Of a DNA stretch of 64,000 bases, positions 1 through 64,000 are shown piece after piece. Every line of letters begins with the position of its first letter. The first letter of the stretch is position 1. Made by a program: the position numbers and the translations under genes. A model generated the notes under the pieces. That model made no database searches. It was given only the letters and a program-made list of their open reading frames with translations, and had not been told where the DNA came from. This DNA is from Puniceicoccaceae bacterium (GTDB lineage Bacteria > Verrucomicrobiota > Verrucomicrobiia > Opitutales > Oceanipulchritudinaceae), in the NCBI GenBank assembly GCA_040830765.1, contig JBFOMH010000005.1, positions 224,001 to 288,000 of the forward strand. The letters are read 5' to 3'.

Positions 1-85
1 GCCTGTAGTCCTTTATAATCTACAGGCGGGACGCCTGTAGTCCATTGCCACCTCAAAGGAGTACAGGCATCTTGCCTGTACATTG
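1..85. repeat. Cluster of short REP-like palindromes (truncated at window edge)
   Basis: CTACAGGC-GGGAC-GCCTGTAG (20-40) and GTACAGGC-ATCTT-GCCTGTAC (61-81). GCCTGTAGTCC occurs at 1-11 and 33-43. Lies just downstream of the cytochrome operon. Confidence 0.7.
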
Positions 86-110
86 CTGAACCAAAAGGCT
101 CCCGCTGTTC

Positions 111-1619
111 TTACTGGGGTCCGCCGGTGTGGCAATCGCTGCACAAGAGGCCGGAGACATCCCCGTCCGGGTGGGCGAATTCCAGTCCGCCGGGAGCCAG
201 TTTCAGGAGGTCTGCCCCGGAACCTTGGGCAAGGATAGTATGGCAATCATTGCAGTCACCCGCTTGCATCGGCGCTTCCGTCTCCACGTTGTAGTGGGAG
301 CCGCCATGGCAGCGGAAGCAACCCGGCCAGTTCTTGTGCCCAATGTGGTTCGGATAGGCTGACCAATCCGCCTTCATTTTGGGGAAGAAGTTTTCCGTGT
401 AGATGCGCTGGACTTCCTCGATGGTCGTCTCCACATCCGGCTCCTCCTCGTACTCTGCCAGAAGGCCTTCCCGGATGGCCGCATAGGCCTCTTCGGTGTT
501 CCCGTATTCTCCAACCAGCAGGTCGACCACGGTATACTTGAGGTCGGTGTACTCAGGGTTGAGTCGCTTCAGCGAAATCGCCCGATCGACGGCATCATTG
601 GGTGGCAGAAGGATGTGTGCTGGACGGTTGTGGCAATCCATGCAGTCCATGGTCCGGATTTCATGCCCTTCCAGGTCTTCCATGTCGTAGTCCTCGTGCA
701 TGAAAACCACTTCCTCGGAATCGCCCTTCTTCAGGCGAACCCATGGCACCTCAAGGCGTTTCTCATCGACGGCGATATATTCAACCTTGTTATTCGGATC
801 GGTGTGCCAGTGGATGCCCCTGACATCACCCAGCCGGGGATCGCCACCCCCGACCTTGAGAATAATCCGGGTGGTGAACTCCTCATCGTCATAATCGGCC
901 ATGAAGTGCTCGTAGGTCCGGTCAAGGTTGCCGGTGAAGACCTGCGGCCAGTGGCACTTTTCACAGGTGTCCTGGGCCGGGCGCAGGCTCTCGATGGGCG
1001 TCGGTACCGGTGTCGGGTACTTGTTGGCCAGGGCCGCATAGACCTGATAGAGGCCGTCAATCTTGGCCTTTACATACCACGTCGCTCCTTCACCAATATG
1101 ACACTCCACACAATTGACCCGGGCATGCGGAGACAAGGCGTAGGTCGCATACTCCGGTTCCATGATGGTGTGGCAAACCTCTCCACAAAACATGTTCGAT
1201 TCCGTGAAGTGGTAGGTCTTGTAGCTGCCGAGTGCACTCAGGAAAAGGAATCCCGTTCCACCGGCAATGAAGATGACGAATTTCTTCCGTTCCCGCCGTT
1301 GACTGAAGTCGAGGGAAAACTGCAGGAAGGACGTCTTCCCTTCCAGTTTGCTCAAATAGTAGCGGTCAACCAACCAACCGACAAACATCAGGCAAAGCCC
1401 GAGGATGAGGAAGAATGGTGCGACAATGAAAGTCAGAATGCCCAGATAGGGACTGCTTTCCGCTTGGGTCGCATCCAGCGCAAACAACAGGAAAAAGGCA
1501 AACAGGGCACTGAGGGCACCCACGGCACCGGTTGCCGAGATCCAATTGTTGAACTGGGAAAAGAAGAAACTGCGGCGTCCTTTACCGGAACCGCTTTTGG
1601 GAGAGCTGGGGGAGTTCAT
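111..1619 (-). CDS. Inner-membrane heptaheme cytochrome c, NapC/NirT-related (ImcH-like architecture)
   Basis: Three N-terminal hydrophobic helices. Heme motifs CGEVCH (CX3CH), CVECH, CEKCH, CMDCH, CFRCH, CNDCH, CSDCH. NapC-type segment TES..FCG.VCH..M.PEY..SPH. Confidence 0.85.
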   Translation of the reverse strand: MNSPSSPKSGSGKGRRSFFFSQFNNWISATGAVGALSALFAFFLLFALDATQAESSPYLGILTFIVAPFFLILGLCLMFVGWLVDRYYLSKLEGKTSFLQFSLDFSQRRERKKFVIFIAGGTGFLFLSALGSYKTYHFTESNMFCGEVCHTIMEPEYATYALSPHARVNCVECHIGEGATWYVKAKIDGLYQVYAALANKYPTPVPTPIESLRPAQDTCEKCHWPQVFTGNLDRTYEHFMADYDDEEFTTRIILKVGGGDPRLGDVRGIHWHTDPNNKVEYIAVDEKRLEVPWVRLKKGDSEEVVFMHEDYDMEDLEGHEIRTMDCMDCHNRPAHILLPPNDAVDRAISLKRLNPEYTDLKYTVVDLLVGEYGNTEEAYAAIREGLLAEYEEEPDVETTIEEVQRIYTENFFPKMKADWSAYPNHIGHKNWPGCFRCHGGSHYNVETEAPMQAGDCNDCHTILAQGSGADLLKLAPGGLEFAHPDGDVSGLLCSDCHTGGPQ

Positions 1620-1634
1620 GGCGTGGAAGCGCTA

Positions 1635-1967
1635 TCAGGACTTTGCCATCGCGCGCATATATGCCACAAGGGCGTGAATTTCCTCGTCGGAAAGTTTCTT
1701 GGCGTAGCCCTTCATCTTGGTCCCGTCGACACCATCCTTGGTGGCGTTGAAGAGATCCTCATCGGACATTTCAGTAAGCGCGGCCGGATCCGTGTAATCC
1801 TTGAGCTCGAGCTTTTTACCGAGCGCGGTATCAGCGGAACCATCCTCAGCATGACACTTCTTGCAATGCTTGTCCCAGTTAGCCTTGGTTGCTTCACAAT
1901 TGTCAGCATAGCCCGAAAGGGATGACAGGACAAGTGAGGCAACAGTGACGATTAGGTATTTTTTCAT
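1635..1967 (-). CDS. Periplasmic monoheme class I cytochrome c
   Basis: Signal peptide, single CKKCH, distal Met in KMKGY, C-terminal helix LSDEEIHALVAYMR, Lys-rich. Confidence 0.9.
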   Translation of the reverse strand: MKKYLIVTVASLVLSSLSGYADNCEATKANWDKHCKKCHAEDGSADTALGKKLELKDYTDPAALTEMSDEDLFNATKDGVDGTKMKGYAKKLSDEEIHALVAYMRAMAKS

Positions 1968-1998
1968 GCTTATTATTATTCCTTCTACATTTGGGGGT

Positions 1999-4155
1999 TT
2001 AGAATTTCATTTGCAGGCTTCCATTGAAGACATGCACGCTAAAGTCGGTCATTCCTGCAGTGGCCAGATCGGTTTGTTCATAGTAATGGTAGCCGATCCG
2101 GGCAGCCATGTTTGATGTGAAATGGAAGAAAACACTGGCCGTCCCGTGGTGTTGTTCAATCTCACTCCCGTAAGGGACGGTGATGGCAGCATTGTCGACA
2201 TAGTTATCAATCTCCATGTAATTATAACCAACTTGGATATCAATAAGGGACGTGAGGACAAAATACAAGCTTACATCAGCCTGCCAGTAGTCATTGGGAA
2301 TGTTGACAATGATACCCGAGAAGGTGCCTTCCAGGTCGGCCGTGGGCACTTCCGTAAGGTCATCAACGAGTGTGTAATTACCGGTGATAATGAACCGTGG
2401 ATGGGGTGCCCAGGTCAATGCCTGGTTGAAAACCACCCGCTCGCGATCGGAGGTCCGCAGCTCATCATTGAGCCGGTCCCGGCTATCGATGGTGGTGTTT
2501 TGGAAATCGACCCGGCTGACACTACGCAGGGTATCGAGTATCTTCCAGTGAACCCGGGCGTTGAGGTCTTCCGTATAGAAATCCTGATACTCAATGTATC
2601 CGGGATACAGTGTGAAGTCCGCATCCGGAATAGTCACGTTGGCAAAGTCGTACTCGTTCTTGCGTGACTTGATATAACCTTCAACGGATATGCGCATCCG
2701 GCGGAAAGGATCGTAATTCAAGCCCACTTCCCAGAAGGTCGTTTCACGGTCAAAGCCAGTAGCACGATCCAGGAGCCTCTCAAGTGAACCCGGATTGGGC
2801 AGGATTTCGGTGCGGGTCCATCCTTCCTTGAGATCCCCGGACTGGGTCGCAGCCTCAACTCGTGTATAGACTAATGTCTTGGGAATCCCCTTGAAGCGAA
2901 ATTCAAGAAAACCGGAAATGTCCTCGGCCGTCTTGTCACTGACGGAGAACATGTCCGCTTCCTGGTTCTGCCGCTGGAGGTCACCGAAGTCGACCGTATC
3001 GAAGGTATCGAAATAGGATCCCATGGCTTCCGTGGACAGGTGCTCAAGGCGCACGCCGGCCATCCAGCGGTAGCTTCCCTGCGGTTCATAGACCAGGTTC
3101 CCATTGAATATCCATTGCTTCAGTTTACGAGACCCGTCGAGATCGAGGAATCCGCGGTCATCAAGTTGGGACCGGGCAAAGTCGATGTCGTAAGCGGCAT
3201 CCGGATTGGCACCGAACACCCGGCTGCCCGTGACGTCGCCGTCAAGCTGGGTGTAGGCCATGCCAATAGAGCCACTGAGATTGTCAGTCATCGCCCGGCG
3301 GACATATCCGGAGAATCCAAAGAGGTCATCCTTCGTTTCCTGCTGGTGGGTCGCGTAGCGGTTGGCCCGGGCGTCGCTGGCTCCCCGTTCCACCGTCAAC
3401 TTCTTGTCGGATTCCCGGCTCTGGTAAAAGGCCCGGGCGCCTGCTCGATTGATTTCCTCCTTGTGTTCAATCCCGATTTCAACCTTGTGGACCGTTTCCT
3501 GCCCTTCCGACAAGGCCGGGACAATTCCCCGGGACTTCGGTTGCCCACTGACCCGGTACTGGTAGTTGTCACCAAATACGGTGGAAAGGCTTTGGCCTTC
3601 CCGGTTGAAGAAGTCATAAGCGACCCTCAGCTGCAGGGTGTCGGTCGGCTTGAAACGCAGACTGACTTTCAACTGATCAATTTCCTCCTCCAAGGCGGAA
3701 TCGGAAAGTGTAAAATAGGCATTCCTTGGGGCATACCAGACGCCCCCTCCAAAGTCGAATTCCACCCAATGGCGGAACTCGAGGTCGAAGAAGATCTCCT
3801 CCAGTTTGAAGGCCTCAATGGTCAGCGAAAGCTCATCCGGATTGACCAGCCAGCGGCCATCCATAAGGAAGCGCCAGTCCGCATAAGGATCGTTCTCGTA
3901 GTGGAAGTTTTCCACCCCGCCACCATCCTTGTCGAGCACACGAACGGACTCAGCGGCCTGACCAAGATTGGCATCATCCTCGAATTCCGAACTGGTGTAG
4001 GTGAAACTAAGCTCATTCTGGCGTGGTTCCGGTTCTTCGGTATCACTGGTGTAAAACTGGACTCCGGAAACCGAGGCCGGCAAGAACATGGCACTGGATA
4101 AGGCCAGCCAGGTGAGTTGTTTAAAACAGGCTGTTTTCATTGCATTGTCCTCCAT
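1999..4155 (-). CDS. Outer-membrane beta-barrel porin, MtrB/PioB-like by context
   Basis: 718 aa, signal peptide, alternating aromatic beta-strand pattern, terminal Phe (..GSLQMKF). Directly downstream of an MtrA/DmsE-like cytochrome. Confidence 0.75.
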   Translation of the reverse strand: MEDNAMKTACFKQLTWLALSSAMFLPASVSGVQFYTSDTEEPEPRQNELSFTYTSSEFEDDANLGQAAESVRVLDKDGGGVENFHYENDPYADWRFLMDGRWLVNPDELSLTIEAFKLEEIFFDLEFRHWVEFDFGGGVWYAPRNAYFTLSDSALEEEIDQLKVSLRFKPTDTLQLRVAYDFFNREGQSLSTVFGDNYQYRVSGQPKSRGIVPALSEGQETVHKVEIGIEHKEEINRAGARAFYQSRESDKKLTVERGASDARANRYATHQQETKDDLFGFSGYVRRAMTDNLSGSIGMAYTQLDGDVTGSRVFGANPDAAYDIDFARSQLDDRGFLDLDGSRKLKQWIFNGNLVYEPQGSYRWMAGVRLEHLSTEAMGSYFDTFDTVDFGDLQRQNQEADMFSVSDKTAEDISGFLEFRFKGIPKTLVYTRVEAATQSGDLKEGWTRTEILPNPGSLERLLDRATGFDRETTFWEVGLNYDPFRRMRISVEGYIKSRKNEYDFANVTIPDADFTLYPGYIEYQDFYTEDLNARVHWKILDTLRSVSRVDFQNTTIDSRDRLNDELRTSDRERVVFNQALTWAPHPRFIITGNYTLVDDLTEVPTADLEGTFSGIIVNIPNDYWQADVSLYFVLTSLIDIQVGYNYMEIDNYVDNAAITVPYGSEIEQHHGTASVFFHFTSNMAARIGYHYYEQTDLATAGMTDFSVHVFNGSLQMKF

Positions 4156-4157
4156 GA

Positions 4158-4955
4158 CTAGAACCTCAGTGAGCCGTTCACGTGGGAACCATGGACCGCC
4201 TCATGACAACCAGCGGTCCAGCAGGTACCCTGCTGAATGTAGCCAAAGCCGGAGTGGTCCACTCCGCCAATCATAATGGCATTCTGCTGGGTCTCGGTGA
4301 AGTGGCATTGCAGGCACAAGCTGGCGTTGCGGATCTTCAGCATCTTGTCATTGACGCTTCCGTGCTGCTCGTGACAAACGGTGCAACCGTCCCGCATGGC
4401 TTCATGTTCAAAGACGAATGGACCCGACTGGGCCGGATGACATTCCGCACAGGAACCGCTCTCCGCCGCCAGGATACCTTCAGCGAACAATTCCTTATCC
4501 TCATTTCCATGCGGATCATGGCAGTCAACACAAGCCACCATCCCCTCGGCAACCGGATGACTGTGCGGTAAGGCGAATTGTCCCTGGACATCAAGGTGGC
4601 ACTGCAGGCAGGCCTCGGGATTGCGGCCGGGATTGTGAATCAGGTGCCGGCCCTCGCCTTCCATCGAGTGGAGGCTTCCGGGACCATGGCAGGCTTCACA
4701 GCCGACGATGATATCGTCCTCGTCAGGAATCAAAAGCCGGGCGTGAACTGTATTGTCCACGGTCCGGCTTATGTCCTCGTGGCAGAGGCTACAATCCTCA
4801 TTGCCAACGAACTCTGCTCCTTTCGTCTGCGGCACCACGAGCACCGTGCGGTTGACTGACTGGCAGGCAATCAGTCCTACCGCCACGGCGCCCATGGTTA
4901 CCCACAAACGAGAACTCAGGAACATTTTTAGGGGGGTGTTATTGAGCTTCATCAA
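4158..4955 (-). CDS. MtrA/DmsE-family multiheme cytochrome c (8 heme motifs), probable lipoprotein
   Basis: CSLCH, CEACH, CLQCH, CVDCH, CAECH, CTVCH, CLQCH plus CWTAGCH (CX4CH). Family-typical GCEACHGPGSLH, CHDPHG, GPFVFEH, VHGS. Lipobox-like GLIAC. True start may be a later Met. Confidence 0.85.
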   Translation of the reverse strand: MMKLNNTPLKMFLSSRLWVTMGAVAVGLIACQSVNRTVLVVPQTKGAEFVGNEDCSLCHEDISRTVDNTVHARLLIPDEDDIIVGCEACHGPGSLHSMEGEGRHLIHNPGRNPEACLQCHLDVQGQFALPHSHPVAEGMVACVDCHDPHGNEDKELFAEGILAAESGSCAECHPAQSGPFVFEHEAMRDGCTVCHEQHGSVNDKMLKIRNASLCLQCHFTETQQNAIMIGGVDHSGFGYIQQGTCWTAGCHEAVHGSHVNGSLRF

Positions 4956-4996
4956 GGCATGAGCATGATGGGCTGATTTTTAATCTGCAACCTCAA

Positions 4997-7120
4997 TTAC
5001 TCCACGACTGTCCAATCTCCAGCATTGTAGTTCCAGAAGTACCGCATGCCGGCGTAGCGGCCGCTGTAGTACATCCAGGTGGCAGCGCTCAGGTCATACA
5101 TGAGCGGATAGACTTCCTCGTTGGTCCACTTCCAGGAATTGGTGCGGACGTCGTAGAGGTAGATGGTGCTGGAATCACCGGTCACATAGAGGTGGCCGTG
5201 CTCGAAGTGGTAGATCCAGCCCGTTTCGCTTTGCGGGGCATAGAACTCAAACCACTGTGAGTAGAACCACTCCCCACCGACGGGGATATTGGCACCGTTG
5301 AAGAGACCCGTGTAGGGATCCGAGACTGCCTCGATGGAGGCCTTGAGGATTTGGGCCACATAGCGCGGATTGTGCATCCCGTGACTGCCGTCTTCCTCAA
5401 CTGCCATGTAGTTGTACAGGGCCTTTGCTTCCATTGGGGTATAATCGAGATCGGGATCCCGGACGACTCTTGGTTCGCCATAAGGCGGCAGCTTCATGGC
5501 CAGGGCTTCGAGCAGATGGTGGATTTCCGTCTGCAGGCCTTCGAGATGGCCGTCATAGTTGTAGTCGACGGTCGGGATGTCGAAGGTGTCGAGCGGGCCG
5601 TGGCACTGGTAGCAAGCACCGGTCAGCGGCACGTCATCAGAATGGTCTTCCGGTGTGTCATTGTCCCAGACAATCTTGAAGGTGTGGTCACCAGCCTTGT
5701 TGTGGAACGGATCGTTGTTACGGTCCGTTGACTGCATGTGGCAGGAGGCACAGCTGTTTTCAAGAATGTAGAGGTGGGAGGAGGCTCCGCCCTGGACCTT
5801 GTCAAACTCAACGAGGTTGGTCCCGTTGAAGATGTCACCCTGGACCCCGTAGTGCGGGCCGAAGTGACTCGAGGTCACGCCCCGGTCCGTGTAGGAGTCC
5901 GCATCGCGACGGGCCTTGTGGCAGTTCATGCAGAACTTTCCGGTACCCCCTTCAGTGACCATGTGGCCATTCTCCAGTTCGATGTCAGCGAGGGTCCTCA
6001 GCTGATGTTCGTTTTCAGCACTGTGCGGATCGTGACAGGCGGCACAGACGATGGCTTCATACTCGAAGCTCTTCTCTTCTTGCGGGACGCCGTCCATTTC
6101 CTCAATGAAACCAATACCGCTGTGGCAACGGACACAGCTCAAGCGGCGCTCTGACCCGGTTGGGTAACGGGTGGCGACCGAGTGAGCGGAAAGGTTCCAC
6201 TGCTGATTGCGATTATGGTAGGGTTCCTCGTCGTGGCACTGGCCGCAATCACCGGAGCTGAGGCTGACGGCTGTTGTGGTCAGATCACCATGGTGCTCGC
6301 TACCGGCACCGTGGCAATGCTCACACTGGATATTGGCCTTGGCCTGCAGGGCCGGGTCCATGCCTGCCCAAACACCGGGCTCAAGGACTTCCGGGAATGT
6401 CCAGCCGACCGACTCCGCAACCGCGGAGAAGCTGCCGTTGTCAACGCCTTCGACGTGACCACCCAATGTGTGGCACTCGATGCAGTTGGAATTATAGTGG
6501 CTGCTCTTGAGGCCGTCGATGGCTTCCGTGAACATCGAAGCGTGGCCGGTGCCCATGTAATTGACAGCCTGCTCCCCATGGCAAAGGGCGCACTGAGGAT
6601 AACTGGGAGATGCTCCGCCCATGAGTCCAACACCAACGTAGGTGGCACCGGTGACCTGTGCGGTCAGGACCAGGGCTTCGGCGTCCGTCTGGACAACGGC
6701 CTGGACCATGTACTTCCCGACGGCGTCAGGAACGAAGAGCTTGCGTCCGGCGACATCAAGGACTTCGCGGTCGCCGGGAGAATAAATTGGTAAATCACCG
6801 AGGGGGGAATCCTCTAGCTCGGCCACTGAGGGCGGACTGGCCAGGGGGCGCTGTTCGATGCTCCAGGTCACTCCGTTGACAACAGTTCCAGAAGGAACCT
6901 GTGCTTCCAGATAAACCGGTTCGCCAACCGCCACAACAAGCAGGCCAGCCGAGGCATGGACGCCTTCAGGCAGTTCGTTGTCGTGAATCTCCTGAGGTGT
7001 CAGGGGACGGGCGTCTATCTTCTGCGCCAAGGTCATGTTGGTGCCGGCGAATAAAACGACAGCTGCCAAGATGAGCGTTATCGGTGTAGTATATCTCGTT
7101 ATTAGTCGGGGATGTTTCAT
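4997..7120 (-). CDS. Secreted nonaheme cytochrome c with N-terminal beta-rich domain and Trp/Tyr-rich C-terminal domain
   Basis: Signal peptide. CALCH, CIECH, CEHCH, CGQCH, CVRCH, CAACH, CMNCH, CASCH, CYQCH, then EDGSHGMHNPRY. Last ~95 aa strongly W/Y-rich. Confidence 0.85.
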   Translation of the reverse strand: MKHPRLITRYTTPITLILAAVVLFAGTNMTLAQKIDARPLTPQEIHDNELPEGVHASAGLLVVAVGEPVYLEAQVPSGTVVNGVTWSIEQRPLASPPSVAELEDSPLGDLPIYSPGDREVLDVAGRKLFVPDAVGKYMVQAVVQTDAEALVLTAQVTGATYVGVGLMGGASPSYPQCALCHGEQAVNYMGTGHASMFTEAIDGLKSSHYNSNCIECHTLGGHVEGVDNGSFSAVAESVGWTFPEVLEPGVWAGMDPALQAKANIQCEHCHGAGSEHHGDLTTTAVSLSSGDCGQCHDEEPYHNRNQQWNLSAHSVATRYPTGSERRLSCVRCHSGIGFIEEMDGVPQEEKSFEYEAIVCAACHDPHSAENEHQLRTLADIELENGHMVTEGGTGKFCMNCHKARRDADSYTDRGVTSSHFGPHYGVQGDIFNGTNLVEFDKVQGGASSHLYILENSCASCHMQSTDRNNDPFHNKAGDHTFKIVWDNDTPEDHSDDVPLTGACYQCHGPLDTFDIPTVDYNYDGHLEGLQTEIHHLLEALAMKLPPYGEPRVVRDPDLDYTPMEAKALYNYMAVEEDGSHGMHNPRYVAQILKASIEAVSDPYTGLFNGANIPVGGEWFYSQWFEFYAPQSETGWIYHFEHGHLYVTGDSSTIYLYDVRTNSWKWTNEEVYPLMYDLSAATWMYYSGRYAGMRYFWNYNAGDWTVVE

Positions 7121-7167
7121 TGGTATACCTTGATGAGCTATTAAAAACTTTAACTCTATGTATACAC

Positions 7168-7231
7168 ATTATAACGAAATCGAATACCTGCGTAGCGAGT
7201 ATTTGTGCTCAGATGTGGTAATATTTTACCA
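7168..7231 (-). promoter_or_regulatory. Probable activator-dependent promoter of the cytochrome operon
   Basis: Perfect TATAAT on minus strand (7173-7168) with no recognisable -35. Palindrome TGGTAA-TATT-TTACCA at 7216-7231. Imperfect inverted repeat TACCTGC-GTA-GCGAGTA at 7185-7201. Confidence 0.55.
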
Positions 7232-7280
7232 ATTTCTAAACCCCGAAACGCCGCCCCGGAAGGGTGGCCTGAGGCACCGC

Positions 7281-8399
7281 CTAAAGCCGGTGTGTTTCCC
7301 GGTACTTGGCCGGGCTCATATCCTTGTAGCGTCGGAAGACCTTGGAGAAGTAACTCTGGTCGCAGAATCCGGTTTCGTTGGCTATATGAGCAAGGGTGTT
7401 GGAGGACCGGACCAGCAGCATGCAGGCCCGCTCAATGCGGTACTGGTTGAGCAGGTCGGTGAAGGTCCGGCCCTTCTTTTCGCGGATAAGCCGGGAAAAG
7501 TGACTCGGGCTGATACCGACCGCCTTGGCAACGGATTCCCGGGTCAGGTCCTCACTGATGTGGTTCTCGAGGTAGGTGGTGGCCTTCTCGATGAGCAAGT
7601 CGTCAGGATTCTTCGGACTTTGCCGTGAAAAGAGGCTGAAGCGGTTGAAAAAGGACTCCAGGAGGACCATGATGGCTGCCTTGTCCTGGGCGGAGGACAA
7701 GGTATGCAGCAGGGAGCCTGCCTCGGAAAAGGCAGCGTAGGCGTCCATTCCGCCCCGGGTGAATTGCCGCTTGGTCTCGTAGACGAGATCCCCGACAAGT
7801 CCACGAAGCAGGTCAACCGGAAGATCCGGGGATTCCATGAAGGCGGACCGGAGCTTGTTGAAATGCTTCTCGGCAGCCTCAAATTCGGCCATTTGCATGC
7901 TGTCGATGAGCTCCTTGCCAAATTGGTCGAACTGCTCTCTCAACTGCTGGAAATCCTTGCGATGGACAAAGCGGTGGATGTTGCCGAGATCCTTGGGCCC
8001 CAGGTGGCTCAAATCGGGCAGGATCTGATGTTCTTCCATGAGCCGGTAGAGCTCGGCACAGGCATCGCTGAACTTGTCCTCGTCGAGGACGCCCTCCTGC
8101 TCACCGCCGATGACGATCAAGCCGCCGACAGTCTTCCCGTTGACGGCAAAGGGCAGTCCCCAGAGAATGTAGCCTTGGTGGCAGGCATCAATGCAGACTT
8201 TCCCGGTCCGCAGCGCTTCTGAGACGATTTGCTCCCGGCATTCGCGGCAGGATCGCATGCAGGGAAACTTGTCGCAATCCGGAAGGCCCATCTGGATGGC
8301 CCCGTTGGTATCCGAAAGGACCAGGTTATACCCGGTCCGGCTCTCGTAAGTCTCCTGGAGCTGCCTGAAAAAAGCGGGGTTGAAGGTACCGTTTAACAT
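7281..8399 (-). CDS. AraC-family regulator with N-terminal PocR-like sensor domain
   Basis: C-terminal double HTH (ISPSHFSRL..GFCDQSYFSKVFRR..SPAKYR). N-terminal CHQG..GLPF..NGKTVGGL resembles PocR. Start reassigned to ATG 8399. Confidence 0.8.
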   Translation of the reverse strand: MLNGTFNPAFFRQLQETYESRTGYNLVLSDTNGAIQMGLPDCDKFPCMRSCRECREQIVSEALRTGKVCIDACHQGYILWGLPFAVNGKTVGGLIVIGGEQEGVLDEDKFSDACAELYRLMEEHQILPDLSHLGPKDLGNIHRFVHRKDFQQLREQFDQFGKELIDSMQMAEFEAAEKHFNKLRSAFMESPDLPVDLLRGLVGDLVYETKRQFTRGGMDAYAAFSEAGSLLHTLSSAQDKAAIMVLLESFFNRFSLFSRQSPKNPDDLLIEKATTYLENHISEDLTRESVAKAVGISPSHFSRLIREKKGRTFTDLLNQYRIERACMLLVRSSNTLAHIANETGFCDQSYFSKVFRRYKDMSPAKYRETHRL

Positions 8400-8455
8400 C
8401 GGGGGAACTGCCCCAAATGATGGCTCACCGGATACCTGTCTGGCAACGCTTTTTC

Positions 8456-10300
8456 TCACTCTGCAATTTCCTTTCTGAGGCGGACCGGAAAGAGCCATTC
8501 GAGGAATATCATGGCGAATTGGGAGAACCAGAACACCAGAAGCCAGAAAAAGGCACTATCCATGAATCCGTAGGAGTGCAGACCGACGCCGAGCATATTT
8601 GTTCCAAACCACGACCAGGCCGTGATGACATTCCCGATGATGGAGAGATTGACCAGCCCACGGGTCTTGATGAGACCGCCCCGCAGGGCATGGAGGATCA
8701 TGGCCGTCCAGAGGACAATCATGAGGGCCCCGTTTTCCTTCGGATCCCAGCCCCAGAAGCGTCCCCATGACTGGTCAGCCCAGATGCCGCCAAGGACTGT
8801 CCCGACAAAGCTGAAGAGCAGGGAAAAACAAACAGCGCCATAGATCATCCGGTGGAAGGACTGCTGCATCTCCTTGGGCATTCCACTCCGGGTACGGAAC
8901 CAGCCGTTCAAAGTGTAAATAATGCCCAGGAAGCCGGCCAGGAATGTGGCTCCATAGCCCATCGTAATCGTGATCACGTGGGTACTGAGCCAGAAGTTGG
9001 AATTCAGGACGGCCCGCATCTTCTCCATCGTGTCGCCGGTATCGGAAAGATGGTGCGCGACCAGCAGGGTCAGGAAACCAACTGTTGCCGCGGCTAGTGA
9101 CCCGACACCCTTGCGTTGGAAGTGCTCAAAGATGAGGCTCAGCAGAACCGCTACCCAGCCGACAAAAACAGCTGAGGAATAGAGGTTTGTCACCGGTGCA
9201 TAGCCGGTAATGATCACCCGCAGGACCAGTCCGGCGGTGTGAATGACAAAGCCAATCCACAAGATCCGGTAGGCATTGGCGAGGAACACCTTGGGCGTAA
9301 AGAGCCAGCCGAGGAAAACCAGCAGGGTCACAAGGACATAAAGAGCCAAAGCGACGATAAAGGGTTGGCTCTGGTTGAAATAGAACTCCATCACCGGATG
9401 CTCGCCGGTTTTGGCAACCGCGGGAGCGAAAGCCGCCAGCTCTGCGGCAGCTTCGGCAAAGGCCTCGGCATCCCCACCCTGCCTGGCCTGGGCCAGCTTG
9501 CCAAGGGTGACCATTTGCTCGGGAAGGCCACCGGTCATCGGAATGCCCTCGACCATGACGTCGCCGGGTTTCTTCCACTCCCCATTGTAGTTGAGCAGGA
9601 AGATGGTAGTCCGGGACATTTCGCTAAGCTGCTGCATGTGCATGCGCAGCATCGGGGAATCGAGGTTCTGGGGCGTTGACTGGCCCGAAGCGGCAAACTG
9701 GTTGGCCGCCTCCATGACACTGTTGACGACTCCGTTGTAGAAGCTCGGTACACTCTGTCGCAAACGCAGCGGATACACCGTCTGGGCAACCATCTGGTAG
9801 AGGGCCAGATTGCCATAGAGCTGGTTGATCGCCGTCTCGTAGGAATTGCGTTGCTTGCTGTCGGGATTTATCTGCCGGGCCTGCTCCTGGACCTTCATCA
9901 GGTAAGGCTCCAGATCCGCATAGCTGAAGTACTTCTTTGTCCCGGCTTCAAGGCCGAACATGCCCAGGATATCCGGGTGATCGATGCGGAAAACCGGTAT
10001 CTTGTCTGCTTCCTGACGATCGAAGAGCACCTCCGTCAACCAGTCGATGGCTTCCACCTTGCGACGCTCGGTGGTCCCGTCTTCCAGTTCGGCCTTGTAC
10101 TTGATGGATTGCTTGCCGCGGATAAGCAGAAGGGTGTGCCGGGCAACGGCATCCAAGGGCTTGACGCGTCCTCCTTCAAGTACCGGCATTTGACCGAGGA
10201 CCGCCTCGGCGGAGGTGTCCGGCTTGACCAGGGGTTGGGCCACCGGCCAGATGCAGAGCAGCGCCAGTAACCAGATAATGCTAATACCTGCCCATTTCAT
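8456..10300 (-). CDS. ccsA: Cytochrome c biogenesis protein CcsA/ResC (system II) with periplasmic extension
   Basis: WWD motif WADQSWGRFWGWDPKEN and GLHSYG. Start ATG 10300 overlaps the upstream stop (TAATG). Confidence 0.9.
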   Translation of the reverse strand: MKWAGISIIWLLALLCIWPVAQPLVKPDTSAEAVLGQMPVLEGGRVKPLDAVARHTLLLIRGKQSIKYKAELEDGTTERRKVEAIDWLTEVLFDRQEADKIPVFRIDHPDILGMFGLEAGTKKYFSYADLEPYLMKVQEQARQINPDSKQRNSYETAINQLYGNLALYQMVAQTVYPLRLRQSVPSFYNGVVNSVMEAANQFAASGQSTPQNLDSPMLRMHMQQLSEMSRTTIFLLNYNGEWKKPGDVMVEGIPMTGGLPEQMVTLGKLAQARQGGDAEAFAEAAAELAAFAPAVAKTGEHPVMEFYFNQSQPFIVALALYVLVTLLVFLGWLFTPKVFLANAYRILWIGFVIHTAGLVLRVIITGYAPVTNLYSSAVFVGWVAVLLSLIFEHFQRKGVGSLAAATVGFLTLLVAHHLSDTGDTMEKMRAVLNSNFWLSTHVITITMGYGATFLAGFLGIIYTLNGWFRTRSGMPKEMQQSFHRMIYGAVCFSLLFSFVGTVLGGIWADQSWGRFWGWDPKENGALMIVLWTAMILHALRGGLIKTRGLVNLSIIGNVITAWSWFGTNMLGVGLHSYGFMDSAFFWLLVFWFSQFAMIFLEWLFPVRLRKEIAE

Positions 10301-11511
10301 TATTTGATCCTCCGGGTCATGCGGTATCCCGCAACAGTGAACTGCCAACACAGGCCGATGGAGACGAGGATGCAGGCGATGTAAGGCACCAGCCATCCGG
10401 GATTCTTGACCACCTGGAACATGGATGCCGTATCCTGCTTGGCAAAGGAGGCCTGGTAATAGGTGCGTCCTTCGTAACGCAACGGATTGTTCATGAATAT
10501 CATGACTTCCTTTTCGTCCCCGTTCACAGCGTGCTCCACCCGTACCCGACTGGAGAAGTTGCTGGGAATATTCGTTCCGGGATAGCGGTCATGGTTGAAT
10601 TCAAGCAAGGTGATGGTGTAGGGAAGATAGGTCTTCTTGAAGCGGAGTCCGATCTGGTAGACCTGTCCGTCCACTGTGAATTCCTGCTCCGGGAAACGCT
10701 CCTCAAAAACGTTCGAGACCAGCCAGGATCCGACAACGTCACCCGCACTGAGGACATCCACGACTGCCGTGCGAATGTCCCGGCGCTCATCACTGTTGAA
10801 GGAGCCAATCGCCTTCACGCCAAGATTGAACTGGGCCCCGATGCCGCGTGTGACACCAAAGGTTTCCCGGCCCATGGCCGCCCCACCCTGGTTGATCTCG
10901 GCGTTATTGAAGACCTCCCGCACTCTCAGCTGAAGGGGAAAGAGTCCCGGTTGACCGGGAACTTCCGGTTCCAGCATCATTCCCTTTTTAAGATCCTTGA
11001 AATCGTAGGAAAAGACTCCGAGGCGACCGTCTTCCTTCTGCTTGGTCAGGTAGAACTCGTCCTCATGGAAACTGCGGATGAAATTGGCCTTACCGCCTTC
11101 ATCAAGCCACATGTAGTCTTCCTCCTGGAAGATATTGGTCACCAGCTGGCCAACCAGCAGCATGAGGATGCCGACATGGATAAAGCTGATCCCCATAATG
11201 GACCAGCGGGGCCGCCAGTAGCGCGCATGGGCAAGGACCAGATTCAGGGCCAGCAGGGGGCCAATGAGGTAGCCACCGGGGAGAACCACCGGAATGAACT
11301 TCAGGAAATTGCCTGCAGGCCAGAATTCCGGATAGCGCCAGATGGCGATAAAGCTTTCGAAGTAGATATCCTGGGCCTGGCGAATGCCGATCCGGACTTG
11401 GTCGAGCGTGCCGAAAAAGACCAGCAGGACAGAGAAACCGAGCAGGAAAACTGATAACCTGAGGGATCCCAACTCCTTCAAAAGCCGCTTCAAAAACGGG
11501 AGTATATGCAT
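10300..11511 (-). CDS. Cytochrome c biogenesis protein ResB/CcsB-like
   Basis: N-terminal SLRLSV..TM, conserved His in IHVGILMLLVG, C-terminal MNNPLRYEGRTYYQASF..NPG. Translationally coupled to ccsA. Confidence 0.8.
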   Translation of the reverse strand: MHILPFLKRLLKELGSLRLSVFLLGFSVLLVFFGTLDQVRIGIRQAQDIYFESFIAIWRYPEFWPAGNFLKFIPVVLPGGYLIGPLLALNLVLAHARYWRPRWSIMGISFIHVGILMLLVGQLVTNIFQEEDYMWLDEGGKANFIRSFHEDEFYLTKQKEDGRLGVFSYDFKDLKKGMMLEPEVPGQPGLFPLQLRVREVFNNAEINQGGAAMGRETFGVTRGIGAQFNLGVKAIGSFNSDERRDIRTAVVDVLSAGDVVGSWLVSNVFEERFPEQEFTVDGQVYQIGLRFKKTYLPYTITLLEFNHDRYPGTNIPSNFSSRVRVEHAVNGDEKEVMIFMNNPLRYEGRTYYQASFAKQDTASMFQVVKNPGWLVPYIACILVSIGLCWQFTVAGYRMTRRIK

Positions 11512-11518
11512 GGGGAAT

Positions 11519-12193
11519 TTAGAATTTTATCGAGTCGATGAAAGCACCGTAAGAATCCAACTCTCCCTCAACAGCTGAAGCCGGTCCGGCCATCTTGAAA
11601 AACCAGGTCTTGCCGTTATGGGAAACGGCGGAGACCACCATCTGGATAGCTTCACCACCAGCCGTTACCCCGGCCGGGCCAGTCAAGGACACCTGCCAGC
11701 CGTCCATTCCGGAAATCTCCACCTGCTTGACCAGGGCCAATGCGGAATCCGGGTCCAGTGGCGGGAGTCCGACCTGGCGGCGCCAGCGGTTGATATTAGC
11801 GGCTTGGCCGCCAACATCCCCCGCGAAAGCGCTCACCGAGACATCCGCCATGTTTTCCGGAGGCGTTCCGGTCTGGAAAGCTTTCAGGACCATACTTGAG
11901 GGGGCTTTCTCCACCCAGCCCTGCGGCAAAGAGAATCCGAATCCAGCCGCCGGGGCGGCGTGGGCGGAATGGTCGTGGCCATCGTGCTCGGAATGACCCT
12001 CGGGCAATTCCGCTTGCGGGCTTTCCGCAACTTCCTGGACTTCGACGTATTCCGGCTCAGCCTTGCCGCATCCGGAAATAAAGGTGGCCAAAGCCATGGA
12101 AACCATGATCAGGCCGGCATTGAAACAGGCTGCTCCGGAAAGGCCTCGAGGGCGTCCCGGCTCGACTCCATTATCAGTTGTAATAGGGGGCAT
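11519..12193 (-). CDS. His-rich lipoprotein of unknown function, first gene of the ccs operon
   Basis: Lipobox ISGC, LPEGHSEHDGHDHSAH, domain with GG..ANINRWRRQVGL and WFFKMAGP. Start uncertain (12193 or later). Confidence 0.65.
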   Translation of the reverse strand: MPPITTDNGVEPGRPRGLSGAACFNAGLIMVSMALATFISGCGKAEPEYVEVQEVAESPQAELPEGHSEHDGHDHSAHAAPAAGFGFSLPQGWVEKAPSSMVLKAFQTGTPPENMADVSVSAFAGDVGGQAANINRWRRQVGLPPLDPDSALALVKQVEISGMDGWQVSLTGPAGVTAGGEAIQMVVSAVSHNGKTWFFKMAGPASAVEGELDSYGAFIDSIKF

Positions 12194-12282
12194 GGCGCAA
12201 AGGTAACCATCCCGTTTCACTGTAGTCAAGTAAGGCCGGAAATGATTTTCCGAAAAAACATCAAGGCACTTAAGGGAGCTTC

Positions 12283-12879
12283 TTAATCAAACTCCCGCCG
12301 TCCCTCGAGCGCGCTTCTCAAGGTAGTGGCATCGGCGTAGGGAATCCCTCCCCCACTCGGCAGGCCAAACCCGATGCGGCTGACCTTGACGGGAAGCCCG
12401 GCAACAATTTCCTCCTGCAGATAGTGGCAGGTGGCCTCCCCCTCGATGTCATTGGAAAGGGCAAGGATGATTTCACTAATCTCCCCGGCTTCAAGCCGCC
12501 CGCGCAAACCCGAGAAGTTGAGGTCTTCCGGGCCCACACCGTGGATCGGCGAAAGCTTTCCCTGCAGGACATGGTACCGGCCGCGATAGGCACCCGCCCG
12601 TTCCATCGAACGCAAGTCGGTAACCGATTCCACGATACAGAGCAGTGAGCTATTGCGTGAAGGATCCTGGCAGATGTCACAAGGTCCGCCTTCGCTCAGG
12701 TTCCCGCATTGCGGGCAGGCAGCAACCTTTTCGCGGGCCTGCTCGAGGGCCTCCATGAGTTCATTGCAGGCATCCGGCTTTTCTACCAGCAGGTGCAAGG
12801 CAATCCGCTCAGCGGACCGGTAACCCAGGCCGGGCAGTCGCTTCAGGCATTGCTGGAGGTACTCGAAGGAACCAGACAT
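12283..12879 (-). CDS. recR: Recombination mediator RecR
   Basis: LPGLGYRSAERIA HhH, C4 zinc finger, Toprim EGEAT..SRIGFGLP. Start ATG 12879. Confidence 0.95.
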   Translation of the reverse strand: MSGSFEYLQQCLKRLPGLGYRSAERIALHLLVEKPDACNELMEALEQAREKVAACPQCGNLSEGGPCDICQDPSRNSSLLCIVESVTDLRSMERAGAYRGRYHVLQGKLSPIHGVGPEDLNFSGLRGRLEAGEISEIILALSNDIEGEATCHYLQEEIVAGLPVKVSRIGFGLPSGGGIPYADATTLRSALEGRREFD

Positions 12880-12895
12880 GTCCGGACAGCCTTTC

Positions 12896-13210
12896 CTAAA
12901 GTCCGGGCATTCCCGGAACCTGAAATTCCGACGTGACGGCCTGCATGGCCTCCTCGCTCCTCGAGGACGCTTCCTTGAGGGCGTTTTGCACCGCCTCGAG
13001 GATCGTCTCCTCGACGAAGGCGGCATCCTCCTTGAGGAATTCCGGGTCCAACTTGATCCCCTTGATTTCCGACTGCAGGGATACGGTCACTGTGACCGCT
13101 CCTCCCCCACTGGCGATATCAATATTCTGTTGGGCGAGTTCTTCCTGCAAAGCGGTCATTTTCTTCTGCAGCTTCGCCATCTGCTTCATCATTTTACCAA
13201 GTCCTGCCAT
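12896..13210 (-). CDS. ybaB: Nucleoid-associated protein YbaB/EbfC
   Basis: SGGGAVTVTV motif, 104 aa, canonical position upstream of recR. Confidence 0.9.
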   Translation of the reverse strand: MAGLGKMMKQMAKLQKKMTALQEELAQQNIDIASGGGAVTVTVSLQSEIKGIKLDPEFLKEDAAFVEETILEAVQNALKEASSRSEEAMQAVTSEFQVPGMPGL

Positions 13211-13255
13211 GATGTTGAGACGGTTCCCAAGAGCGGGAAGAAAGTCAAGTCTGGC

Positions 13256-14458
13256 TCAGGGCTTCCACAGGCGGGCAAAACGCCGCGCCATCTCGACATG
13301 CAGGCGAATGCCCAGAGGAATAAGGTCATCATTGAAATCGAAGGCCGGGTGATGACAGGCCGGGACCGTCTCCACGTCCTCCGGGCAGGCCGGCAGGAAA
13401 TAGAAAAAGGAAGGCACCTGTTCCCCGAAGAAGGCAAAGTCCTCTCCGCCGAGAATGGGATTTACCTCAAGCAGCCGCTCCTGCTCACCGGTCTCCTCCA
13501 CGATGGCCATGAAAACCTTTTCGGCCTCTGGATGATTAATAAGCACCGGATACCCGACATCACAGCGAATTTTCACTTTCGCACCGTGTGCCTCAGCAAC
13601 CCGGTTGGCCACCTGGATGATACGGTCCCGCAGATCCTCAAGAATTCCCATGTCGAGGGCACGGAATGTTCCGTGCAAATAGGACTGCCCGGCAATGATG
13701 TTGTAGGCAGTTCCGGCATGGAAACGGGTAACGGATACCACCGCCGGTGTCCGCGGGTCCATCCCGCGGGAAACGATTCCCTGCAGCTGGTCAACGATAC
13801 AGGCACCGATGTAAAGCGGATCGACACAGTTCTCAGGAAAAGCGGCATGCCCTCCAACTCCAATAACCTCGATATCGAAAGTGCCCGTTCCGGCCATCAA
13901 TGCGCCCGAGTTGTAGGCGATGCGTCCGCTCTTGAGGTGCGGATCCGGCAAATTGTTGTGCAAACCGAATATGGCATCCACCTTGGGATCCTCGAGTACA
14001 CCTTCACGACACATTTTTGCCGCCCCGGCTCCTCCCTCCTCGGCCGGCTGGAAGATAAACTTAACCGGCCCTTTCAGCTCGTCCCTGAGACCGGCCAGGA
14101 CCTGGATGGCTCCCACCAGCATGGCAGTGTGTCCATCATGCCCGCAGGCATGCATCTTTCCCTGAGTCCGGGAAGTCCATTCCACTCCACTGGCTTCCTC
14201 GATCGGAAGCGCGTCCATATCAGCCCGCAAGGCGACGCAAGGGCCCTCCAATTGCTTCCCCAGGGTGACAGCCACTCCACTGCCGGCCAGGCCCGTCTTG
14301 ATATCCAGCCCCTCTATTCCAGAAATGGCCTCAACGACCTTGCCCGCTGTGCGGTATTCTTCATAGGCCAGCTCCGGATGCTGATGCAGATCGCGCCGCA
14401 AGGCGATGATATCCGGCAAAACGGCGTCTATGGATTCATTCAAGGACTGGTACTTCAT
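13256..14458 (-). CDS. M20D amidohydrolase
   Basis: LHQHPELAYEE, LRADMDALP, MHACGHDGH, FQPAEEG, GEDF motifs. Confidence 0.9.
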   Translation of the reverse strand: MKYQSLNESIDAVLPDIIALRRDLHQHPELAYEEYRTAGKVVEAISGIEGLDIKTGLAGSGVAVTLGKQLEGPCVALRADMDALPIEEASGVEWTSRTQGKMHACGHDGHTAMLVGAIQVLAGLRDELKGPVKFIFQPAEEGGAGAAKMCREGVLEDPKVDAIFGLHNNLPDPHLKSGRIAYNSGALMAGTGTFDIEVIGVGGHAAFPENCVDPLYIGACIVDQLQGIVSRGMDPRTPAVVSVTRFHAGTAYNIIAGQSYLHGTFRALDMGILEDLRDRIIQVANRVAEAHGAKVKIRCDVGYPVLINHPEAEKVFMAIVEETGEQERLLEVNPILGGEDFAFFGEQVPSFFYFLPACPEDVETVPACHHPAFDFNDDLIPLGIRLHVEMARRFARLWKP

Positions 14459-14548
14459 GATAAACGGACCTCTTTAGGTTTGCAGGTGGAGAAGATGACC
14501 CAATTTCGCCTTACCTGCAATCCATTCCACAAGTCCGCTCCGTTTTCC

Positions 14549-15223
14549 CTAGCGTTTACCGCCTACCGAGTCCAGGCGGCCGATTTGCCTCCCCCGGACA
14601 AAGCCGTTCTGGATAGCCCAGATAATCAGTTCCGGGGTGCTGCGCACACCCACCTTGGCCATCACGTTGCGGCGGTGACCCTGGACAGTGGCTACCGATA
14701 GTCCCAGGTCGGTCGCGATTTCTTCATTACTCAATCCCTGCCCGAACAGCTTGACCATTTGTTCTTCCCTCGGGGAAAGCGTCTTGTAGAAGGCCTCCGG
14801 TTCCCGGACCAGCTTCATGAAAGCCTCCTCGATGCTGTCCGAGTAGTAGGTTCGGGATTGCTCCAGCGCCCGGAAGGCCTTCTGCAACTCGACGCCGCTG
14901 GTCTCCTTCTTGTCCAGGACAGCCATCACGATGCTTCTCTTCAGCTTGATGACCGGGTAGTTACTGGCATGTGCCGTCAAGACCATGATCCGCGTGTTCG
15001 GACGGCGGGCCAGTTGCCAGTCGACATAGCGCAAGCCATCCCCGTCCGGAAGATCAAGGTCAAGGAGGACAAGATCCATCTCAACCGACTCGCTCAGGGC
15101 ATTGGCAGCCGCCAGGCTGTCTGCTTCTCCCACCACCTCAAGGCCCGCACCCTTAAGCCAGATGACCAGGAATTCGCGGAACATCTTCTCGTCCTCCACA
15201 ACCAGTACTTTTCGAATAACCAT
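14549..15223 (-). CDS. NarL/LuxR-family response regulator (no adjacent kinase)
   Basis: Receiver VVEDE..LLDLDLPDGDG and LuxR HTH LSPRE..GLSNEEIA..TVQGHRRN. Start ATG 15223. Confidence 0.9.
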   Translation of the reverse strand: MVIRKVLVVEDEKMFREFLVIWLKGAGLEVVGEADSLAAANALSESVEMDLVLLDLDLPDGDGLRYVDWQLARRPNTRIMVLTAHASNYPVIKLKRSIVMAVLDKKETSGVELQKAFRALEQSRTYYSDSIEEAFMKLVREPEAFYKTLSPREEQMVKLFGQGLSNEEIATDLGLSVATVQGHRRNVMAKVGVRSTPELIIWAIQNGFVRGRQIGRLDSVGGKR

Positions 15224-15269
15224 GATCCAGAAGGTCTGGCCAGTGGTGGGCTCCGGCAAGGGAGATAAT

Positions 15270-15285
15270 TACCTGAATTCAGGTA
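15270..15285. promoter_or_regulatory. Perfect 16-bp palindrome, NarL-type 7-2-7 box
   Basis: TACCTGA-AT-TCAGGTA just upstream of a TTGCCG -35-like hexamer (15259) of the response regulator gene. Confidence 0.6.
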
Positions 15286-15305
15286 GTTTGCGGGATTCTT
15301 TTGCT

Positions 15306-15337
15306 AAAAAAAAGGCCCTGCCGGATGGCAGGACCTT
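15306..15337 (-). terminator. Intrinsic terminator of metK-ahcY
   Basis: Minus strand AAGGTCCTGCC-ATCC-GGCAGGGCCTT followed by a T run. Confidence 0.85.
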
Positions 15338-15365
15338 GCAAAGGTTTTGAAGAGATCCGGGAAGC

Positions 15366-16790
15366 TCAATAGCGGTAGTGATCGCTCTTGTAAGGACCTT
15401 CCACCTTCACCCCGATGTATTCTGCCTGCTCGGAGGTCAACTGGGTCAGGCGGGCCCCGATTTTCTCAAGGTGCAGCCGGGCCACCTCCTCATCCAGATG
15501 CTTGGGCAGGATATAGACGCCGGGGGTATACTGCTCGACATGCTCCCAAAGCTCAATCTGGGCCAGAACCTGGTTGGTGAAGCTGTTTGACATGACAAAG
15601 CTCGGATGCCCGGTGGCACACCCAAGATTAACGAGGCGACCCTCAGCCAGAAGGTAGATGGCGTGCCCGTCGGGGAAGGTGTACTTGTCAACCTGCGGCT
15701 TGATATTGGTCCGCTCGACCCCGTTGAGGTTTTTCATGTTGTCGACCTGGATCTCATTGTCGAAGTGGCCGATGTTACAGACAATGGCCTGATCGGCCAT
15801 CTTCTCCATGTGCTCGAGCTTGATGATATCCTTGTTGCCGGTCGTCGTGACATAGATGTTCCCCCAACCGAGAGTATCCTCGATAGTCAGGACCCGATAA
15901 CCTTCCATGGCTGCCTGGAGGGCGCAAATGGGATCGATTTCCGTCACCACTACCTGTGCCCCCATTCCCTTGAGCGCAGCGGCACAACCCTTGCCGACAT
16001 CACCGTAGCCGCAGACAACCGCAACCTTGCCCGAGATCATGACATCCGTGGCCCGCTTGATGCCATCGATAAGGCTTTCCCGGCAACCGTAAAGGTTGTC
16101 GAACTTGCTCTTGGTGACGGAATCATTGACGTTGATGGCCGGCACCAGGAGCGTTCCCTTTTTCTGCATTTCGTAGAGGCGGTGGACTCCGGTGGTCGTT
16201 TCCTCGGATACGCCCTTCCACTCCTTGACAACATCGTGCCAGCGGGTGGGCTCCTCCGACTTGACGTGCCGGAGCAAGTCCTTGATGACCTGCTCCTCTT
16301 CACTGCCGGATGGCGTGTCAATCCAGTCGCTGCCATCCTCCAGCTCATAACCCTTGTGAATCAGCAAGGTGGCGTCACCTCCATCATCGACGATGAGCTG
16401 CGGTCCCTTGCCATCCGGCCAGGTCAGGGCCTGGTAGGTGCACCACCAGTATTCTTCCAGGGATTCGCCCTTCCAGGCAAAGACCGGCACCCCGCTGGCC
16501 GCGATGGCGGCGGCGGCATGGTCCTGGGTCGAGAAGATGTTGCAGGAACACCAGCGGACGTCCGCCCCGAGGTCCCTGAGGGTCTCAATCAGAACCGCTG
16601 TCTGCACGGTCATGTGAAGCGAGCCCATGATGCGCACACCAGCCAGCGGCTTGCTGGCGGCATACTTTTCACGGGTAGCCATCAGGCCGGGCATTTCGTG
16701 CTCGGCGATTTCAATTTCCTTGCGACCGAAATCGGCGAGGCCGATGTCCGCAACTTTGTAATCCAATACTTCCTGTACGTCTGTACTCAT
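15366..16790 (-). CDS. ahcY: S-adenosyl-L-homocysteine hydrolase
   Basis: [62 protein letters not shown]. Confidence 0.98.
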
Positions 16791-16805
16791 TTTTAAATTC
16801 CTCAA

Positions 16806-17981
16806 TTAGCTGTTAATGGCGGCCTTCAACTCATCGACGCGATTGACCTGCTCCCATGGCATCTCCGGCTTGCCAAAGTGGCCATAATGGGTGCTGGCCT
16901 GGTAGATTGGTCGCAGGAGATCCAGCTGACCAATGATATCCGCCGGCTTGAAATTAAAGACCTTCTTGATGGCCTCGATGATATCAGCGTCGGGGAACTT
17001 GCCCGTATCGAAGGTCTCAATGTGGATGGATGTCGGGTGTGGATAGCCGATGGCGTAGGCCACCTGCAACTCGCAGATGTCTGCCAGACCGGCAGCGACA
17101 ACATTCTTCGCTACCCAGCGGCACATGTAGGCTGCCGAGCGGTCGACCTTGGAGGGATCCTTCCCCGAAAAGGCACCACCACCGTGGCGGCCCCAGCCGC
17201 CATAGGTATCAACAATGATTTTCCTGCCCGTCAGGCCGGCATCCCCTTCCGGACCACCGATGACAAACTTGCCCGTCGGGTTGATGAGATACTGAGTGCT
17301 GCCATTCAACAATTCGTGCGGCAGGACCTTGCGGACGACTTCTTCAATAATGTAGGCCTCGATCTCAGCATGGCTGACCGTGTCCTTGTGCTGGGTGGAC
17401 ACGACCACGTTGTCGATGTGGGTTATTTTGCCATCTTCGTAGGCAATACAGACCTGGCTTTTGGCGTCAGGGCGGAGCCAGTCAACTGCCTTGGCCTTGC
17501 GAAGGGATGCCAGTTTACGGAGGATGCGATGGGCGAACATGATCGCGGCCGGCATGTACTCCGGAGTCTCATTGCAAGCGTACCCGAACATGATCCCCTG
17601 GTCGCCAGCGCCCTGTTCGGCGGTTTCCTTGCCTTCGGCGGCCCGGGCATCAACCCCCTGGGCAATGTCCGCACTCTGGCGCGTAAGGTAATTATTTATG
17701 AAGACATCATCGGCGTGGAATACCGGATCGTCCTCCTTGTTCTCGTAGCCGATTTCCCGGATAGCCTCACGGATAACGGCATTGTAATCAAACTTCGCCT
17801 CGGTGGTAATTTCCCCGGCGACGGTCACCATGTTGCTTTTAACCAGCGTCTCACAGGCAACCCGGCTGGCCGGGTCCTGCTCGAGACAGGCGTCAAGAAT
17901 ACTGTCGGATATGTAATCCGCCACCTTATCAGGATGACCCTCGCCGACAGACTCAGAACTGAATTTCATTGTAATTCCCAT
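16806..17981 (-). CDS. metK: S-adenosylmethionine synthetase
   Basis: [33 protein letters not shown]. Start ATG 17981 (or 17969). Confidence 0.98.
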
Positions 17982-18025
17982 GCTGACAGTAATTTGAGCA
18001 TCCGGGCCCTCGGCGCAAGTCAAAA

Positions 18026-18051
18026 CATCATCTTATCCTGATAACATGATG
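18026..18051. promoter_or_regulatory. Operator-like palindrome upstream of metK-ahcY (SahR-like)
   Basis: CATCATCTTATC-CT-GATAACATGATG with 11/12 positions paired. Contains overlapping ATCA-N8-TGAT and ATCC-N8-TGAT. Confidence 0.6.
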
Positions 18052-18106
18052 AATGGTTCGGATTTGCCTTGGGAGGCTTGAAATAAGTGGTTCGTGGATG
18101 TAATGA

Positions 18107-18583
18107 ATGAGCATGCCCAAAGAGCAATTGATAGTCTTTTACGACGGGAACTGCCCCTTCTGTGTCGGTTGGGTCAAGTTCCTGCTCGACCGGGACGGGC
18201 ATGACCGGTTGCGCTTTGCCTCCCTGGACAGTGCCTGGAGCGACCGGTTCTTCAAGGAGCAGAACCTGAAAAATCCCGGCAAGGAGAGCATCGTGGTCTG
18301 GGATGGGGAATTCATCCAGCAACGCAGTGCGGCGACGATGGCCATCGCGGAAGCACTCCCGGGCGTCTGGCAGTTAGGCCGGCACATGGACATCTTTCCC
18401 AAGGGCTTTAGAGACGGTACCTACGACTGGGTGGCCCAGAATCGATACAAGTGGTTCGGGAAATACGACACCTGTTGGGTCCCAAAAGCGCAAGATCGCC
18501 GGAAATTCCTCGATCTGGAAGCGAGCCCGGTCCAAGATCCGACCCATGGAAGTCAGGCAGTCGACGATCCGTCTCCGCAGTAA
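18107..18583 (+). CDS. DCC1-like thiol-disulfide oxidoreductase (DUF393)
   Basis: FYDGNCPFC, RFASL, YDWVAQNRYKWFG. Confidence 0.9.
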   Translation: MSMPKEQLIVFYDGNCPFCVGWVKFLLDRDGHDRLRFASLDSAWSDRFFKEQNLKNPGKESIVVWDGEFIQQRSAATMAIAEALPGVWQLGRHMDIFPKGFRDGTYDWVAQNRYKWFGKYDTCWVPKAQDRRKFLDLEASPVQDPTHGSQAVDDPSPQ

Positions 18584-18910
18584 CGGCCAGGGGACCTACG
18601 AGGTTACCGGCGAGCTGGAGCGGATCCTGCGCGAATCAGGCTTGCGGGATGGCCTTCTGACCGTCTTTTGCCGCCACACCAGTTGCAGTCTGGTGATCAT
18701 GGAAAACGCGGATCCGAGTGCCCGCCGGGACTTGGAAGACTGGTTACAGCGTCTGGTACCGGAAGAGGATCCGCATTTTACCCATACCCTGGAAACATCC
18801 CTTTCACCGGAGGACGACTGAGTCTCGGAACCTGGCAGGGATGTTTCCTTTGGGAGCACCGGTCCCACCCTCACACCCGGGAGCTGCAGGTAACCCTGGT
18901 CGGACGGTAA
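18546..18910 (+). pseudogene. yjbQ: YjbQ/UPF0047 gene with internal deletion and frameshift
   Basis: N-half (HTSCSL..ENADP..HTLE) in one frame and C-half (IPFTGGRLSLGTWQG.FLWEHR) in another. Junction near 18794. The family's GxDD..HI segment is absent. Confidence 0.75.
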
Positions 18911-19000
18911 TCCGCTCCCGGGACCAGCCCGGCATTGTTGCGGCAGCTGATCCCGATGCGCACTTGACTCCGTCTGGAGCATGGGCATTGCTAGCGGGCT

Positions 19001-20365
19001 ATGTTGGAAACCCTGACCAACCGCATCGGCAGCGCCCTCCGCAACCTGAGTGGCAAAGGTAAGCTGACCGAGGAGAACATGACCGAGAGCTTGCAGGAGG
19101 TCCGCAAGGCCCTTCTGGCGGCGGACGTCCATTTCCGGGTAGCCCGGGAGTTCGTTGAACGGGTCAAGCAGGAATGCCTCGGGCAGAAGGTCCTGGACTC
19201 GGTCACCCCGGGTCAGATGGTGGTCAAGATCATCCACGATGAACTGGTCAAGCTCCTCGGAGAAGGGACAACCCATCTCGAGGAAAAGAAACCGCTGCGG
19301 ATCCTTCTTCTGGGCTTGCAGGGTTCGGGTAAGACAACCTTTGCCGGCAAGCTGGCCTTGCACCTGCGCAAGCAGGGCTACACGCCCGCCCTCATTGCTT
19401 GTGATATCTACCGTCCGGCGGCCATAGACCAGCTGGAGACGATTGCCAAGGCCAATGACTTCCTGTTCTATGGCGAACGGGACAGCAAGGATGTTCCCCG
19501 GATTGGCCGCAACGGCTGGGACTGGGCCAAGCAACAGGGAGCGGACGCCATCATCTTTGACACTGCCGGCCGGCTGCAAATCGACGAACCGCTAGTCAAG
19601 GAAGTGGTCGACCTGAAGGCCGCTGTCCTCCCGGATGAAAGCCTCCTCGTAGCAGATGCGGCCCTAGGTCAGGAGGCAGTCAACGTGGCCAAGACTTTTA
19701 ATGAGGCGGTCCAATTAAGTGGTATTGCGCTGACCAAGCTGGACGGCGATACCCGTGGCGGGGCAGCGCTCTCCATGAAGGCCATCGCCCAGGTGCCGAT
19801 CAAGTTCATGGGCGTCGGGGAAAAGGTTACCGACCTGGAAATCTTCCATCCGGACCGATTAGCCGGGCGGATCCTCGGTATGGGAGACGTCGTATCCCTG
19901 GTCGAGAAGGCACAGGAAAACATCGATCAGGAAGATGCCCAGCGGATGGCGGAAAAGCTCCAGCGGGCGGAATTCAATTTCGAGGACTTCCTCAGCCAGA
20001 TGCAGGCGGTCAAGAAAATGGGTTCGCTTGGCGGGCTCATGAAGATGATGCCCGGCATGGGCAACATGGAGGTTGGCGAAAAAGAGGAAAAGAAACTCAA
20101 GCACACGGAAGCGCTCATCCAGTCCATGACCGTCCAGGAGCGCCGCAATCCGAATATCCTCAACGGCAGCCGGCGCAATCGCATTGCCCGCGGGGCCGGC
20201 CTACCGGTCAAGGACCTCAACGCACTCATCAAGCAATTCCAGCAGATGAAGAAAATGATGCGCATGATGAAGGGTCCCAAGGCCCGCAAGATGCTCAAGA
20301 AGATGAAGAATTCCGGCATGGACATGCCCGGCATGGAAGGCATGGGCGGCCTTCCGGGAATGTAA
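19001..20365 (+). CDS. ffh: Signal recognition particle protein
   Basis: [35 protein letters not shown], Met-rich M domain. Confidence 0.98.
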
Positions 20366-20377
20366 GGACTGTGCCTC

Positions 20378-21259
20378 GTGGATACAGTGGCCCTGAGCGA
20401 ACACATACGCAGCTACTCGACACCCATCGAGCCGTTGCCGACCGGTGCTATTTCCCGGCTTGGTAAGGCTGAAGGAATCCGGGCAGTTGTCTTCGATGTC
20501 TATGGCACTCTTTTCATCAGCGGTTCCGGAGACATCAGTCTGGCCCGCAATGAGGATCGCAGCCCCGCGATAGTCGCCTCCCTGGAGACAGCAGGCTTCC
20601 AGGTGACAGAATCCGCTGCGCCATGGTCGAAGGCCTTCCTGCACCAAATTGAAACGGCCCGGCAGGCTCGCAAGGAACAAGGCATTTCCTACCCCGAAGT
20701 CCGTATTGAAGAAGTCTGGCAGGCGCTGGTCGAAAAGGCCGCAAAGGATGGATGGATACGCGGCACGGGCAGTATCGAACTGGCCATCGTGGACCATGAA
20801 TGCCGGGTCAATCCCTGCTGGCCCATGCCCGGGCTGCAGGAAACACTCGAGGAACTGGGCCGTCGCAAGCTGGCATTGGGCATTGTTTCCAACGCCCAGT
20901 TCTACACCCCCCTGCTCTTTAAGGCACTGCTCAGTAAACCGCTTGAGGATTTTGGGTTAGAGGAAGCCCGCAGCGTCTGGTCCTACATTGAGCGGGAAGG
21001 CAAGCCATCCCGAAACCTGTATCGAAAACTTAAGGACAAATTGGCCACGGAAGGCATCGCCCCCCGTGAAACCCTCTACGTCGGCAACGACATTCGTAAC
21101 GATATCTGGCCCGCCGGCGACCTGGGCTTCCGCACCGTCCTTTTCGCCGGGGATGAGCGCTCGCTGCGCTGGCGCAAGGAGGATCCGGATTGTCAGAATG
21201 TAGAGCCGGAATTCATCATCACCGAACTGGACCAGCTGCTTCAGATTATCGCGCCATAA
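20378..21259 (+). CDS. HAD-family phosphatase
   Basis: Motif I FDVYGTL, SNAQFYT, KPS, YVGND..ND. Confidence 0.85.
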   Translation: MDTVALSEHIRSYSTPIEPLPTGAISRLGKAEGIRAVVFDVYGTLFISGSGDISLARNEDRSPAIVASLETAGFQVTESAAPWSKAFLHQIETARQARKEQGISYPEVRIEEVWQALVEKAAKDGWIRGTGSIELAIVDHECRVNPCWPMPGLQETLEELGRRKLALGIVSNAQFYTPLLFKALLSKPLEDFGLEEARSVWSYIEREGKPSRNLYRKLKDKLATEGIAPRETLYVGNDIRNDIWPAGDLGFRTVLFAGDERSLRWRKEDPDCQNVEPEFIITELDQLLQIIAP

Positions 21260-21273
21260 AGGCGCTCACTACT

Positions 21274-21298
21274 GTAGCGAGCGGGTTTATCCCGCGAT
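21274..21298 (+). repeat. Single GTAG-type REP-like element
   Basis: GTAGCGA followed by GCGGG-TTTAT-CCCGC hairpin, between convergent genes. Confidence 0.4.
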
Positions 21299-21328
21299 AA
21301 AAAATGCCCCGGTGGGACTGGGGCATTG
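21299..21328 (-). terminator. Intrinsic terminator of pckG
   Basis: Minus strand AATGCCCCAG-TCCCA-CCGGGGCATT then T run. Confidence 0.75.
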
Positions 21329-21356
21329 TGCAAACCAATAAACAAACAAGAATCCG

Positions 21357-23225
21357 TTAGTATCTTGAAATCAGCAGGTCCCGTTGCCAGGCCATCTCCT
21401 TGGGCATGTGGTCCCAGAGCTTGAGGAACAATTCCTCGTGGCCGAGGGTCTGCACGAGCAGCGTTTCGCTGTCGATCTTCATCAGCTCGTCCCAGTCCTC
21501 ACGGGAGAAATCCAATCCATTCCAGTCAATGTCCTCATAACGGGGCATCCAGCCAAGGGCGGTCTCGCTGGCATGGGCGTCCCCATTGACCCGCTGGACG
21601 ATCCATTTGAGCACACGGGTGTTCTCTCCAAATCCCGGCCAGAGCCACTTGCCGTCGGCGGTCTTGCGGAACCAGTTGACGTGGAAGATGCGGGGAATTT
21701 CGCTGATCGCCTTCCCCATCTTGAGCCAGTGGCGGAAGTAATCGCCCATGTGATAACCACAGAATGGCAACATGGCGAACGGGTCCCGGCGCATGGAACC
21801 AACCTTGCCCTCGGCAGCAGCCGTCTGCTCGGAACCAACGGTGGCTCCGAGATAGACCCCGTGCTGCCAGTTGAAGCTTTGGAAGACCAGCGGAATCGTG
21901 GTCATGCGGCGACCCCCGAAGATCATCGCCCCGACTTCGACACCGGCTGGGTTTTCCCACTCGGGGTCAATCACCGGACAGTTGCGGGCAGGGGCCGTAA
22001 AACGGCTATTCGGGTGGGATGAGAGAATTTCCTTACCATTCTCATCCGTCTGCCCGGGCGTCCAGTCGTTGCCCTTCCAGTCGATGAGATGGTCCGGAGT
22101 GTCCTCAGACATCCCTTCCCACCAGACATCACCGTCGTCGGTCAAGGCGACATTGGTAAAGATAGTATCCTGGCGACACGAATCGAGGGCCATGGGGTTG
22201 GTGACAGCACTGGTTCCCGGTGCCACCCCGAAGAACCCGGCCTCCGGGTTAATGGCCCGAAGCTTGCCTTCAGGGTCCGGCTTGATCCAGGCAATGTCAT
22301 CCCCGATGCAGGAGACTTCCCAGCCCTCATCCTTCAGTTCCTTGGGCGGGATCAGCATCGCGAAATTTGTCTTGCCGCAAGCGCTGGGGAAAGCAGCCGT
22401 GACGTAAGTCTTGCGGCCAGTCGGATCCTTCACCCCGAGGATGAGCATATGCTCGGCCATCCACCCCTCGTCACGGGCAATGGTGCTGGCAATCCGCAGG
22501 GCAAAGCACTTCTTTCCCAACAGGGCGTTGCCGCCATAACCGGAACCAATGGAAAGGATGGTCTTGTCTTCCGGGAAGTGGGCAATGTAGGTGTTGGCCG
22601 GGTCGCAGGGCCAGGGCACATCATCTTCCGGCTTGTGGATGGGGGCGCCCACCGAGTGGACGCAGCGCACGTAGTCCCGACTGTCGCCGAGGACCTCCCA
22701 GATCTGCTTGGAGACCCGGGTCATGATACGCATGTTGACCACAACATATGGCGAATCGGAGATTTCGATCCCGATCTTGGAAATGGGAGACCCAATGGGA
22801 CCCATGCTGAAAGGAATGACGTACATCGTCCGACCCTTCATACAACCCTTGGCCAGCTTGTTGATCTTGGCCTTCATCTCATCCGGTGCCATCCAGTTGT
22901 TGGTCGGCCCGGCATCGTCCTTGGAGACCGAACAGATAAAGGTCCGGCTCTCGACCCGGGCCACATCCTTCGGGTCCGAGCGGAAAAGATAACTGTTGGG
23001 ACGCTTTTCCTCGTTCAACTTGATGCAATGGTTGCGGGCAACCATCATCTTGAACAGAGCATCCGCCTCCTCCTCGCTGCCATCGACCCAGTGGACGCGG
23101 TCCGGGGTCAGCAGCCGGGTGACTCTTTCCACCCAGTTCACGACATCTTGATTCGTGGTCAGGGGTTCTGCATTCAGGGGGTAGTCGCACATCGGGGCGA
23201 CAGTATTTACTGCGTTCTCACTCAT
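21357..23225 (-). CDS. pckG: Phosphoenolpyruvate carboxykinase (GTP)
   Basis: [46 protein letters not shown]. Confidence 0.97.
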
Positions 23226-23264
23226 GGTAATTCTGTCTTCGTATATAAGCTGTATTTTTCAAAT

Positions 23265-23339
23265 TTGATTAATCTCATTGATTAAATGAGCTAATTCCGG
23301 AACAGCCTTTCGTTTAGATTTCCTAATCCTGAGTGTCAA
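23265..23339 (-). promoter_or_regulatory. pckG promoter with downstream operator-like repeats
   Basis: TTGACA (23339-34), 17 nt, then TAAACG. CTCATT-GATTA-AATGAG palindrome at 23274-23290. TTGATTAA direct repeat at 23265 and 23278. Confidence 0.5.
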
Positions 23340-23354
23340 GACCATTAGGGGATT

Positions 23355-23618
23355 TCATCCCCTATTTTTACTGCTCAAGGCATGGACCCGCATGATGCAA
23401 ATCACCAGGGATAGCCCCGGAGCCCAGATCAAGGCAAAAAACCCGCCGTCGTAGAGGCCATTACGGAGCATCTCGCCAGCCGACAGGTCCATACCGAGCA
23501 AAAATCCGACAACCGGAAACAGGATCGCCCCGGCAATTGCCCCGGCAAGGCAGATCAAGCCTACCAACCCGAACCAGAGGAGGCCCCAGACAAGTATCGA
23601 CTTGATTCTCCTTGGCAT
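23355..23618 (-). CDS. Small membrane protein
   Basis: Two long hydrophobic stretches, directly follows aroK. Start 23618 or 23642. Confidence 0.6.
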   Translation of the reverse strand: MPRRIKSILVWGLLWFGLVGLICLAGAIAGAILFPVVGFLLGMDLSAGEMLRNGLYDGGFFALIWAPGLSLVICIMRVHALSSKNRG

Positions 23619-23619
23619 C

Positions 23620-24168
23620 CTAACGTTTGGATTGCCGGCCATCCCGATGATAGACCCGGGTGATGCTCTTTACGATATCCGGGATTGTCCGCCCTTCAGT
23701 AGAGATGCCGATCCCGGCCGCCATGTAAACCGGATCCCTTTCAGCCATCAGGGAACGGATGCGTCCCTCCGGATCATCGACATTGAGCAAGGGACGTTTT
23801 GGATTGCCAATTGTCCGCTTGAGAATCGTTTCCGGGCGGGCAAAGAGGCAGACAACGAGACCCTTCTCCTTCAGCAGTTCACTCATCCCCGGCTGGATCG
23901 GCAATCCGCCACCACAGGCCACAATTGTTCCCTCATCGGGGTGTCCGGACTCGATGAACTCCCTCTCCATGGACCGGAATGCTGTTTCGCCCTCATCGGC
24001 GAAAATCTCCGCGATGCTCCTGCCGGCCGTCTGCTCAATGGCCCAATCGGAGTCAATGAAGCTCATCCGCAAGGACCTTGCCAAGGCCCGGCCAACCGCA
24101 CTCTTCCCTACCCCCATGAAACCGATGAGGTAAATGTTGCGGCGCTTTGCCTTTCCTGAATCCTGCAT
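23620..24168 (-). CDS. aroK: Shikimate kinase
   Basis: LIGFMGVGKS P-loop, GE..FR..E, GGG, RPLL. Start ATG 24168. Confidence 0.95.
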   Translation of the reverse strand: MQDSGKAKRRNIYLIGFMGVGKSAVGRALARSLRMSFIDSDWAIEQTAGRSIAEIFADEGETAFRSMEREFIESGHPDEGTIVACGGGLPIQPGMSELLKEKGLVVCLFARPETILKRTIGNPKRPLLNVDDPEGRIRSLMAERDPVYMAAGIGISTEGRTIPDIVKSITRVYHRDGRQSKR

Positions 24169-24276
24169 GCCGCCATTTCTGGACAAGGCAGACCGTGCCT
24201 TCAACTCCAATTTGCCATCCGTATTAATTGCAGCCCCCGCTTGCCTAATCGGAACCGCCTGCCATATAAATAAGAT

Positions 24277-24720
24277 ATGCAAAAGGATGTCCTCAACGTT
24301 TCCATCAAGGGAGTCATGCCCACATCAAACGGCTGCGCCCTCTTCCTCGGACCGGAGGACAAGACCTTCATCATCTACGTCGACTCCCAGATCGGGAATA
24401 CCATCTCCATGATTATCAACAATGTGGAGCGGGAGCGACCCATTACCCACGACCTTATCAGCAACATTTTCATCGGTCTTGGAGTCAGTCTGCAGCGAAT
24501 CATCATCAATGATGTCAAGGACCGGACCTTCTATGCCCGCATGATTCTCAAGATGGAGAACGAGATTGAGTCCAAAATCTGTGAGATTGATTCCCGGCCC
24601 AGTGATGCCATCGCCCTGGCCCTGCATGACGATCGGCCCATTTTTGTCTCCCGGAAGGTTCTTGATGCGGAGGAAGACATGACCGAGCTGCTGGAACGCA
24701 TCCTCAAGGAGCAGGGCTAA
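24277..24720 (+). CDS. Bifunctional nuclease family protein (DUF151)
   Basis: RPITHDL, FYA, IDSRPSDAIALAL. Confidence 0.9.
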   Translation: MQKDVLNVSIKGVMPTSNGCALFLGPEDKTFIIYVDSQIGNTISMIINNVERERPITHDLISNIFIGLGVSLQRIIINDVKDRTFYARMILKMENEIESKICEIDSRPSDAIALALHDDRPIFVSRKVLDAEEDMTELLERILKEQG

Positions 24721-24723
24721 TTG

Positions 24724-25773
24724 ATGGAGCATCCCCTGCCGCTACCGGAGCCCATCGAAACGGGCAGCCTGCCCACTGCCTTGGCCCCGATGCAGGATGT
24801 GACCGACCTCCCATTCATGCGCTTGCTCGGCAAGTACGGGCCTCCGGATTACTTCTTCACGGAATATTTCCGGGTTCATGACCATTCAACGTTGGAAAAA
24901 CACATTGTCGATTCCATCGAGCTGCATGGAACCGGCCGTCCGGTCTTTGCCCAGATGATTGGGGAGGATCTGCACCATCTGCGGCGAACCGCCCTATTGC
25001 TGCAGGAATATCCGGTTGCGGGGATTGACCTCAACATGGGCTGCCCGGCCCCCAAGGTCTATCGAAAGAATGTTGGCGGTGGCCTGCTTCGGGAACCCGC
25101 TAAGATCGAACAAATCTTTGCCACCTTGCGGGAGTGTTGCCAGGGCCGCTTCACCGTCAAGACCCGCATCGGATTCGAGGATGACCGCCACTTCAAGACC
25201 CTCCTCGACCTGGTCAACAAGTACGAAATCGATACCCTCAGCATCCATGGACGCACGGTGAAGCAAATGTACCGTGGCGGGGTCGATTATGACCGCATCC
25301 GCCTCGCCTCCGAAACCGTCAACTGCCCGGTCTTTGCCAACGGGAATATCACCTCCGCCGCCAAGGCCATTGAGGTGAAGCAACAGACCGGCTGCTTCGG
25401 GACCATGGTCGGCCGGTCGGCAATCCGCAATCCTTGGATTTTTCGCCAGATTCGAGAAGCGACTACCGGCCGGAGCCTGACACGACCCACCCTGGGAGAT
25501 GTCCGTCAATATGTTGACGACTTATGGGAATCAACCGACCGGCCCGGGATGGAAGACAGGGGACATCTCAACCGGATGAAGAAGTTCCTTAATTTTGTCG
25601 GTCAGGGAGTGGACCCGGAAGGAGCGTTCCTCCATGAAATGCGCCGGGCCCGCGAGGCAGAAACGTTCTTCGCTATCTGCGACAAGTACATGCTTGATGA
25701 CGGCAAGGGCGAGGAGCCCTTTAACAGCGAGCCTTTTGCGGGAGTCCTGGCCCGGCCCAACCACGAAGGCTGA
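24724..25773 (+). CDS. tRNA-dihydrouridine synthase family
   Basis: LAPMQDVTD, IDLNMGCP, TVKTRIG, IHGRT, ANGNI, GR.AI.NPWIF. Confidence 0.92.
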   Translation: MEHPLPLPEPIETGSLPTALAPMQDVTDLPFMRLLGKYGPPDYFFTEYFRVHDHSTLEKHIVDSIELHGTGRPVFAQMIGEDLHHLRRTALLLQEYPVAGIDLNMGCPAPKVYRKNVGGGLLREPAKIEQIFATLRECCQGRFTVKTRIGFEDDRHFKTLLDLVNKYEIDTLSIHGRTVKQMYRGGVDYDRIRLASETVNCPVFANGNITSAAKAIEVKQQTGCFGTMVGRSAIRNPWIFRQIREATTGRSLTRPTLGDVRQYVDDLWESTDRPGMEDRGHLNRMKKFLNFVGQGVDPEGAFLHEMRRAREAETFFAICDKYMLDDGKGEEPFNSEPFAGVLARPNHEG

Positions 25774-25776
25774 TCA

Positions 25777-26490
25777 TCATTCAGGCGGATACTTGGCTCG
25801 GGTCCCGAAAAGGGCGGTGCCAACCCGGATGAGGGTACTTCCCTCCTCGACTGCCCATTCAAGGTCACCGGTCATTCCCATCGAAAGGACCTGCAACTTG
25901 AGCCCGCAGGCAATCTCCAAACGGTCCCGGAGTTCCCGCAGGCGACGGAAGGTTCCACGAACCACCGCCTCATCATCGCTGAATTCGCCAATTGTCATCA
26001 GGCCTTCCAGTTGCAGGTGTTCACTCTCCATGACTGCGGCAGCAAGGGCTTCCGCCTCCTCAACCGAGCAGCCACTCTTGGCCGGATCCTCCCCGACATT
26101 GGCCTGCAGGAGCACCGGGTAGCCTTCCTTCCCCATTTCTCCACAGAGTCGCTCGAGGATTCGGACCAGCTTTGGCCGGTCCACTGTCTGAATGCGGTCG
26201 AATGTCTCCAGGGCCAGGCGCGCCTTGTTGCTTTGCAAGGGCCCGATCAATTCCCAATACCCCGTCGTGCCCTGAACCTCCGGTCGCTTGCCGGCGGCTT
26301 CCTGGACCCGGTTCTCACCGATGGTCTGTAATCCCGCCTCCAATGCCCACTCCACCGCCTGAGGTGGATGTGTCTTCGTCACGGCCATTAATTCAACTTC
26401 TGAGGTCGCGCGATTGCTCCGATTACAAGCATCCTTAATACGACTGCGCAAATCATCCAGGCTGATGAGGAACTCTTGCTTGGTGTTCAT
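25777..26490 (-). CDS. yggS: PLP homeostasis protein YggS
   Basis: AVTKT, GENRVQE, IGPLQSNK, LSMGMTGD, GSTLIRVGTALFG. Confidence 0.95.
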   Translation of the reverse strand: MNTKQEFLISLDDLRSRIKDACNRSNRATSEVELMAVTKTHPPQAVEWALEAGLQTIGENRVQEAAGKRPEVQGTTGYWELIGPLQSNKARLALETFDRIQTVDRPKLVRILERLCGEMGKEGYPVLLQANVGEDPAKSGCSVEEAEALAAAVMESEHLQLEGLMTIGEFSDDEAVVRGTFRRLRELRDRLEIACGLKLQVLSMGMTGDLEWAVEEGSTLIRVGTALFGTRAKYPPE

Positions 26491-26520
26491 TATTAAAAAG
26501 GAGCTGTAGAATTTTGTGTA

Positions 26521-26535
26521 ATTAGAGAAATTAAT
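26521..26535. promoter_or_regulatory. LysR-type box in divergent intergenic region
   Basis: ATTA-N7-TAAT (T-N11-A) in an AT-rich spacer upstream of the LysR gene. Confidence 0.5.
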
Positions 26536-26573
26536 ATTTACAAAAGCAATTAGGGGGACTATCAGAAATATTT

Positions 26574-27509
26574 ATGCACATTGAAAATTTTAAAATATTT
26601 TCAGATCTGGTTGAAAGTCAGTCCTTTTCGCGGGCTGCCAAGCTGAACGGCGTTACCCAGTCGGCCGTGAGCCAGCAATTAAGGGCAATGGAAAAACACT
26701 TTGCTGTCCTTATTGTTGACCGGAGTCAAAAACAATTCCGGCTTACCCTGGAAGGCCAGAAGCTCTACGACAGCGCCAAGGAAATCCTCCACCGCTACGA
26801 AAAGCTGGTTTCCGACCTGCAGGAGATGAAGAAGGTCATCAGTGGGACCATCCACATCTCGACCATCTACAGTATCGGCCTGCACGAGCTGCCTCCCTAT
26901 ATCACCAAGTTCCTCAAGGAATTCCCTTCGGTCAATGTCCGGGTCGAGTACCGGCGTTCCAATCTCGTCTACGAGGACATCCTTCACAACTCCGTGGACC
27001 TTGGCCTGATCGCCTTCCCGACAAAGATGCGCCAGCTGGAAGTCATCCCCTTCCTCGAGGATCAGCTGGTCGTCATCTGCAATGCCGACCATGCCCTGGC
27101 CAAAAAGAAGTCAGTTGAGATTTCCGACCTGGCCGGCGAAAAGTTCATTGGCTTTGACCAGGACATCCCGACCCGCAAGGCGACCGACCAGATGTTCCGG
27201 GACTGCAAAGTCGACATTGAGCCGGTGATGGAGTTCGACAACATCGAGACCGTCAAGCGCGCCGTGGAAATCAACGCTGGGATATCCATTGTTCCTTCCG
27301 CCACGGTAAAGCAGGAGATGAAGCAGGGACTGCTCAAATCCATCCCCATCAAGGGCTCGAATGTGACGCGTCCGCTGGCCATCATCCACCGCAAGGGACG
27401 GGTACTGACCCCGGCGATGAAGAAGTTCATTGCCAACCTGACTGGAAAACCCGTCAAGGAAGCGGTCGAAGCCCCGAAAAAGACCAAAAAGGCCAAGAAG
27501 GCTTCCTGA
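26574..27509 (+). CDS. LysR-family transcriptional regulator
   Basis: SFSRAAKLNGVTQSAVSQQLRAME HTH and substrate-binding domain with NIETVKRAVE. Confidence 0.95.
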   Translation: MHIENFKIFSDLVESQSFSRAAKLNGVTQSAVSQQLRAMEKHFAVLIVDRSQKQFRLTLEGQKLYDSAKEILHRYEKLVSDLQEMKKVISGTIHISTIYSIGLHELPPYITKFLKEFPSVNVRVEYRRSNLVYEDILHNSVDLGLIAFPTKMRQLEVIPFLEDQLVVICNADHALAKKKSVEISDLAGEKFIGFDQDIPTRKATDQMFRDCKVDIEPVMEFDNIETVKRAVEINAGISIVPSATVKQEMKQGLLKSIPIKGSNVTRPLAIIHRKGRVLTPAMKKFIANLTGKPVKEAVEAPKKTKKAKKAS

Positions 27510-27567
27510 GGTTGGGCAGGACCGGTAATCTGATCCGTAAGTCGACAAACCGGGAACTTTCTCAAAG

Positions 27568-27605
27568 GAAAGGCCCTGTCCCGCAGATGCAGGACAAGGC
27601 CTTTC
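27568..27605 (-). terminator. Hairpin terminator between convergent lysR and hup
   Basis: GAAAGGCC..GGCCTTTC long stem. Plus-strand C/A mismatches become G-U pairs on the minus strand. Confidence 0.7.
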
Positions 27606-27630
27606 AGGAAGATTTATGATCTCAGGCTGA

Positions 27631-27906
27631 TTAGATTTTGCCCTTGAGACCAGCACCGGCCTTGAACTTGACCGTCTTGCTGGCCTTAATCTGGATTTGC
27701 TGACCAGTCTGCGGATTGATACCCTTACGGGCAGCGCGCTTGGCAACAGAGAATGTGCCGAAGCCAATCAACTGGACAGCCTTGTCCTTCTTGAGGCCCT
27801 TTTCAATGCCATCGATAACAGCAGCAACCGCGCGTTCGGCGGCGGCCTTGGAGGTGTCGCCACCTAACGATTTTTGTACGGATTCTACCAACTCAGCTTT
27901 GTTCAT
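27631..27906 (-). CDS. hup: DNA-binding protein HU
   Basis: MNKAEL, GFGTF, RKGINPQTG, VKFKAG. Confidence 0.97.
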   Translation of the reverse strand: MNKAELVESVQKSLGGDTSKAAAERAVAAVIDGIEKGLKKDKAVQLIGFGTFSVAKRAARKGINPQTGQQIQIKASKTVKFKAGAGLKGKI

Positions 27907-28163
27907 ATATAGGTTCCTTTTATTTTATTTGTTACGTTCGGAGTGAACTAATTGATGCAATGATTGAAAGATTCCCCCGTCAACGGAATTTTTGCCGGAA
28001 ATTGAAGTTTTTCCGAAATGTCGATTGGAATGAGCCCTTTACTGGTGCGGAATGACGGCGGGTCATCTCCCGGATACCTTTGATAGAAAGGGATTAAGGC
28101 GAAAGCCCCGCTGTATTGGGTTTTTTAAAAGGGCTCAGAAAGATTCGGGCAGGCGGATTTCCG

Positions 28164-29045
28164 TCAGCTTGGGGGGAGTGATTTTACGTGAAACGGCGTA
28201 TCCCCGAAGGTCCATTGACCATCCTCGCAGCGACTCTTGAGCCAACCGATCCCGATGCATTTGTCAGTAAATTCCACTACACTTGTCGGAGCGCCGACAA
28301 CACTGTCCTCATGCATCCAATTGTCGGGCAGGGAATCGCGGTTTCCACGAGCCTCAAACTGGACCAGCCGACGGGTGACCCGCTCGAGCCGGTGGACCCG
28401 GGCCACCACCTCCTGTCCGAGGTAGCATCCCTTGTCGAATGAAAGGGCGCTGAGGATGTTGGCCTCCAATGGGTTAAGGGCTTTTTCGGAGCTATCGAGA
28501 GGTATCGAGGGGATTCCCTCCCTGAGGCGAATGGCCTCAGCTTCGGACTGGTCCAAGGAGTCAGCAGGCAGAGGAAAATCCATGCCGGAAGGCAGGAGAA
28601 ACTCCATCGATTCCATCCCGAGGCACCGTCCACGGTATCCCTTGACGGCATCCTTTTCCATATAGTGGCCGCTTTCAATCGGGCCCCAGCCAATCGACTG
28701 CAAGATGCCGTTTGGTTCTTCCGTGTGGAGGGCCAGAACGTCGAGTTCTCCGGTCAAATTTTCAATTTCAACATCATCGGCAATGATGTGCCGATCAAAC
28801 TTGGCCAGAAGCTGCTCCGTGGGAGTCTTGTAGCTGACCAGAAGCATGGAGTCCTCGCTGTCCTTGAAGACAAATCCATCCCCCTGGATTTGTCCACGGT
28901 GGTCCAACCAGAGGGAGTAGCGGCAGGTGCCCACCTTCCCGCGCAAATCGGCGGTACCCTGTCCCTGGAGGAAGTCAAAATGGTCCTCGCCGGTGAAGCG
29001 CAGGACAGCAGTGGGAGAAAATCGGTAAGCTTTCGCTGATGCCAT
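28164..29045 (-). CDS. ygfZ: YgfZ/GcvT-like folate-binding protein
   Basis: SFDKGCYLGQEVVAR motif and G.D..DFLQGQ.T.D. Confidence 0.9.
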   Translation of the reverse strand: MASAKAYRFSPTAVLRFTGEDHFDFLQGQGTADLRGKVGTCRYSLWLDHRGQIQGDGFVFKDSEDSMLLVSYKTPTEQLLAKFDRHIIADDVEIENLTGELDVLALHTEEPNGILQSIGWGPIESGHYMEKDAVKGYRGRCLGMESMEFLLPSGMDFPLPADSLDQSEAEAIRLREGIPSIPLDSSEKALNPLEANILSALSFDKGCYLGQEVVARVHRLERVTRRLVQFEARGNRDSLPDNWMHEDSVVGAPTSVVEFTDKCIGIGWLKSRCEDGQWTFGDTPFHVKSLPPS

Positions 29046-29138
29046 ACGGAGAAGGAAACCCAAAGCGGGTGCCTTTCAAGAAGACATTGAGGAAAATTCG
29101 GCTTGCCGAGGCAACAGCCTGCCCCACCCTACAACGCC

Positions 29139-30215
29139 ATGGAGCACAAACCGCGTCAGGTCTCAGACGTCAACATTCTCGACAGTGCCGTCCTTCCGGC
29201 ACCGGAATACCTTTGCCGGGAACTGCCCCGGACTGAGGAAATGGCCACCTTCGTTGCCAGCGCCCGGGATACGATTCGCAATATCCTTTTCGGCGATGAT
29301 CCGCGGATGCTGGTCATTGTCGGGCCCTGTTCAATCCATGATCCGAAGGCCGGACTGGAATATGCCCGGCGCCTGGTGGAGTTGAAGCGCCAGTACCAGG
29401 ACCGGCTCTACATTGTCATGCGGGTCTATTTTGAAAAGCCGCGGACCACGGTCGGCTGGAAGGGGCTCATCATGGACCCGGACCTTGATGCCACTTGCGA
29501 CATCCCGCTCGGCCTGAAGAAGGCGCGCCAGTTCTTGCTTGATGTCCTTTCGTTGAACCTGGCCACAGCCACCGAGCTGCTCGATCCGATTACCCCGCAG
29601 TATATTTCCGACCTCATCTGCTGGTCCGCCATCGGCGCCCGGACAACGGAGTCCCAGACCCACCGCCAGATGGCCTCCGGTCTTTCCATGCCCCTGGGCT
29701 TCAAGAATGCCACCAGCGGGGATGTCCAGGTGGCCATTAATGCCATCCGTGCGGCCTCCCAACCCCAGACTTTCCTTGGCATCAGCCATCAGGGCCTGGC
29801 CTCCGCCCTGGCCACAAGAGGCAATCCCAATTGCCACCTCATCCTTCGAGGCGGTTCCGACGGCACCAATTACGATCCGGAATCCATAGCCAGCGCCGTT
29901 GCCAGCCTGCAGAAGCACAAGCTCCTGCCCTCCATCATGATCGATTGCAGCCACGCCAACAGCAGCAAGGATCCCTCCCGTCAACCGGAGGTCATGGCGG
30001 AAGTCCTTGAACAGGCCATCCAGCCGGATTCCCCAATCATGGGCATCATGCTGGAAAGCAACCTCGTCGAAGGGAACCAGTCTTTTCCAAGGCCGCTGGA
30101 GGATCTGGAGTACGGCAAGTCGATTACTGATGGCTGCATTGGATGGGAGACGACGGCCCAGGCCCTTGCCGCCGGCTACGAGAAGCTGGCCCCGCTGTTT
30201 CCGGAAAAGGCCTAG
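29139..30215 (+). CDS. DAHP synthase, class I-alpha
   Basis: GPCSIHD, RVYFEKPRTTVGWKGL, IGARTTESQTHR, DCSHANS, SITDGC. Start ATG 29139. Confidence 0.97.
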   Translation: MEHKPRQVSDVNILDSAVLPAPEYLCRELPRTEEMATFVASARDTIRNILFGDDPRMLVIVGPCSIHDPKAGLEYARRLVELKRQYQDRLYIVMRVYFEKPRTTVGWKGLIMDPDLDATCDIPLGLKKARQFLLDVLSLNLATATELLDPITPQYISDLICWSAIGARTTESQTHRQMASGLSMPLGFKNATSGDVQVAINAIRAASQPQTFLGISHQGLASALATRGNPNCHLILRGGSDGTNYDPESIASAVASLQKHKLLPSIMIDCSHANSSKDPSRQPEVMAEVLEQAIQPDSPIMGIMLESNLVEGNQSFPRPLEDLEYGKSITDGCIGWETTAQALAAGYEKLAPLFPEKA

Positions 30216-30742
30216 TTCTCGATTCCCTTGCGGGCCGGGACACCCTGGCTGAAGTAGTGCTTTACTTCCCTCATCTCGGTGACGAGATGGGCCCTGGCGA
30301 TGACCTCCTCATGCGCCTTGCGTCCGGTAAATACCAGCTCCACCTGCGGGGGGCGATTCTCCACTAATTCCAGCACCTCTTCCAGGGTAATCAACTCAAA
30401 CCACAGGGCCATGTTGATTTCATCAAGGATGACGATGCGGAACTTGCCAGACAAGAGGGCCTCCTTGGCCTTGAGCAGCCCTTCATGAGCGGCGGCCCGC
30501 TGGGCCTCGGTGACCTTGCCCTTGTAGACCCAGCCGGGATCCCCGTATTGCTCGTGGGTCACCGTCTCCAGCTTCGGGAGGGAATGCAGCTCCCCATAAT
30601 CCTGCCCCTTCATGAACTGGCCGATGTAGACCGGATAGCCCCGTCCTGCCGCCCGCAGGGCTAGCCCCAGGGAGGCGGTCGTCTTGCCCTTGCCGTCACC
30701 GGTGTAGATCTGGAAATACCCGTCCGCTTGCTCAGCTGTCAT
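30212..30742 (-). CDS. cobO: Cob(I)alamin adenosyltransferase CobO/BtuR
   Basis: YTGDGKGKTTA, QFMKG, LDE, TGR, KHYF..G..ARKGIE. Confidence 0.93.
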   Translation of the reverse strand: MTAEQADGYFQIYTGDGKGKTTASLGLALRAAGRGYPVYIGQFMKGQDYGELHSLPKLETVTHEQYGDPGWVYKGKVTEAQRAAAHEGLLKAKEALLSGKFRIVILDEINMALWFELITLEEVLELVENRPPQVELVFTGRKAHEEVIARAHLVTEMREVKHYFSQGVPARKGIEN

Positions 30743-30834
30743 TCCCCAAGAAATGCCCCACCGAGGGATTTCCGTCAAACGGGAAAAAAGAGTTGATTTC
30801 AGTCCCGTTCCATGCCCACATTACGCCCTTTGGA

Positions 30835-30927
30835 GGAGAGATGGCTGAGTGGCCGAAAGCGCCCGCCTGCTAAGTGGGTATACGGCTTAAAACCGTATCG
30901 AGGGTTCGAATCCCTCTCTCTCCGCCA
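30835..30927 (+). tRNA. tRNA-Ser(GCT)
   Basis: Acceptor GGAGAGA/TCTCTCC-G-CCA, anticodon arm CCCGC-CT-GCT-AA-GTGGG, long variable arm, GGTTCGAATCC. Confidence 0.97.
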
Positions 30928-30929
30928 CT

Positions 30930-31030
30930 CGACAAGTTCGCGGCAGGCCAAGCGAGAGCTTGGACTGACGCGAGCGCAGTCGGCCAATAGCTGCAAGGGG
31001 AAAGCCCAACGAGCTGTCGTTTTCCGTTTT
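30930..31030 (+). other. Multibranch RNA structure directly 3' of tRNA-Ser
   Basis: Outer stem 30930-40/31010-19 encloses CGGC/GCTG, GGCC/GGCC, AAGC-GAGA-GCTT, GACTG/CAGTC and GGG/CCC stems, followed by a U-rich tail. Confidence 0.45.
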
Positions 31031-31167
31031 CTCTTGTCCATTTTAATCCTGCCTTCCGATTCCTTCTGTTATGAGTGATTTCCCATGGACAGAATTGGGT
31101 AATGCCGATCTATCCTTTGGGATTCGGCAAAATTGATATTTTGCGATTCAGAATCCCTCAATTGATC

Positions 31168-33867
31168 ATGCATATCCCAAAAGTCCTTTTCCTTTCCATC
31201 TGTTTGTCCCTGGTTGCCAACCCGGCCATGAATGCCCAATCGCAAGATCGGCCATTCATCTGGATAACCCAGGAGGAACGGGCAGACCTGCTGGAGAAAA
31301 TCGAAAGCGAGGGATGGGCAGCCGCCCACTTTTCGCAGTTGAAAAACCGCGTCGATGGCAAAGTGAACACCCACGCCATTTCCCCAAGTCTCACCTTGAC
31401 CAAGATTCCGGAATTCGGAACCGACCCGAATCAGTACAACGACCGGGACGCGGTGTCACCTGCTTCAAACCACAAGAACGTCCTCGCCCCGGCTGCCGAG
31501 GCGGCAATGCTTTACTTTTTAACCGAGGAAGAAAAATACGGTCAGTATGCGGCGGACATCCTGGAAGCCTACTTTGACCACCTTGCCCAGTTGACGCCGG
31601 AAACCACGACTATCTGTGGGAATGACTTTTACGACCCACGGACGACCTACAATCACATCGCCCTTGCTTACGACTTTGCCTATAATTTCCTGACCGATCC
31701 CTCAACGACAGTTTATGACGAGGACACGGGAACACGCATTCCGTTCGACAATGCAAAGGCGCAGCAGGCGATGACCAATATCGTCGGAAATGCTCTTCAG
31801 GAATGGAGGGCAGACAATTATGGCAGAAATGTCTCCAACCACCCAATCCTTACTGCGCCAGGCGCGCTGTTTCCAATCCTTTGTATCGAGGACGAAACCG
31901 AAAGGGATCGTCTCCTGAATGTCTTCTGGGAAAAAGGGACCTGGCACCAAGCTTCCTTCACCAAGACGATCCTGCCGATGTTCACGGATCAAGGCCTCTG
32001 GCCGGAGCCCGTCAGCTACAGTTTCATGCCCAACGTCAGCCTGGTCCTCAATGTCATTGACCGGATCAAGCCGGAGTGGAATGTGACGGAAGCGCATGGC
32101 AACATATTTGATGGAATCTTCCTCTTCGACTACCTCCGCAATCCAGACCGCCGATTTGTCCGCTACGGGGATTCCAAGCGCAACAACGACAGTACGGGAG
32201 CGCTCTATCGCTATGCCCTTCATATCGCCACCCGCCGCGGCTATACGGACCTTGAGGAACAGGCACAAGTGGCCTTGAAAAAGGCCTACGATGCCAACGG
32301 GGGTAGCCGGCCGGCAATTGCCGGGGGCACCTTCGACAATTATGAAGCACTGAAGCTCTTCTGGGGACTCAACCTTCCCGATACGGTCGAAGGCGGATTT
32401 GACTTCACCAAACCGACCGTGCTTGTGACACATGCCGGTGTAGCCCTGCAACGCAATGCTGTGGATACGGACAATGTTGATTACGGCCTGACAGGCATCA
32501 TTGGCGGAGCCCATTACGTCCACTCCCACGTTACCGGCATTTCAATGGAGCTTTACGGTGCCGGCTATGTGATGGCACCGAACGCTGGCCTGGCAGCAAC
32601 GCTGGCCGATCGACAGCTCCCGGAAAACAAGAACTACTTCCGCCTCCACGCGGGTAACAATTGCGTCATTATCAATGGAACATCCCATGGTCGCCAGTCT
32701 GGAGCTTGGGCGAGCAATTCCTATGTCTGGCAGGACAGGGCCGTGAATGTGGGTGCGGAACCACAGCATCTGGAAGACCCGATCAGTCCGCATTACAGCT
32801 TCGCCACCCAGTACTTGAACGACACCGTGAACCAGGCCCAGCAGCAACGCACCCTGGCAATTATCCGTACCAGCCCGACAACCGGATTCTACTTCGACCT
32901 CTTCCGCTCCCGCTCCCTGGTCGAAAACAATTTCCATGACTACATCTATCACAACATAGGTGATGAGACCATCATCAGCGACACCTCGGGTGTCCTTAGT
33001 CTCACCCCGACTGACCGCTACGACAACGATATCGGGGATCCTGTGCAATCCCCCGGCTGGCGGTTTTTCGAAAACGAACAGGTCACGCCGGAGACAGCTG
33101 ATTCCGTCAAGGTCCAGTTCCGGGTCAATTTCAATAATCGTTCCATGAACCTGTTTGTTCCCAACGGCATTGCCCGGGAATACACCCATGCCCTTGCCCC
33201 GGCCACGCGTGAAGCGAAAAATGGATACGTGAACAAGAAGACCCAGGTCCTGGCCATCCGGCAACAGGGCGAAGCCTGGGAGCGGCCCTTTGTCGCGGTT
33301 ATCGAACCCTCCACTAATTTCGACACCAGCGTCCAGTCTGTGACCCAGCTTACCCAAGGGGAACAGGTCGTTGGCGCCAAGGTGGTTTCCATGATCGATG
33401 GCCAAAGCGTCACCAACTACATTATCTGCCTCGACAGTCCCGATGCCTCCTACGAGGACACGGAGCTCGGTCTAGGCTTCACGGGTCGCTTCGGAGCGGT
33501 TACCGACCGTGGTGGCGATGATGTGGAACTCTTCATCGGCGAGGGCTCGTTTCTTACCTACGGCTCCCATGTGGTTTCCTCCACTTCGGGCGAAACCACC
33601 GCTGCATGGTGCCAGTTTGATGAAAGCAGCAGTCCGACTGTCGCCACGCGGGCACAGGTCAATGTTGCACGGGCCGACAATTCCCAGCTCTTCATGGATA
33701 TCCATGGTTCCAACGCAGTCCTGAGCTGGCCGGGAACGGACATGAAATTGCAGCAGAGCCGGTTCTTGACCCGCTTCAGTTGGGCAACGGTTCCCGGCGG
33801 GAAAGTGCGCCCCGTGGTCGTCCCCCTGGCGGACCATCCCGTCTTCTTCCGGATTCTCGAGAAGTAA
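31168..33867 (+). CDS. Secreted heparinase II/III-like polysaccharide lyase (putative) with C-terminal ..FFR domain
   Basis: Signal peptide from ATG 31168. Helical N-half with SNH, WPE..SYS, RYGDS. HSH...MELYG and beta-rich C-half. Confidence 0.6.
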   Translation: MHIPKVLFLSICLSLVANPAMNAQSQDRPFIWITQEERADLLEKIESEGWAAAHFSQLKNRVDGKVNTHAISPSLTLTKIPEFGTDPNQYNDRDAVSPASNHKNVLAPAAEAAMLYFLTEEEKYGQYAADILEAYFDHLAQLTPETTTICGNDFYDPRTTYNHIALAYDFAYNFLTDPSTTVYDEDTGTRIPFDNAKAQQAMTNIVGNALQEWRADNYGRNVSNHPILTAPGALFPILCIEDETERDRLLNVFWEKGTWHQASFTKTILPMFTDQGLWPEPVSYSFMPNVSLVLNVIDRIKPEWNVTEAHGNIFDGIFLFDYLRNPDRRFVRYGDSKRNNDSTGALYRYALHIATRRGYTDLEEQAQVALKKAYDANGGSRPAIAGGTFDNYEALKLFWGLNLPDTVEGGFDFTKPTVLVTHAGVALQRNAVDTDNVDYGLTGIIGGAHYVHSHVTGISMELYGAGYVMAPNAGLAATLADRQLPENKNYFRLHAGNNCVIINGTSHGRQSGAWASNSYVWQDRAVNVGAEPQHLEDPISPHYSFATQYLNDTVNQAQQQRTLAIIRTSPTTGFYFDLFRSRSLVENNFHDYIYHNIGDETIISDTSGVLSLTPTDRYDNDIGDPVQSPGWRFFENEQVTPETADSVKVQFRVNFNNRSMNLFVPNGIAREYTHALAPATREAKNGYVNKKTQVLAIRQQGEAWERPFVAVIEPSTNFDTSVQSVTQLTQGEQVVGAKVVSMIDGQSVTNYIICLDSPDASYEDTELGLGFTGRFGAVTDRGGDDVELFIGEGSFLTYGSHVVSSTSGETTAAWCQFDESSSPTVATRAQVNVARADNSQLFMDIHGSNAVLSWPGTDMKLQQSRFLTRFSWATVPGGKVRPVVVPLADHPVFFRILEK

Positions 33868-33994
33868 GCTAACTATTAATCCGGCATCAATAGGGAATTC
33901 AGGAAGGCAATTCAAGGGCCCGAGGTCACTGCGCCATGCATCCAGCGAGAATTCGCTTGCCATCCGTCCAGATACTGGGATAACCAAAGGTCCC

Positions 33995-34849
33995 ATGAGC
34001 CGACTGCTACCCTTCCTCATGGTTACCCTGTTCCTGGCCAGTAGTACTTTTGCCACTATCCCCATCTTCAGCCCCACAACTGAATGGAATCCGATTACCT
34101 ATCCGGGTGTCACTTCAGACTACCCCTCCGACACCCAGGCCAGCTCACTTGACCTCGACCTCGTCGGGGATGTAACACACGCAGCGTTCTACACCCGCTT
34201 TGATGCCACCCCCTCGCCCCAAGCACCGGAAGGTGAAGTGGGCTATCGACTGCGCATGGCTGGCAACCAATCACCGGCGACCTTTGCCGGCCAGGCATGG
34301 ATTGGGGCGGATGTTAATAGCGATGGTGCCCTGGATCTTTTTGTGGGAGCCAATAATAACACCGTCAGCATCAACTTCGCCGGTGCGGACTCCAATACCT
34401 CCCCCAATACAACCTCGATCGACTCCACGCCTTTCTGGTCAGCCAGTGTCTCGGCGACAAATTTCAGCTGGACAGAAAACAACAGCAGTCTGGATCCCGA
34501 TGGTACCAACTTTGACATCGATAATGGCGGGGAAACGGACTACTTTCTCACTTTCATCGTCCCCTTCGACCAACTTGCGGCAGCTGTGAACTCCCTTTCC
34601 CTGGGATTCACTTTCGACAATACGTCCCCCTTAGCCTACATTGCCGCCACCGCCACCCAGGGACAAACCCTGAATGCGGACTTGAATGGCGTCAATGGCA
34701 CGGCCGGCACCCTTTCCTGGACTGAACTGGATGCCATCAGCCCGGAGGTCGGGATAGATGGCGAACCCGCAGTTCCGGAGCCCGGACTGACAGCCCTGAT
34801 CGTGGCGCTGGCGGGAGGATTCTTTTTGTTCGTGCAGAAGCGCCGCTGA
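33995..34849 (+). CDS. PEP-CTERM sorting domain protein
   Basis: Signal peptide, Ser/Thr/Asp/Asn-rich body, VPEP + TM helix + KRR terminus. Confidence 0.9.
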   Translation: MSRLLPFLMVTLFLASSTFATIPIFSPTTEWNPITYPGVTSDYPSDTQASSLDLDLVGDVTHAAFYTRFDATPSPQAPEGEVGYRLRMAGNQSPATFAGQAWIGADVNSDGALDLFVGANNNTVSINFAGADSNTSPNTTSIDSTPFWSASVSATNFSWTENNSSLDPDGTNFDIDNGGETDYFLTFIVPFDQLAAAVNSLSLGFTFDNTSPLAYIAATATQGQTLNADLNGVNGTAGTLSWTELDAISPEVGIDGEPAVPEPGLTALIVALAGGFFLFVQKRR

Positions 34850-34867
34850 TCGGTCACGCTTGTCAAT

Positions 34868-35749
34868 GTGAGCCGACCGCCGGAGTCCATTGGGGCATTC
34901 AACTTTATTGCCAATATTTCACTCGCCGGAGTGAAGATAATTGTTGGTGTCGCAGGTTCTTCGTACGCCCTCATCGCTGATGGCATAGAGTCCCTGGCGG
35001 ATTGCGTCTCTTCCCTGATCGTCTGGAACGGATTAAAGGTGGCCAGCCGGGAAGCCGACCATGACCATCCTTATGGACATGGAAAGGCCGAGGCCGTCGC
35101 AGCCTTATTGGCTGGGGTTGGTTTGGTTGTTTCCGCTGTCATCATTGCCTACCATGCCATAAGCGAAATCCTAACTCCACACCTTGTACCGGCTGCTTTT
35201 ACCATTCCCGCTCTCATCGGCATCATCCTGGTCAAGGAACTGCTTTACCGGTTGACGGTTCGTGGAGCTGAGCATCATGACAGCAGTGCACTCCGTGCCG
35301 AAGCCTGGCACCACCGGAGTGATTCCCTGACATCCCTCGGCGTCCTTCTTGGCATAGTCATTGCGGTCCTCGGTGGTCAGCGCCTGGCCTACTCTGACGA
35401 TATTGCCGCCTGTCTGGTCACACTCCTCATCCTCTATAATGCCTACAAGATCATCCGCCCGTCCCTTGATGAACTGATGGACCGCCGCATTGAGGATGAA
35501 AAACATCTCCTCATCCTCGATTGTATTGCTGGAATTGAGGGCGTTCAGGAAGTAGAGACCCTGATTGTCCGCCGAAGCGGGCGCCATTTCCTCGTCGACG
35601 TCCACATCGAGGTGGATCCCGGCATTACGGTTGAGGCAGGACACAAAATCTCCCATGCCGTAAAAGACGCCCTTCTGGCAATGGAAACTCCCCAGGTCCA
35701 GCACGTGACGACCCACATTGAACCGCATGCTCCCGACGGGGGAAATTGA
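34868..35749 (+). CDS. Cation diffusion facilitator (FieF-like)
   Basis: SYALIADGIESLAD, HPYGHGKAE, AWHHRSD, HIEP. Confidence 0.92.
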   Translation: MSRPPESIGAFNFIANISLAGVKIIVGVAGSSYALIADGIESLADCVSSLIVWNGLKVASREADHDHPYGHGKAEAVAALLAGVGLVVSAVIIAYHAISEILTPHLVPAAFTIPALIGIILVKELLYRLTVRGAEHHDSSALRAEAWHHRSDSLTSLGVLLGIVIAVLGGQRLAYSDDIAACLVTLLILYNAYKIIRPSLDELMDRRIEDEKHLLILDCIAGIEGVQEVETLIVRRSGRHFLVDVHIEVDPGITVEAGHKISHAVKDALLAMETPQVQHVTTHIEPHAPDGGN

Positions 35750-35750
35750 T

Positions 35751-36593
35751 ATGCGCCGTCGCAAAAAGCTATATCAACTGGTTTTCAGCCTCATTATCCT
35801 GGCTCTTTCCTGCTGGGCATTACTTTGGTTCCTGCGTCCGGGGACCCAGCCGCGGACACAAATTTTCCAGGGAATATTCCTGACCGTTGAAGAAACGCCC
35901 AGTGGTCGCCTGATGATTGTCGAGGTCCACTGGGACACCCCGGGAGTACAGTTCTCCAACCGGGCCTACTCCTTCCCTGTCGATCCAACGAATCAGGATT
36001 CCCCGCACTACCGTACCACTTTTGCCGATTGGGCCCTATTTCGTGAAGGGGCGGCTGTCCTCGTGAACACGACCCTCTTTCTACCTGATTCCCTGAAGAC
36101 CTTCCTGCCCGGATATCCTGTTCGCTCGAACGAGACCCTGGTCGTCGACGGGGAAGTGTCCCATGTCCATGATCACAGCTACCTGCTTTACTGGGACGCT
36201 GACGGGAATGTCCACTTACAACGGTCGAAGCCGCCCTCTCCGGAAAGTCTGGATGCCGCTGTATCAGGCATTGGTCTACAGGGCATTCCAGTCAGCCAGG
36301 GCCAGGTCCGTCCCCGTGCAATCAGCGATCATGGGGAAGCAAATGCACGCACCTTCATCGGGGTGGATCCGGAGAGGAAAGTCCTTTTCCTGATGGCCTT
36401 CGAGAAGGCAACCCCCATCCAGATGCTGGAACAAGCGGTTGCCCATGGTGTAAAAGTCGGTGGCCAGGTAGATGGCGGCAGTTCAACCAACCTCATCATC
36501 GGCACAGGCGCGAAAGACCTTCCTCCTCATACCGGCATTCGCGGCTGGCGTCCCGTAGGCCCATACCTCATTGTCAAGGCTGAGTCCCTTTAA
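35751..36593 (+). CDS. Phosphodiester glycosidase (NAGPA-like) family protein
   Basis: N-terminal TM, ARTFIG and DGGSST motifs. Confidence 0.65.
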   Translation: MRRRKKLYQLVFSLIILALSCWALLWFLRPGTQPRTQIFQGIFLTVEETPSGRLMIVEVHWDTPGVQFSNRAYSFPVDPTNQDSPHYRTTFADWALFREGAAVLVNTTLFLPDSLKTFLPGYPVRSNETLVVDGEVSHVHDHSYLLYWDADGNVHLQRSKPPSPESLDAAVSGIGLQGIPVSQGQVRPRAISDHGEANARTFIGVDPERKVLFLMAFEKATPIQMLEQAVAHGVKVGGQVDGGSSTNLIIGTGAKDLPPHTGIRGWRPVGPYLIVKAESL

Positions 36594-36611
36594 CCTTCAA
36601 TCAAGGATATC

Positions 36612-37022
36612 ATGAAACGCGTAACTGGAATCGGAGGCATCTTCTTCAAGAGCAAAAATCCACAGGCGATGAACGCCTGGTACCGCAAGCACCTCGGTTT
36701 CAAGGTCAACGAATACGGCTCCCTCTTCCAGGGCCGCGAATTCGAGGAACCAGACAACCGGACACTCCTTCAGTGGGCCCCGTTTGAGGCGGATACCGAC
36801 TACTTCGAGCCCTGCAAGAAGGAATTCATGATCAATTATCGCGTCGACGATCTGGAAGCCTTGCTGGAAGAACTGGAAAAGGAAGGTATCGAGATTGTCA
36901 CTCCCTTGAAGTCCTACCCCTACGGGAAGTTTGCCCACGTCATGGATCCCGAAGGGAACAAGGTGGAACTCTGGGAACCGATTGACGAGGGGCTCGATGC
37001 CGATCTGGAAAGCCAGAAGTGA
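36612..37022 (+). CDS. VOC/glyoxalase family protein
   Basis: RVTGIGGIFFK, INYRVDDL, YGKFA...DPEGNKVELWEP. Confidence 0.9.
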   Translation: MKRVTGIGGIFFKSKNPQAMNAWYRKHLGFKVNEYGSLFQGREFEEPDNRTLLQWAPFEADTDYFEPCKKEFMINYRVDDLEALLEELEKEGIEIVTPLKSYPYGKFAHVMDPEGNKVELWEPIDEGLDADLESQK

Positions 37023-37036
37023 TATCGGGAGATTAA

Positions 37037-39847
37037 CTACAAATGCTGCCCCGTAACGCTGCGCTTGGCGGTCTTCAGATCGAGCACCGGACCGGCATAG
37101 AGCAGCTCGCCCCCTTCTTCCCCTCCCCCGGGTCCGAGGTCAATGACCCAGTCCGCCAGGCGAATGACATCCAGGTTGTGCTCGATAAGAATCAGCGTCT
37201 GCCCCTGTTCACGCAGTTTGAAGAGCAGGTCCATGAGGTGCTGGATGTCGACCCAGTGGAGTCCCGTCGTCGGCTCGTCGAGCAGGTAGAGGTTCCGGCT
37301 GCGTTGGCTTTTGCTCAGCTCAAGGGATAACTTCAGCCGCTGGGCTTCACCACCGGAGAGGGTTGGCGCTGCCTGTCCCAGCTTGATGTAACCCAAGCCC
37401 ACGGCCTGGAGGGTCTCCAGTTTGGCCAGCACCTTGGGCTGGTGGGCGAAGAGCTTGATCGCCTCGTCAACCGTCATCTCGAGGACATCAGCAATGTTGT
37501 ACCCCTTGAAACGGACTTCCAGGGTCTCCCGGTTGTAACGCTTCCCGTGGCAACTGGGACATTCCGCATAGACATCGCTGAGGAACTGCATGTCCATCTT
37601 GATCAATCCATCCCCCTGGCAGCGTTCGCAGCGGCCGCCCCGGACATTGAAGCTGAAACGCCCGGGTCCATAACCGCGCACCTTCGCCAGTGGGGTTTGC
37701 GCATAAAGCCGCCTGAGGTCATCAAATATCTTTGTAAAGGTCGCCGGATTGGACCGCGGGCTGCGTCCGATCGGATCCTGGTCCACCCGGACGATGCGCT
37801 CGAAATTTTCCAAACCATCCAGGCCCCTATGCCGACCGGGTATATCCTTGGTCCGGTTCAATTTGAAGGCAGCCGCCTTGCCCAGGATCTCATTGACGAG
37901 GGTGCTTTTGCCGGATCCGCTGACTCCCGTAACCACTGTCAGGAGCCCGACTGGAAAGGATACATCCAGCTCCTTGAGGTTGTGTTCATGGGCACCCTTC
38001 ACCGTCACCCAACCCTCATCCGGTTCCTTGACCGGAACCGACCGCTCAACACTGGCCGTCCCCGAGAGAAAGGCCCCGGTACGGGAAGTGCGGGACTTTT
38101 TTGCCGCACTGACAGTTCCCTGGAAAATAACCTCTCCCCCGGCCTCACCCGCTCCCGGTCCGATTTCCAAGAGGTGATCCGCCGCCTCGATGACATCGGG
38201 ATCATGCTCCACCACGATAACGCTGCTTCCTCGCTCCCTGAGACCCTCCAGGGTGGCAATCAGCTTCCTTGTGTTGGCCGGGTGCAGGCCGATTGTCGGT
38301 TCATCCAGAACATAGGTCACTCCGACCAAGCCCATTCCGACCTGCGTGGCCAGTCGAACCCTCTGGGCTTCTCCCCCGCTCAGGCTGCCATAAGGCCGAG
38401 CCAGACTCAAGTAGTGCAAGCCCACCTCGTTCAAGAATACCAAACGGTTCCTCAGGCCATTGACCGCATCTTCAAATCCAGGCAACTCCAGGGATTCAAC
38501 GAAGGTCAGCGCATCCCGCAGGGAATAGCCAAGGAACTCAGAATAACTCAGATCCTTGAGGAGGACGGCTCGTGATGTATCCCGAAGCCGCGTTCCCTGG
38601 CAGTCCTCGCAACCACTCCTTGTCTGGTAAGCCATCAGCCGGTTGCGCAATCCATCGCTGCTGGTATCCCGGCGGGTCTTTTCCAAATCCGCCAGCACAC
38701 CCTCGAAAGGCATTGCCTCCGGCTTGCGGTTGCCCGGTTTCGTCTTGAACAGGAACTCCCTATCCCCCGCCCCGTGGAGAATGACCTGGCGAACCGCTTC
38801 CGGCAATTCCTGCCACGGTGTCGTCGGGTCGAAAGGCAGCTGCTCGGCCAATTGCTTCAAGCGGGCATTGCGTTCAATAATCATCCGCCGCGAGCCTAGC
38901 CGCCATGGCTTGATGGCCCCCTTGCGGACCGACTTCACTGGATCCGGGACAACCAGTTCCGGACTGAATTGTAAAGTCTCGCCAAGTCCACCACAGGAAG
39001 GACAGGCCCCGTCCGGATGGTCCCAGGAGAATTGCTTTGGCGTGACCTCCGGATAAACCGTCCCGCACACCTCGCAGGAAAGGTGTTGGCTGACAACAAA
39101 GGTCGTCCATTCAGCACCCTGCTCCCGCTGGACCATCACTTCCGCCCGGTTGTCCGCCTCCCGGAAGGCCAGTTCGAGGGAATCCGCTATGCGGCTACGC
39201 TGGTCCTCCCTGAGGACCAGGCGGTCGATGACCAGGTCCATCTGATGTTCCGCGCTTCCTTTTGGAAAGAGGTCGCTATCTTCCAATTCGCGAATTTCCC
39301 CGTCCAGCCTGACCCGGAGATATCCCTTTTGTTTGAGGTGGGGAATCTCATTCCGCAGGACAGAGGACTTGGCCCGCATATAAGGGGCGAGGATCATGAA
39401 TCGACTCCCATCCGGCTCCTGGTAGATACGGTCCAGACAGTCATCGAGGGATTTCCGGACTATCTGGCCGCCGTCTTTCGGGCAATGGGCCTTGCCGCAA
39501 AGCGACCATAGCAAGCGGGCATAATCCGCAATTTCCGTGATTGTCGCCACCGTGCTGCGGGGATTGGCTCCCGTCCCTGTGCGCTGCTCAATGGCAATAA
39601 CCGGGGTCAAGCCGTCAATATAGTCCACTTCCGGCCGTTCGATCTGGTCCATTAACTGCCGGGCACGCGTGGACAAGCTGTCCATGAACTTCCGGTAGCC
39701 CTCCGCGAAGATTGTATCAAAGGCCAGCGAGGACTTTCCAGACCCGCTGACACCGGTTACCACCACCAATTGGTCGCGGGGAATTGTCACATCAATTCCC
39801 TTCAGGTTGTGCACGCGTGCGCCTTTTATGTGGATGACTTTCCGCAT
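37037..39847 (-). CDS. uvrA: Excinuclease ABC subunit A
   Basis: Two GVSGSGKS Walker A motifs, two LSGGEAQR motifs, zinc fingers, GARVHNLK. Confidence 0.97.
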
Positions 39848-39920
39848 CGTTTAACTATGCCGCCAATTTTTATTGCGCATTTGCCTTGCGGTCAATCCGT
39901 GCTAGGATAAATCGCAGGGT

Positions 39921-40211
39921 ATGAACGACAAAAGCCCCATAGTCTACATTAAGCCGGGTTGTCCATGGTGCCGTGAAGCACTGGCTTTCTTTTCCGAACA
40001 TGGCGTTCCTCTGGAAATCCGTGATGTTAACTCCGAGCCCCAGAGCATGCAACGCATGGTCGAAATCAGCGGCCAGTCCAAGACACCTACCTTCGAGTTT
40101 GGGGAATTTATTGTCGCCGACTTTGACGTCCAGGAGTTCCTCGACGCCCTTGAGCAGGTTCCCGAAATCAAACAGCAACTTGGTTTCGGCGATAGCGAGG
40201 ACTGGAACTAA
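39921..40211 (+). CDS. Glutaredoxin-family protein
   Basis: CPWC active site and SGQSKTPT. Confidence 0.88.
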
Positions 40212-41599
40212 AACTCCGCATTGCCCGGAGTTCGGGCAAAGGGGATGACGTCCCGGATGTTGGCCACACCCGTGACAAACATCAGCATTCGCTCAAATCC
40301 AAGCCCGAAGCCGGAGTGCGGGGCCGTGCCATAGCGTCGCAAATCCCGGTACCACCAATACTCCTCCTTCGACAAGTCGTGGTGCTCGAGTGCGGCATCC
40401 AGGCGCTCCAGACGCTCCTCACGCTGACTGCCCCCGATTATTTCACCTATTCCCGGAACCAGCACGTCCATGGCGGCAACGGTCTTGTCATCATCATTCT
40501 GGCGCATGTAGAAGGGCTTGATCTCCTTCGGGTAATTGAAAACGGTGACCGGGCGCTGAAAGTGGGTTTCCGTCAGCCAGCGCTCATGCTCACTCTGGAG
40601 ATTGGCCCCATATTCCACCGGGTAGTCGAATTTGACATCCGCTGTTTTCAGCAACTCTACCGCATCGGTATAACTGATGCGCTCAAAGGGCCGTTCCAGC
40701 ACGAACCGCAGGCGTTCATGAAGGCCCTTGTCGACGAATTTGCCGAACATCTCCAGGTCCTCCTGACAATGCTCAAGGATATCCCCGATGAGGTACTTGA
40801 TGAAATCCTCCGCCAAGCCCATGTCGCCTTGCAAATCGCAAAAGGCCATTTCCGGCTCAATCATCCAGAACTCGCTGGCATGACGGGAAGTGTTGGAATT
40901 TTCCGCCCGAAAAGTGGGGCCGAAGGTATAGACATTGCTGTGCGATAAGGCGAATATCTCCGCCTCCAGCTGGCCACTGACCGTCAAGTAGGTTGGCCGG
41001 CCGAAGAAATCCTTTTCATAATCAATGTTCCCGTCCTCGTCCCGTGGCGGATTGCCCGGTTCCAAGGTGGAAACGCGGAACATTTCACCGGCCCCTTCAC
41101 AGTCGCTCGCCGTGATCAACGGCGTGTGCACATAAACGAATCCACGTTCCTGAAAGAACTGGTGCACCGCATAGGAGAGCCGTGAACGAACCCGGAATAC
41201 CGCCCCAAACAGGTTTGCCCGAGGCCGTAGGTGCGCGATCTCACGCATGTACTCCAGCGAGTGACGCTTCTTCTGCAGGGGATAACTCTCCTCCGCCTGT
41301 CCGATCAGCTCCAGCTCAGTGGCCTTGATCTCCCAGCGTTGGCCCTTCCCCTGGCTCTCCACAAGCTCCCCGGCCATCCGCACAGCTGAACCAGTCGTGA
41401 AGGCGTGGATGTTATCATACCCGGGACACCCTTCATCGGCAATTACCTGCAAATTCGCCAGGGAACTGCCGTCGTTTAATTCAATAAAGGAAAAGCCCTT
41501 CGAATCCCGCCGGGTCCGTACCCAGCCATACACTTCTACCGCATCGATCGGTCCGTCGGATTCCAGGGCTTCTTTTACTCTCAGTCTTTGCAAGCTCAT
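40208..41599 (-). CDS. asnS: Asparagine--tRNA ligase
   Basis: [43 protein letters not shown]. Confidence 0.97.
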
Positions 41600-41640
41600 A
41601 AGTTGCTCCTACTCCTACATCCCCGGCAGCTTCCATAAAG

Positions 41641-41684
41641 CAAAAAAACAAAAAGGCCCTGCTCCCCAAAGGGAACAGGACCTT
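41641..41684 (-). terminator. Intrinsic terminator closing the large ncRNA candidate
   Basis: Minus strand AAGGTCCTGTTCCC-TTTG-GGGAGCAGGGCCTT then TTTGTTTTTTTG. Confidence 0.9.
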
Positions 41685-42553
41685 AAAATGTGGGACGGCG
41701 CTCGCCACACGCTCTTTCCCGGTTGCTGACATTTGGCGCTCGTGATTCTTCATCATGGCTGCCAGCTCCCCGACGCTATTCTCCGAGGCACTTCGGAGTC
41801 CCGGCCTCGTAGCAGGGCCGTAGATGGAATTACTCCCATCTAATTCAAGAGTGAGGCCTCTCAGCATGGTCACCCCACAGGTGCTACCTGCGGACCTTCC
41901 TTACCCGCCGAGGATATCGCTGTAATCCGGTATCCTCCGCGATTCTTCCCAAGGTCGGCTCCACTGTCTCCAGCGGACGTTTGCCTTGAGTTACGGGTCT
42001 GACCTCTTACCTCTCGGGGATGCGTTCAGTTTACAGGCAGTCGACTCGGTTTTTCGAGCCCACTGCTTCTCGAAGGAAACCTGCGGCTGTTGTCATGTAC
42101 TCGGCCGCCTGTTTCCCCGCTTACCAAGACGTTTTCGCTGCACCGACGTTTTTCCGGTCGCTTATGGTGAGATTAGCCCTCACCCGCCTCGCCAAACGGA
42201 CGAACTGCACGGTAACATCCCTTGACCTTCCAGGTCACCGCGTTGAAGTCTCCCAGGGCACAACCCCTTCGGATCCTTCTAACTCAACCTGCTGGCATTG
42301 TGCTTGGCCTCGCTCTCGCTCGGCCGCCAGCCGATCGCCGGTCGTGTGCTTTCACAATTCAGGGCTGTGTGACCAACCCTGGCACCGACGGTGAAATTTG
42401 CCTCACTTCCTGGAGCCTTTAGTGGACGTCTCCTCAGAGCCGCCCGACTCCCCTCCATGAGGAGCCAGATTCGTTCGATAAACCTGACTGTTCCCCGGTT
42501 ACCCGGGATTATCCTGGGGCTTTCGAGTTGAATGCCCGTTCTTTCAAAGAACT
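41641..42553 (-). ncRNA. Large (~910 nt) structured noncoding RNA candidate, MISL-like or novel
   Basis: No credible ORF, bounded by promoter and terminator. More than 15 hairpins by eye, several with GNRA loops and G-U pairs on the minus strand. Confidence 0.75.
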
Positions 42554-42559
42554 GACCAT

Positions 42560-42589
42560 ATTGTGCTCTTCAGGGGTCCCGACTGTCAA
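42560..42589 (-). promoter_or_regulatory. Sigma70-type promoter of the ncRNA candidate
   Basis: TTGACA (42589-84), 18 nt, then CACAAT (42565-60). Predicted start near 42553. Confidence 0.7.
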
Positions 42590-42615
42590 CCCTAAAACAT
42601 TCGTTATCAACGTTT

Positions 42616-42741
42616 TGTGAACAATCAAAGGTTATTGACACTCGCTTTTTACAACCTGTTCGTAAGTCCCTCATTTGGATGGCGATACACACCGGAGCCA
42701 ATGTGAATAACTTCGCTTTTTCTGTGAGTTAGTGTGAACAA
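42616..42741. promoter_or_regulatory. Cluster of DnaA-box-like 9-mers in AT-rich spacer
   Basis: TGTGAATAA at 42702 (fits TTWTNCACA), TGTGAACAA at 42616 and 42733, TTATTGACA at 42632 (one mismatch each). Confidence 0.55.
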
Positions 42742-42828
42742 CTCGGGAATAACGAATTTCCGGAAATTTTTTTTTGAAAAAAAACGCTCCTGCTGGCGGA
42801 AAAAAGTGAGTGAAAAACCGCTACAAGC

Positions 42829-43824
42829 TCAGGGATTGGCCTCGAGGTCCTGATCGAGAGCCTCCCGGATGGCATTGACCTCAATGGCAATGGCCTGAAC
42901 GAGCTGTATTTGCTCATAGAAAGAGGCTTCCTGTTCCGGATTCTGAAAGAGGACCCGCTGTTCACGGGGATTGTAGGACCAAGTTCCCCAGGCCTCACGG
43001 AGGACGTTGAGGGCGGCAATGGCGGAGCCAAGCAGGCGAACCTCGAGCTGCCGCAGGTCATAGACGCGGGATCGCTCCCAGAATTGGAGCACGCGTTCCA
43101 TTTCGGCAATGGCGATACGGTCGGCCGGGGGTTGCAGGTCCAGAGACTCGATTGAGCGCGTATAAGTATCCTCGAAGGACTCGATGAACTGGGTGAAGGC
43201 CCGGGTCTGTTCATAGAGCACCCTGTGGGCAGCCAATTCGACTTCCAGTTGGTCGATGGTCCGAAACCGAATCCACGATTCGGGGCCTTTGGTGGGATTG
43301 GCCTCCATGGCGGCGGCATAGGCTTCGGACTGGGCATCCAAGGCCTCGCGCATTTGCTGGTCCAGCTGCCGCAGGGCATCCAAGGTATCATACGGGATTC
43401 TGCCCTCATACTGGACAAAACGGTCCGTCTGGCCCCGCTGCTCCCGCTCGGCCCTCTCGGCGGCCCTTCGTTCCTCCTCGGCCTTGGCGAGGCGAAGCCG
43501 TTGCAATCTCAACTGTTCACGGGAGTCCTGTATGGCCTCCTGCCGGGCGCTATCCCGGTCGGCCTGGTTCTCGCGGGCAAGTATCAATGGAAAGATTAGA
43601 AGACAGCCCGCCAATCCGACAATCGCCCAAGAGATGAGGACCGGATCCCGGGCAAAAAGCCAGCGGGCGATCAGATTCAGGCAAATCCCCGTGGCGGTAA
43701 TCGCCACTGGCCAGACCAGATGAAAGAGAGTCCCCTGCAGCCATGGGACATCGGGATACCATCCGGTCAGCAGGTAGTATCCCAGCCCCATCAAGACGCA
43801 AACAATTGCCAGAATTAGCCTCAT
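42829..43824 (-). CDS. Hypothetical membrane protein with coiled coil
   Basis: Three N-terminal hydrophobic helices, E/R/Q-rich helical remainder. ATGA overlap with tatD stop. Confidence 0.75.
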   Translation of the reverse strand: MRLILAIVCVLMGLGYYLLTGWYPDVPWLQGTLFHLVWPVAITATGICLNLIARWLFARDPVLISWAIVGLAGCLLIFPLILARENQADRDSARQEAIQDSREQLRLQRLRLAKAEEERRAAERAEREQRGQTDRFVQYEGRIPYDTLDALRQLDQQMREALDAQSEAYAAAMEANPTKGPESWIRFRTIDQLEVELAAHRVLYEQTRAFTQFIESFEDTYTRSIESLDLQPPADRIAIAEMERVLQFWERSRVYDLRQLEVRLLGSAIAALNVLREAWGTWSYNPREQRVLFQNPEQEASFYEQIQLVQAIAIEVNAIREALDQDLEANP

Positions 43825-44627
43825 GCCGGTTCCAAGCCGTAGAACTGAAGGGCGTTCCGTGTCGTGATTCGAGCCAAATCCTCCATGCTGATGCCGAACA
43901 GTTCGGCTGCAAAACGGCCGATGTGGGCCACGTTGGCGGGCTCATTCGGCTGGCCCCTCATTGGTTCCGGGGTCAGGTAAGGCGAATCCGTTTCCAGCAT
44001 GAGTCTTTCCAGTCCCTGTTCCAGGGCAGCTTGGCGAATGGGCTCCGCGGAGGCATTCTTATAGGTCAGGATACCGGTGAAGGAAGCCCGTCCACCGCGG
44101 CTGTTGATTTCGCGGACCAGTTCGGGCCCGTCAGTAAAGCAGTGAAAGACAACCCGCTGCCAATCCACTCCGCTCTGGTCAATCAGGCGGATGCATTCCT
44201 TGACGGCATTGCGCGAATGAATGACCACCGGACAGTCCAATTGGTAGGCAAGCGTCAACTGGTCCTTAAAAACACGTTCCTGCAGGGCCTTCAGCTCGGC
44301 AGCTTCATCGGGATACTTGGGCATGTGAAAGTGGTCCAGTCCAATTTCGCCAAGGGCGACTGGTTGAGGGTCGGTCCCGAAATAGGTCGGGATGGCCTTT
44401 ATCTGCTCTCCCCAGTCGTCATCAATGTCGCAGGGATGAATACCAACCGTCCAGTCGACCCGGCCGCTCTCGCGAGCCGTGAGACGATAATAAGTTTCCC
44501 AGTCCTTCTGGCTCGTTCCCACGGTAATGCAGCGGTGGACTCCAGCGGCCTGCATCCGCTCCAGCACAGCTTCCCCTTCTCCCCGGGTAAGTGCCTTTTC
44601 CAAGTGACAATGGGTATCGATCAGCAT
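43821..44627 (-). CDS. tatD: TatD-family nuclease
   Basis: IDTHCHL, GIHP, GEIGLD, IHSR, FHCF, ETDSPYL.P. Confidence 0.93.
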   Translation of the reverse strand: MLIDTHCHLEKALTRGEGEAVLERMQAAGVHRCITVGTSQKDWETYYRLTARESGRVDWTVGIHPCDIDDDWGEQIKAIPTYFGTDPQPVALGEIGLDHFHMPKYPDEAAELKALQERVFKDQLTLAYQLDCPVVIHSRNAVKECIRLIDQSGVDWQRVVFHCFTDGPELVREINSRGGRASFTGILTYKNASAEPIRQAALEQGLERLMLETDSPYLTPEPMRGQPNEPANVAHIGRFAAELFGISMEDLARITTRNALQFYGLEPA

Positions 44628-44724
44628 GCCTCTTCAATGAGCCAGAATATGAAGGAACTTCAACTGTTATCCTATTGTTCTTTTTAGTTTGAAAGGAACC
44701 CACTTTTCCCATTCTCATGATTGC

Positions 44725-45606
44725 ATGATTGGTGAACGTCTAGAAGAGGGTCGCAAACGCAAGGGAGTATCCATCCGCGAGGCAGCGGAAGCCACCAAAA
44801 TCCGGGGAGATTATCTTCTGGCAATGGAGGACAACTCCTTCGACATTCCCCTGCCACAAATTTATGTCCGTGGCTTCCTGAAGAACTACGCCCGCTACCT
44901 GAAGCTTGATCCAAACAAGATCCTTACGGATTACGATGCGCACCTCCTTGGCAAATCAACCCGGCCGGCAGGTTCAGGAACCCGCAGTGACCGCGATTCC
45001 CTCGGTCAGGTGGAAATCCCGGAGGAACGCGAGGAAGAAGAGGACCGCGTGGTTATTACCGAAGCACCCGAGGATGAGGGTCCCGATCCGGAGCTTACTT
45101 TCAACCTGGGGCAAAGGGAGCGCCCAGCCCCGCCCCCGCCAACCCTCGACCGGGAAGCAACCCGCCACGACCAGGAGTCATGGAATGAAAACAAGACCCT
45201 GTATATAAAGATCGGGGTTGTTTTTGCGGCCATCCTGCTGGTTTCCATTATCCTGATTGTCATGATCCAACTCCTCACCCGGGAAAAGGATACACCGGCA
45301 ATTAATCCCGAGCTGGCAACAACCCCGGCGGAAACCGTCCAGACCCAGCCCGAGGTTGTCACGGGAGGGATTACCCGCGACAGCATCCTGATCACCGCTT
45401 CCGACAACCTCACCGTAATCGTCGAGCAAACCGTGGACCGGAAGCGCCTGTTCAGTGGCTCACTCAATACCGGGGAAACCCTCTCCTTGGAAAAGGAAGG
45501 TCCGGTCTCCATCCGTTTTACCAACGGCTCCGCCCTGACGATTGAGAAGGATGGCCAGAAGTTCCGTCCGCAGCAGACGGGGGTTGGCCGGACAGTGGTC
45601 GACTAG
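44725..45606 (+). CDS. RodZ-like HTH membrane protein
   Basis: IGERLEEGR..ATKIR..YVRGFLKNYARYL, single TM, C-terminal beta domain. Start ATG 44725. Confidence 0.85.
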   Translation: MIGERLEEGRKRKGVSIREAAEATKIRGDYLLAMEDNSFDIPLPQIYVRGFLKNYARYLKLDPNKILTDYDAHLLGKSTRPAGSGTRSDRDSLGQVEIPEEREEEEDRVVITEAPEDEGPDPELTFNLGQRERPAPPPPTLDREATRHDQESWNENKTLYIKIGVVFAAILLVSIILIVMIQLLTREKDTPAINPELATTPAETVQTQPEVVTGGITRDSILITASDNLTVIVEQTVDRKRLFSGSLNTGETLSLEKEGPVSIRFTNGSALTIEKDGQKFRPQQTGVGRTVVD

Positions 45607-45619
45607 GCAAGGATAAGGC

Positions 45620-46288
45620 TCAAGCCTGCTGGTCTTCGGACAGCTTTGCCTGCAGGACCTGTTCCCGGCTGAGATGAATAATGTACTTCTCCTCGAAGTA
45701 CGGGTCCGGGATCTTTTCCCAGAGCGGATAAACCGCGAAGGGCTCAAGGCCCATCTGCTCCAACTCCTCCTTGTAGAGGCTGCCTTTCCAGTAAAGGACC
45801 CCGTTGGGCAGGGATTCTTTGCCTCCCTGTCGGATATTGCCGCGAATCCAGCCGAGGAACCGGGGAAGCGAGGTCACCGCCCGGCCAAGGATGAAGTCCC
45901 AGCGCGACTCGAGCGTTTCCGCCCGCTTGTTCACCACCTGGACATTCGGGATATTCAGGGCCTGCACCATGTCCTCGACTGCCTTGGCCTTCTTCGTAAT
46001 CGAGTCACAGAGAAAAAATTCCGCCTCCGGAAAGCAGATGGCCAGTGGCATTCCGGGCAATCCCCCACCTGTCCCGACGTCGAGGACCCGGGCTCCAGCC
46101 GGAATTTGGACCCAATTGACCAAGGCCAGCGAATGCACCAGGTGATGGAGGGCAAACTGGTCCATGTCCTTCCGGGAAACCAGGTTGATGCGGCTGTTCC
46201 ATTCCTTGAAGACCGTTTCCAGCTTGCCCATCTGGTCCAGCTTGGCGGGACCAAGGTCAGGAAAAAAGGATTCCAGAAGGTTTGCCAT
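45620..46288 (-). CDS. rsmG: 16S rRNA m7G527 methyltransferase
   Basis: WNSRINLVSR, HLVHSL, LDVGTGGGLPG, RAE, RAV. Start 46288 or 46297. Confidence 0.93.
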   Translation of the reverse strand: MANLLESFFPDLGPAKLDQMGKLETVFKEWNSRINLVSRKDMDQFALHHLVHSLALVNWVQIPAGARVLDVGTGGGLPGMPLAICFPEAEFFLCDSITKKAKAVEDMVQALNIPNVQVVNKRAETLESRWDFILGRAVTSLPRFLGWIRGNIRQGGKESLPNGVLYWKGSLYKEELEQMGLEPFAVYPLWEKIPDPYFEEKYIIHLSREQVLQAKLSEDQQA

Positions 46289-46296
46289 GCCCTGCA

Positions 46297-47229
46297 CTAG
46301 GCCTGTTCAGCGAGCCAGCGCTCCGCCTCGATGGCTGACTGGCAGCCCATGCCAGCGGCCGTGATGGCCTGCCGGTAAACATGGTCGGCACAGTCACCTG
46401 CGACGAATACGCCCGGGACCCGGGTCTTCACCTGGCTCCCCGGCTGCGGGATAAAGTAACCGTTGTGGTCGGTTTCGATTTCCTGGGCGAAGGGACCGGT
46501 ATTGGGAATATGACCAATGGCAATAAAGAAGCCCTTGGCCTCCAGTTCGCTCTCCTGCCCGGTCTTGACGTCCTTGATCCGGGCCGCCCGCATCGTGCCG
46601 TCGTCACCAGCGATGACTTCCATCGGCACGGTATTCCAATGGACCTCAATCTTTTCGTGGGCCTTGACCCGGTCAGCCATGATCGAGGAGGCCCGCAGCT
46701 CGTCACGGCGGTGCAGCAGATGGATGCGGCTGCAAAAATGCGTCAGGAACAAGGCCTCTTCACAAGCGCTGTCGCCACCCCCGACGACAATCACTTCCAT
46801 ATCGCGGTAAAAAGCGCCATCACAGGTGGCACAGGTGGTGACCCCCTTGCCGCCGAACATCTCCTTCTCGCCGGGAATATCCAACAGGCGCGGGCTGGCG
46901 CCTGTGGCAATAATGACGGACTTGGCTTCAAATTCCTTTCCGTCCTCTGCCGTCAGGACCTTCTTGTCGCCCCCAAAATGCACCGACTGGATACGGGCGT
47001 ACTCCGTTCGCGCCCCGAAGCGTTCCGCCTGCTTGCGCAGCTTGTCCATCAGAGTGAAGCCATCGATGCCCTCCGGCCATCCGGGGAAATTTTCCACTTC
47101 GCTGGTTGTTGTCAGTTGTCCGCCCGGCTGGGTCCCTTCAAGGACCAGGGGACTTAAATTCGCACGCGCTGCATAAATGGCCGCGGTCAGGCCGGCGCAG
47201 CCGGTTCCAAGTATGATTACATCTTCCAT
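46297..47229 (-). CDS. trxB: Thioredoxin reductase
   Basis: [43 protein letters not shown]. Confidence 0.96.
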
Positions 47230-47241
47230 AATTGAATTTCT

Positions 47242-48753
47242 CTACGGGTCAGAGGATTTATCCGGTACTTTAATCCGGACATAAACATCAAAATAACCAA
47301 ATCGCTCCTTTTTGTAGGTTTGTTGGAGGTATTCGAATAGAAGTTCCTTGTACTCCCCTTCAGTCGGACCGATGCCAACTGCCTCCACTCCGGAACTTTC
47401 CATGGAGCGAATGAATCCGGAGATTCCTCCCGGCCACTGCGCCATGATCTTGCGGTCGATGCCAGCAATGATGAAGCCGTACGGGTTGACATTGCTGCGA
47501 TTGGACAAGACCAGCAATTCCGGAAGGCCGATGGACGCGATTTGCGTTTCCCCGGGGAAGCGCTCAGCCACTTGCTCGGCCGAAACACGCTGAGCCTTCA
47601 AACCGTCCTCGGAAGTGCCATGATAGAGCATCACTGAGGAAAGCGCCAGAAGGGCCGCCACGGTCGCACCGACCCGTTTGGGCGTCAGGCCGGCCAAGCC
47701 CTGAAGGGAACAAACGCCCTCCGAGAGTTTCCAGAAGAGCCCGGCCATCCCAATGGCCATGTAAGGAAGAAATGGATACAAGTCTGCCGCTCCCTGAAAA
47801 TCGAGAAAAGTCCACAGGAAAACGAACGGCAGGGTCCCGACAATTGGCAACCAAACCGGCCATTCCTGTACACGGTGGACAGGATGGCGGTAAATCACCG
47901 CTGACTGAAGAAGCAGGTAAAACAAGCCCATGATTGCCGGTACAGCCATCAGGGTGTAGCCCTTGAAAAGCGACTCCACCGGCGCTAGCAGGTGTTCAAT
48001 GACATCAAATGGCGGACGGTCCAGGTAAGTCAGGTTGAAGACGACACTGCCATCGATCAGGGCCACCAGGGCGCCTTTGGATATAAAGTAACCGAACAGA
48101 ACCAGGCAGGGGACGAATACGCCAATGGCCGCGTAGCCGAGTCCTCGAAACCGCAATTCCCGGTCCTCCTTATGGATAAGTAACGGCGCCAGCAGGGCAA
48201 AGAGGACATAAACCACCCCAGGTTGCCAGACCCAGGTCGCCAGGGCTGCGAAAAACCCGGCCCATCCCCAGCGTTGCCGGGCAGCGAAGTAAAGGAATGC
48301 CACCTCAAAGAGGACGAAGGGCGTCTTGGCCCGCGGCCCGGACACGGCTTCCCGGCCAAAACTCCAGAAGCCCGTAAAGGCCATCGCGCCAATCAGCCCA
48401 GCAAGCGCATTGCGATAAAGGAGACGACCCAGAAGGTAAATGAATCCGCCTGCCAGTCCGCTCATGACCCACCATCCGGCGCGCACCGCGAGGACATCCT
48501 CAAGTCCGGAGAACCGCCCCATGGAAACAAAGAGACCACTCAGGATGGGCGTCAGTGGTGTCTTGTGATCAAAAATGGATAGGTAAGGGGCAACCCCATC
48601 GGCAAACTGCTGGCCGGCATAGAGGTATATGGCATCATCCCGGTAGAGCCAGCCCTCAAATCCGTAGACAGCGTAAATCCCGAGACTGATTGCCGTCGCC
48701 AGTAAAAACCCGAATACGGGCGAGCCGGTGATGCGCTGTCCCGATTCCCCCAT
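47242..48753 (-). CDS. GT-C-type polytopic glycosyltransferase (DolP-mannose mannosyltransferase-like)
   Basis: RDDAIYLY.GQ and PY..IFDHKTPL in first loop, many TM helices. Confidence 0.65.
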   Translation of the reverse strand: MGESGQRITGSPVFGFLLATAISLGIYAVYGFEGWLYRDDAIYLYAGQQFADGVAPYLSIFDHKTPLTPILSGLFVSMGRFSGLEDVLAVRAGWWVMSGLAGGFIYLLGRLLYRNALAGLIGAMAFTGFWSFGREAVSGPRAKTPFVLFEVAFLYFAARQRWGWAGFFAALATWVWQPGVVYVLFALLAPLLIHKEDRELRFRGLGYAAIGVFVPCLVLFGYFISKGALVALIDGSVVFNLTYLDRPPFDVIEHLLAPVESLFKGYTLMAVPAIMGLFYLLLQSAVIYRHPVHRVQEWPVWLPIVGTLPFVFLWTFLDFQGAADLYPFLPYMAIGMAGLFWKLSEGVCSLQGLAGLTPKRVGATVAALLALSSVMLYHGTSEDGLKAQRVSAEQVAERFPGETQIASIGLPELLVLSNRSNVNPYGFIIAGIDRKIMAQWPGGISGFIRSMESSGVEAVGIGPTEGEYKELLFEYLQQTYKKERFGYFDVYVRIKVPDKSSDP

Positions 48754-48757
48754 GACC

Positions 48758-49303
48758 CTAGTAGAGGAATGCGGTAACCAGGAGGGCGAGGGCCATCATC
48801 ACGAAGACTCCGCCAAAGGCCCGGACACGGACTGTCGAGACATAGAGCCAATTCAGGAAATCCCGCATCTTGTATGGCATCACCCCAATAAATATGGAGA
48901 GGGTGACAAAGAGGTAAATGAGGGTTACCAGGACCAGCCGCTCCGGGATATCATACAGTCCAAAGGCCGACTTCAGACCGACGTTCCCGCTTAGGAGCAC
49001 GAGGACTGCCAGGCCCCTGACAGCCAGGAAATCACGGACGTAGAAAATGGTCCCCAGGAGGGTTGCCGCAAAGAGGGCAAAGAGAATCTCCTTGTAGTCG
49101 CCAAAGTCGGACTGTCCGAGCATCCAGATTTTCCAGAGGAACCAACCTCCCCCGAGAAGCATGAGGCCAACGCCCGCCGCGCGGTTGCGCGGGAAGGCCA
49201 GGACGCGTTCCCGGATCTTATCCGGAAGCGCCAGAAAGGGGATGCCCGCGACCAGCAGGACAAGGGCCATCAGGATAGTGAAAGTATAAAGAGAGGGAAT
49301 CAT
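48758..49303 (-). CDS. Hypothetical polytopic membrane protein
   Basis: About six hydrophobic segments, start ATG 49303, in operon after miaB. Confidence 0.75.
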   Translation of the reverse strand: MIPSLYTFTILMALVLLVAGIPFLALPDKIRERVLAFPRNRAAGVGLMLLGGGWFLWKIWMLGQSDFGDYKEILFALFAATLLGTIFYVRDFLAVRGLAVLVLLSGNVGLKSAFGLYDIPERLVLVTLIYLFVTLSIFIGVMPYKMRDFLNWLYVSTVRVRAFGGVFVMMALALLVTAFLY

Positions 49304-49313
49304 TTGATTAGAA

Positions 49314-50702
49314 TTACTGAGCAAGCAGTGCCGGACCGTTTTCGTCAACCCCGCTGAGACAGAGTTCGCCCAGAAGAATGCTGACCGTGGCATCAGTTAC
49401 CCGGACCGGGACCACCTGGCCCACGAGTCGTTCGGTGGCCGGAAAGATCAACTTGCGATTGCCCGGATTGCGCCCCATGAACATGCCCTCCCCTTTTCGG
49501 GCCGGCCCCTCGACAAGGACTGACTGGACAGATCCCAGCAAGCCCTGGTTACGCCGCAGAGAGCTTTCCCCCAGCACCTCGAGGAGGATCTTGTTGCGCT
49601 GGTCCTTGACCTCAGCGGAAATATCATCGCCCATCTCGGCGGCCTTGGTCCCGGCACGCTCGGAATACTTGAAGATGAAGGCCATATCAAAGCCAACCTC
49701 CTCAAAGAGCGACCGGGTCGCTTCAAATTCATCCTCTGTCTCACCCGGGAATCCGACGATGATATCGGTTGAGAGGCAGATATCCGGCTGTACCTCCCGC
49801 AGCTGGTCGACAATTTCCAGAAACCGGCGGCGCGTGTAGGGCCGGCGCATGCGCTTTAACATGGAGTCCGCCCCGCTTTGCAGCGGCAAATGGACATAGG
49901 GCATTAACTTCTCCAGCCGTCCGTAGGCCTCGACAAGGTCCTTTTGGAAGCCGCGCGGGTGCGGTGAGGTAAAGCGGATCCGCTCCAGGCCGTCGATGGC
50001 ATTGACCCGCTCCAGCAACTGGACAAAGGGACTGATGCCGTTGCGGTACGGAATTTCCCGCATGCCATAGCTGTTGACGATTTGCCCCAACAGGGTGACT
50101 TCGCGCGTGCCTGCCGCCACCAGCTCCTCGATTTCCTCGCAGATGGAGTCCATGCTGCGGTAGCGCTCCGCACCGCGGGTCTTGGGCACAATACAGAAGG
50201 TGCAATGCATGTTACAGCCCTGCATGATGCTGACAAAGGCCGATACCTGCGCCTTTTCACTGATGTGTTCCCGGATCGTCTCCTCCGAACCACTCTCCTC
50301 ATCGAGATCGACGAGGGTGGCCGGGCGCGGGCCCAGCCCATTGTGGCTGGCGATGAACTGGTCAAGCATCTGCGGTACCCGGTGAAACTTCTGGGTTCCC
50401 ACCAGCAAATCCAGATCCGGAAGCTTCTCCAGCAAGTCCGTTCCCCGGTTTTGTACCATGCAGCCCATCAGCCCGAGGACAAAGTTCGGATCCTCCTTCT
50501 TTCGCTTGGCGAGATGACCGGTCTTGCCAATGGCCTTCTGCTCCGCCTGTTCCCGGACAGCGCAGGTGTTCAGGAGGACAATATCCGCGGTGTGCTCATC
50601 GCAGACGATGGTGTAGCCCCGATCCCGCAGCTGGGCTGATACAGCCTCCGAGTCACGCTCGTTCATCTGGCAACCATAGGTCTTGATGTAGACGCGGTTC
50701 AT
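49314..50702 (-). CDS. miaB: tRNA methylthiotransferase MiaB
   Basis: TYGCQMNERDS, LNTCAVRE.AE, radical-SAM GCNMHCTFC, RFTSPHP, TRAM domain. Confidence 0.96.
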   Translation of the reverse strand: MNRVYIKTYGCQMNERDSEAVSAQLRDRGYTIVCDEHTADIVLLNTCAVREQAEQKAIGKTGHLAKRKKEDPNFVLGLMGCMVQNRGTDLLEKLPDLDLLVGTQKFHRVPQMLDQFIASHNGLGPRPATLVDLDEESGSEETIREHISEKAQVSAFVSIMQGCNMHCTFCIVPKTRGAERYRSMDSICEEIEELVAAGTREVTLLGQIVNSYGMREIPYRNGISPFVQLLERVNAIDGLERIRFTSPHPRGFQKDLVEAYGRLEKLMPYVHLPLQSGADSMLKRMRRPYTRRRFLEIVDQLREVQPDICLSTDIIVGFPGETEDEFEATRSLFEEVGFDMAFIFKYSERAGTKAAEMGDDISAEVKDQRNKILLEVLGESSLRRNQGLLGSVQSVLVEGPARKGEGMFMGRNPGNRKLIFPATERLVGQVVPVRVTDATVSILLGELCLSGVDENGPALLAQ

Positions 50703-50744
50703 AAGCGGATCATGTTCACTTGCTCCAGCAAAGGGGGTCAAGCC

Positions 50745-51131
50745 TTAGATACCCTTGACCGGGTAGCCCCGGGATTCCAGCAGAGGCTTCAGTTTCTCCC
50801 GCCATTCGCCCTGTAATTCCAAAACCCTGCCCTTGCAGGTGCCACCGGTGCCAAGAGCGCCCTGCAGATCCTTAAGCAAGCGCTGGTGAACCTCCGGTGC
50901 TCCGGTAAATCCACTGATCTCAGTCACCACCTTGCCCCCCTTTCCCGCCTTGAGGCGGCGCAAAAGGAGCGTCTCCCGCTTCTTGGGCTGGCCACGCCGC
51001 TTCTCGCCTGCCGGCGGAGCCTGGACGGGCTTGGCTTGCGGGAGATCCAGTCCCCCGAGGCTGGCGAAGGGATTATCGGCGGAAAGGTTTTCACCTCCGC
51101 TGGTGTCGATGCGTTCCTTTTTCCGGCTCAT
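50745..51131 (-). CDS. SUI1/YciH translation initiation factor-like protein
   Basis: GKGGKVVTEISG, LGTGGT, ELQGE. Confidence 0.85.
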   Translation of the reverse strand: MSRKKERIDTSGGENLSADNPFASLGGLDLPQAKPVQAPPAGEKRRGQPKKRETLLLRRLKAGKGGKVVTEISGFTGAPEVHQRLLKDLQGALGTGGTCKGRVLELQGEWREKLKPLLESRGYPVKGI

Positions 51132-51137
51132 GGCTGC

Positions 51138-51350
51138 TCAGGAGCAAACGCCCTTCTCCGGGTCCCCACCCTCAAGCAGGACCCATGCTTTCTGGTAGCT
51201 GCGCTTGGCGAGGTAATGGGCAAGGTGACCCCGGGCCTCGGATTTCAATGCATCAAGGGCCTGAATCGAGGCCGCCAGGTCGCCACTCGCGTGTCCAAGG
51301 ATAACCGCAAGGTGCTGCCGAATCGTTGTTCGAAAATTCTCGTCCATCAT
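51138..51350 (-). CDS. Small hypothetical protein
   Basis: 70 aa helical ORF (HLAHYLAKRSYQKA) ending 6 nt before the yciH-like gene. Confidence 0.6.
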   Translation of the reverse strand: MMDENFRTTIRQHLAVILGHASGDLAASIQALDALKSEARGHLAHYLAKRSYQKAWVLLEGGDPEKGVCS

Positions 51351-51395
51351 GGTTTATGCTTTTCATTCCATAGAAAATCGCCTCACTCAAGCCTC

Positions 51396-51752
51396 ATGCC
51401 ACAACAATTTTACCAAATTATCCACCTGACCGGTATTTTCATGATATTTCTGGGCTACGGTGGCCTGATTATCCGCAGCGTCACGGGTACCGAAAGCAAG
51501 GATATCCGTCGATTGGGGGCAATCACCAGCGGCCTTGGTTTGGTCCTGAGTCTCGTTGGGGGCTTTGGCCTGCTGGCCAAGCTCAATTACGGTTGGCCGG
51601 TCTGGGTTCTTATCAAAATAGCCATCTGGGTCATTCTCGGGGCCATGATTGTCGTCATCAACCGCAAGCCGCGCCTGTCGCAGGAGCTGTGGTGGAGCAC
51701 CATCGTTCTCGGGGTCATTTCCCTCCTGATGGTTGTCCTGAAGCCGTTTTAA
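51396..51752 (+). CDS. Four-helix membrane protein (SirB2-like)
   Basis: From ATG 51396: YQIIHL, four hydrophobic helices, W..IK, terminal KPF. Confidence 0.7.
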
Positions 51753-52051
51753 TAACTGATCGTAAAGCCCATGAAGGACTGCTGGCGATGTTCTTCATGG
51801 CTTTCGGTCCGGCGGATGTAGACGGAAAGGCGGTCATTGACCTCCGCCACGAAACCACGGACCTCGGCATCCATGCCCTCTGCCTCCAACTGGACCCGGC
51901 CGTCGGGGAGGTTGCGGACAAAGCCGCTGACTTCAAACTCCTTGGCTATCTGCAGCGTCTTGTAACGAAAACCCACTCCCTGCACGTGACCGCTGAAAAA
52001 TACGGAGAGATGCAGGACTTCCACGGTGGTTGCTGGACGGGAAGAAGCCAT
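51749..52051 (-). CDS. acyP: Acylphosphatase
   Basis: [11 protein letters not shown] and [11 protein letters not shown]. Confidence 0.93.
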
Positions 52052-52209
52052 TATCAGAGAAGGAACTGAAAAGCATGGCAGCAGGCTCCAACCTCGGCAA
52101 GCATATTGGTTCTGGGGCGATTTTTATGGCCTCAAGCCTACTTCATCATTGCCAAACCGGCCAAGCCCCTCCAACTATGAAGCTAAATTCCGAAGCACTG
52201 TTTTTTTAA

Positions 52210-52905
52210 ATGACAAATTACAACTTTGAAGGTCAGCCCGAGGGAGATTGGGACGACCGTGGCAATCTCTCCTGGAGCGAGGTCGATTGGCAGAAATTCC
52301 TGCAGCGGCAGGAAAAGGAAGTGGCTCGGTTTCTTCGCTTCTACGATGAATGCCCCCTGGGGCAGAGTGAACGCCTCGACTGGGTAGCCCGCCAAATGGG
52401 CTGGGACTCCGAGGATTGGTCCGTCAGTGACCTTCCCGAGGAAGATGAAGAAGGGGAAGCCTGGCAGAAGTCCGCCGAGGACAGCCGGGAACACCCGGAT
52501 TCCGATCCCTACACCCTGCACCGGCATCCCGTCTACGTGGTTTGTTCAGGGCTTTTCCTGCAACTGCGCTACCTGTGGCGGACCGCCTTGAAATCAAAGA
52601 GCGGACCGGTGGACGCCCTCCTCTGCTGGGACTACGCGGAAAGCCTCAATGAGGCCGAAAAGCACAGCCTGATGGCCATGCAATCCATGGACATGGGCGA
52701 CTTCCTTCTCTGCGTCATTCATTTGAAGCGGGCCCTCCGTGGCGTTAATCTCGCCATGAGCCTCCTTCCATCGCTGATTGAATCCGCTTCTGCCGGGGAA
52801 TATTTCCGACAATCCATGGTTAGCCGCCTTTTTGACCTCCGCGAGGTCTTCCTGAGGGTGATGCAGGACTGCCGGGATGAAGACCGGAGGGATTTCCGAG
52901 AGTGA
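52210..52905 (+). CDS. Hypothetical acidic protein
   Basis: 231 aa ORF filling the gap, D/E/W-rich N-half and helical C-half. Confidence 0.7.
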   Translation: MTNYNFEGQPEGDWDDRGNLSWSEVDWQKFLQRQEKEVARFLRFYDECPLGQSERLDWVARQMGWDSEDWSVSDLPEEDEEGEAWQKSAEDSREHPDSDPYTLHRHPVYVVCSGLFLQLRYLWRTALKSKSGPVDALLCWDYAESLNEAEKHSLMAMQSMDMGDFLLCVIHLKRALRGVNLAMSLLPSLIESASAGEYFRQSMVSRLFDLREVFLRVMQDCRDEDRRDFRE

Positions 52906-52977
52906 GTAAATGCGCATTGAATTGCGCTTTGGGGTTGAAACAGGCCTGATATTGGCAAACTTCTCTTCTAATCTGAT

Positions 52978-54003
52978 ATGCGTTCTTACTTTCTCCGCAG
53001 ACTGCTCCTTATTCCCCCGACCATTTTCGGAATCACCATCATCGTCTTCCTGATTACGCGGGTGGTACCTGGTGGGCCCATCGAACGGGCATTGATGGAA
53101 ATGCAGTCTGTCAATGTCAGTGCCGGCGTGACCGGAGGCAGCTTTTCCAACCAGCAACAGGCTATTTCCGAGGAACAACTGGAGCAACTGAAGGAATACT
53201 ACGGCTTCGACAAGCATCCCGTGGTCTCCTACTTCCACTGGCTGGGCAATGTCGTCCGGGGTGACCTGGGGACTTCCTACCGCTATAATGAGCCGGTGTG
53301 GTCGATTATCCGCGAGCGCTTCCCGATTTCCATATTCTACGGTATCCTGACCCTGATCATCACCTACTCGATTTGCGTTCCACTGGGCATCGTGAAGGCC
53401 ATCAAGCACCGAACCATGGTCGACAACATGTCCTCCATCCTCATCTTCACCGGCTACGCCATCCCGGGCTATGTGCTCGGGGCCCTGCTGGTCGTCTTTT
53501 TCGCCGCCCGGATGGAGTGGTTTCCCATGGGTGGCTTCACCAGTATCTACTTTGAGGACCTGAGCACCTGGGGCAAAGTCAAGGACATCGCCTCCCACGC
53601 GGTTCTTCCCCTCTGCTCCTACCTGATCGGGGCCTTTGCCCTGACTACCCTCCTGATGAAGAACCACCTCATGGACAACCTGGCGGCGGACTACATTCGC
53701 ACAGCGGTGGCCAAGGGCGTCTCGTTCAAGCAGGCGGTTGTCGGGCATGCCTTGAGGAATTCGCTCATTCCCATCGCCACCACTTTCGGCCAGAATATCA
53801 TCCTCCTGGTTGGCGGGTCTTTCCTCATCGAGACCATTTTCGATATCAACGGATTTGGGTTGCTGGGTTTCACCGCCATTCTCGACCGGGACTACCCGAT
53901 TGTCATGGGCGTCCTCCTCCTGACCAGTTTTCTCCTTTTGCTGGGCAACATCATCAGTGACTTCATCGTCGCCATGATTGATCCGCGCGTCCGTTTCCAG
54001 TGA
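52978..54003 (+). CDS. Peptide ABC transporter permease (YejB/OppB-like)
   Basis: PGGP, GDLGTS, EAA loop YIRTAVAKG, HALRNSLIP, DPR terminus. Confidence 0.92.
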   Translation: MRSYFLRRLLLIPPTIFGITIIVFLITRVVPGGPIERALMEMQSVNVSAGVTGGSFSNQQQAISEEQLEQLKEYYGFDKHPVVSYFHWLGNVVRGDLGTSYRYNEPVWSIIRERFPISIFYGILTLIITYSICVPLGIVKAIKHRTMVDNMSSILIFTGYAIPGYVLGALLVVFFAARMEWFPMGGFTSIYFEDLSTWGKVKDIASHAVLPLCSYLIGAFALTTLLMKNHLMDNLAADYIRTAVAKGVSFKQAVVGHALRNSLIPIATTFGQNIILLVGGSFLIETIFDINGFGLLGFTAILDRDYPIVMGVLLLTSFLLLLGNIISDFIVAMIDPRVRFQ

Positions 54004-54013
54004 TTTCCGCTCC

Positions 54014-55249
54014 ATGATTACCAACAAGCCAACCTCGACGATCTCCTTCCCCACCAAGCGTGTGGCGGTCTATGGGACCGTGGCCTTCCTGGGTCTGCTG
54101 AGCTTTCTCTTTGTCAACTGGCGCTTCGGGCTGGGTATCATCCTCATCGCCCTGATTCTTTCCATTTTCTCTATTCCCATCCGGCTCAATCCCCTGACGG
54201 TCAAGAAGATTGTCCGCTTCAAGCATATCCGCCGCGGTTATTATTCCTTCCTGGTTCTCCTTTTCCTGTCGGTGTTCTCCCTTTTCGCGGAGCTCGTTGC
54301 CAACAACCGGGCCCTGGTGGTTCGCTATGGGGGCGATACCTACTTTCCGACCTATTCGGATGTAAAGCTGGGCAAGACCTTTGGACTGGAAGGGCCGTTG
54401 GCTAACGCCCCGGTCAATTACCGCGACCTGCAAGCGAAGTTCAAGGCGGAGGGCGGCAATAACTGGGTCCTGATGCCGGTTGTTCCCTACGGACCAAATG
54501 AAAACAACCAGTTTGAGGGCGTTCTCAAGCCACGACCCCCAAACGCCGAGGCCAAGCATTACCTGGGGACCGACGGGACCGGTCGCGACATTACCTCACG
54601 TCTGATTTACGGGTTTCGCATAGCGGTCTTCTTCTCCCTCGCCTTCATGAGCTTGGTCTACCTGATCGGGATCACCATCGGTTCCCTGATGGGATATTTC
54701 GGGGGCTGGTTTGACCTCTTCGTGCAGCGGCTCATCGAAATCTGGTCGCTAGTTCCGTTTATTTACATGGTCATCATCATCTTCTCGGTGATTCCGACCA
54801 GTTTCTCGATCAGCACCCGGGTCAGTATCCTGCTCGGGATCATGGTGTTGTTTTCCTGGACCGGCATGACCTACTACATGCGGACGGCGACCTACAGGGA
54901 GAAGGCCCGCGATTACACCGCGGCTGCCCAAATCATCGGGGCCGGCCCGGCAAGGATTATTTTCAATCACATCCTGCCCAACACCATCAGCACGATCGTG
55001 ACCTTTATGCCATTCACCATGGCAGCTGCCATCACGGCCATCACCGCCCTCGACTTCCTTGGCTTCGGATTACCGCCCCCCACCCCGAGTATCGGGGAAA
55101 TCCTCAAGCAGGGAACGGCCCGTCTAGATGCGCCATGGATTGTCACCAGCGCCTTCGTGGCCCTTGTTTTCATTCTGACCCTCGTCACCTTTATCGGGGA
55201 AGCTGTCCGCGAGGCCTTCGACCCGAAGAAATTCACCACCTATCGTTAA
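54014..55249 (+). CDS. Peptide ABC transporter permease (YejE/OppC-like)
   Basis: HYLGTDGTGRD, RLIYGFR, HILPN, LDFLGFGLP, GEAVREAFDP. Confidence 0.92.
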   Translation: MITNKPTSTISFPTKRVAVYGTVAFLGLLSFLFVNWRFGLGIILIALILSIFSIPIRLNPLTVKKIVRFKHIRRGYYSFLVLLFLSVFSLFAELVANNRALVVRYGGDTYFPTYSDVKLGKTFGLEGPLANAPVNYRDLQAKFKAEGGNNWVLMPVVPYGPNENNQFEGVLKPRPPNAEAKHYLGTDGTGRDITSRLIYGFRIAVFFSLAFMSLVYLIGITIGSLMGYFGGWFDLFVQRLIEIWSLVPFIYMVIIIFSVIPTSFSISTRVSILLGIMVLFSWTGMTYYMRTATYREKARDYTAAAQIIGAGPARIIFNHILPNTISTIVTFMPFTMAAAITAITALDFLGFGLPPPTPSIGEILKQGTARLDAPWIVTSAFVALVFILTLVTFIGEAVREAFDPKKFTTYR

Positions 55250-55253
55250 CGTC

Positions 55254-57371
55254 ATGAACCAATCCCTAACCTCATTACTGAAGTATCTCTCCCTCTTCTC
55301 CGTCCTGGCCGCGCTTCTCAGCGGATGTGGCGGCGGGTCCGATGACGCCGATACGGCCGAAGTCATCGACAACACCGCAGAGGTCGAGGAATACTACGCC
55401 ACTTTCAAACGCGTTCCCCTTGAATTGAAGGCCAAACTCGATTCCGGTGCCATCGGGCAGGAGGATTTCAACCGCGCCATGGAAGATGTCCCGCTATTCT
55501 TCCAATTCAAGACCATCGCCGACATCCCGGAGGGCCTTAACTGGACCAATGGCATGGAATTGCCGGAGTTTGGTTCCCCGAATGCCAAGAAAGGGGGAAC
55601 CATTTATTCCGCGCTGCAGGACTTCCCCCGGACCTTGCGTCGCGTTGGCCCGGATGCCAACGGCGGATTCAGGCCCTACATTCTCGACGATGTTGCCATG
55701 CGGATGGCCAAGCGTCACCCCAACGTGACGGGAATTGGTCCGGACGGACACTATTACTATCCCGAACTGGCCAAGGAATGGGCCGTGGACAAGGAAAACA
55801 AGACGGTCTATGTGCGCCTCGACCCGGACGCCCGCTGGTCCGATGGCGAGCGTGTGACAGTAGATGACTACATGTTCATGTTCTTCTTCTTCCAGTCCTC
55901 CTACATTCAGGCCCCATGGTACAACAACTGGTACACGGAGATGTACACCAACATCACCAAGTATGACGACCACACTCTCTCCATGAGTGTTCCGGAAGCC
56001 AAACCCGACATGAATTCAAGGGTGCTGGAACTGGTCCCGGTGGCCCGCCACTTCTTCAAGGAGTTGGGTGATGACTACGTCCAGCGTTACCAGTGGCGCT
56101 TCCAACCGACGACCGGGGCCTATGTCATCAAGGAGGAAGATATCAAGAAAGGCCGCTCCATTACCCTCACCCGCCAGAAGGACTGGTGGGCCAAGGACAA
56201 GAAGTTTCTCCGCTACCGCTACAATTACGACCGCATCCACCTGACGGTCATCCGCGATATTCCCAAGATGTTCGAATCCTTCAAGCGGGGAGACCTGGAT
56301 GCCACCGGCTTGGTTAACCTACCGGAGTACAATTATGAGAAGCTGCCGGACAGCGATCCTGACATCCAGAAGGGCTACATCCACAAGGCCACTTTCTACA
56401 ACGACATACCGCGTCCCAGCTACGGCTTATGGATCAACCAGGCCAAGCCGCTTTTGGACAACCAGAACATCCGCGTCGGTATCCACCATGCGACCAACTG
56501 GCAGCGGGTTATTGATGAGTATTTTCGTGGTGACTACATCCGTATGAATACCACCGCTGACGGGTATGGTGAATTCACCCATCCCACCCTGCGCTCACGG
56601 CCTTACGATGTCGACAAGGCCCTTGAGGAATTCGCCAAGGCAGGCTTCACCGAGCGCGGTCCCGATGGAATCCTTGTCAACGCCGATGGCCAGCGCCTCT
56701 CCTTTACCCTCAGCACCGGATACCGCACCTTCCAGGACCTCCTGACCATCCTCAAGGAAGAGGCGGCCAATGCAGGCCTGGAATTCCGTCTCGAGGTCCT
56801 CGACGGTACGGCCGGCTGGAAAATGGCCCAGGAGAAGAAGCACGATATCACTTTCTCCGCCCTGAATGTGTCCCCGGAGATGTATCCCCGTTACTGGGAA
56901 ACTTACCACGCCGACAATGCCTACGACAAACCATGGCTTGAAGACGGCGTGACGCCCAATCCTGAGCGCAAGATCAAGACCCAGACCAACAACCTGCAGT
57001 CGGTCGCCATTCCCGAACTGGATGCCCTTATCTCCGCCTACCGCCGCTCGGATGACGCGGATGAGATGAGGCAACTGGCCTTCCAGATGGAAGAAATCCT
57101 CTACGAGGACGCCTCTTTCGTCCCGGCCTTTGTCCGGCCCAACTACCGGGCCGCTTATTGGCGCTGGGTCCAGTATCCGGAAGACTTCAACGTCAAGTTG
57201 AGCCGCAGCAGTGGGGAGTACTTCCTTGCCTGGATTGACGAGGACTTGAAAAAGGAAACCCAGGAAGCCCGCAAGTCGGGCAAGACCTTCCCGGTCTCAA
57301 TCGAGGTATACGACCAGTATGCACCTAAATCCATAACGGAGGAACCAAGCCTTGCCGGAATTGCTCCTTGA
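55254..57371 (+). CDS. Peptide ABC substrate-binding lipoprotein (YejA-like, family 5)
   Basis: Lipobox LSGC, P.AKKGG, LAKEW, ARWSDGE..T.DD. Confidence 0.88.
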   Translation: MNQSLTSLLKYLSLFSVLAALLSGCGGGSDDADTAEVIDNTAEVEEYYATFKRVPLELKAKLDSGAIGQEDFNRAMEDVPLFFQFKTIADIPEGLNWTNGMELPEFGSPNAKKGGTIYSALQDFPRTLRRVGPDANGGFRPYILDDVAMRMAKRHPNVTGIGPDGHYYYPELAKEWAVDKENKTVYVRLDPDARWSDGERVTVDDYMFMFFFFQSSYIQAPWYNNWYTEMYTNITKYDDHTLSMSVPEAKPDMNSRVLELVPVARHFFKELGDDYVQRYQWRFQPTTGAYVIKEEDIKKGRSITLTRQKDWWAKDKKFLRYRYNYDRIHLTVIRDIPKMFESFKRGDLDATGLVNLPEYNYEKLPDSDPDIQKGYIHKATFYNDIPRPSYGLWINQAKPLLDNQNIRVGIHHATNWQRVIDEYFRGDYIRMNTTADGYGEFTHPTLRSRPYDVDKALEEFAKAGFTERGPDGILVNADGQRLSFTLSTGYRTFQDLLTILKEEAANAGLEFRLEVLDGTAGWKMAQEKKHDITFSALNVSPEMYPRYWETYHADNAYDKPWLEDGVTPNPERKIKTQTNNLQSVAIPELDALISAYRRSDDADEMRQLAFQMEEILYEDASFVPAFVRPNYRAAYWRWVQYPEDFNVKLSRSSGEYFLAWIDEDLKKETQEARKSGKTFPVSIEVYDQYAPKSITEEPSLAGIAP

Positions 57372-58371
57372 TGTCCGGAATCTGGTCACGGCGTTCGACA
57401 CGGACGCTGGACAGGTAACGGCTGTTGACGGTGTCAGCTTCACCGTCGAGAAAGGCAAAACCCTCGGGATTGTCGGTGAGTCCGGCTGTGGAAAAAGCGT
57501 CACTGCGCTTTCCATCATCCGCCTCCTGCCGCAACCGATGGGCAAGATCCTCGGCGGGCAGGTGCTCTTCGGCGACCGCGACCTGACGAAGGTCTCAGAT
57601 GAGGAGATCCACAAGGTCCGGGGTGGCCAAATCGGCATGATCTTCCAAGAGCCGCTTACCGCTCTCAATCCAGTGCACCGGATTGGGCGCCAGTTGAGCG
57701 AGGTCTTCCTCCTTCACATGGACATTTCCAAGAAGGAAGCTTGGGACCGGTCCATCGAAATTCTCAAGAAGGTGGGAATCCCCTCCCCGGAAATCCGGGC
57801 CACGGAGTATCCCCACCAGCTTTCCGGCGGCATGCGACAGCGCGTCGTCATCGCAATGGCGCTGGCCTGCAAACCGAGCTTGGTCATTGCCGACGAGCCA
57901 ACGACCGCCCTCGATGTCACCATTCAGGCCCAGATTCTCGAGCTGATGAAGGAGCTTCAGCGGGACATGGGAATGTCCATCATCATGATCACCCATGACC
58001 TCGGTGTCATCGCCGAGACTTGTGACGATGTGGTTGTCATGTACGCCGGGCGGGTTGCCGAGAAGGGCTCTGTGGAGGATATCTTCCACCGGCCTGCCCA
58101 CCTCTACACCAAGGGCCTGCTGGATTCGATTCCCCGCTTGGAAAACGAGCGCAAAAGCCGCCTCCAGACGATCGACGGATATGTCCCCGGCCTTCTGGAA
58201 CTGCCGGTCGGGGCCCGCTTTGCCCCGCGTTCACCCCACCCGGATGCCGCCGCCTACACCGAGTCGGATGCCTACCGCTCCGAGCGCCCCGAGCTGATTG
58301 AAATTGAACCCGGCCACTGGGTCGAGGACCACCCGGTTGTCCGGGTTGACCAAATGCCTTCCGTCACATGA
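57352..58371 (+). CDS. Peptide ABC ATPase (OppD-like)
   Basis: GESGCGKS, YPHQLSGGMRQR, ADEPTTALDVT. Confidence 0.93.
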   Translation: MPELLLDVRNLVTAFDTDAGQVTAVDGVSFTVEKGKTLGIVGESGCGKSVTALSIIRLLPQPMGKILGGQVLFGDRDLTKVSDEEIHKVRGGQIGMIFQEPLTALNPVHRIGRQLSEVFLLHMDISKKEAWDRSIEILKKVGIPSPEIRATEYPHQLSGGMRQRVVIAMALACKPSLVIADEPTTALDVTIQAQILELMKELQRDMGMSIIMITHDLGVIAETCDDVVVMYAGRVAEKGSVEDIFHRPAHLYTKGLLDSIPRLENERKSRLQTIDGYVPGLLELPVGARFAPRSPHPDAAAYTESDAYRSERPELIEIEPGHWVEDHPVVRVDQMPSVT

Positions 58372-59402
58372 GCGCCACGACCACACATACGGAGCCGTCC
58401 ACCAACGGGAAGCCTCTGCTGGAAATCAAGGGGCTCAAGAAGTATTTCCCGGTCAAGGGAGGGGTGTTTCTGCGAACCAAGGCGCACCTTAAGGCGGTTG
58501 ATGATGTCAGCCTCTTTATCAAACCCGGTGAAACCCTGGGTCTTGTCGGGGAATCCGGTTGCGGCAAATCGACCCTGGGGAAGTGTGTCTGTCGATTACA
58601 CGAAGTCACTGGCGGGGAAATCCATTTCAAGGGAGACGACATCACCCACCTCCACCGAAAGGCCCTGAAGCCCTACCGTCGGGATATCCAGATGATTTTC
58701 CAGGATCCCGCGGAATCCCTCAATTCGCGGCATTCAGTGGGTAATATCCTTGAGGAACCCCTCCTCATCCACGGGGTCAAGGAAGGGCGGGAGCGGCGCC
58801 AGAAGGTGGCCAAGATCCTCGATACAGTTGGCCTTCCTTCCGATTCGGTACACCGCTTTCCCTTTGAATTTTCGGGTGGCCAGCGTCAGCGTATCGGCAT
58901 TGCCCGGGCCATCTCCCTCAATCCGGAACTGGTCGTTTGCGATGAGCCGGTTTCGGCACTCGATGTTTCCGTGCAAAGCCAGATCCTCAACCTGATGATG
59001 GACCTGCAGAAGGAGTTCAATCTCTCCTATCTCTTCATTGCCCATGATCTGGCGGTGGTGAAGCATATTTCCGACCGCATCGCCATCATGTACCTCGGGA
59101 AGATTGTCGAGTTGGGCCCGGCTGATGAGATTTTCCGCAATCCCATCCATGCCTACACCAAGGCCCTGATTTCCGCCATCCCACTTCCCGAGCCGCATGC
59201 CAAGCGCGAGCATATTCTCCTCAAGGGCGACGTTCCCTCCCCAATCGATCCACCACCGGGTTGCGCCTTTGCCCGCCGGTCCTGGATCTCCTGTACCGAG
59301 GAGGAAATGAACCAGCCCGGCGAGTTCAAGGAGGTCAAACCGGGTCACTGGGTGGAGGTCCATCCGGGTACGGTCGAGAACTACGCCCAGTACGTCTCCT
59401 GA
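58368..59402 (+). CDS. Peptide ABC ATPase (OppF-like)
   Basis: GESGCGKST, FSGGQRQRIGIARA, DEPVSALDVS, GDVPSP. Confidence 0.93.
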   Translation: MSATTTHTEPSTNGKPLLEIKGLKKYFPVKGGVFLRTKAHLKAVDDVSLFIKPGETLGLVGESGCGKSTLGKCVCRLHEVTGGEIHFKGDDITHLHRKALKPYRRDIQMIFQDPAESLNSRHSVGNILEEPLLIHGVKEGRERRQKVAKILDTVGLPSDSVHRFPFEFSGGQRQRIGIARAISLNPELVVCDEPVSALDVSVQSQILNLMMDLQKEFNLSYLFIAHDLAVVKHISDRIAIMYLGKIVELGPADEIFRNPIHAYTKALISAIPLPEPHAKREHILLKGDVPSPIDPPPGCAFARRSWISCTEEEMNQPGEFKEVKPGHWVEVHPGTVENYAQYVS

Positions 59403-59460
59403 ACTGGAAATTCACTTTTCCTTTTGCCTGGGCACGCAATCTGCTCTTAACTCAGGTGAG

Positions 59461-60633
59461 ATGAGTGGGAACGCTAAAAACGACACGGCCGTCGCGTCCG
59501 TGGCGGCATACCGTGACAAGTTGGAATCGCTCCGGGAGCAGGTTCTGGCGGATGCCGTAATGATTGGGGAAATCCCGGCCCCGACCTTTGAGGAAGATCG
59601 CCTCGTCAACTTCCTTAGCGACCGTTTTACCGAGGAAGGCCTGGATCAAGTCACCGTGGACGAGGTCCATAACGTGACGGCTATCCTGCCCGGAAAAACG
59701 GGTGCAAAGAACATTCTTGTCGCCGCCCATATTGACCGGGTCTGGGATGCCTCCATCGACCACACCATCACGGTCACCTCCGACAGCCTGATCGGTCCGG
59801 GAATAGCAGATAACGCTCTCGGAGTAGCCTCCCTTCCAATGTTGCCCGTAATGCTGCAAGTCCTTGGTATTGAGTTAGATGCCAACCTCGTCCTCCTGGG
59901 TGCCAGCCGAAGTCTGGGTCGCGGGGATTTGGAAGGCCTGCGCTTTTTCACCGACAATGTCCCCATGACCATCGGGGCGGGGGTTTGTGTTGAAGGGGTG
60001 CAGCTGGGACGGCTCAGCTATTCCTCACTGGGAATGAACCGCTGCGAGATAAATGTCAGCACGCCGGAGGAGCAGCATTGGGAGTCGTGGAGCCTTTCCG
60101 GGGCCATCATAACCCTCAACAAGATTGTCCAGCAGATCCTCGCCATCAAGATTCCGGTTGTTCCCAAGACCTCCATTATTCTCGGGTCCATTTTCTCGGG
60201 CAGCTCCTTCAATGTTCCCTCCACCCGGGCCACCCTGCGATTTGAAGTACGCAGCGAGGAACCCGGCATGGTGGCAAGTATCCGGGAGCAGATTGAGGAG
60301 CTGATCGAGATGACCATCGCCGAGCAGCGGGTGGACGTCTCGCTGGAAGTGCTGGCGCGACGCAAGCCCGGTTCCATCGGGTTTGATCATCCTTATGTCA
60401 GGGCCGCAAGGGATATCCTCAAGGGCCTCGACATCGATCCACTGGTTGCCCCTTCGATTAGTGAACTCTCTGTTCTTATTGAAAAAGGCATCCCCTCCAT
60501 GACACTCGGCCTGACACATGGGGACCGGAAACACCAACTCGATGAATCTGTCCAGATTGCCCCTTTGTTCAAAGGTCTGGCGCAACTGGTGGCCGTTCTT
60601 CAATCCATCGACCAACTTCTCGAAAATGAATAA
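59461..60633 (+). CDS. M20/M25/M40-family metallo-hydrolase
   Basis: IPAPTFEE, AHID, GPGIADN, H..DE. The usual EE motif reads SLG, so activity is uncertain. Confidence 0.75.
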   Translation: MSGNAKNDTAVASVAAYRDKLESLREQVLADAVMIGEIPAPTFEEDRLVNFLSDRFTEEGLDQVTVDEVHNVTAILPGKTGAKNILVAAHIDRVWDASIDHTITVTSDSLIGPGIADNALGVASLPMLPVMLQVLGIELDANLVLLGASRSLGRGDLEGLRFFTDNVPMTIGAGVCVEGVQLGRLSYSSLGMNRCEINVSTPEEQHWESWSLSGAIITLNKIVQQILAIKIPVVPKTSIILGSIFSGSSFNVPSTRATLRFEVRSEEPGMVASIREQIEELIEMTIAEQRVDVSLEVLARRKPGSIGFDHPYVRAARDILKGLDIDPLVAPSISELSVLIEKGIPSMTLGLTHGDRKHQLDESVQIAPLFKGLAQLVAVLQSIDQLLENE

Positions 60634-61618
60634 GATAGACAGCTGGCTGAAGTCGAACACCTTCCACCACGGTGAGTTCTGGGACCTGCTCAAGCTGGTC
60701 AAGGAGAAGGAGAAGAAGAACCTGAAAATTTCCCTCTGTATCCCAACCCTCAATGAGGAGAAAACGATTGGGAAGGAAATCATTATTTTCAAAAGCGCCC
60801 TCATGGACCGGTATCCGCTCATTGATGAAATAGCGGTTATTGATTCCGGCTCAACCGACAAGACGGCCGAGGTGGCCGAAGCCTATGGGGCAGATGTCTA
60901 CCTCTCCGCGGACATCCTCCCCAGCCAGGGATTCAAACGCGGCAAGGGGGAGAATCTCTGGAAAGCCATCTACCAACTGGAAGGGGACATCATCTGCTAT
61001 GTCGATGCGGATATTAAAAACATCCACCCGCGCTTTGCCACCGGCCTGGTAGCCCCGCTCATTTATCATGATGAAATGCAGTACATCAAGGCCTTCTACG
61101 ACCGCCCGCTGGCCTTCTCCCAAGGAGTTCGTCCCTCCGGCGGGGGACGGGTGACTGAAATCCTCGTCCGGCCGCTGTTCTCCCTCTTCTTTCCAGAATT
61201 GACGGCGTTGATCCAACCCCTCTCCGGGGAATATGCCGTCCGACGGGAAGTTTTGCAATCGATCCCCTTCCCCATCGGTTATGGCGTCGAAACTTCACAC
61301 ATCATTGATGTCTATATGAAGCACGGTCTGGAGGCCTTCGGACAGACAGACCTCGACCAGCGGGTCCACCGCAATCAGGCGACCCTGGATCTCGGGAAAA
61401 TGTCCTTCGGCATCCTGCAAAGCTTCCTTAACCGGATGGAATCCTACGGACTGGTCGACAAGTTCCCGGAGATGTCGAACACCTTCCGCCAGTTCCAGGC
61501 GGAGGGGAACCGCTACGAGCAGGTTTTAAAGGAAATTGTCGAGGAAGAGCGCCCACCCATGGTGACCATTCCTGAATATTGTCAGAAGTTCGGTATCGAG
61601 GATTCTGCTACGGGCTGA
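60626..61618 (+). CDS. gpgS: Glucosyl-3-phosphoglycerate synthase
   Basis: PTLNEE, DSGSTD, GKGENLWK, DAD, GGRVTE..VRP, QPLSGEYA, GYGVE, HRNQ. Start ATG 60626. Confidence 0.88.
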   Translation: MNKIDSWLKSNTFHHGEFWDLLKLVKEKEKKNLKISLCIPTLNEEKTIGKEIIIFKSALMDRYPLIDEIAVIDSGSTDKTAEVAEAYGADVYLSADILPSQGFKRGKGENLWKAIYQLEGDIICYVDADIKNIHPRFATGLVAPLIYHDEMQYIKAFYDRPLAFSQGVRPSGGGRVTEILVRPLFSLFFPELTALIQPLSGEYAVRREVLQSIPFPIGYGVETSHIIDVYMKHGLEAFGQTDLDQRVHRNQATLDLGKMSFGILQSFLNRMESYGLVDKFPEMSNTFRQFQAEGNRYEQVLKEIVEEERPPMVTIPEYCQKFGIEDSATG

Positions 61619-61619
61619 G

Positions 61620-63062
61620 ATGCGACTGGCCATTGTCCATTATCACCTGCGGCGTGGAGGGGTGACCCGGGTCATCGCCAATGCACTGAAAGCACTGGGT
61701 GATGAGGGAAAGGAAGCGGTTGTCCTATCATCCACTGAATCCGAAGAGCCACTCCCCTGCAAGGTGGCTGTTGTCCCAGAGTTGGCCTACTGCGAATCTG
61801 CCTCAAGGGAGGCTGTGGATGGGCTTTACCAGGGCATGCTAAAGGCAGCTGAGGACGCCTTGGGCGGAACTCCCGACTTGTGGCACATCCACAACCATGG
61901 TCTTGGCAAGAACGTCAACTTTCCGCCGGTTCTCAAGCGTTTGCTGAATGAGGGACATCGGGCCCTCCTGCAGATTCACGACTTCTCCGAGGATGGCCGC
62001 CCGGGCAATTACACCAGTCAGCTGAATCCATTTACTGAGGGATTATTTGATAACTACGACCAATGCCTCTATCCACTGGCACCACAGGTGGCCTATGCCG
62101 TCCTCAATGGGCGGGACCGGTCCATCCTTGAAAAGGCCGGTATACCGCCTGAGCAAATTCACTGGCTGCCTAATGCGGTCACGGTCCCGCGGATCGAGGC
62201 GAATCCCCGCCCGGCAGAATCCGGCAAGCCGCTTATTCTCTACCCAACCCGTGGGATACGTCGCAAGAACCTGGGAGAGATCCTGCTTTTATCTCAACTG
62301 CACCCGGAGGCCCGCTTCGGAACGACTTTGGCTCCCAAGAATCCGCAGTGGTTCAAATATTATGACGAATGGACGCGCCTTTCCAGTGAACTGGGACTCG
62401 GGGTGGAGTTTGGATTGGGCGAACAAGCAGATATCAGCTTCGGGGACCTGGTGGCTTCCGCTTCCGCCATGGTAACCACCAGCGTCGGCGAGGGCTTTGG
62501 TCTCGCTTACCTTGAGCCATGGCTATTTGGCAAACAGCTCTGCGGTCGGGATCTGCCCGAGATAACCCGGGACTTCAAGGATAACAACATCCGGTTGGCA
62601 GACCTTTACGAAGAACTTCCCGTCCCCTGCTCCTCCTTTGCCAGCGATAAGCTCCGTGAGCGTTATTCGGATTCATTGGCCTCAACGTACGCCGCCTACG
62701 GCCGGACAACCGACCGGGAACTCCTTGATGAAGCATGGGACGCAATCACCAGCGGCGGACAGATCGACTTTGGCCGGCTTGATGAAATCGCCCAGGCAGA
62801 AGTTATCCGTTACACAAAAGACCATCCCAGCGCCATTCAATCACCCCTGCCTTCTCTTCCGGATCTACTCGATCACGAGGCCCTCCAGGTGAACGCCGAA
62901 CGCATTCGATCAACCTACGGATTGACGCAGTATGGAACATTGCTGCGGCAAATCTACCATACGGTCCTGGAGGCACCTGCTGAGGAAGTACTGGGTCTTC
63001 CCTCAGAGGCGGTTCTGCAGGAATTCCTCGATACCCGACGCTTCAACCTACTGCGGACGTAG
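61620..63062 (+). CDS. GT-B glycosyltransferase (GT4-like), candidate mannosylglucosyl-3-phosphoglycerate synthase
   Basis: HYHL..GGVTRVI, HNHGLGKN, HDFSED.R, R..RRKN.GE, EGFGLAYLE. Immediately after gpgS. Confidence 0.7.
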   Translation: MRLAIVHYHLRRGGVTRVIANALKALGDEGKEAVVLSSTESEEPLPCKVAVVPELAYCESASREAVDGLYQGMLKAAEDALGGTPDLWHIHNHGLGKNVNFPPVLKRLLNEGHRALLQIHDFSEDGRPGNYTSQLNPFTEGLFDNYDQCLYPLAPQVAYAVLNGRDRSILEKAGIPPEQIHWLPNAVTVPRIEANPRPAESGKPLILYPTRGIRRKNLGEILLLSQLHPEARFGTTLAPKNPQWFKYYDEWTRLSSELGLGVEFGLGEQADISFGDLVASASAMVTTSVGEGFGLAYLEPWLFGKQLCGRDLPEITRDFKDNNIRLADLYEELPVPCSSFASDKLRERYSDSLASTYAAYGRTTDRELLDEAWDAITSGGQIDFGRLDEIAQAEVIRYTKDHPSAIQSPLPSLPDLLDHEALQVNAERIRSTYGLTQYGTLLRQIYHTVLEAPAEEVLGLPSEAVLQEFLDTRRFNLLRT

Positions 63063-63073
63063 CGGAAATCCAG

Positions 63074-64000
63074 CTACTGGAAGAGTTTTTCACTTAGCAC
63101 GCGGAAGAAAACCTTTTCCGGATCCCCGTCCACGGTACCACTCCAGGAGGTTGGCCCCAAGTCACCCTCAGCCGGCAGCCAGTTGATTAAATCGAGACTG
63201 TACTCGACCTGCGGCAGGCCTTGGGCCGGTTGCCAGGAAAAACCAGCTTCCTTTTGCGCATTGTAATAGCCGCCGGTTATCTCAATGGGATCGCGGTCCG
63301 GTAGCTCACTCCCAAAGTGGAGGTCATCGGCAAAACCTACCTGATACGTATTTGATAGAGGCAGGCCATCCATGAGCACACGTTTGACCCATGTCCGCTC
63401 GTCCCCGGGATCCCCTACCCATCCGACAAATTCATGATTGGCTGTATTTTGGTGTTCCCCCAGCAAGGTTCCATCTTCCGCAAAGAACCGGGTCAGGGAA
63501 TTGGTGTTCCAGCGACGCATCACGGCAACACGGTGCTGCGGATTGGTGAAGACTATTTCGTAGGGATTTTGACCATCCGGGGCACCGTAACTGGCCCCGG
63601 ATCCCATCAGCTCGTTCGTTCCACTCGGTGGATTGACGCCATACAGCGGGACCACACAGACTGGATAATCGACAGCCACCGTCGGCGGCGGGTAGCGACG
63701 TTCGAGGGTCTTCAGGGTTAGAGTTTCCCCACCGGCTGGAATCTGGCGTACCGGGCCATTGGCCAGGCTGTTGAAATCAACAAGGGTATCTCCGAGAAAC
63801 TCGCGATAGAGGGTAAAGCGAGCAACGGCATCCTCCCCGTTGACGATTCCCAACTTCGCTGGTGGACCATCCGGCTTGGCGGTCCCGAAGAACAAGTCGT
63901 CGGTTTCGCCCACCTGGTAAGTTCCGCCCGGATTCATCCCGTCAATCTCAACGCGACTGACCCACTCGTTCTCATCCGGCCCTCCGGCAAACCAGGCAAC
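63074..64000 (-). CDS. C-terminal part of a repeat-domain protein with ..FFR C-terminal domain (5' end outside window)
   Basis: Frame stays open to 64000. Repeated segment W..RV..DG.....TYQVG..DDL.FG spaced 191 aa apart. Ends VFFRVLSEKLFQ. Confidence 0.75.
   Translation of the reverse strand, partial: VAWFAGGPDENEWVSRVEIDGMNPGGTYQVGETDDLFFGTAKPDGPPAKLGIVNGEDAVARFTLYREFLGDTLVDFNSLANGPVRQIPAGGETLTLKTLERRYPPPTVAVDYPVCVVPLYGVNPPSGTNELMGSGASYGAPDGQNPYEIVFTNPQHRVAVMRRWNTNSLTRFFAEDGTLLGEHQNTANHEFVGWVGDPGDERTWVKRVLMDGLPLSNTYQVGFADDLHFGSELPDRDPIEITGGYYNAQKEAGFSWQPAQGLPQVEYSLDLINWLPAEGDLGPTSWSGTVDGDPEKVFFRVLSEKLFQ

Follow-up and report, generated by a model that had tools for sequence, protein, structure and literature searches.

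The window is a 64,000-nucleotide stretch of a Puniceicoccaceae bacterium genome (assembly GCA_040830765.1, contig JBFOMH010000005.1, positions 224,001 to 288,000; family Oceanipulchritudinaceae). At positions 111-12229 it carries a cluster of nine ORFs, all on the minus strand and in the order described by an earlier sequence-only reading. The features are:

11519..12229, minus strand: lipoprotein of an unnamed family (lipobox Cys54; real start probably 12193 or later)
10300..11511, minus strand: ResB/Ccs1-like System II cytochrome c synthase subunit (PF05140)
8456..10300, minus strand: CcsA/CcsB System II heme lyase (PF01578; TIGR03144 below cut-off); ORF listed as 8456-10396, with homologue starts pointing to 10300, coupled to the resB stop
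7281..8498, minus strand: PocR-sensor AraC regulator (PF10114 + PF12833); likely start about 8459 from homologue starts
7168..7219, minus strand: promoter within the cluster, serving the five wire genes (conserved box plus -10)
4997..7120, minus strand: secreted nonaheme cytochrome (profile against the PDB, ligand conservation, PKD matches in homologues)
5009..5269, minus strand: unnamed aromatic tail domain, ~87 aa, Trp/Tyr-rich (nonaheme residues 618-704)
4158..4955, minus strand: octaheme MtrA/DmsE-like cytochrome (MtrA 6R2Q_A, E 1.5e-25)
1999..4155, minus strand: outer-membrane beta-barrel, 718 aa, MtrB fold (likely start 4140)
1635..1967, minus strand: periplasmic class I monoheme cytochrome c, His/Met (Met87; PF13442/PF00034)
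111..1619, minus strand: ImcH-family heptaheme, predicted inner-membrane quinol oxidase (502 aa, three TM helices, CX3CH, six CxxCH)

Pfam confirms the PocR and AraC, Cytochrom_C_asm, ResB, NapC/NirT and class I cytochrome c assignments. The nonaheme, octaheme, monoheme and heptaheme contain 9, 7, 1 and 6 CxxCH motifs, a sum of 23; the 25 heme motifs counted previously are reached once a CX4CH in the octaheme and a CX3CH in the heptaheme are added. Both atypical motifs look real from their conservation: the cysteines and histidine of the former (CWTAGCH, residue 245) are invariant in 31/31 octahemes, one homologue having an ordinary CxxCH at that site, and the latter (CGEVCH, residue 145) is invariant in 23/23 heptahemes.

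A synteny survey, proposed earlier as a check, found that 8 of the 12 genomes from the same genus (Oceanipulchritudo-like Opitutales) keep the gene order. The nine genes lie beside recR in all eight that bear the porin, at 45-98% identity, so the arrangement is not due to chance. Among 20 porin loci outside the genus, the octaheme adjoins the porin in every one, the monoheme is found in 13 and ImcH in 11, and neither the nonaheme nor the PocR-AraC gene is present in any.

The octaheme is homologous to MtrA with one two-heme repeat fewer, its hemes corresponding to MtrA hemes 1-2 and 5-10, which upholds its description as a shortened MtrA. It scores 148.4 bits against TIGR03508, under the cut-off of 192.2, and thus falls outside the decaheme DmsE/MtrA family. 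Its lipobox Cys31 is invariant (31/31), predicting a lipoprotein. The neighbouring porin has no Pfam or NCBIfam family match; PF11854 (MtrB_PioB) detects 3 of 62 homologues (best E 3.5e-6) and not the window protein itself. An AlphaFold2 model built from 62 sequences (pLDDT 90.0, pTM 0.83) has 26 long strands by DSSP, and MtrB-fold barrels have 26. The best Foldseek match was the MtrB chain 6R2Q_B (E 2.2e-13, TM 0.62), and VIA gave Z 25.0 against MtrB (rmsd 3.7 over 564), with the next-best match at 16.3. By modelling, the 718-aa protein is therefore the large barrel that had been supposed, with the MtrB fold.

A model of the porin-octaheme complex scored 0.90, the best of three controls scoring 0.00; this mark is reached by 116 of 157 solved pairs and 2 of 215 mismatched pairs. 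Runs agreed in at least 76% of contacts, with partner pLDDT of at least 75. Modelled contacts fall on alternate residues of most barrel strands, and the tightest are between the last heme motif and barrel residues 161-163, at the long-loop end. The octaheme is thus predicted to sit inside the barrel, in support of the idea that the porin houses a cytochrome. The like complex MtrAB has already been solved, so this result may reflect likeness rather than independent proof.

Published ImcH proteins are 495-519 aa long, with three N-terminal TM helices, a CX3CH followed by six CxxCH motifs, a His/Gln heme 1 and the quinol-site residues E127, H137, K173, Q179 and Y188. The heptaheme has this length and motif pattern and three hydrophobic segments, and matching via the published Geobacter residue numbers at a constant offset of +13 recovers all five residues, as E140, H150, K186, Q192 and Y201. 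Four of these are invariant in 23/23 homologues and the fifth is Tyr or Phe in 22. The proposed ImcH-type inner module is accordingly a member of the ImcH family, and by analogy it may oxidise menaquinol, which ImcH does in respiration of high-potential acceptors.

The monoheme is most similar in the PDB to Kuenenia c-552 (7O38, E 4.7e-8). Its Met87 ligand is conserved in 12/12 homologues and His98 is not conserved; the suggested equivalence to MtoD does not hold, as MtoD is a bis-His class I monoheme. His/Met class I cytochromes are often higher in potential than the MtrA hemes, whereas Geobacter ImcH, which is electroneutral, prefers the low-potential PpcA. A higher potential of this kind would fit inward flow, or a link to an oxidase, better.

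Our preferred reading, which we hold with somewhat better than even confidence, is that the cluster encodes a chain for extracellular electron transfer in the outward direction, in use under oxygen scarcity; against it, the cultured type species of the host family is listed as obligately aerobic. With a low probability, the conduit instead runs inward or both ways, with Fe(II), reduced humics or a cathode feeding electrons through the nonaheme, octaheme and monoheme to a cbb3 oxidase or quinone, and supplying supplementary energy at oxic-anoxic boundaries by the logic of MtoAB-MtoD. The Mto layout, too, has a class I monoheme shuttle next to an MtrAB-type pair, genes for alternative complex III and cbb3 are present in the genome, descriptions of the family call it aerobic, and the porin-octaheme pairs of other families lack an outer cytochrome, as in PioAB and MtoAB. 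Yet the monoheme differs from MtoD in its ligand, the accessible literature describes ImcH from Fe(III) reducers only and as a quinol oxidase only, with no report from Fe(II) oxidisers, and OcwA and OmhA, relatives of the outer cytochrome, are terminal reductases. Form I/II RuBisCO was likewise not found in the genome (96.9% complete), whose sole RuBisCO-like gene is nearest to a sugar-acid decarboxylase.

The nonaheme comprises a signal peptide (about residues 1-32), an N-terminal PKD/Ig-like region, a core (about 175-600) and the aromatic tail. Profile comparison with the PDB gave OcwA (6I5B, E 2.5e-37), OmhA (6QVM, 1.3e-24) and NrfA (4e-12), with matches across the NrfA/MccA/ONR superfamily. 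The alignment to 6I5B spans heme 1, hemes 3-9 and the helices, heme 2 being placed by count. The core has the nine CxxCH motifs in the c554 plus NrfA arrangement and ends in the three-helix region that together mark the OcwA/OmhA type. These are its best solved relatives, in agreement with the expectation of a non-MtrC outer cytochrome; MtrC itself was ruled out by the lack of a TIGR03507 match and of a lipobox Cys, and by the profile's preference for OcwA/OmhA. Seven distal histidines are conserved, six of them in 87-90 out of 88-90 rows without a gap and H449 in 77/88; by our mapping, His449 fills the position of the heme 9 Met of OcwA/OmhA. In the ligand map hemes 2 and 5 are predicted to be open, as in OcwA. 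At these sites H302 is kept in 68/85 rows and H423 in 87/88, and the second residue at each is a Tyr in this protein and a His in 30-35 of the homologues.

These open hemes bear on a further possibility, also improbable in our view: that the nonaheme is chiefly a periplasmic or surface reductase of nitrite, NO, hydroxylamine or another oxyanion, fed by an NrfH-like ImcH, with the porin-octaheme pair as a separate or accessory outlet. The superfamily matches, the Tyr-His and His-Tyr pairs over the open hemes, a near-invariant Arg404 (83/88 rows) and a genome without NrfA above cut-off speak for it, and OcwA itself reduces nitrite and hydroxylamine besides iron oxide, electrodes and shuttles (PMC6703420). 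However, the CxxCK catalytic heme of NrfA and octaheme nitrite reductase occurs in 0 of 90 nonaheme rows, OcwA turns over nitrite at just 1 per min (PMC6703420), and an enzyme acting on soluble anions has no need of a surface tail or of a shared transcript with a porin-cytochrome pair. Since OcwA does both, N-oxyanion enzyme and surface reductase need not be exclusive for the nonaheme.

The nonaheme family is large (at least 630 clusters at E<=1e-30) and spans Ignavibacteriota, Calditrichota, KSB1 and Verrucomicrobiota. Given its absence from the 20 non-genus porin loci, and that of a porin of this family within range of the homologue in nine scanned genome loci of other lineages, it is not an obligatory partner of the porin. 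In metagenomes, 7 of 28 loci have a nonaheme homologue within 10 kb of this porin-octaheme family.

The aromatic domain occurs on 33 ORFs of the genome, at the C-terminus in 29 and right after the signal peptide in four, the last being evidence against a classic sorting signal of the C-terminal kind; reversed ORFs gave no matches. It has no NCBIfam match and no credible PDB match, and is confined to 13 of 401 sampled genomes of the phylum. Its look-alikes in the Atlas are unnamed and mostly from Verrucomicrobiota. A crude signal-peptide test was positive for 22/33 tail carriers and 606/1338 background ORFs, a weak separation. PF18962 (Por_Secre_tail) has no match on the nonaheme, and neither it nor PF11751 matched the host genome in a search in which controls were equally silent. 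The tails of 79 nonaheme homologues are T9SS-like (31), W..FYR-type (22), aromatic (12) or other (14), and tail type switches repeatedly along the tree. In the nearest model cluster of the Atlas, at TM 0.84 and with 1184 members, Por_Secre_tail accounts for 98%. The swapping of tails suggests surface display of the nonaheme, with the aromatic tail as a candidate surface anchor.

ResB and CcsA, with the tryptophan-rich motif WGRFWGWD, make up a System II pair. No second ResB was detected in the genome, so ResB/CcsA is probably the general heme-attachment system of the cell, next door to the wire genes. Similar pairs occur in relatives without the porin, and the claim that the conduit has its own heme-attachment machinery does not stand. 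Another ccsA-like gene, which is short, lies on contig C10 between hemH-like and hemA-like genes. The lipoprotein has no Pfam or NCBIfam family match. It directly adjoins resB in 9/9 genus loci and is present at 7 of 20 other porin loci; as it travels with resB/ccsA, it is probably an accessory of cytochrome c maturation and not part of the wire. The patch behind its earlier description as a His-rich lipoprotein varies among aligned homologues.

In seven aligned genus orthologues (7/7), the PocR domain has invariant cysteines C75, C80, C84, C87, C102, C106 and C147 and an invariant H107, and might be a metal or Fe-S redox sensor. In the five-gene promoter, a box resembling ACC-N5-TGAGC-N6-(G/A)CTC(A/G) precedes a TATAAT/TATACT -10; the distance from the start of the box to the -10 is exactly 38 nt in eight of nine genomes and 48 nt in the remaining one. 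The -35 is poor, an activator-type layout, and the adjacent Cys-rich AraC would be the likeliest activator. In a third alternative, the least probable we considered, the wire does not support respiratory growth and is an electron sink of a sugar-fermenting heterotroph or solubilises Fe(III) for uptake. Its presence is patchy (no porin match in two near-complete same-genus genomes), ImcH is electroneutral, and past position 111, the cluster edge, lie convergent genes that by eye look like sugar catabolism. Nevertheless, 25 hemes plus two CbcL-like cytochromes elsewhere in the genome would be a costly outlay, the cluster shows no genes for iron uptake, and by eye the promoter box does not look Fur-like.

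In the preferred outward chain, the ImcH-type cytochrome would oxidise menaquinol at its His/Gln heme 1, by the activity of Geobacter ImcH. A periplasmic carrier, probably the adjacent monoheme, would relay the electrons; this is the weakest step. The lipid-anchored octaheme, with its N-terminus periplasmic and its last heme at the outer mouth, would then conduct across the outer membrane within the 26-strand barrel, a step for which fold and nesting are modelled and conduction is taken from MtrAB. Finally, the OcwA/OmhA-type nonaheme, perhaps exported by a type II system (the genome carries a type II secretion-like operon) and anchored on the cell exterior through its aromatic tail, would discharge to Fe(III)/Mn oxides, humic quinones, flavins or electrodes; its two open hemes would give it a side activity on N-oxides. 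Homology and the ligand map underlie this assignment, from which location and substrates are extrapolated. The five wire genes would be under their own activator-type promoter.

OcwA/OmhA-type nonahemes have so far been characterised only on Gram-positive cell walls. We tentatively propose, at rather less than even confidence, a third type of outer-membrane wire terminus, in which such a nonaheme is the surface reductase of an ImcH-fed MtrB-fold conduit. Equally provisional parts of this joint claim are that the family may reach the surface via swapped lineage-specific tails, T9SS-type included; that the aromatic tail could be the anchor in Oceanipulchritudinaceae; and that the Cys-rich PocR-AraC possibly acts as the redox sensor switching the wire on. 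The porin-octaheme core was already predicted in Verrucomicrobia in 2017 (PMC5615132); we found neither the ImcH linkage nor the OcwA-type outer module of such clusters in print, and no publication that connects T9SS with multiheme cytochromes and electron transfer. Fe(III) respiration in the phylum (Limisphaera) was reported only in 2026, with the pathway not identified there (PMC13608581). What was loosely a novel porin-cytochrome becomes a defined, testable chain in one small operon, with an MtrB-fold barrel, a lipidated eight-heme MtrA, an ImcH inner module and an OcwA-type outer module. If correct, the breakdown of sugars could be coupled to the reduction of iron and humics in common marine and soil Verrucomicrobia that degrade polysaccharides, and a widespread family of surface nonahemes would carry secretion-type tails.

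The cluster is likely identical in kind, by text description, to the Verrucomicrobia porin-multiheme loci of He et al. 2017, whose function was hypothetical (PMC5615132). In both, a periplasmic cytochrome with eight hemes neighbours a porin that has no fewer than 20 strands; a gene for an extracellular multiheme protein sometimes accompanies them, and homologues occur in Opitutus. In its accessible text, that paper denies these clusters homology with the Shewanella systems, and ImcH, a monoheme, a link to OcwA, a lipobox and a tail go unmentioned (PMC5615132). With Shewanella MtrAB (6R2Q), PioAB and MtoAB the locus shares the MtrB fold and an MtrA-like cytochrome predicted inside the barrel, and with MtoAB(D) a neighbouring monoheme. 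It differs in a barrel only 10% identical to MtrB, an octaheme with eight hemes rather than ten and a predicted lipid anchor, an outer partner from the NrfA/c554 superfamily instead of MtrC, and an inner partner, ImcH, instead of CymA/MtoC, with a His/Met monoheme. The heptaheme resembles Geobacter sulfurreducens ImcH in length, TM helices, motifs and the five residues (PMC6295460; bioRxiv 10.1101/2023.05.03.539133), but the cluster has no Ppc-type triheme gene, and imcH lies beside an MtrAB-type pair, whereas the 2018 survey, as far as its accessible text goes, places none adjacent to mtrAB/mtoAB (PMC6295460).

The aromatic tail occupies the position of the T9SS C-terminal domain (PF18962) and FlgD_ig tails on homologous cytochrome cores, and like them is common to many unrelated exported proteins; it differs in being aromatic-rich, in its N-terminal use and in having no detectable sequence similarity to them. 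OcwA (Thermincola potens, 6I5B; PMC6703420) and OmhA (Carboxydothermus ferrireducens, 6QVM; PMC7829351) are terminal surface Fe(III) reductases of Gram-positive bacteria, and a tree by Gavrilov (2021) already included related nonahemes from Gram-negative bacteria, without context. The nonaheme here has its nine hemes in register with theirs, the same three-helix C-terminal region and a distal-ligand map that likewise leaves hemes 2 and 5 open. Their His-His pairs over the open hemes are replaced by Tyr-His and His-Tyr, heme 9 is probably bis-His (H449) rather than His/Met, an N-terminal Ig/PKD-like region and the aromatic tail are added, and the host is a diderm with a porin conduit.

Nine minus-strand open reading frames between positions 111 and 12229 of the window confirm the co-oriented cluster described in the sequence-only reading: a lipoprotein, resB, ccsA, a PocR-AraC regulator, a nonaheme cytochrome, an octaheme cytochrome, a porin, a monoheme cytochrome and a heptaheme cytochrome. 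The total of 25 heme motifs stands, but strict CxxCH sites number only 23; the octaheme supplies a CX4CH and the heptaheme a CX3CH, both conserved among homologues. The interval from the heptaheme stop to a convergent gene holds four short REP-like hairpins, of which two are identical (window 1-110 and L001:14900-15110, a fetched locus). The porin was detected in the host genome (3.99 Mb, 96.9% complete) and its relatives, 8 of 12 same-genus genomes carrying it, and all eight keep the nine-gene order beside recR; four titled records repeating loci already included were not recounted. Completeness is 68% in one and 84% in another of the four porin-less genomes; the second of these carries ccsA and araC on a short contig. 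The cluster is genuine and conserved, and it belongs to a type of porin-cytochrome conduit that had been predicted in Verrucomicrobia before.

The 718-aa porin had no match in the family libraries, and neither sequence nor profile searches of the PDB returned MtrB; that likeness was recovered by fold comparison only. A single-sequence AlphaFold model (pLDDT 28.7) was superseded by an AlphaFold2 run on a 62-row alignment, which gave 26 long strands (pLDDT 90.0, pTM 0.83). The best structural match was MtrB (Foldseek E 2.2e-13, TM 0.62; by VIA, Z 25.0 and rmsd 3.7 Å over 564 residues, runner-up Z 16.3), and this model argues for the barrel proposed from sequence. The octaheme aligns to MtrA hemes 1-2 and 5-10, as anticipated for a shortened MtrA, and has a lipobox cysteine after a hydrophobic leader, invariant in 31/31 homologues. 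The predicted porin-octaheme complex scored 0.90 against 0.00 for the best control, which speaks for likeness and not for binding because MtrAB has already been solved. The score mark was reached by 116 of 157 solved pairs and 2 of 215 mismatched pairs; runs agreed on at least 76% of contacts, with partner pLDDT of at least 75.

Matches to the porin profile occur in 33 of 401 phylum genomes, including two at a marginal level. At the 20 non-genus loci examined, from about 30 in the phylum, the octaheme is always adjacent to the porin, accompanied by monoheme (13), ImcH (11), ResB (9), CcsA (8) and lipoprotein (7) genes; neither the nonaheme nor a cluster-type AraC was found at any of the 20. 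He et al. 2017 predicted clusters in Verrucomicrobia that combine an eight-heme cytochrome and a porin of a new kind (PMC5615132), so the porin-octaheme core is already in print, as a prediction. Three porin homologues (loci L112, L116 and L117) have a fused N-terminal monoheme domain, as in the described Limisphaera porin. Limisphaera strains reduce ferrihydrite, and that report terms their porins unrelated to MtrB, one having an N-terminal heme (PMC13608581). There are hints that the three homologues and the Limisphaera porin are of the same family.

For the inner membrane, the heptaheme agrees with ImcH as Zhong and Shi describe it (495–519 aa, three TM helices, CX3CH plus six CxxCH; PMC6295460), bearing out the proposed ImcH-type module. 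Five named Geobacter ImcH residues recur, all shifted by the same +13, and four of them are invariant in 23/23 homologues. The Zhong and Shi survey places no mtrAB or mtoAB beside imcH (PMC6295460), and a literature search on ImcH, porin and Opitutus, with most subscription papers outside its reach, found no publication. Kuenenia c-552 is the closest match of the monoheme, a class I cytochrome with His/Met ligands; the suggested analogy with MtoD fails on the ligands, bis-His in MtoD. The claim of a private heme-attachment machinery was also abandoned: no other ResB was found in the genome, and relatives that lack the porin have similar resB/ccsA pairs, so the machinery is shared. The lipoprotein family beside resB/ccsA (window 11519-12229; fetched loci L104, L106, L107, L114, L144 and L163) has no library name and is a candidate unrecognised System II accessory; longer forms of 364–447 aa may be tandem duplicates.

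A single-sequence PDB search with the nonaheme gave no match; a 90-row profile was needed, and matched OcwA (6I5B, E 2.5e-37), OmhA (6QVM, 1.3e-24) and NrfA (4e-12), in keeping with the suggestion of a non-MtrC outer cytochrome. A weak Pfam match to MtrC/MtrF was rejected as generic CxxCH signal, because the octaheme and unrelated multihemes match too. OcwA is a cell-surface nonaheme with hemes 2 and 5 open beneath His-His motifs; its acceptors are iron oxide, electrodes, AQDS and flavins, and it also turns over nitrite, at a slow rate (PMC6703420). At these motifs H302 and H423 of the nonaheme align, each with Tyr as its partner. Seven conserved distal histidines (193, 276, 313, 366, 449, 479 and 583) would ligate seven hemes, an assignment we infer from the alignment, and no CxxCK occurs in its 90 rows. 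OcwA-related Gram-negative nonahemes already appear in the tree of Gavrilov 2021 (PMC7829351), so their existence is not new; our search of the partly accessible literature, most subscription papers excluded, found none linked to a porin conduit.

The last ~87 nonaheme residues form an unnamed Trp/Tyr-rich domain, the aromatic tail, with no NCBIfam match and only non-credible PDB sequence matches. It occurs on 33 ORFs of the host genome, at the C-terminus in 29 and after the signal peptide in four, with no matches in reversed ORFs. Pfam matches in 18 of 30 scanned carriers include subtilase with Ig/cadherin, chondroitinase B, nucleases, BspA LRR, GH88, CotH and fasciclin types. The domain is present in 13/401 phylum genomes and in 5/5 from the host's own family. 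Pfam scanning of 54 of 150 representative nonaheme homologues found Por_Secre_tail (17) or FlgD_ig alone (11) at the tail position in 28, and Por_Secre_tail makes up 98% of the nearest Atlas model cluster. Among 79 homologues, tails labelled by profile and pattern were T9SS-like (31), W..FYR-type (22), aromatic (12) or other (14); in a midpoint-rooted FastTree tree, the nearest relatives outside the genus clade bear T9SS-like and W..FYR-type tails. The W..FYR profile matched no ORF in the host genome. Together, the tail data make a good, though indirect, case for export of the nonaheme; the copies at the N-terminus point more to an anchor than to a signal that is cleaved off. The host genome also has a type II secretion-like operon, its GspD and GspE slightly below cut-off.

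Nonaheme homologues were found in 12/401 phylum genomes. They lie near the porin-octaheme family at 7 of 28 metagenome loci examined (of 77), immediately upstream at one of them and separated from it by a second multiheme at the other six. That protein (L135, L136, L138, L139, L144 and L163) is a divergent 8–9-heme cytochrome without a recognised tail, and could be a porin-docked adaptor. Of one set of ten loci, nine were scanned, the remaining one being 2.7 kb. At nine loci from genomes of other lineages no cluster-type porin lay within range of the nonaheme homologue, and ImcH was present at four.

Within the 160-nt gap 5′ of the nonaheme gene, a conserved box stands 38 nt upstream of TATAAT/TATACT in 8/9 genomes. 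The sigma-70 scan missed this internal promoter (7168-7219) because its -35 element is poor; box and -35 together indicate that an activator probably drives transcription of the five genes from nonaheme to heptaheme. The PocR-AraC protein encoded next door, whose sensor has seven invariant cysteines in 7/7 orthologues, is the obvious candidate; the near-palindromic box would fit a CRP/FNR-type factor as well. Scanning the genome with the box turned up two more strong sites, and a regulon is not established by this outcome. At G000:C5:115165 (host-genome contig C5) the box lies 38 nt before TATACT, ahead of an FAD oxidoreductase and cNMP-binding pair, the oxidoreductase being found in 1/12 genus genomes only. 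At G000:C17:257171 it precedes the gene of a fasciclin protein whose aromatic domain is N-terminal; genes for DUF6599, DUF362, 4Fe-4S and aldo/keto reductase proteins come next.

Three loci elsewhere in the host genome bear on the direction of electron flow and on surface cytochromes.

Redox-related features elsewhere in the host genome
G000:C32:23388-24719 (L230:5388-6719), RuBisCO-like protein (OiaX-like) with an OiaK-like kinase neighbour
G000:C7:42366-46799 (L060:9367-13800), divergent CbcL-like cytochrome pair with 13 and 11 CxxCH plus a cytochrome b domain
G000:C4:207133-209916, 926-aa secreted hexaheme with Ig domains

By analogy with the ImcH and OcwA/OmhA precedents, and given the CbcL-like genes and the lack of a carbon-fixing RuBisCO, outward flow is favoured. 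Inward or two-way flow is less likely, though the family's aerobic label, an alternative complex III with cbb3 and the His/Met monoheme speak for it. An autotrophic reading was dropped, since the nearest relative of the RuBisCO-like gene is OiaX and its neighbour is the OiaK-like kinase, a pair for sugar-acid catabolism and not carbon fixation. The CbcL-like pair adjoins a 1548-aa protein with an aromatic tail, and pairs of this type flank the conduit in other Opitutales (L102, L105 and L109). Three further multiheme/redox loci (G000:C17:118028-119677, C18:73877-75346 and C27:91002-94150) encode a tetrathionate-reductase-family octaheme (above cut-off), an HAO/HDH-like octaheme, and an operon of monoheme, tetraheme and DsrO/DsrP-like genes, together a putative broad anaerobic redox kit. 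The 926-aa hexaheme is a candidate second surface cytochrome; its C-terminal motif resembles the W..FYR tail by eye, with no match to the tail profile.

By analogy, the predicted conduit would work like MtrAB, from whose strict membership it departs in its eight hemes and lack of a Pfam match. To the type already predicted in Verrucomicrobia, it adds the structural link to MtrB, a predicted lipid anchor on the octaheme, an ImcH gene next door and an outer cytochrome of OcwA type whose tails are exchangeable.

Follow-up and report, generated by a model that had tools for sequence, protein, structure and literature searches.

When first catalogued, OLE, ROOL and GOLLD were also orphan RNAs without a known function; to our knowledge, MISL belongs to the small set of very large and highly conserved RNAs of bacteria still in this position. 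The range of the MISL family, presumably Verrucomicrobiota, lies in a phylum common in soil, water and guts, and its first description is said to sit in the supplement of one study. The main text of PMC5737381 contains neither "MISL" nor "Verrucomicrobia"; our literature searches found MISL named in the Ribonanza preprint alone (a chemical-mapping dataset that includes a synthetic window of a MISL RNA), returned no record linking it to Verrucomicrobia or GOLLD, and retrieved "RF03079" only as an ORF number. GOLLD, ROOL and OLE are reported, in the available portion of 10.1101/2024.12.08.627333, to form RNA-only multimers, and the text of that paper makes no mention of MISL. MISL resembles these three RNAs in its similar size, in the many conserved nucleotides of its junctions and loops, and in its multiple pseudoknots, whereas it matches none of them in sequence or structure model, comes from a different phylum and shows no prophage or tRNA association in 16 annotated loci. 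We know of nothing akin to the multimers for MISL.

Here we describe a MISL locus in a 64-kb stretch of DNA (hereafter, the window, meaning the whole stretch that was analysed). The locus is nothing categorically new; a comparison of at least 119 loci sharpens the picture of the MISL gene, with predicted promoter-to-terminator ends, a BoxA-like 5' element, three pseudoknots and occasional second copies, features that can be considered concrete starting points for experiments on this orphan RNA.

Identity and limits of the MISL gene

The region 41641-42589 on the minus strand is very probably a complete MISL RNA gene (Rfam RF03079), that is, a structured noncoding RNA of Verrucomicrobiota, roughly 0.75-0.9 kb long. 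A cmscan search matched RF03079 to 41697-42514, on the minus strand only, with 338.4 bits (E 1.8e-100; gathering score 274.6), covering model positions 1-751 of 751 without truncation; because the match is full-length, exceeds the gathering score and is accompanied by covariation, an artefact is very unlikely. No other Rfam family reached its gathering threshold at the locus, and a permissive scan of 41550-42700 (E≤5) added only junk, all of it far under the respective gathering scores: E was 0.13 for a snoRNA, 0.78 for an antisense RNA and 4.8 for a Mg riboswitch. The covariance models of OLE, ROOL, GOLLD, RNase P and group I-II introns had no match in the region.

The sequence-only reading of this DNA had proposed a stand-alone structured noncoding RNA gene, either a relative of MISL or a new class of giant RNA. 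The full-length match, the covariation and a conserved terminator of its own bear out the gene; the kinship with MISL turned out stronger than stated, the locus being a full-length family member, and the Rfam match excludes the new class. The cmscan search suggested in that reading thus removed the novelty and confirmed the RNA: since MISL was already catalogued from Verrucomicrobia, the family is known, and the RNA gene at this locus is genuine without being of a new kind. The features of the locus are:

40208-41599, minus strand: class II aminoacyl-tRNA synthetase gene (asnS), with Pfam tRNA-synt_2 and an OB anticodon domain
41641..41684, minus strand: intrinsic terminator, a 14-bp stem (41684..41653) with a UUUG loop, then UUUGUUUUUUU
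41697..42514, minus strand: MISL RNA core, Rfam RF03079 model positions 1-751, 169 nested pairs
42305..42324, minus strand: inserted hairpin GCCGAGCGAGAGCGAGGCCA, 20 nt, in insert states; most aligned homologs have gaps there
42411..42454, minus strand: variable region, 44 nt against 18 model positions; its length varies strongly among homologs
42515..42537, minus strand: leader hairpin P0 (GGGC..GCCC), preceded by the 5' element and followed by position 1 of the Rfam model
42538..42552, minus strand: conserved 5' element GUUCUUUGAAAGAAC (consensus GUUCYUUGAWAGAAC), 15 nt, BoxA-like, outside the Rfam model, at the predicted transcript start
42560..42565, minus strand: -10-like CACAAT after an 18-nt spacer, with hexamer positions 2 (A) and 6 (T) conserved
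42584..42589, minus strand: -35-like TTGACA, the same hexamer as in loci L019 and L034
42829-43824, minus strand: ORF upstream of MISL, 52% identical to a tblastn match in L019
43821-44627, minus strand: TatD, next after ORF 42829-43824

The MISL gene thus fills a gap of about 910 nt on the minus strand between the synthetase gene and ORF 42829-43824, for which no Pfam match was found. The neighbours expected from the initial inspection, asnS and a tatD operon flanking a gap that holds no credible protein, were recovered, and so were its two boundary signals, TTGACA-18-CACAAT at 42589..42560 (minus strand) and a strong minus-strand terminator whose stem is followed by a T-run. MISL and asnS share a strand, with the terminator ending about 50 nt ahead of the asnS start.

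The homolog search, in which a core pattern of 21 specified bases was run against genome contigs, yielded at least 119 stretches. All 119 that were listed match an nhmmer MISL profile, and 116 carry Verrucomicrobiota labels; of the 20 loci scanned, 19 exceed the gathering score of Rfam (337-589 bits), and the one that does not is truncated (L046). With 338 bits, the MISL of the window is among the most divergent members scanned. The closest relatives among the matches listed are L019, from an Opitutales MAG (82% identity), and L046, from Oceanipulchritudo sp. (86% over the 3' part), a genus placed in Opitutia, Puniceicoccales. The invariant blocks of the family (among them GGAUAAU at the start, GAGAGNUAAGAGG..AGACCCGUA, GCCUCACUC, GCGUCGGGGA and GUGGCGA) all occur in the window row and are conserved across an alignment of 70 sequences.

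Compared with the Rfam model, the gene in the window additionally includes the 5' element, a hairpin and a terminator, all conserved in homologs, so that the bounds drawn from promoter to terminator in the first inspection proved better than those of the model. A strict scan for sigma-70 consensus promoters found them upstream of 5/70 sequences (2/70 in the control) and was replaced by a conservation profile anchored on the 5' motif. The 72 anchored sequences share a conserved -35-like block at -37..-32 relative to the motif, and the A at -12 and the T at -8 of the -10 hexamer are conserved across homologs. These blocks, which are weaker than a strict consensus, set the predicted +1 at 0-2 nt before the motif, from which a start site near 42553 is inferred for the window. 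The 39-nt leader of the window folds with z -3.29; the P0 segment of the homologs is 23-102 nt long and forms a single hairpin in the 10 examples shown, with a median z of -2.2 and values below -2 in 39/66 homologs. At the other end, MISL genes across the family end in their own intrinsic terminator, which begins 10-17 nt past the model end in 56/70 sequences (1/70 on the opposite strand); in the window, the stretch 41640-41700 folds at -27.4 kcal/mol (z -4.86). A sigma-70-type promoter belonging to the gene itself would start MISL transcription at about 42553, and the RNA would be released at the terminator after roughly 910 nt and may fold into a compact pseudoknotted body.

The MISL region is not coding. 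ORFs do occur on both strands, such as one of 59 aa at 42279-42458 (minus) and one of 124 aa at 42020-42394 (plus), and the structure might be incidental to one or more small proteins. The chance of this is close to nil: mismatches between the window and L019 are spread evenly over positions modulo 3 (42/43/42), third-position bias is absent in three comparisons (p 0.78-0.99), and 7 of the 9 indel runs between the window and L019 are not multiples of 3, which, together with the strong base-pair covariation, argues against translation. The look at codon conservation recommended at the outset likewise gave no periodicity, and the 59-aa sense ORF is interrupted by a stop in L020, its translation not being conserved in the other four homologs read.

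Nested helices and long-range pseudoknots

Folding of the minus-strand RNA (915 nt) reaches -402.5 kcal/mol, whereas 20 dinucleotide shuffles give -336.3 ± 7.4 and none of them does as well (z -8.9), so that the fold passes the shuffle comparison that the sequence-only reading had called for; the plus strand of the MISL region gives z -3.85. In the window, 157 of the 169 Rfam pairs are canonical and 12 are non-canonical. Across the 70 aligned sequences, 74.1% of the cells of the Rfam structure are paired, compared with 64.3% in shuffled and 38-47% in slid controls, and 127/169 pairs show changes on both sides, a number reached by none of 500 shuffles. The homolog collection and covariation test proposed earlier thus returned covarying Rfam helices. 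An independent RNAalifold prediction from the same 70 sequences contains 148 pairs, 115 of them with compensatory changes; its pairing of the 5' and 3' ends (columns 10-23 with 894-907) and the stack at columns 574-578:839-843 show little or no compensatory change. In this alignment, which was built from sequence alone, several Rfam helices have only 27-60% of their cells paired, which we attribute to a register shift of the divergent window row.

Of 13 hairpins picked out by eye in the original reading, 11 coincide with Rfam MISL consensus helices. The remaining two fared differently: the hairpin with tandem G.A pairs (GGCC..GGCC, about 42325-42305) exists in the window as an insertion absent from most aligned homologs, and GCAGU/ACUGC lies outside the Rfam structure, although RNAalifold predicts it with compensatory changes. 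The long-range elements of the RNA are:

41849..42013, minus strand: long-range Rfam helix GAG..GAGG/CCUC.CUC (42013-42003 with 41856-41849), enclosing three hairpin domains
42473..42477, minus strand: PK1 5' strand CGAAC, pairing with 42201-42205 from the apical loop of the second hairpin
42201..42205, minus strand: PK1 3' strand GUUCG, partner of 42473..42477
42215..42221, minus strand: PK2 5' strand GGGAUGU, pairing with 42017-42023
42017..42023, minus strand: PK2 3' strand GCAUCCC, directly 5' of the invariant GAGAGGUAAGAGG block
42031..42036, minus strand: PK3 5' strand CUGUAA, pairing with 41920-41925
41920..41925, minus strand: PK3 3' strand UUACAG, partner of 42031..42036, in the loop of hairpin 41938-41909

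In the long-range helix, all 7 pairs are standard in 70/70 sequences; since 6 of the pairs are invariant and the seventh changes on a single side, covariation is neutral on it.

The nested Rfam structure does not contain the three pseudoknots, which covary and tie together distant parts of MISL. PK1 has changes on both sides in 5/5 pairs, with 99.4% of cells pairing and variants such as CUGGU/ACCAG (53 sequences), CUGGC/GCCAG, CGAAC/GUUCG, CGGAU/AUCCG and CUGAC/GUCAG. In PK2, 5/6 pairs change on both sides (among the variants, GGUUGC/GCAACC in 35 sequences, GGCUGC/GCAGCC in 15 and AGUUGC/GCAACU in 3); the window row is one column off register here in the MAFFT alignment, and its pairing was verified directly. 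PK3 pairs in 98.6% of cells, with CUGCAA/UUGCAG found 47 times, CUGCGA/UCGCGG 5 times and CUGUAA/UUACAG twice. Taken together, the three pseudoknots are paired in 97.6% of cells compared with 20-43.5% when slid, and 13/17 pairs change on both sides, the controls being flattering because the pseudoknots were chosen by scanning the same alignment that was later used for counting. Stacks at columns 11-18:701-704, 461-464:640-643 and 42-47:142-147 conflicted with well-supported helices or with PK1 and were dropped. The pseudoknots and the 5' element are features beyond the Rfam covariance model; this judgement is made against the model and not against the first description of the family.

The conserved 5' element

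The strict 5' motif has a single match in the 64-kb window and 65 matches in 76 loci (541 kb), all of them on the sense strand upstream of MISL, and the element is present in 66/71 full-length sequences. Its first part, GUUCYUUG, fits the BoxA pattern G-Y-U-C-Y-U-U-R at 8/8 positions, this consensus being derived from gamma-proteobacteria and Aquifex and possibly not that of the host. Tentatively, at slightly less than even chances, we read GUUCYUUGAWAGAAC as a BoxA. As in rRNA operons, such an element would load NusB-NusE and other Nus factors onto the polymerase, and the resulting complex might shield this long RNA, untranslated as it is, from Rho and aid its folding during synthesis.

BoxA control of a stand-alone noncoding RNA outside rRNA operons is not known to us. 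Were the reading true, MISL could be the first such case, the known remit of the Nus factors would widen, and BoxA would become a handle for finding other hidden structural RNAs. The gamma-proteobacterial consensus is given as GYTCTTTAANA in the accessible part of PMC5725501, where the boxA search left noncoding RNAs out of consideration. The Aquifex BoxA is GGC UCC UUG GCA, with key positions G2, C5 and C6/U6 and a G9A change judged tolerable (PMC3177189). In E. coli, boxA is reported, in the part of PMC10250234 available, to be necessary and sufficient for the rRNA antitermination complex, which may chaperone folding. A literature search for GTTCTTTGA together with boxA returned only matches that, by title and abstract, are unrelated to BoxA. 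The MISL element resembles the BoxA of rRNA leaders in its match to the 8-nt NusB-NusE core and in its predicted place early in a long, untranslated, highly structured transcript; it differs in its predicted place at about +2 instead of after a boxB hairpin, in its extended palindrome and in that no boxC was identified. The 9-nt BoxA core is too short to inform at the scale of the window, where it has 11 matches against 3.2 expected. A match to an E. coli-like BoxA core at 20914 sits within ORF 20378-21259. Neither the window nor the loci contain an rRNA operon.

The BoxA reading accounts neither for the palindrome nor for the conservation of GAAC (motif positions 12-15), and an RNA with so much structure may not have to be protected from Rho. 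It is possible, if somewhat doubtful, that the element is not a BoxA at all but a 5'-terminal stabilising stem-loop or processing mark, or else a DNA operator, GTTC-N7-GAAC, for a dimeric regulator acting on the start site. Both arms of the inverted repeat, GUUC and GAAC, are nearly invariant, the element overlaps the predicted +1, and its copy in the window can form a hairpin of 6 bp; the variants GAGC (L020, L075) and GAAU (L003, L041) retain G-U pairing, as would suit an RNA stem. Against this, the commonest variant, GUUCCUUGAUAGAAC (42/66), has a stem of 4 bp only with no covariation at the inner positions, the GAAA ending of L027 and L059 disrupts the stem, and the conserved "loop" UUGA is just what a BoxA core needs. 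The BoxA and the stem or operator readings are not mutually exclusive. We consider it rather unlikely that the fullest version of the BoxA reading holds throughout, in which MISL would be transcribed like rRNA, with a near-invariant BoxA recruiting a Nus antitermination and chaperone complex to a triple-pseudoknotted, globular RNA, as would suit a ribozyme or the core of a lineage-specific RNP.

Gene context and proposed mode of action

We predict, at about even odds, that MISL acts in trans, its likeliest role being that of a ribozyme or of the RNA core in an RNP. The gene fits the Rfam type "Gene; sRNA", with its own terminator in 56/70 sequences and varying neighbours. Among 79/119 loci that span at least 3 kb, single-linkage clustering of ORFs, which is inflated by high-GC shadow ORFs, placed a TypA/BipA cluster downstream on the same strand in 55/79 loci; in 38/79, an HrpB helicase cluster lies upstream and is encoded on the opposite strand. 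Both are absent from the divergent loci, so we take them to reflect clade synteny rather than a link in function; the 83 flanking ORFs of 16 divergent loci include no neighbour common across loci, and no protein gene accompanying MISL in every clade was found in the 79 clustered plus 16 divergent loci.

This varying context bears directly on the idea that MISL is a giant cis-acting leader, similar to a riboswitch or T-box, that controls asnS through the terminator at 41684-41653. The two genes are on the same strand, the terminator ends shortly before the asnS start, and the arrangement is repeated in L019 and L046; in L068 and L077, moreover, a gene beside MISL encodes a class I Glu/Gln-tRNA synthetase catalytic domain. 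These latter genes, however, are on the opposite strand, and asnS was found downstream of MISL (by tblastn) in just L019 and L046 of the 119 listed loci, 79 of which span at least 3 kb, far from a constant association. The neighbours in the 16 divergent loci are unrelated to one another, TypA/BipA takes the downstream place in most of the clustered loci, the terminator is conserved whatever the neighbour, and no T-box or riboswitch model matches. Because no listed locus besides L019 and L046 repeats the linkage to asnS, MISL is taken to be a trans-acting gene, and the leader, largely refuted by the varying context, is very improbable.

The same grade of improbability attaches to MISL as part of a mobile element, be it a group II intron remnant or a guide or scaffold RNA associated with a transposon or retron. 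One MAG contains a 1174-nt MISL cassette, 99.4% identical, in two different contexts, and L059 has a DDE transposase fragment some 3.3-4 kb upstream. Nevertheless, no reverse transcriptase, TnpB/IscB or integrase is encoded among the 83 ORFs that flank MISL in 16 loci, synteny is stable across 55/79 loci, no intron or transposon RNA model matches, and the listed loci include only one or two MISL copies per genome. Second copies need not be near-identical: a Horticoccus isolate encodes two that are 81% identical. In a representative locus (L079), an RDD-family gene adjoins MISL on the opposite strand.

A full-length member of the MISL family

The locus at 41641-42589 on the minus strand is a MISL-family RNA gene that is conserved, covarying and non-coding and has its own terminator. 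A scan of the entire window against Rfam at gathering thresholds produced two matches, a tRNA at 30835-30924 and the MISL RNA (RF03079) at 41697-42514 on the minus strand. The latter scores 338.4 bits (gathering score 274.6; E 1.8e-100) and covers model positions 1-751 of 751 without truncation; in a separate permissive scan of 41550-42700, no family besides MISL was better than E 0.13. Given the full-length match and the lack of a competing Rfam family, the RNA is a full MISL member. The sequence-only reading had offered either a MISL relative or a new class of giant RNA; the former is borne out, and the full-length match above the gathering score excludes the latter.

The other elements described in that reading are present as well: a gap of about 1.2 kb on the minus strand, between a synthetase gene and ORF 42829-43824, that contains no credible protein, the promoter-like TTGACA-18-CACAAT (42589..42560, minus strand), and a terminator consisting of a 14-bp stem (41684..41653, minus strand) followed by a T-run.

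Genes around the MISL locus and the tRNA of the window
30835-30927 (Rfam match 30835-30924), plus strand: tRNA-Ser, anticodon GCU, long variable arm (Rfam and ARAGORN)
37037-39847, minus strand: UvrA, 936 aa, downstream of asnS
40208-41599, minus strand: class II aminoacyl-tRNA synthetase gene (asnS), Pfam tRNA-synt_2 and OB anticodon domain
42829-43824, minus strand: ORF of 331 aa between TatD and MISL, no Pfam match at E<=0.001, 52% identity to a tblastn match in the homologous locus L019
43821-44627, minus strand: TatD, next after ORF 42829-43824
44689-45606, plus strand: RodZ-like protein (HTH_25 and RodZ_C), divergent from the tatD operon

The 331-aa ORF is probably a real gene, with its family unassigned; its stop codon is followed by a weak hairpin with a run of eight U (about 42820-42777).

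Nested structure and pseudoknots

For the 915-nt minus-strand RNA, the folding energy is -402.5 kcal/mol, compared to -336.3 +/- 7.4 in 20 dinucleotide shuffles (z -8.9; plus strand of the same region, z -3.85). Mapped onto the window, the MISL model structure comprises 169 pairs, 12 of them non-canonical. Among the 13 hairpins named from the sequence, 11 are consensus helices of the model and two fall outside it: GGCC..GGCC (42325-42306) is a 20-nt insertion missing from most of the aligned homologs, whereas GCAGU/ACUGC, although not in the model, is predicted by RNAalifold with compensatory changes.

The MISL structure is real. We aligned with MAFFT the window and 69 distinct full-length homologs of 696-817 nt (70 sequences, 918 columns; the locus L059, a duplicate of L027, was left out). 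When the Rfam structure is projected through the window row, 74.1% of the cells are standard pairs, compared to 64.3% in shuffles, none of which (0 of 500) reaches the observed value, and to 38-47% when the partner is slid by 1-3 columns; 127 of the 169 Rfam pairs change on both sides. In this projection, 10 of the 27 helices are poorly paired (27-60% of cells). RNAalifold, run blind to Rfam, predicts 148 pairs, 115 with compensatory changes, and recovers most of these weak helices shifted by one or two columns, in the majority register and with many compensatory changes; we therefore attribute the low values to the divergent window row, which an alignment by sequence only would have placed out of register. 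No coding signal was detected in the comparison with L019: mismatches are distributed 42/43/42 among the three phases and 7 of the 9 indel runs have lengths not divisible by three; a 59-aa sense ORF is not kept in the homologs read.

We searched the alignment for antiparallel stacks in which 4 or more columns are each 90% or more canonical and 2 or more columns change on both sides; this recovered the known helices along with three long-range ones (PK1-PK3), each of which crosses a hairpin of the nested structure. Covariance models cannot hold such crossing pairs.

Long-range pseudoknot helices
42477-42473 with 42205-42201, minus strand: PK1, apical loop of the second hairpin to a linker ~270 nt downstream
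42221-42215 with 42023-42017, minus strand: PK2, directly 5' of the invariant core; commonest form GGUUGC to GCAACC, GGGAUGU to GCAUCCC in the window
42036-42031 with 41925-41920, minus strand: PK3, 3' strand in a hairpin loop; commonest form CUGCAA to UUGCAG

PK1 is CGAAC/GUUCG in the window and CUGGU/ACCAG (53 times), CUGGC/GCCAG, CGGAU/AUCCG or CUGAC/GUCAG elsewhere; a second common form of PK2 is GGCUGC/GCAGCC (15 times), and PK3 in the window reads CUGUAA/UUACAG. Jointly, 97.6% of the cells pair, compared to 20-43.5% when slid, and 13 of the 17 pairs change on both sides, controls that are flattering because the helices were selected and counted on the same alignment.

Homologs and gene context

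A search of genome contigs (genome_contigs) with an exact pattern of the invariant core (21 specified bases) identified at least 119 stretches, and the family has more loci than these; flanking sequence, up to 4 kb, was taken for 80 of the 119. An nhmmer profile built from 19 delimited sequences matches all 119 stretches listed, and 19 of 20 loci scanned with Rfam pass the gathering score (337-589 bits), the single miss, L046, being cut by the contig end. The window copy is among the most divergent of the loci scored. Among the matches listed, which do not include the window's own genome, 116 of 119 are labelled Verrucomicrobiota, mostly Opitutaceae or Opitutales, with some Verrucomicrobiales, Chthoniobacter and Verrucomicrobiia; two of the remaining three are labelled only 'bacterium' and one comes from a Stutzerimonas-labelled assembly. 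The nearest to the window among them are L019 (an Opitutales MAG; 82% over 917 columns, including leader and terminator), L103 (86%, partial) and L046 (86% over the 3' part), the latter from Oceanipulchritudo sp., a genus placed in Opitutia, Puniceicoccales.

Several loci are unusual. In one Opitutales MAG, a 1174-nt cassette spanning promoter to terminator occurs in two unrelated contexts with 99.4% identity (L027:3633-4806 and L059:3633-4805), one of the copies having a DDE transposase fragment ~3.3-4 kb away; the two copies in the isolate Horticoccus sp. 23ND18S-11 (L066, L101) are only 81% identical. In the assembly labelled Stutzerimonas marianensis, a MISL of the Verrucomicrobia type (432.9 bits), with an internal tandem duplication of 92 nt, fills a whole 858-nt scaffold (L016:1-858) that is most likely a contaminant; its closest relatives among the matches listed are L005, L020 and L075 (70-78%). 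In L021 (3970-4348), only the 3' half is matched by the profile (positions 432-766) and 870 nt separate the core from the 5' motif upstream of it, so the 5' half may be much expanded or divergent.

Among the matches listed, AsnS is downstream only in L019 and L046, and TatD, the 331-aa ORF, RodZ and UvrA are common only to the window and L019. The neighbours vary, whereas the terminator is regular: of the 70 sequences whose downstream flank is 100 nt or longer, 56 have one (a stem of 6 or more pairs, 5 or more T in 8) that begins 10-17 nt past the last model position, compared to 1 of 70 when the reverse strand of these flanks is scanned. MISL is thus a gene in its own right rather than a leader.

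Single-linkage clustering of flanking ORFs at 79 loci of at least 3 kb, with counts inflated by shadow ORFs in high-GC DNA, placed a TypA/BipA GTPase downstream on the same strand in 55 loci and an HrpB-type DEAH helicase upstream on the opposite strand in 38; MISL often lies between these divergent and downstream genes in the main Opitutaceae group, and at a representative locus (L079, 2168-5751) a small RDD-family gene adjoins it on the opposite strand. The TypA/BipA, HrpB and RDD neighbours are absent from the divergent loci, and the arrangement hence looks like inherited synteny; that TypA/BipA and HrpB are RNA- or ribosome-related is worthy of note. Pfam analysis of 83 flanking ORFs at 16 divergent loci detected no common neighbour, the genes including photolyase, LexA, sigma-70, AhpC, adenylosuccinate synthetase and, on the opposite strand to MISL, a Glu/Gln-tRNA-synthetase-like gene.

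The 5' element and the proposed mode of action

The 15-mer GUUCYUUGAWAGAAC precedes model position 1 in almost every homolog.

42552-42538, minus strand: 5' element GUUCUUUGAAAGAAC, window copy of the 15-mer

The 64-kb window has a single match to the strict pattern, and the 541 kb of loci searched on both strands (76 with sufficient flank) have 65, all of them on the sense strand upstream of MISL; a looser form lies no more than 200 nt upstream in 66 of 71 full-length sequences (the window and 70 loci), and at least two of the five others (L022, L076) have no upstream flank. The segment from motif to model start is 23-102 nt long, with a single hairpin in the 10 examples inspected (median folding z -2.2; below -2 in 39 of 66). 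When 72 sequences are anchored on the motif, two blocks stand out, a -35-like one at -37..-32 and a -10-like one at -13..-8, the latter keeping the usual A and T; because these blocks stand at fixed positions ahead of it, the motif would start at the predicted transcription start or 1-2 nt after. The strict sigma-70 consensus is found in 5 of 70 sequences (control, 2 of 70). Opitutaceae promoters (for example, those of L066, L002 and L012) additionally contain a conserved block GGTGAA..TTGTG.A.AACAAA at -52..-38 from the motif, just upstream of the -35-like element; this block is missing in the window and L019 and may act like an UP element or bind a regulator.

Transcription from its own predicted promoter would start near 42553 and yield a transcript of roughly 910 nt, which could fold into a compact body held in shape by one invariant long-range helix and the three pseudoknots and presumably acts in trans. 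The many invariant unpaired nucleotides and the complexity of the RNA point to a ribonucleoprotein core or a ribozyme as candidate roles; no partner gene accompanies MISL in the flanking genes compared. The finding of MISL as such is already known, the family being in Rfam. The study that reportedly first described it does not name it in the main text. In the literature searched for 'MISL RNA', the name appears only in the Ribonanza preprint, which reports chemical-mapping data for a segment of a MISL RNA. Within that literature and the main text of the source study, no description was found of four features added here: the 5' element, the conserved terminator, the pseudoknots and the genomes with two copies.

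The first 8 bases of the 5' element match the core of BoxA, the NusB-NusE recognition site of rRNA antitermination, at 8 of 8 positions, the core being taken from the gamma-proteobacterial and Aquifex sequences. In the passages of the sources that deal with BoxA, the gamma-proteobacterial consensus is GYTCTTTAANA, from a search that, according to its authors, left noncoding RNAs unconsidered (PMC5725501); the Aquifex 12-mer is GGC UCC UUG GCA, of which NusB-NusE recognise 8 nucleotides, with G2, C5 and C6/U6 critical and G9A judged tolerable (PMC3177189); and E. coli boxA is reported as necessary and sufficient for assembly of the rRNA antitermination complex, which may also aid RNA folding (PMC10250234). 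Based on this fit and the published role of BoxA, we give slightly less than an even chance to the proposal that Nus-factor antitermination operates during MISL synthesis. Against it stand the palindromic shape of the element and its conserved GAAC arm, which BoxA leaves unexplained and which would suit a 5' hairpin or an operator. The 9-nt GYTCYTTRA occurs at 11 sites in the window (for example, 20914, 35232, 38023 and 49702), compared to 3.2 expected from shuffles; this excess may come from codon usage, and the one site of the 11 that was examined, 20914, lies inside ORF 20378-21259.

Follow-up and report, generated by a model that had tools for sequence, protein, structure and literature searches.

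The stretch of DNA analysed here, referred to as the window, comprises 64,000 nucleotides, and the gap that it contains between an asnS-type class II tRNA synthetase gene (40208..41599, minus strand; PF00152, PF01336) and the tatD operon is almost certainly, judging from its sequence, a gene for the MISL RNA. When the whole window was searched with cmscan, positions 42514-41697 of the minus strand matched the Rfam family MISL (RF03079) over the full length of the model (positions 1-751 of 751), with a score of 338.4 bits against a cut-off of 274.6 and an E-value of 1.8e-100. The matching core (41697..42514) spans 818 nt and occurs in a single copy in the source genome. Only two matches in the window lie above the gathering score, this one and a tRNA; in the MISL region itself, a search to E 10 for other Rfam families returned chance-level matches of 14-22 bits alone. 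An earlier sequence-only reading had proposed either a MISL relative or a new class of giant RNA: the former stands with the full-length match, and the latter falls by the criterion which that reading had set for itself, a strong Rfam match. On this match the locus is a new example of a catalogued family, not a new RNA class.

The upstream neighbours, both on the minus strand, are a gene for a 331-aa protein with no Pfam hit (42829-43824) and tatD (43821-44627). The former overlaps the tatD stop, and its product shows hydrophobic N-terminal stretches and a charged helical region. A housekeeping cluster follows at 44689-50741, composed of rodZ-like, rsmG (gidB), thioredoxin reductase-like and miaB-like genes and two genes for proteins without a Pfam hit. 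Elsewhere in the window, a plus-strand tRNA with a long variable arm (30835-30924) has the anticodon GCU (Ser) according to the alignment. A 284-aa protein with no Pfam hit (33995-34849, plus strand) ends in VPEP, a hydrophobic stretch and basic residues, a tail which we take to resemble a PEP-CTERM sorting signal.

The distribution of MISL was assessed by model and by pattern. With the covariance model, matches were found in 17 of 31 genomes of relatives (14 above the cut-off) and in 9 of 151 genomes across the phylum; a 21-mer found the RNA in 60 of 301 genomes of the order (14 of 27 in family f1 and 18 of 30 in f15) and 32 of 401 of the phylum, and a pattern scan of species genomes gave at least 119 stretches. 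Among the titled matches listed, 79 of 80 belong to Verrucomicrobiota and one is titled "uncultured bacterium"; the Verrucomicrobiota matches listed are for the most part Opitutaceae, together with Limisphaerales and Pedosphaera. With that one exception, the titled matches listed fall within Verrucomicrobiota, the range reported for MISL. In each of the families f3, f14 and f65, MISL was found in 0 of 30 genomes with one 21-mer at one mismatch and limited candidate scoring, so that these zeros mean "not found in those searched"; likewise, one exact pattern gave no match among viral contigs, which is weak evidence of absence. Two copies in family f59 are eroded and shortened (L175:101-733, 114.5 bits; L179:1046-1729, 199.2 bits). 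Both retain the 5' hairpin described below, and L179 retains DnaA-like boxes as well. Irregular copies are also linked to family f54, four genomes of which (G208, G247, G262 and G274) give two matches each to the MISL 3' motif: a locus titled Candidatus Moanabacter (L055:2216-2576) has the 3' half of MISL alone, without a recognisable 5' hairpin, and a divergent MISL of 239 bits (L184:810-1731) is also without one. Weinberg et al. (2017) reportedly presented the family in their supplement, with its function unknown. The main text of PMC5737381 has no mention of MISL, and PMC10925082, on the Ribonanza work, names the RNA as an example of chemical mapping. No study of the structure or function of MISL came up in our literature search, though one may exist in subscription papers or in the 2017 supplement.

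For comparison, 150 homologous loci were collected, 140 of them with the 3' motif, and the 82 unique copies with a 5' element (at no more than three mismatches) and sufficient upstream room were kept. The gene in the window is bounded by a sigma70-like promoter, TTGACA-18-CACAAT (42560..42589, minus strand; 10 of 12 consensus matches), and an intrinsic terminator (41645..41684, minus strand) with a stem of 14 pairs at 41684-41653 followed by a U tail, in agreement with the promoter and strong terminator that the sequence-only reading had placed around the gap. The predicted primary transcript of ~0.9 kb (41645..42553, minus strand), whose start near 42553 is set from the -10 hexamer and whose end from the terminator, likewise bears out its estimate of ~910 nt; the Rfam model covers only 818 nt of this. 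All 23 motifs checked from that reading, hairpin arms and promoter included, lie on the minus strand at or near where it had put them. In the homologues, TTGAC occurs at the same promoter place in 17 of 82 copies and looser -35 variants in 38 of 82, and a terminator-like hairpin with a U run follows the RNA in 80 of the 81 copies with enough flank, as against 23 of 300 control windows. The leader preceding the Rfam start measures 39-84 nt in most homologues and ~300 nt in L167; in the window, a variable leader hairpin read from the sequence (42517..42537, minus strand) separates the 5' hairpin from the first position of the Rfam match.

The claim that the gap contains no credible protein also held. 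Six short ORFs in or overlapping it were tested, none with a Pfam hit, and when four of them were compared with the 82 homologues by tblastn, the three on the plus strand matched only nine loci, all of the same genus. In all seven non-identical homologues, stops or split frames interrupt the 124-aa ORF, and several of them, though not all, break the other two as well. A protein-coding reading was rejected on the lack of Pfam hits and on the state of the short ORFs in homologues, where they are either broken or not detected. The minus strand folds better than shuffled sequence, a check that the sequence-only reading had itself proposed (z = -5.98, with none of 20 shuffles equally good), and the plus strand of the region gives z = -3.74. 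The genes around MISL vary with family: upstream, a divergent gene that we take to be an hrpB-like helicase in 38 of 82 copies; downstream, a presumed typA-like GTPase (both recognised from their translations) in 33 of 82 and asnS in 8 of 82. No partner gene adjoining MISL is common across families in the 82 copies, within flanks of up to 1.5-2.5 kb. With its own promoter and terminator and its varying neighbours, MISL behaves as an independent gene (Rfam type Gene; sRNA), and the stand-alone, structured minus-strand RNA gene proposed from the sequence is upheld by covariation, conserved terminators and RNA-library contigs, the strand of the last being not resolvable.

Outside the Rfam model lies a conserved, boxA-like 5' hairpin, GUUC-UUUGAAA-GAAC (42538..42552, minus strand). 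It matches GTTCYTTGAWAGAAC with no more than one mismatch in 79 of the 82 copies (a set preselected at no more than three), sits at least 39 nt upstream of the model in every retained copy, and has a stem that is 98% paired yet almost invariant. Its loop, UGAAA (42546-42542), has a partner in UUUCA at 42392..42396 (minus strand); in general form, a UGANA loop pairs with NNUCA after a conserved AGGCA. The long-range pseudoknot is 96.5% paired in the 40-sequence alignment, and the pair 42543:42395 exceeds the maximum of the tree-based null. At the variable loop position, for which 6 of the 82 copies gave no partner by regular expression, 71 of 76 copies are paired, compared with 42 expected and a maximum of 54 under permutation; the pairs are U-A (40), A-U (16), U-G (9), C-G (3), G-C (2) and G-U (1), and the five mismatches are U-C (4) and A-A (1). 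An out-of-sample test started from 31 loci. Three duplicates and two loci of insufficient length were set aside, as were eight that yielded no 5' element or no partner; L156 and L180, among the loci lost, are not MISL. Of the 18 copies left, none of them used before, 15 form all five pairs and all 18 form at least four. One homologue, L185, has a second compensated position, with UGGAA facing UUCCA. By these compensatory changes, the loop of the first hairpin is paired into the core of the RNA. The hairpin precedes model position 1, and its pairing therefore cannot be in the Rfam model; a construct cut to the Rfam limits would lose this pseudoknot and might misfold.

The resemblance of this hairpin to boxA was followed into relatives, the source genome (G000) having no assembled 16S. 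The 16S leaders of G004, of the same genus, and of G029 carry a boxA-like element identical to the opening 11 nt of the hairpin, GTTCTTTGAAA. In most MISL copies, by contrast, the element differs from the boxA that rRNA operons of the same family use: it reads GTTCCTTG in 63 of 82 copies, whereas in three Opitutaceae-family genomes, in which the two differ, the rRNA leaders and spacers read GCTCTTTGAAA and GTTCTTTGAMAG. The boxA element binds NusB-NusE as single-stranded RNA; in the inferred MISL fold, the corresponding loop is paired. MISL further differs from the rRNA operons in that this loop is base-paired with compensation and the element stands at +1. The view of the element as boxA pure and simple is thereby weakened. 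Its pairing with 42396-42392, with compensatory changes, indicates that it is at least partly structural; it may have been taken over from boxA, or serve as one in addition while the RNA is being transcribed. Upstream of a 16S gene of G029 (L023), four tandem promoter-like repeats were also observed, each followed by a GTTCTTT variant.

Covariation was assessed by a G-test with APC on the 82 sequences (effective number ~30) against six tree-based null alignments, which answers the call of the sequence-only reading for covarying homologues: 13 column pairs lie above the tree-null maximum, and all 13 are canonical. In the alignment of 40 sequences (A1), 85% of the cells of nested helices are paired and 51 of 84 pairs show double changes, so that the consensus helices of MISL do exhibit compensatory change; three of the 17 nested helices, which align badly, are just 35-55% paired there. 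The structure was derived from the same sequences, and shuffle controls for helices are consequently inflated.

Beyond the 5' pseudoknot, five further long-range pairings were found, all on the minus strand. The helix 42477-42473/42205-42201 (42201..42477) is 100% paired in 40 sequences with double changes in four of its five pairs; its best single pair lies under the tree null (E ~8). The helix 42220-42215/42023-42018 (42018..42220) has one pair above the null maximum, and in a register-free test of 71 copies, 62 form at least 6 bp, compared with 37 in permutations; it is only 48.8% paired on A1, where it is mis-registered. The helix between 42036-42032 and the loop 41924-41920 (41920..42036) is 98.5% paired, with double changes in four pairs and E ~1.8 against the tree null. 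A pseudoknot joining the loop 41814-41810 to 41778-41774 (41774..41814) is 100% paired and includes one pair that is CG in 20 sequences and UA in 18 (E ~22). The weakest of the six is a possible kissing loop between 42372-42368 and the 3'-terminal loop 41709-41705 (41705..42372), which is 97% paired; one of its pairs is GC in 23 sequences, AU in 11 and unpaired in six, and the tree null is not beaten. Overall, five of the six long-range helices are 96.5-100% paired, and only two have a pair above the tree null. The RNA is thus modelled as a series of local hairpins tied by long-range loop pairings, six at most; the first hairpin is locked onto the 5' domain by one of them, and the last hairpin may be locked there by another. 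Many motifs are invariant and apparently unpaired, such as UAAGAGG..AGACCCGU, GCGUCGGG and GGGAAAGAG. Compared with the Rfam MISL model, the real gene starts ~39 nt (up to ~300 nt in homologues) before model position 1, and the cmscan structure line shows no pairing for the five helices other than the 5' pseudoknot. Since pseudoknots are left out of covariance models, these five may already be on record in the Rfam consensus or the 2017 supplement.

Upstream of the -35 hexamer are four DnaA-like boxes, at 42741-42733, 42710-42702 and 42624-42616 on the minus strand and at 42632-42640 on the plus strand. This is the sole place in the genome where three TTRTTCAC motifs cluster within 250 bp, and the box 9-mer TTATTCACA also sits at the start of dnaA in all five genomes examined. 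Such boxes occur in 80 of the 82 MISL upstream windows (two or more in 68), compared with 1 of 939 flanking windows and, with a slightly wider pattern, 162 of 15951 genome windows. No cluster of boxes in the genome ranks above that at the MISL locus, and one other ranks equal to it. Copies without boxes are the Limisphaerales-type L034, L040 and L091, and L154. Domain IV of the DnaA protein carries the motif RDHGTV here, close to the canonical RDHTTV, and binding of DnaA at these boxes is presumed from the known consensus. GC skew places the MISL gene on the leading strand.

The locus was rejected as oriC, as the skew stays negative through it on contig C5 and dnaA lies elsewhere, on contig C17 in the source genome and 281-378 kb from MISL in two relatives. 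The second top-ranked cluster (G000:C4:163200-163500) lies ~6 kb from the C4 GC-skew minimum, next to an ORF downstream that presumably encodes ATP synthase subunit a. It is a better candidate for oriC, though far from dnaA, which lies on C17 at a place where the skew does not switch. A second minus-to-plus skew switch on contig C19, near 151300, may stem from an inversion, an island or a mis-join, and an AT-rich intergenic region at G000:C20:10387-10590 contains two perfect DnaA-type boxes and three near matches.

Sequencing runs offered a hint of expression. Of 24 runs listed, 20 contain part of the stretch and 12 are recorded as RNA; four were mapped, and in three of these, metatranscriptome contigs pile up on MISL. 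In X1, the summed contig depth of the two MISL bins is 1.6-1.7 million, against 0-102 in the other 28 bins; in X10 it is 260,000-340,000 against 0-15 in the other 28, and in X2, which is only guessed to be RNA, 8,500-11,200 against 0-29. In X13 the depth on MISL is only 2-4. In X1, flanking genes are also covered, at depths of 3-27, by contigs 285-1169 nt long that show no differences, which indicates that the same strain was present. Contig depth sums other organisms and reflects expression poorly, and runs had been selected because they contain the stretch; the depths, which show presence in RNA libraries and not strand or ends, are thus a hint of very high MISL abundance. Single contigs end at 42514 (X13) and show an adapter at 42538 (X10), and one low-depth X1 contig (40995-41712) crosses the terminator. 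Joints in RNA contigs are likewise confined to single contigs with short sides.

We propose tentatively, and with a little less than even confidence, that MISL is an abundant, stable, trans-acting structural scaffold comparable to ROOL and GOLLD, possibly self-assembling. The RNA is encoded by a chromosomal transcription unit that is present once and has a promoter and terminator of its own. In this proposal, it would act in trans as a protein-independent scaffold; some of the covarying loop pairings would form between MISL molecules and lead to oligomerisation, and DnaA bound upstream of the -35 hexamer would tie synthesis to growth or replication state. Since many lineages are without the gene or have eroding copies, it is presumably useful rather than essential. 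A bolder form, in which chromosomal, DnaA-controlled MISL at near-ribosomal levels self-assembles through kissing loops into an end-closed, RNA-only cage or lattice, appears unlikely; if true, a large RNA particle in Opitutales would be coupled through MISL to growth state or the initiation of replication, in contrast to the ROOL and GOLLD cages, which are associated with phages. Covariation cannot separate intramolecular from intermolecular pairs. Somewhat unlikely is an account in which all the long-range pairs are intramolecular and MISL forms the RNA core of an OLE-like ribonucleoprotein whose lineage-specific partners are encoded elsewhere. Its many invariant, apparently unpaired motifs, vertical chromosomal inheritance and lack of observed phage copies would suit such a particle, against which stand the missing linked partner gene and neighbours that change by family.

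The box cluster could instead be the purpose of the locus, either as a datA/DARS-like titration or reactivation site or as a DnaA-driven transcript feeding back on initiation. The rank of the cluster, the near-constant presence of boxes in front of MISL and the RDHGTV motif of DnaA speak for this idea, which we nevertheless regard as quite improbable: it leaves 850 nt of covarying RNA structure unexplained, the locus is not oriC, and four copies are without boxes. Slightly less credit still is given to MISL as a ribozyme, or as what domestication has left of a self-splicing intron. The size, multiple pseudoknots and invariant core of MISL are compatible with this, and large bacterial RNAs often catalyse reactions, according to PMC5737381; on the other hand, no group I, group II or RNase P match appears at E-values up to 10, MISL interrupts no gene and carries no maturase ORF, and the contig joints are the single, short-sided ones noted above. 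Resemblances to group I P7 and to group II domain V/VI were dropped, having no covariation support, and a stand-in for RNase P RNA or tmRNA was rejected, both being encoded elsewhere in all five genomes and unmatched in the region. Finally, asnS lies on the same strand 46 nt past the terminator, which one X1 contig crosses, and MISL might on that account be a long cis-regulatory (attenuator) leader of asnS. The changing downstream genes, with asnS in so few homologues, and a terminator that is kept regardless of what follows largely refute this reading, and a small-protein gene meets the broken or undetectable ORFs; we consider both extremely improbable.

As a class discovery the finding is unimportant, MISL being already catalogued; its value is as a handle on an orphan family. 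What the sequence analysis adds is the 5' pseudoknot and a gene boundary corrected to include it, together with evidence in favour of a DnaA-type promoter and a hint that the RNA is highly abundant. With the boundary, the list of loop pairings, the promoter and the abundance hint in hand, cryo-EM and knockout tests can be planned.

The scaffold proposal draws on analogy, not homology, with ROOL and GOLLD. Like these RNAs, MISL is large, with many pseudoknots and covarying long-range loop-loop pairs, and it is apparently abundant, dispensable and without a linked protein gene. PMC12286853 reports that the kissing loops of ROOL and GOLLD, first found by covariation, proved in part intermolecular by cryo-EM, and that ROOL, as abundant as 16S rRNA, was non-essential in one strain. 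Unlike them, MISL has no Rfam match to either family in a search to E 10 and no phage or tRNA-array context, with no viral matches by the one pattern used and housekeeping genes as neighbours; ROOL and GOLLD do oligomerise, whereas MISL would do so on the present proposal. OLE is linked to OapA, and MISL differs from it in having no conserved neighbouring partner gene and no match to the Rfam OLE family. The two are alike as large chromosomal RNAs of restricted lineage with many conserved nucleotides, and the invariant nucleotides of MISL would be as much at home in a catalytic core, or in one that binds protein, as in a scaffold.
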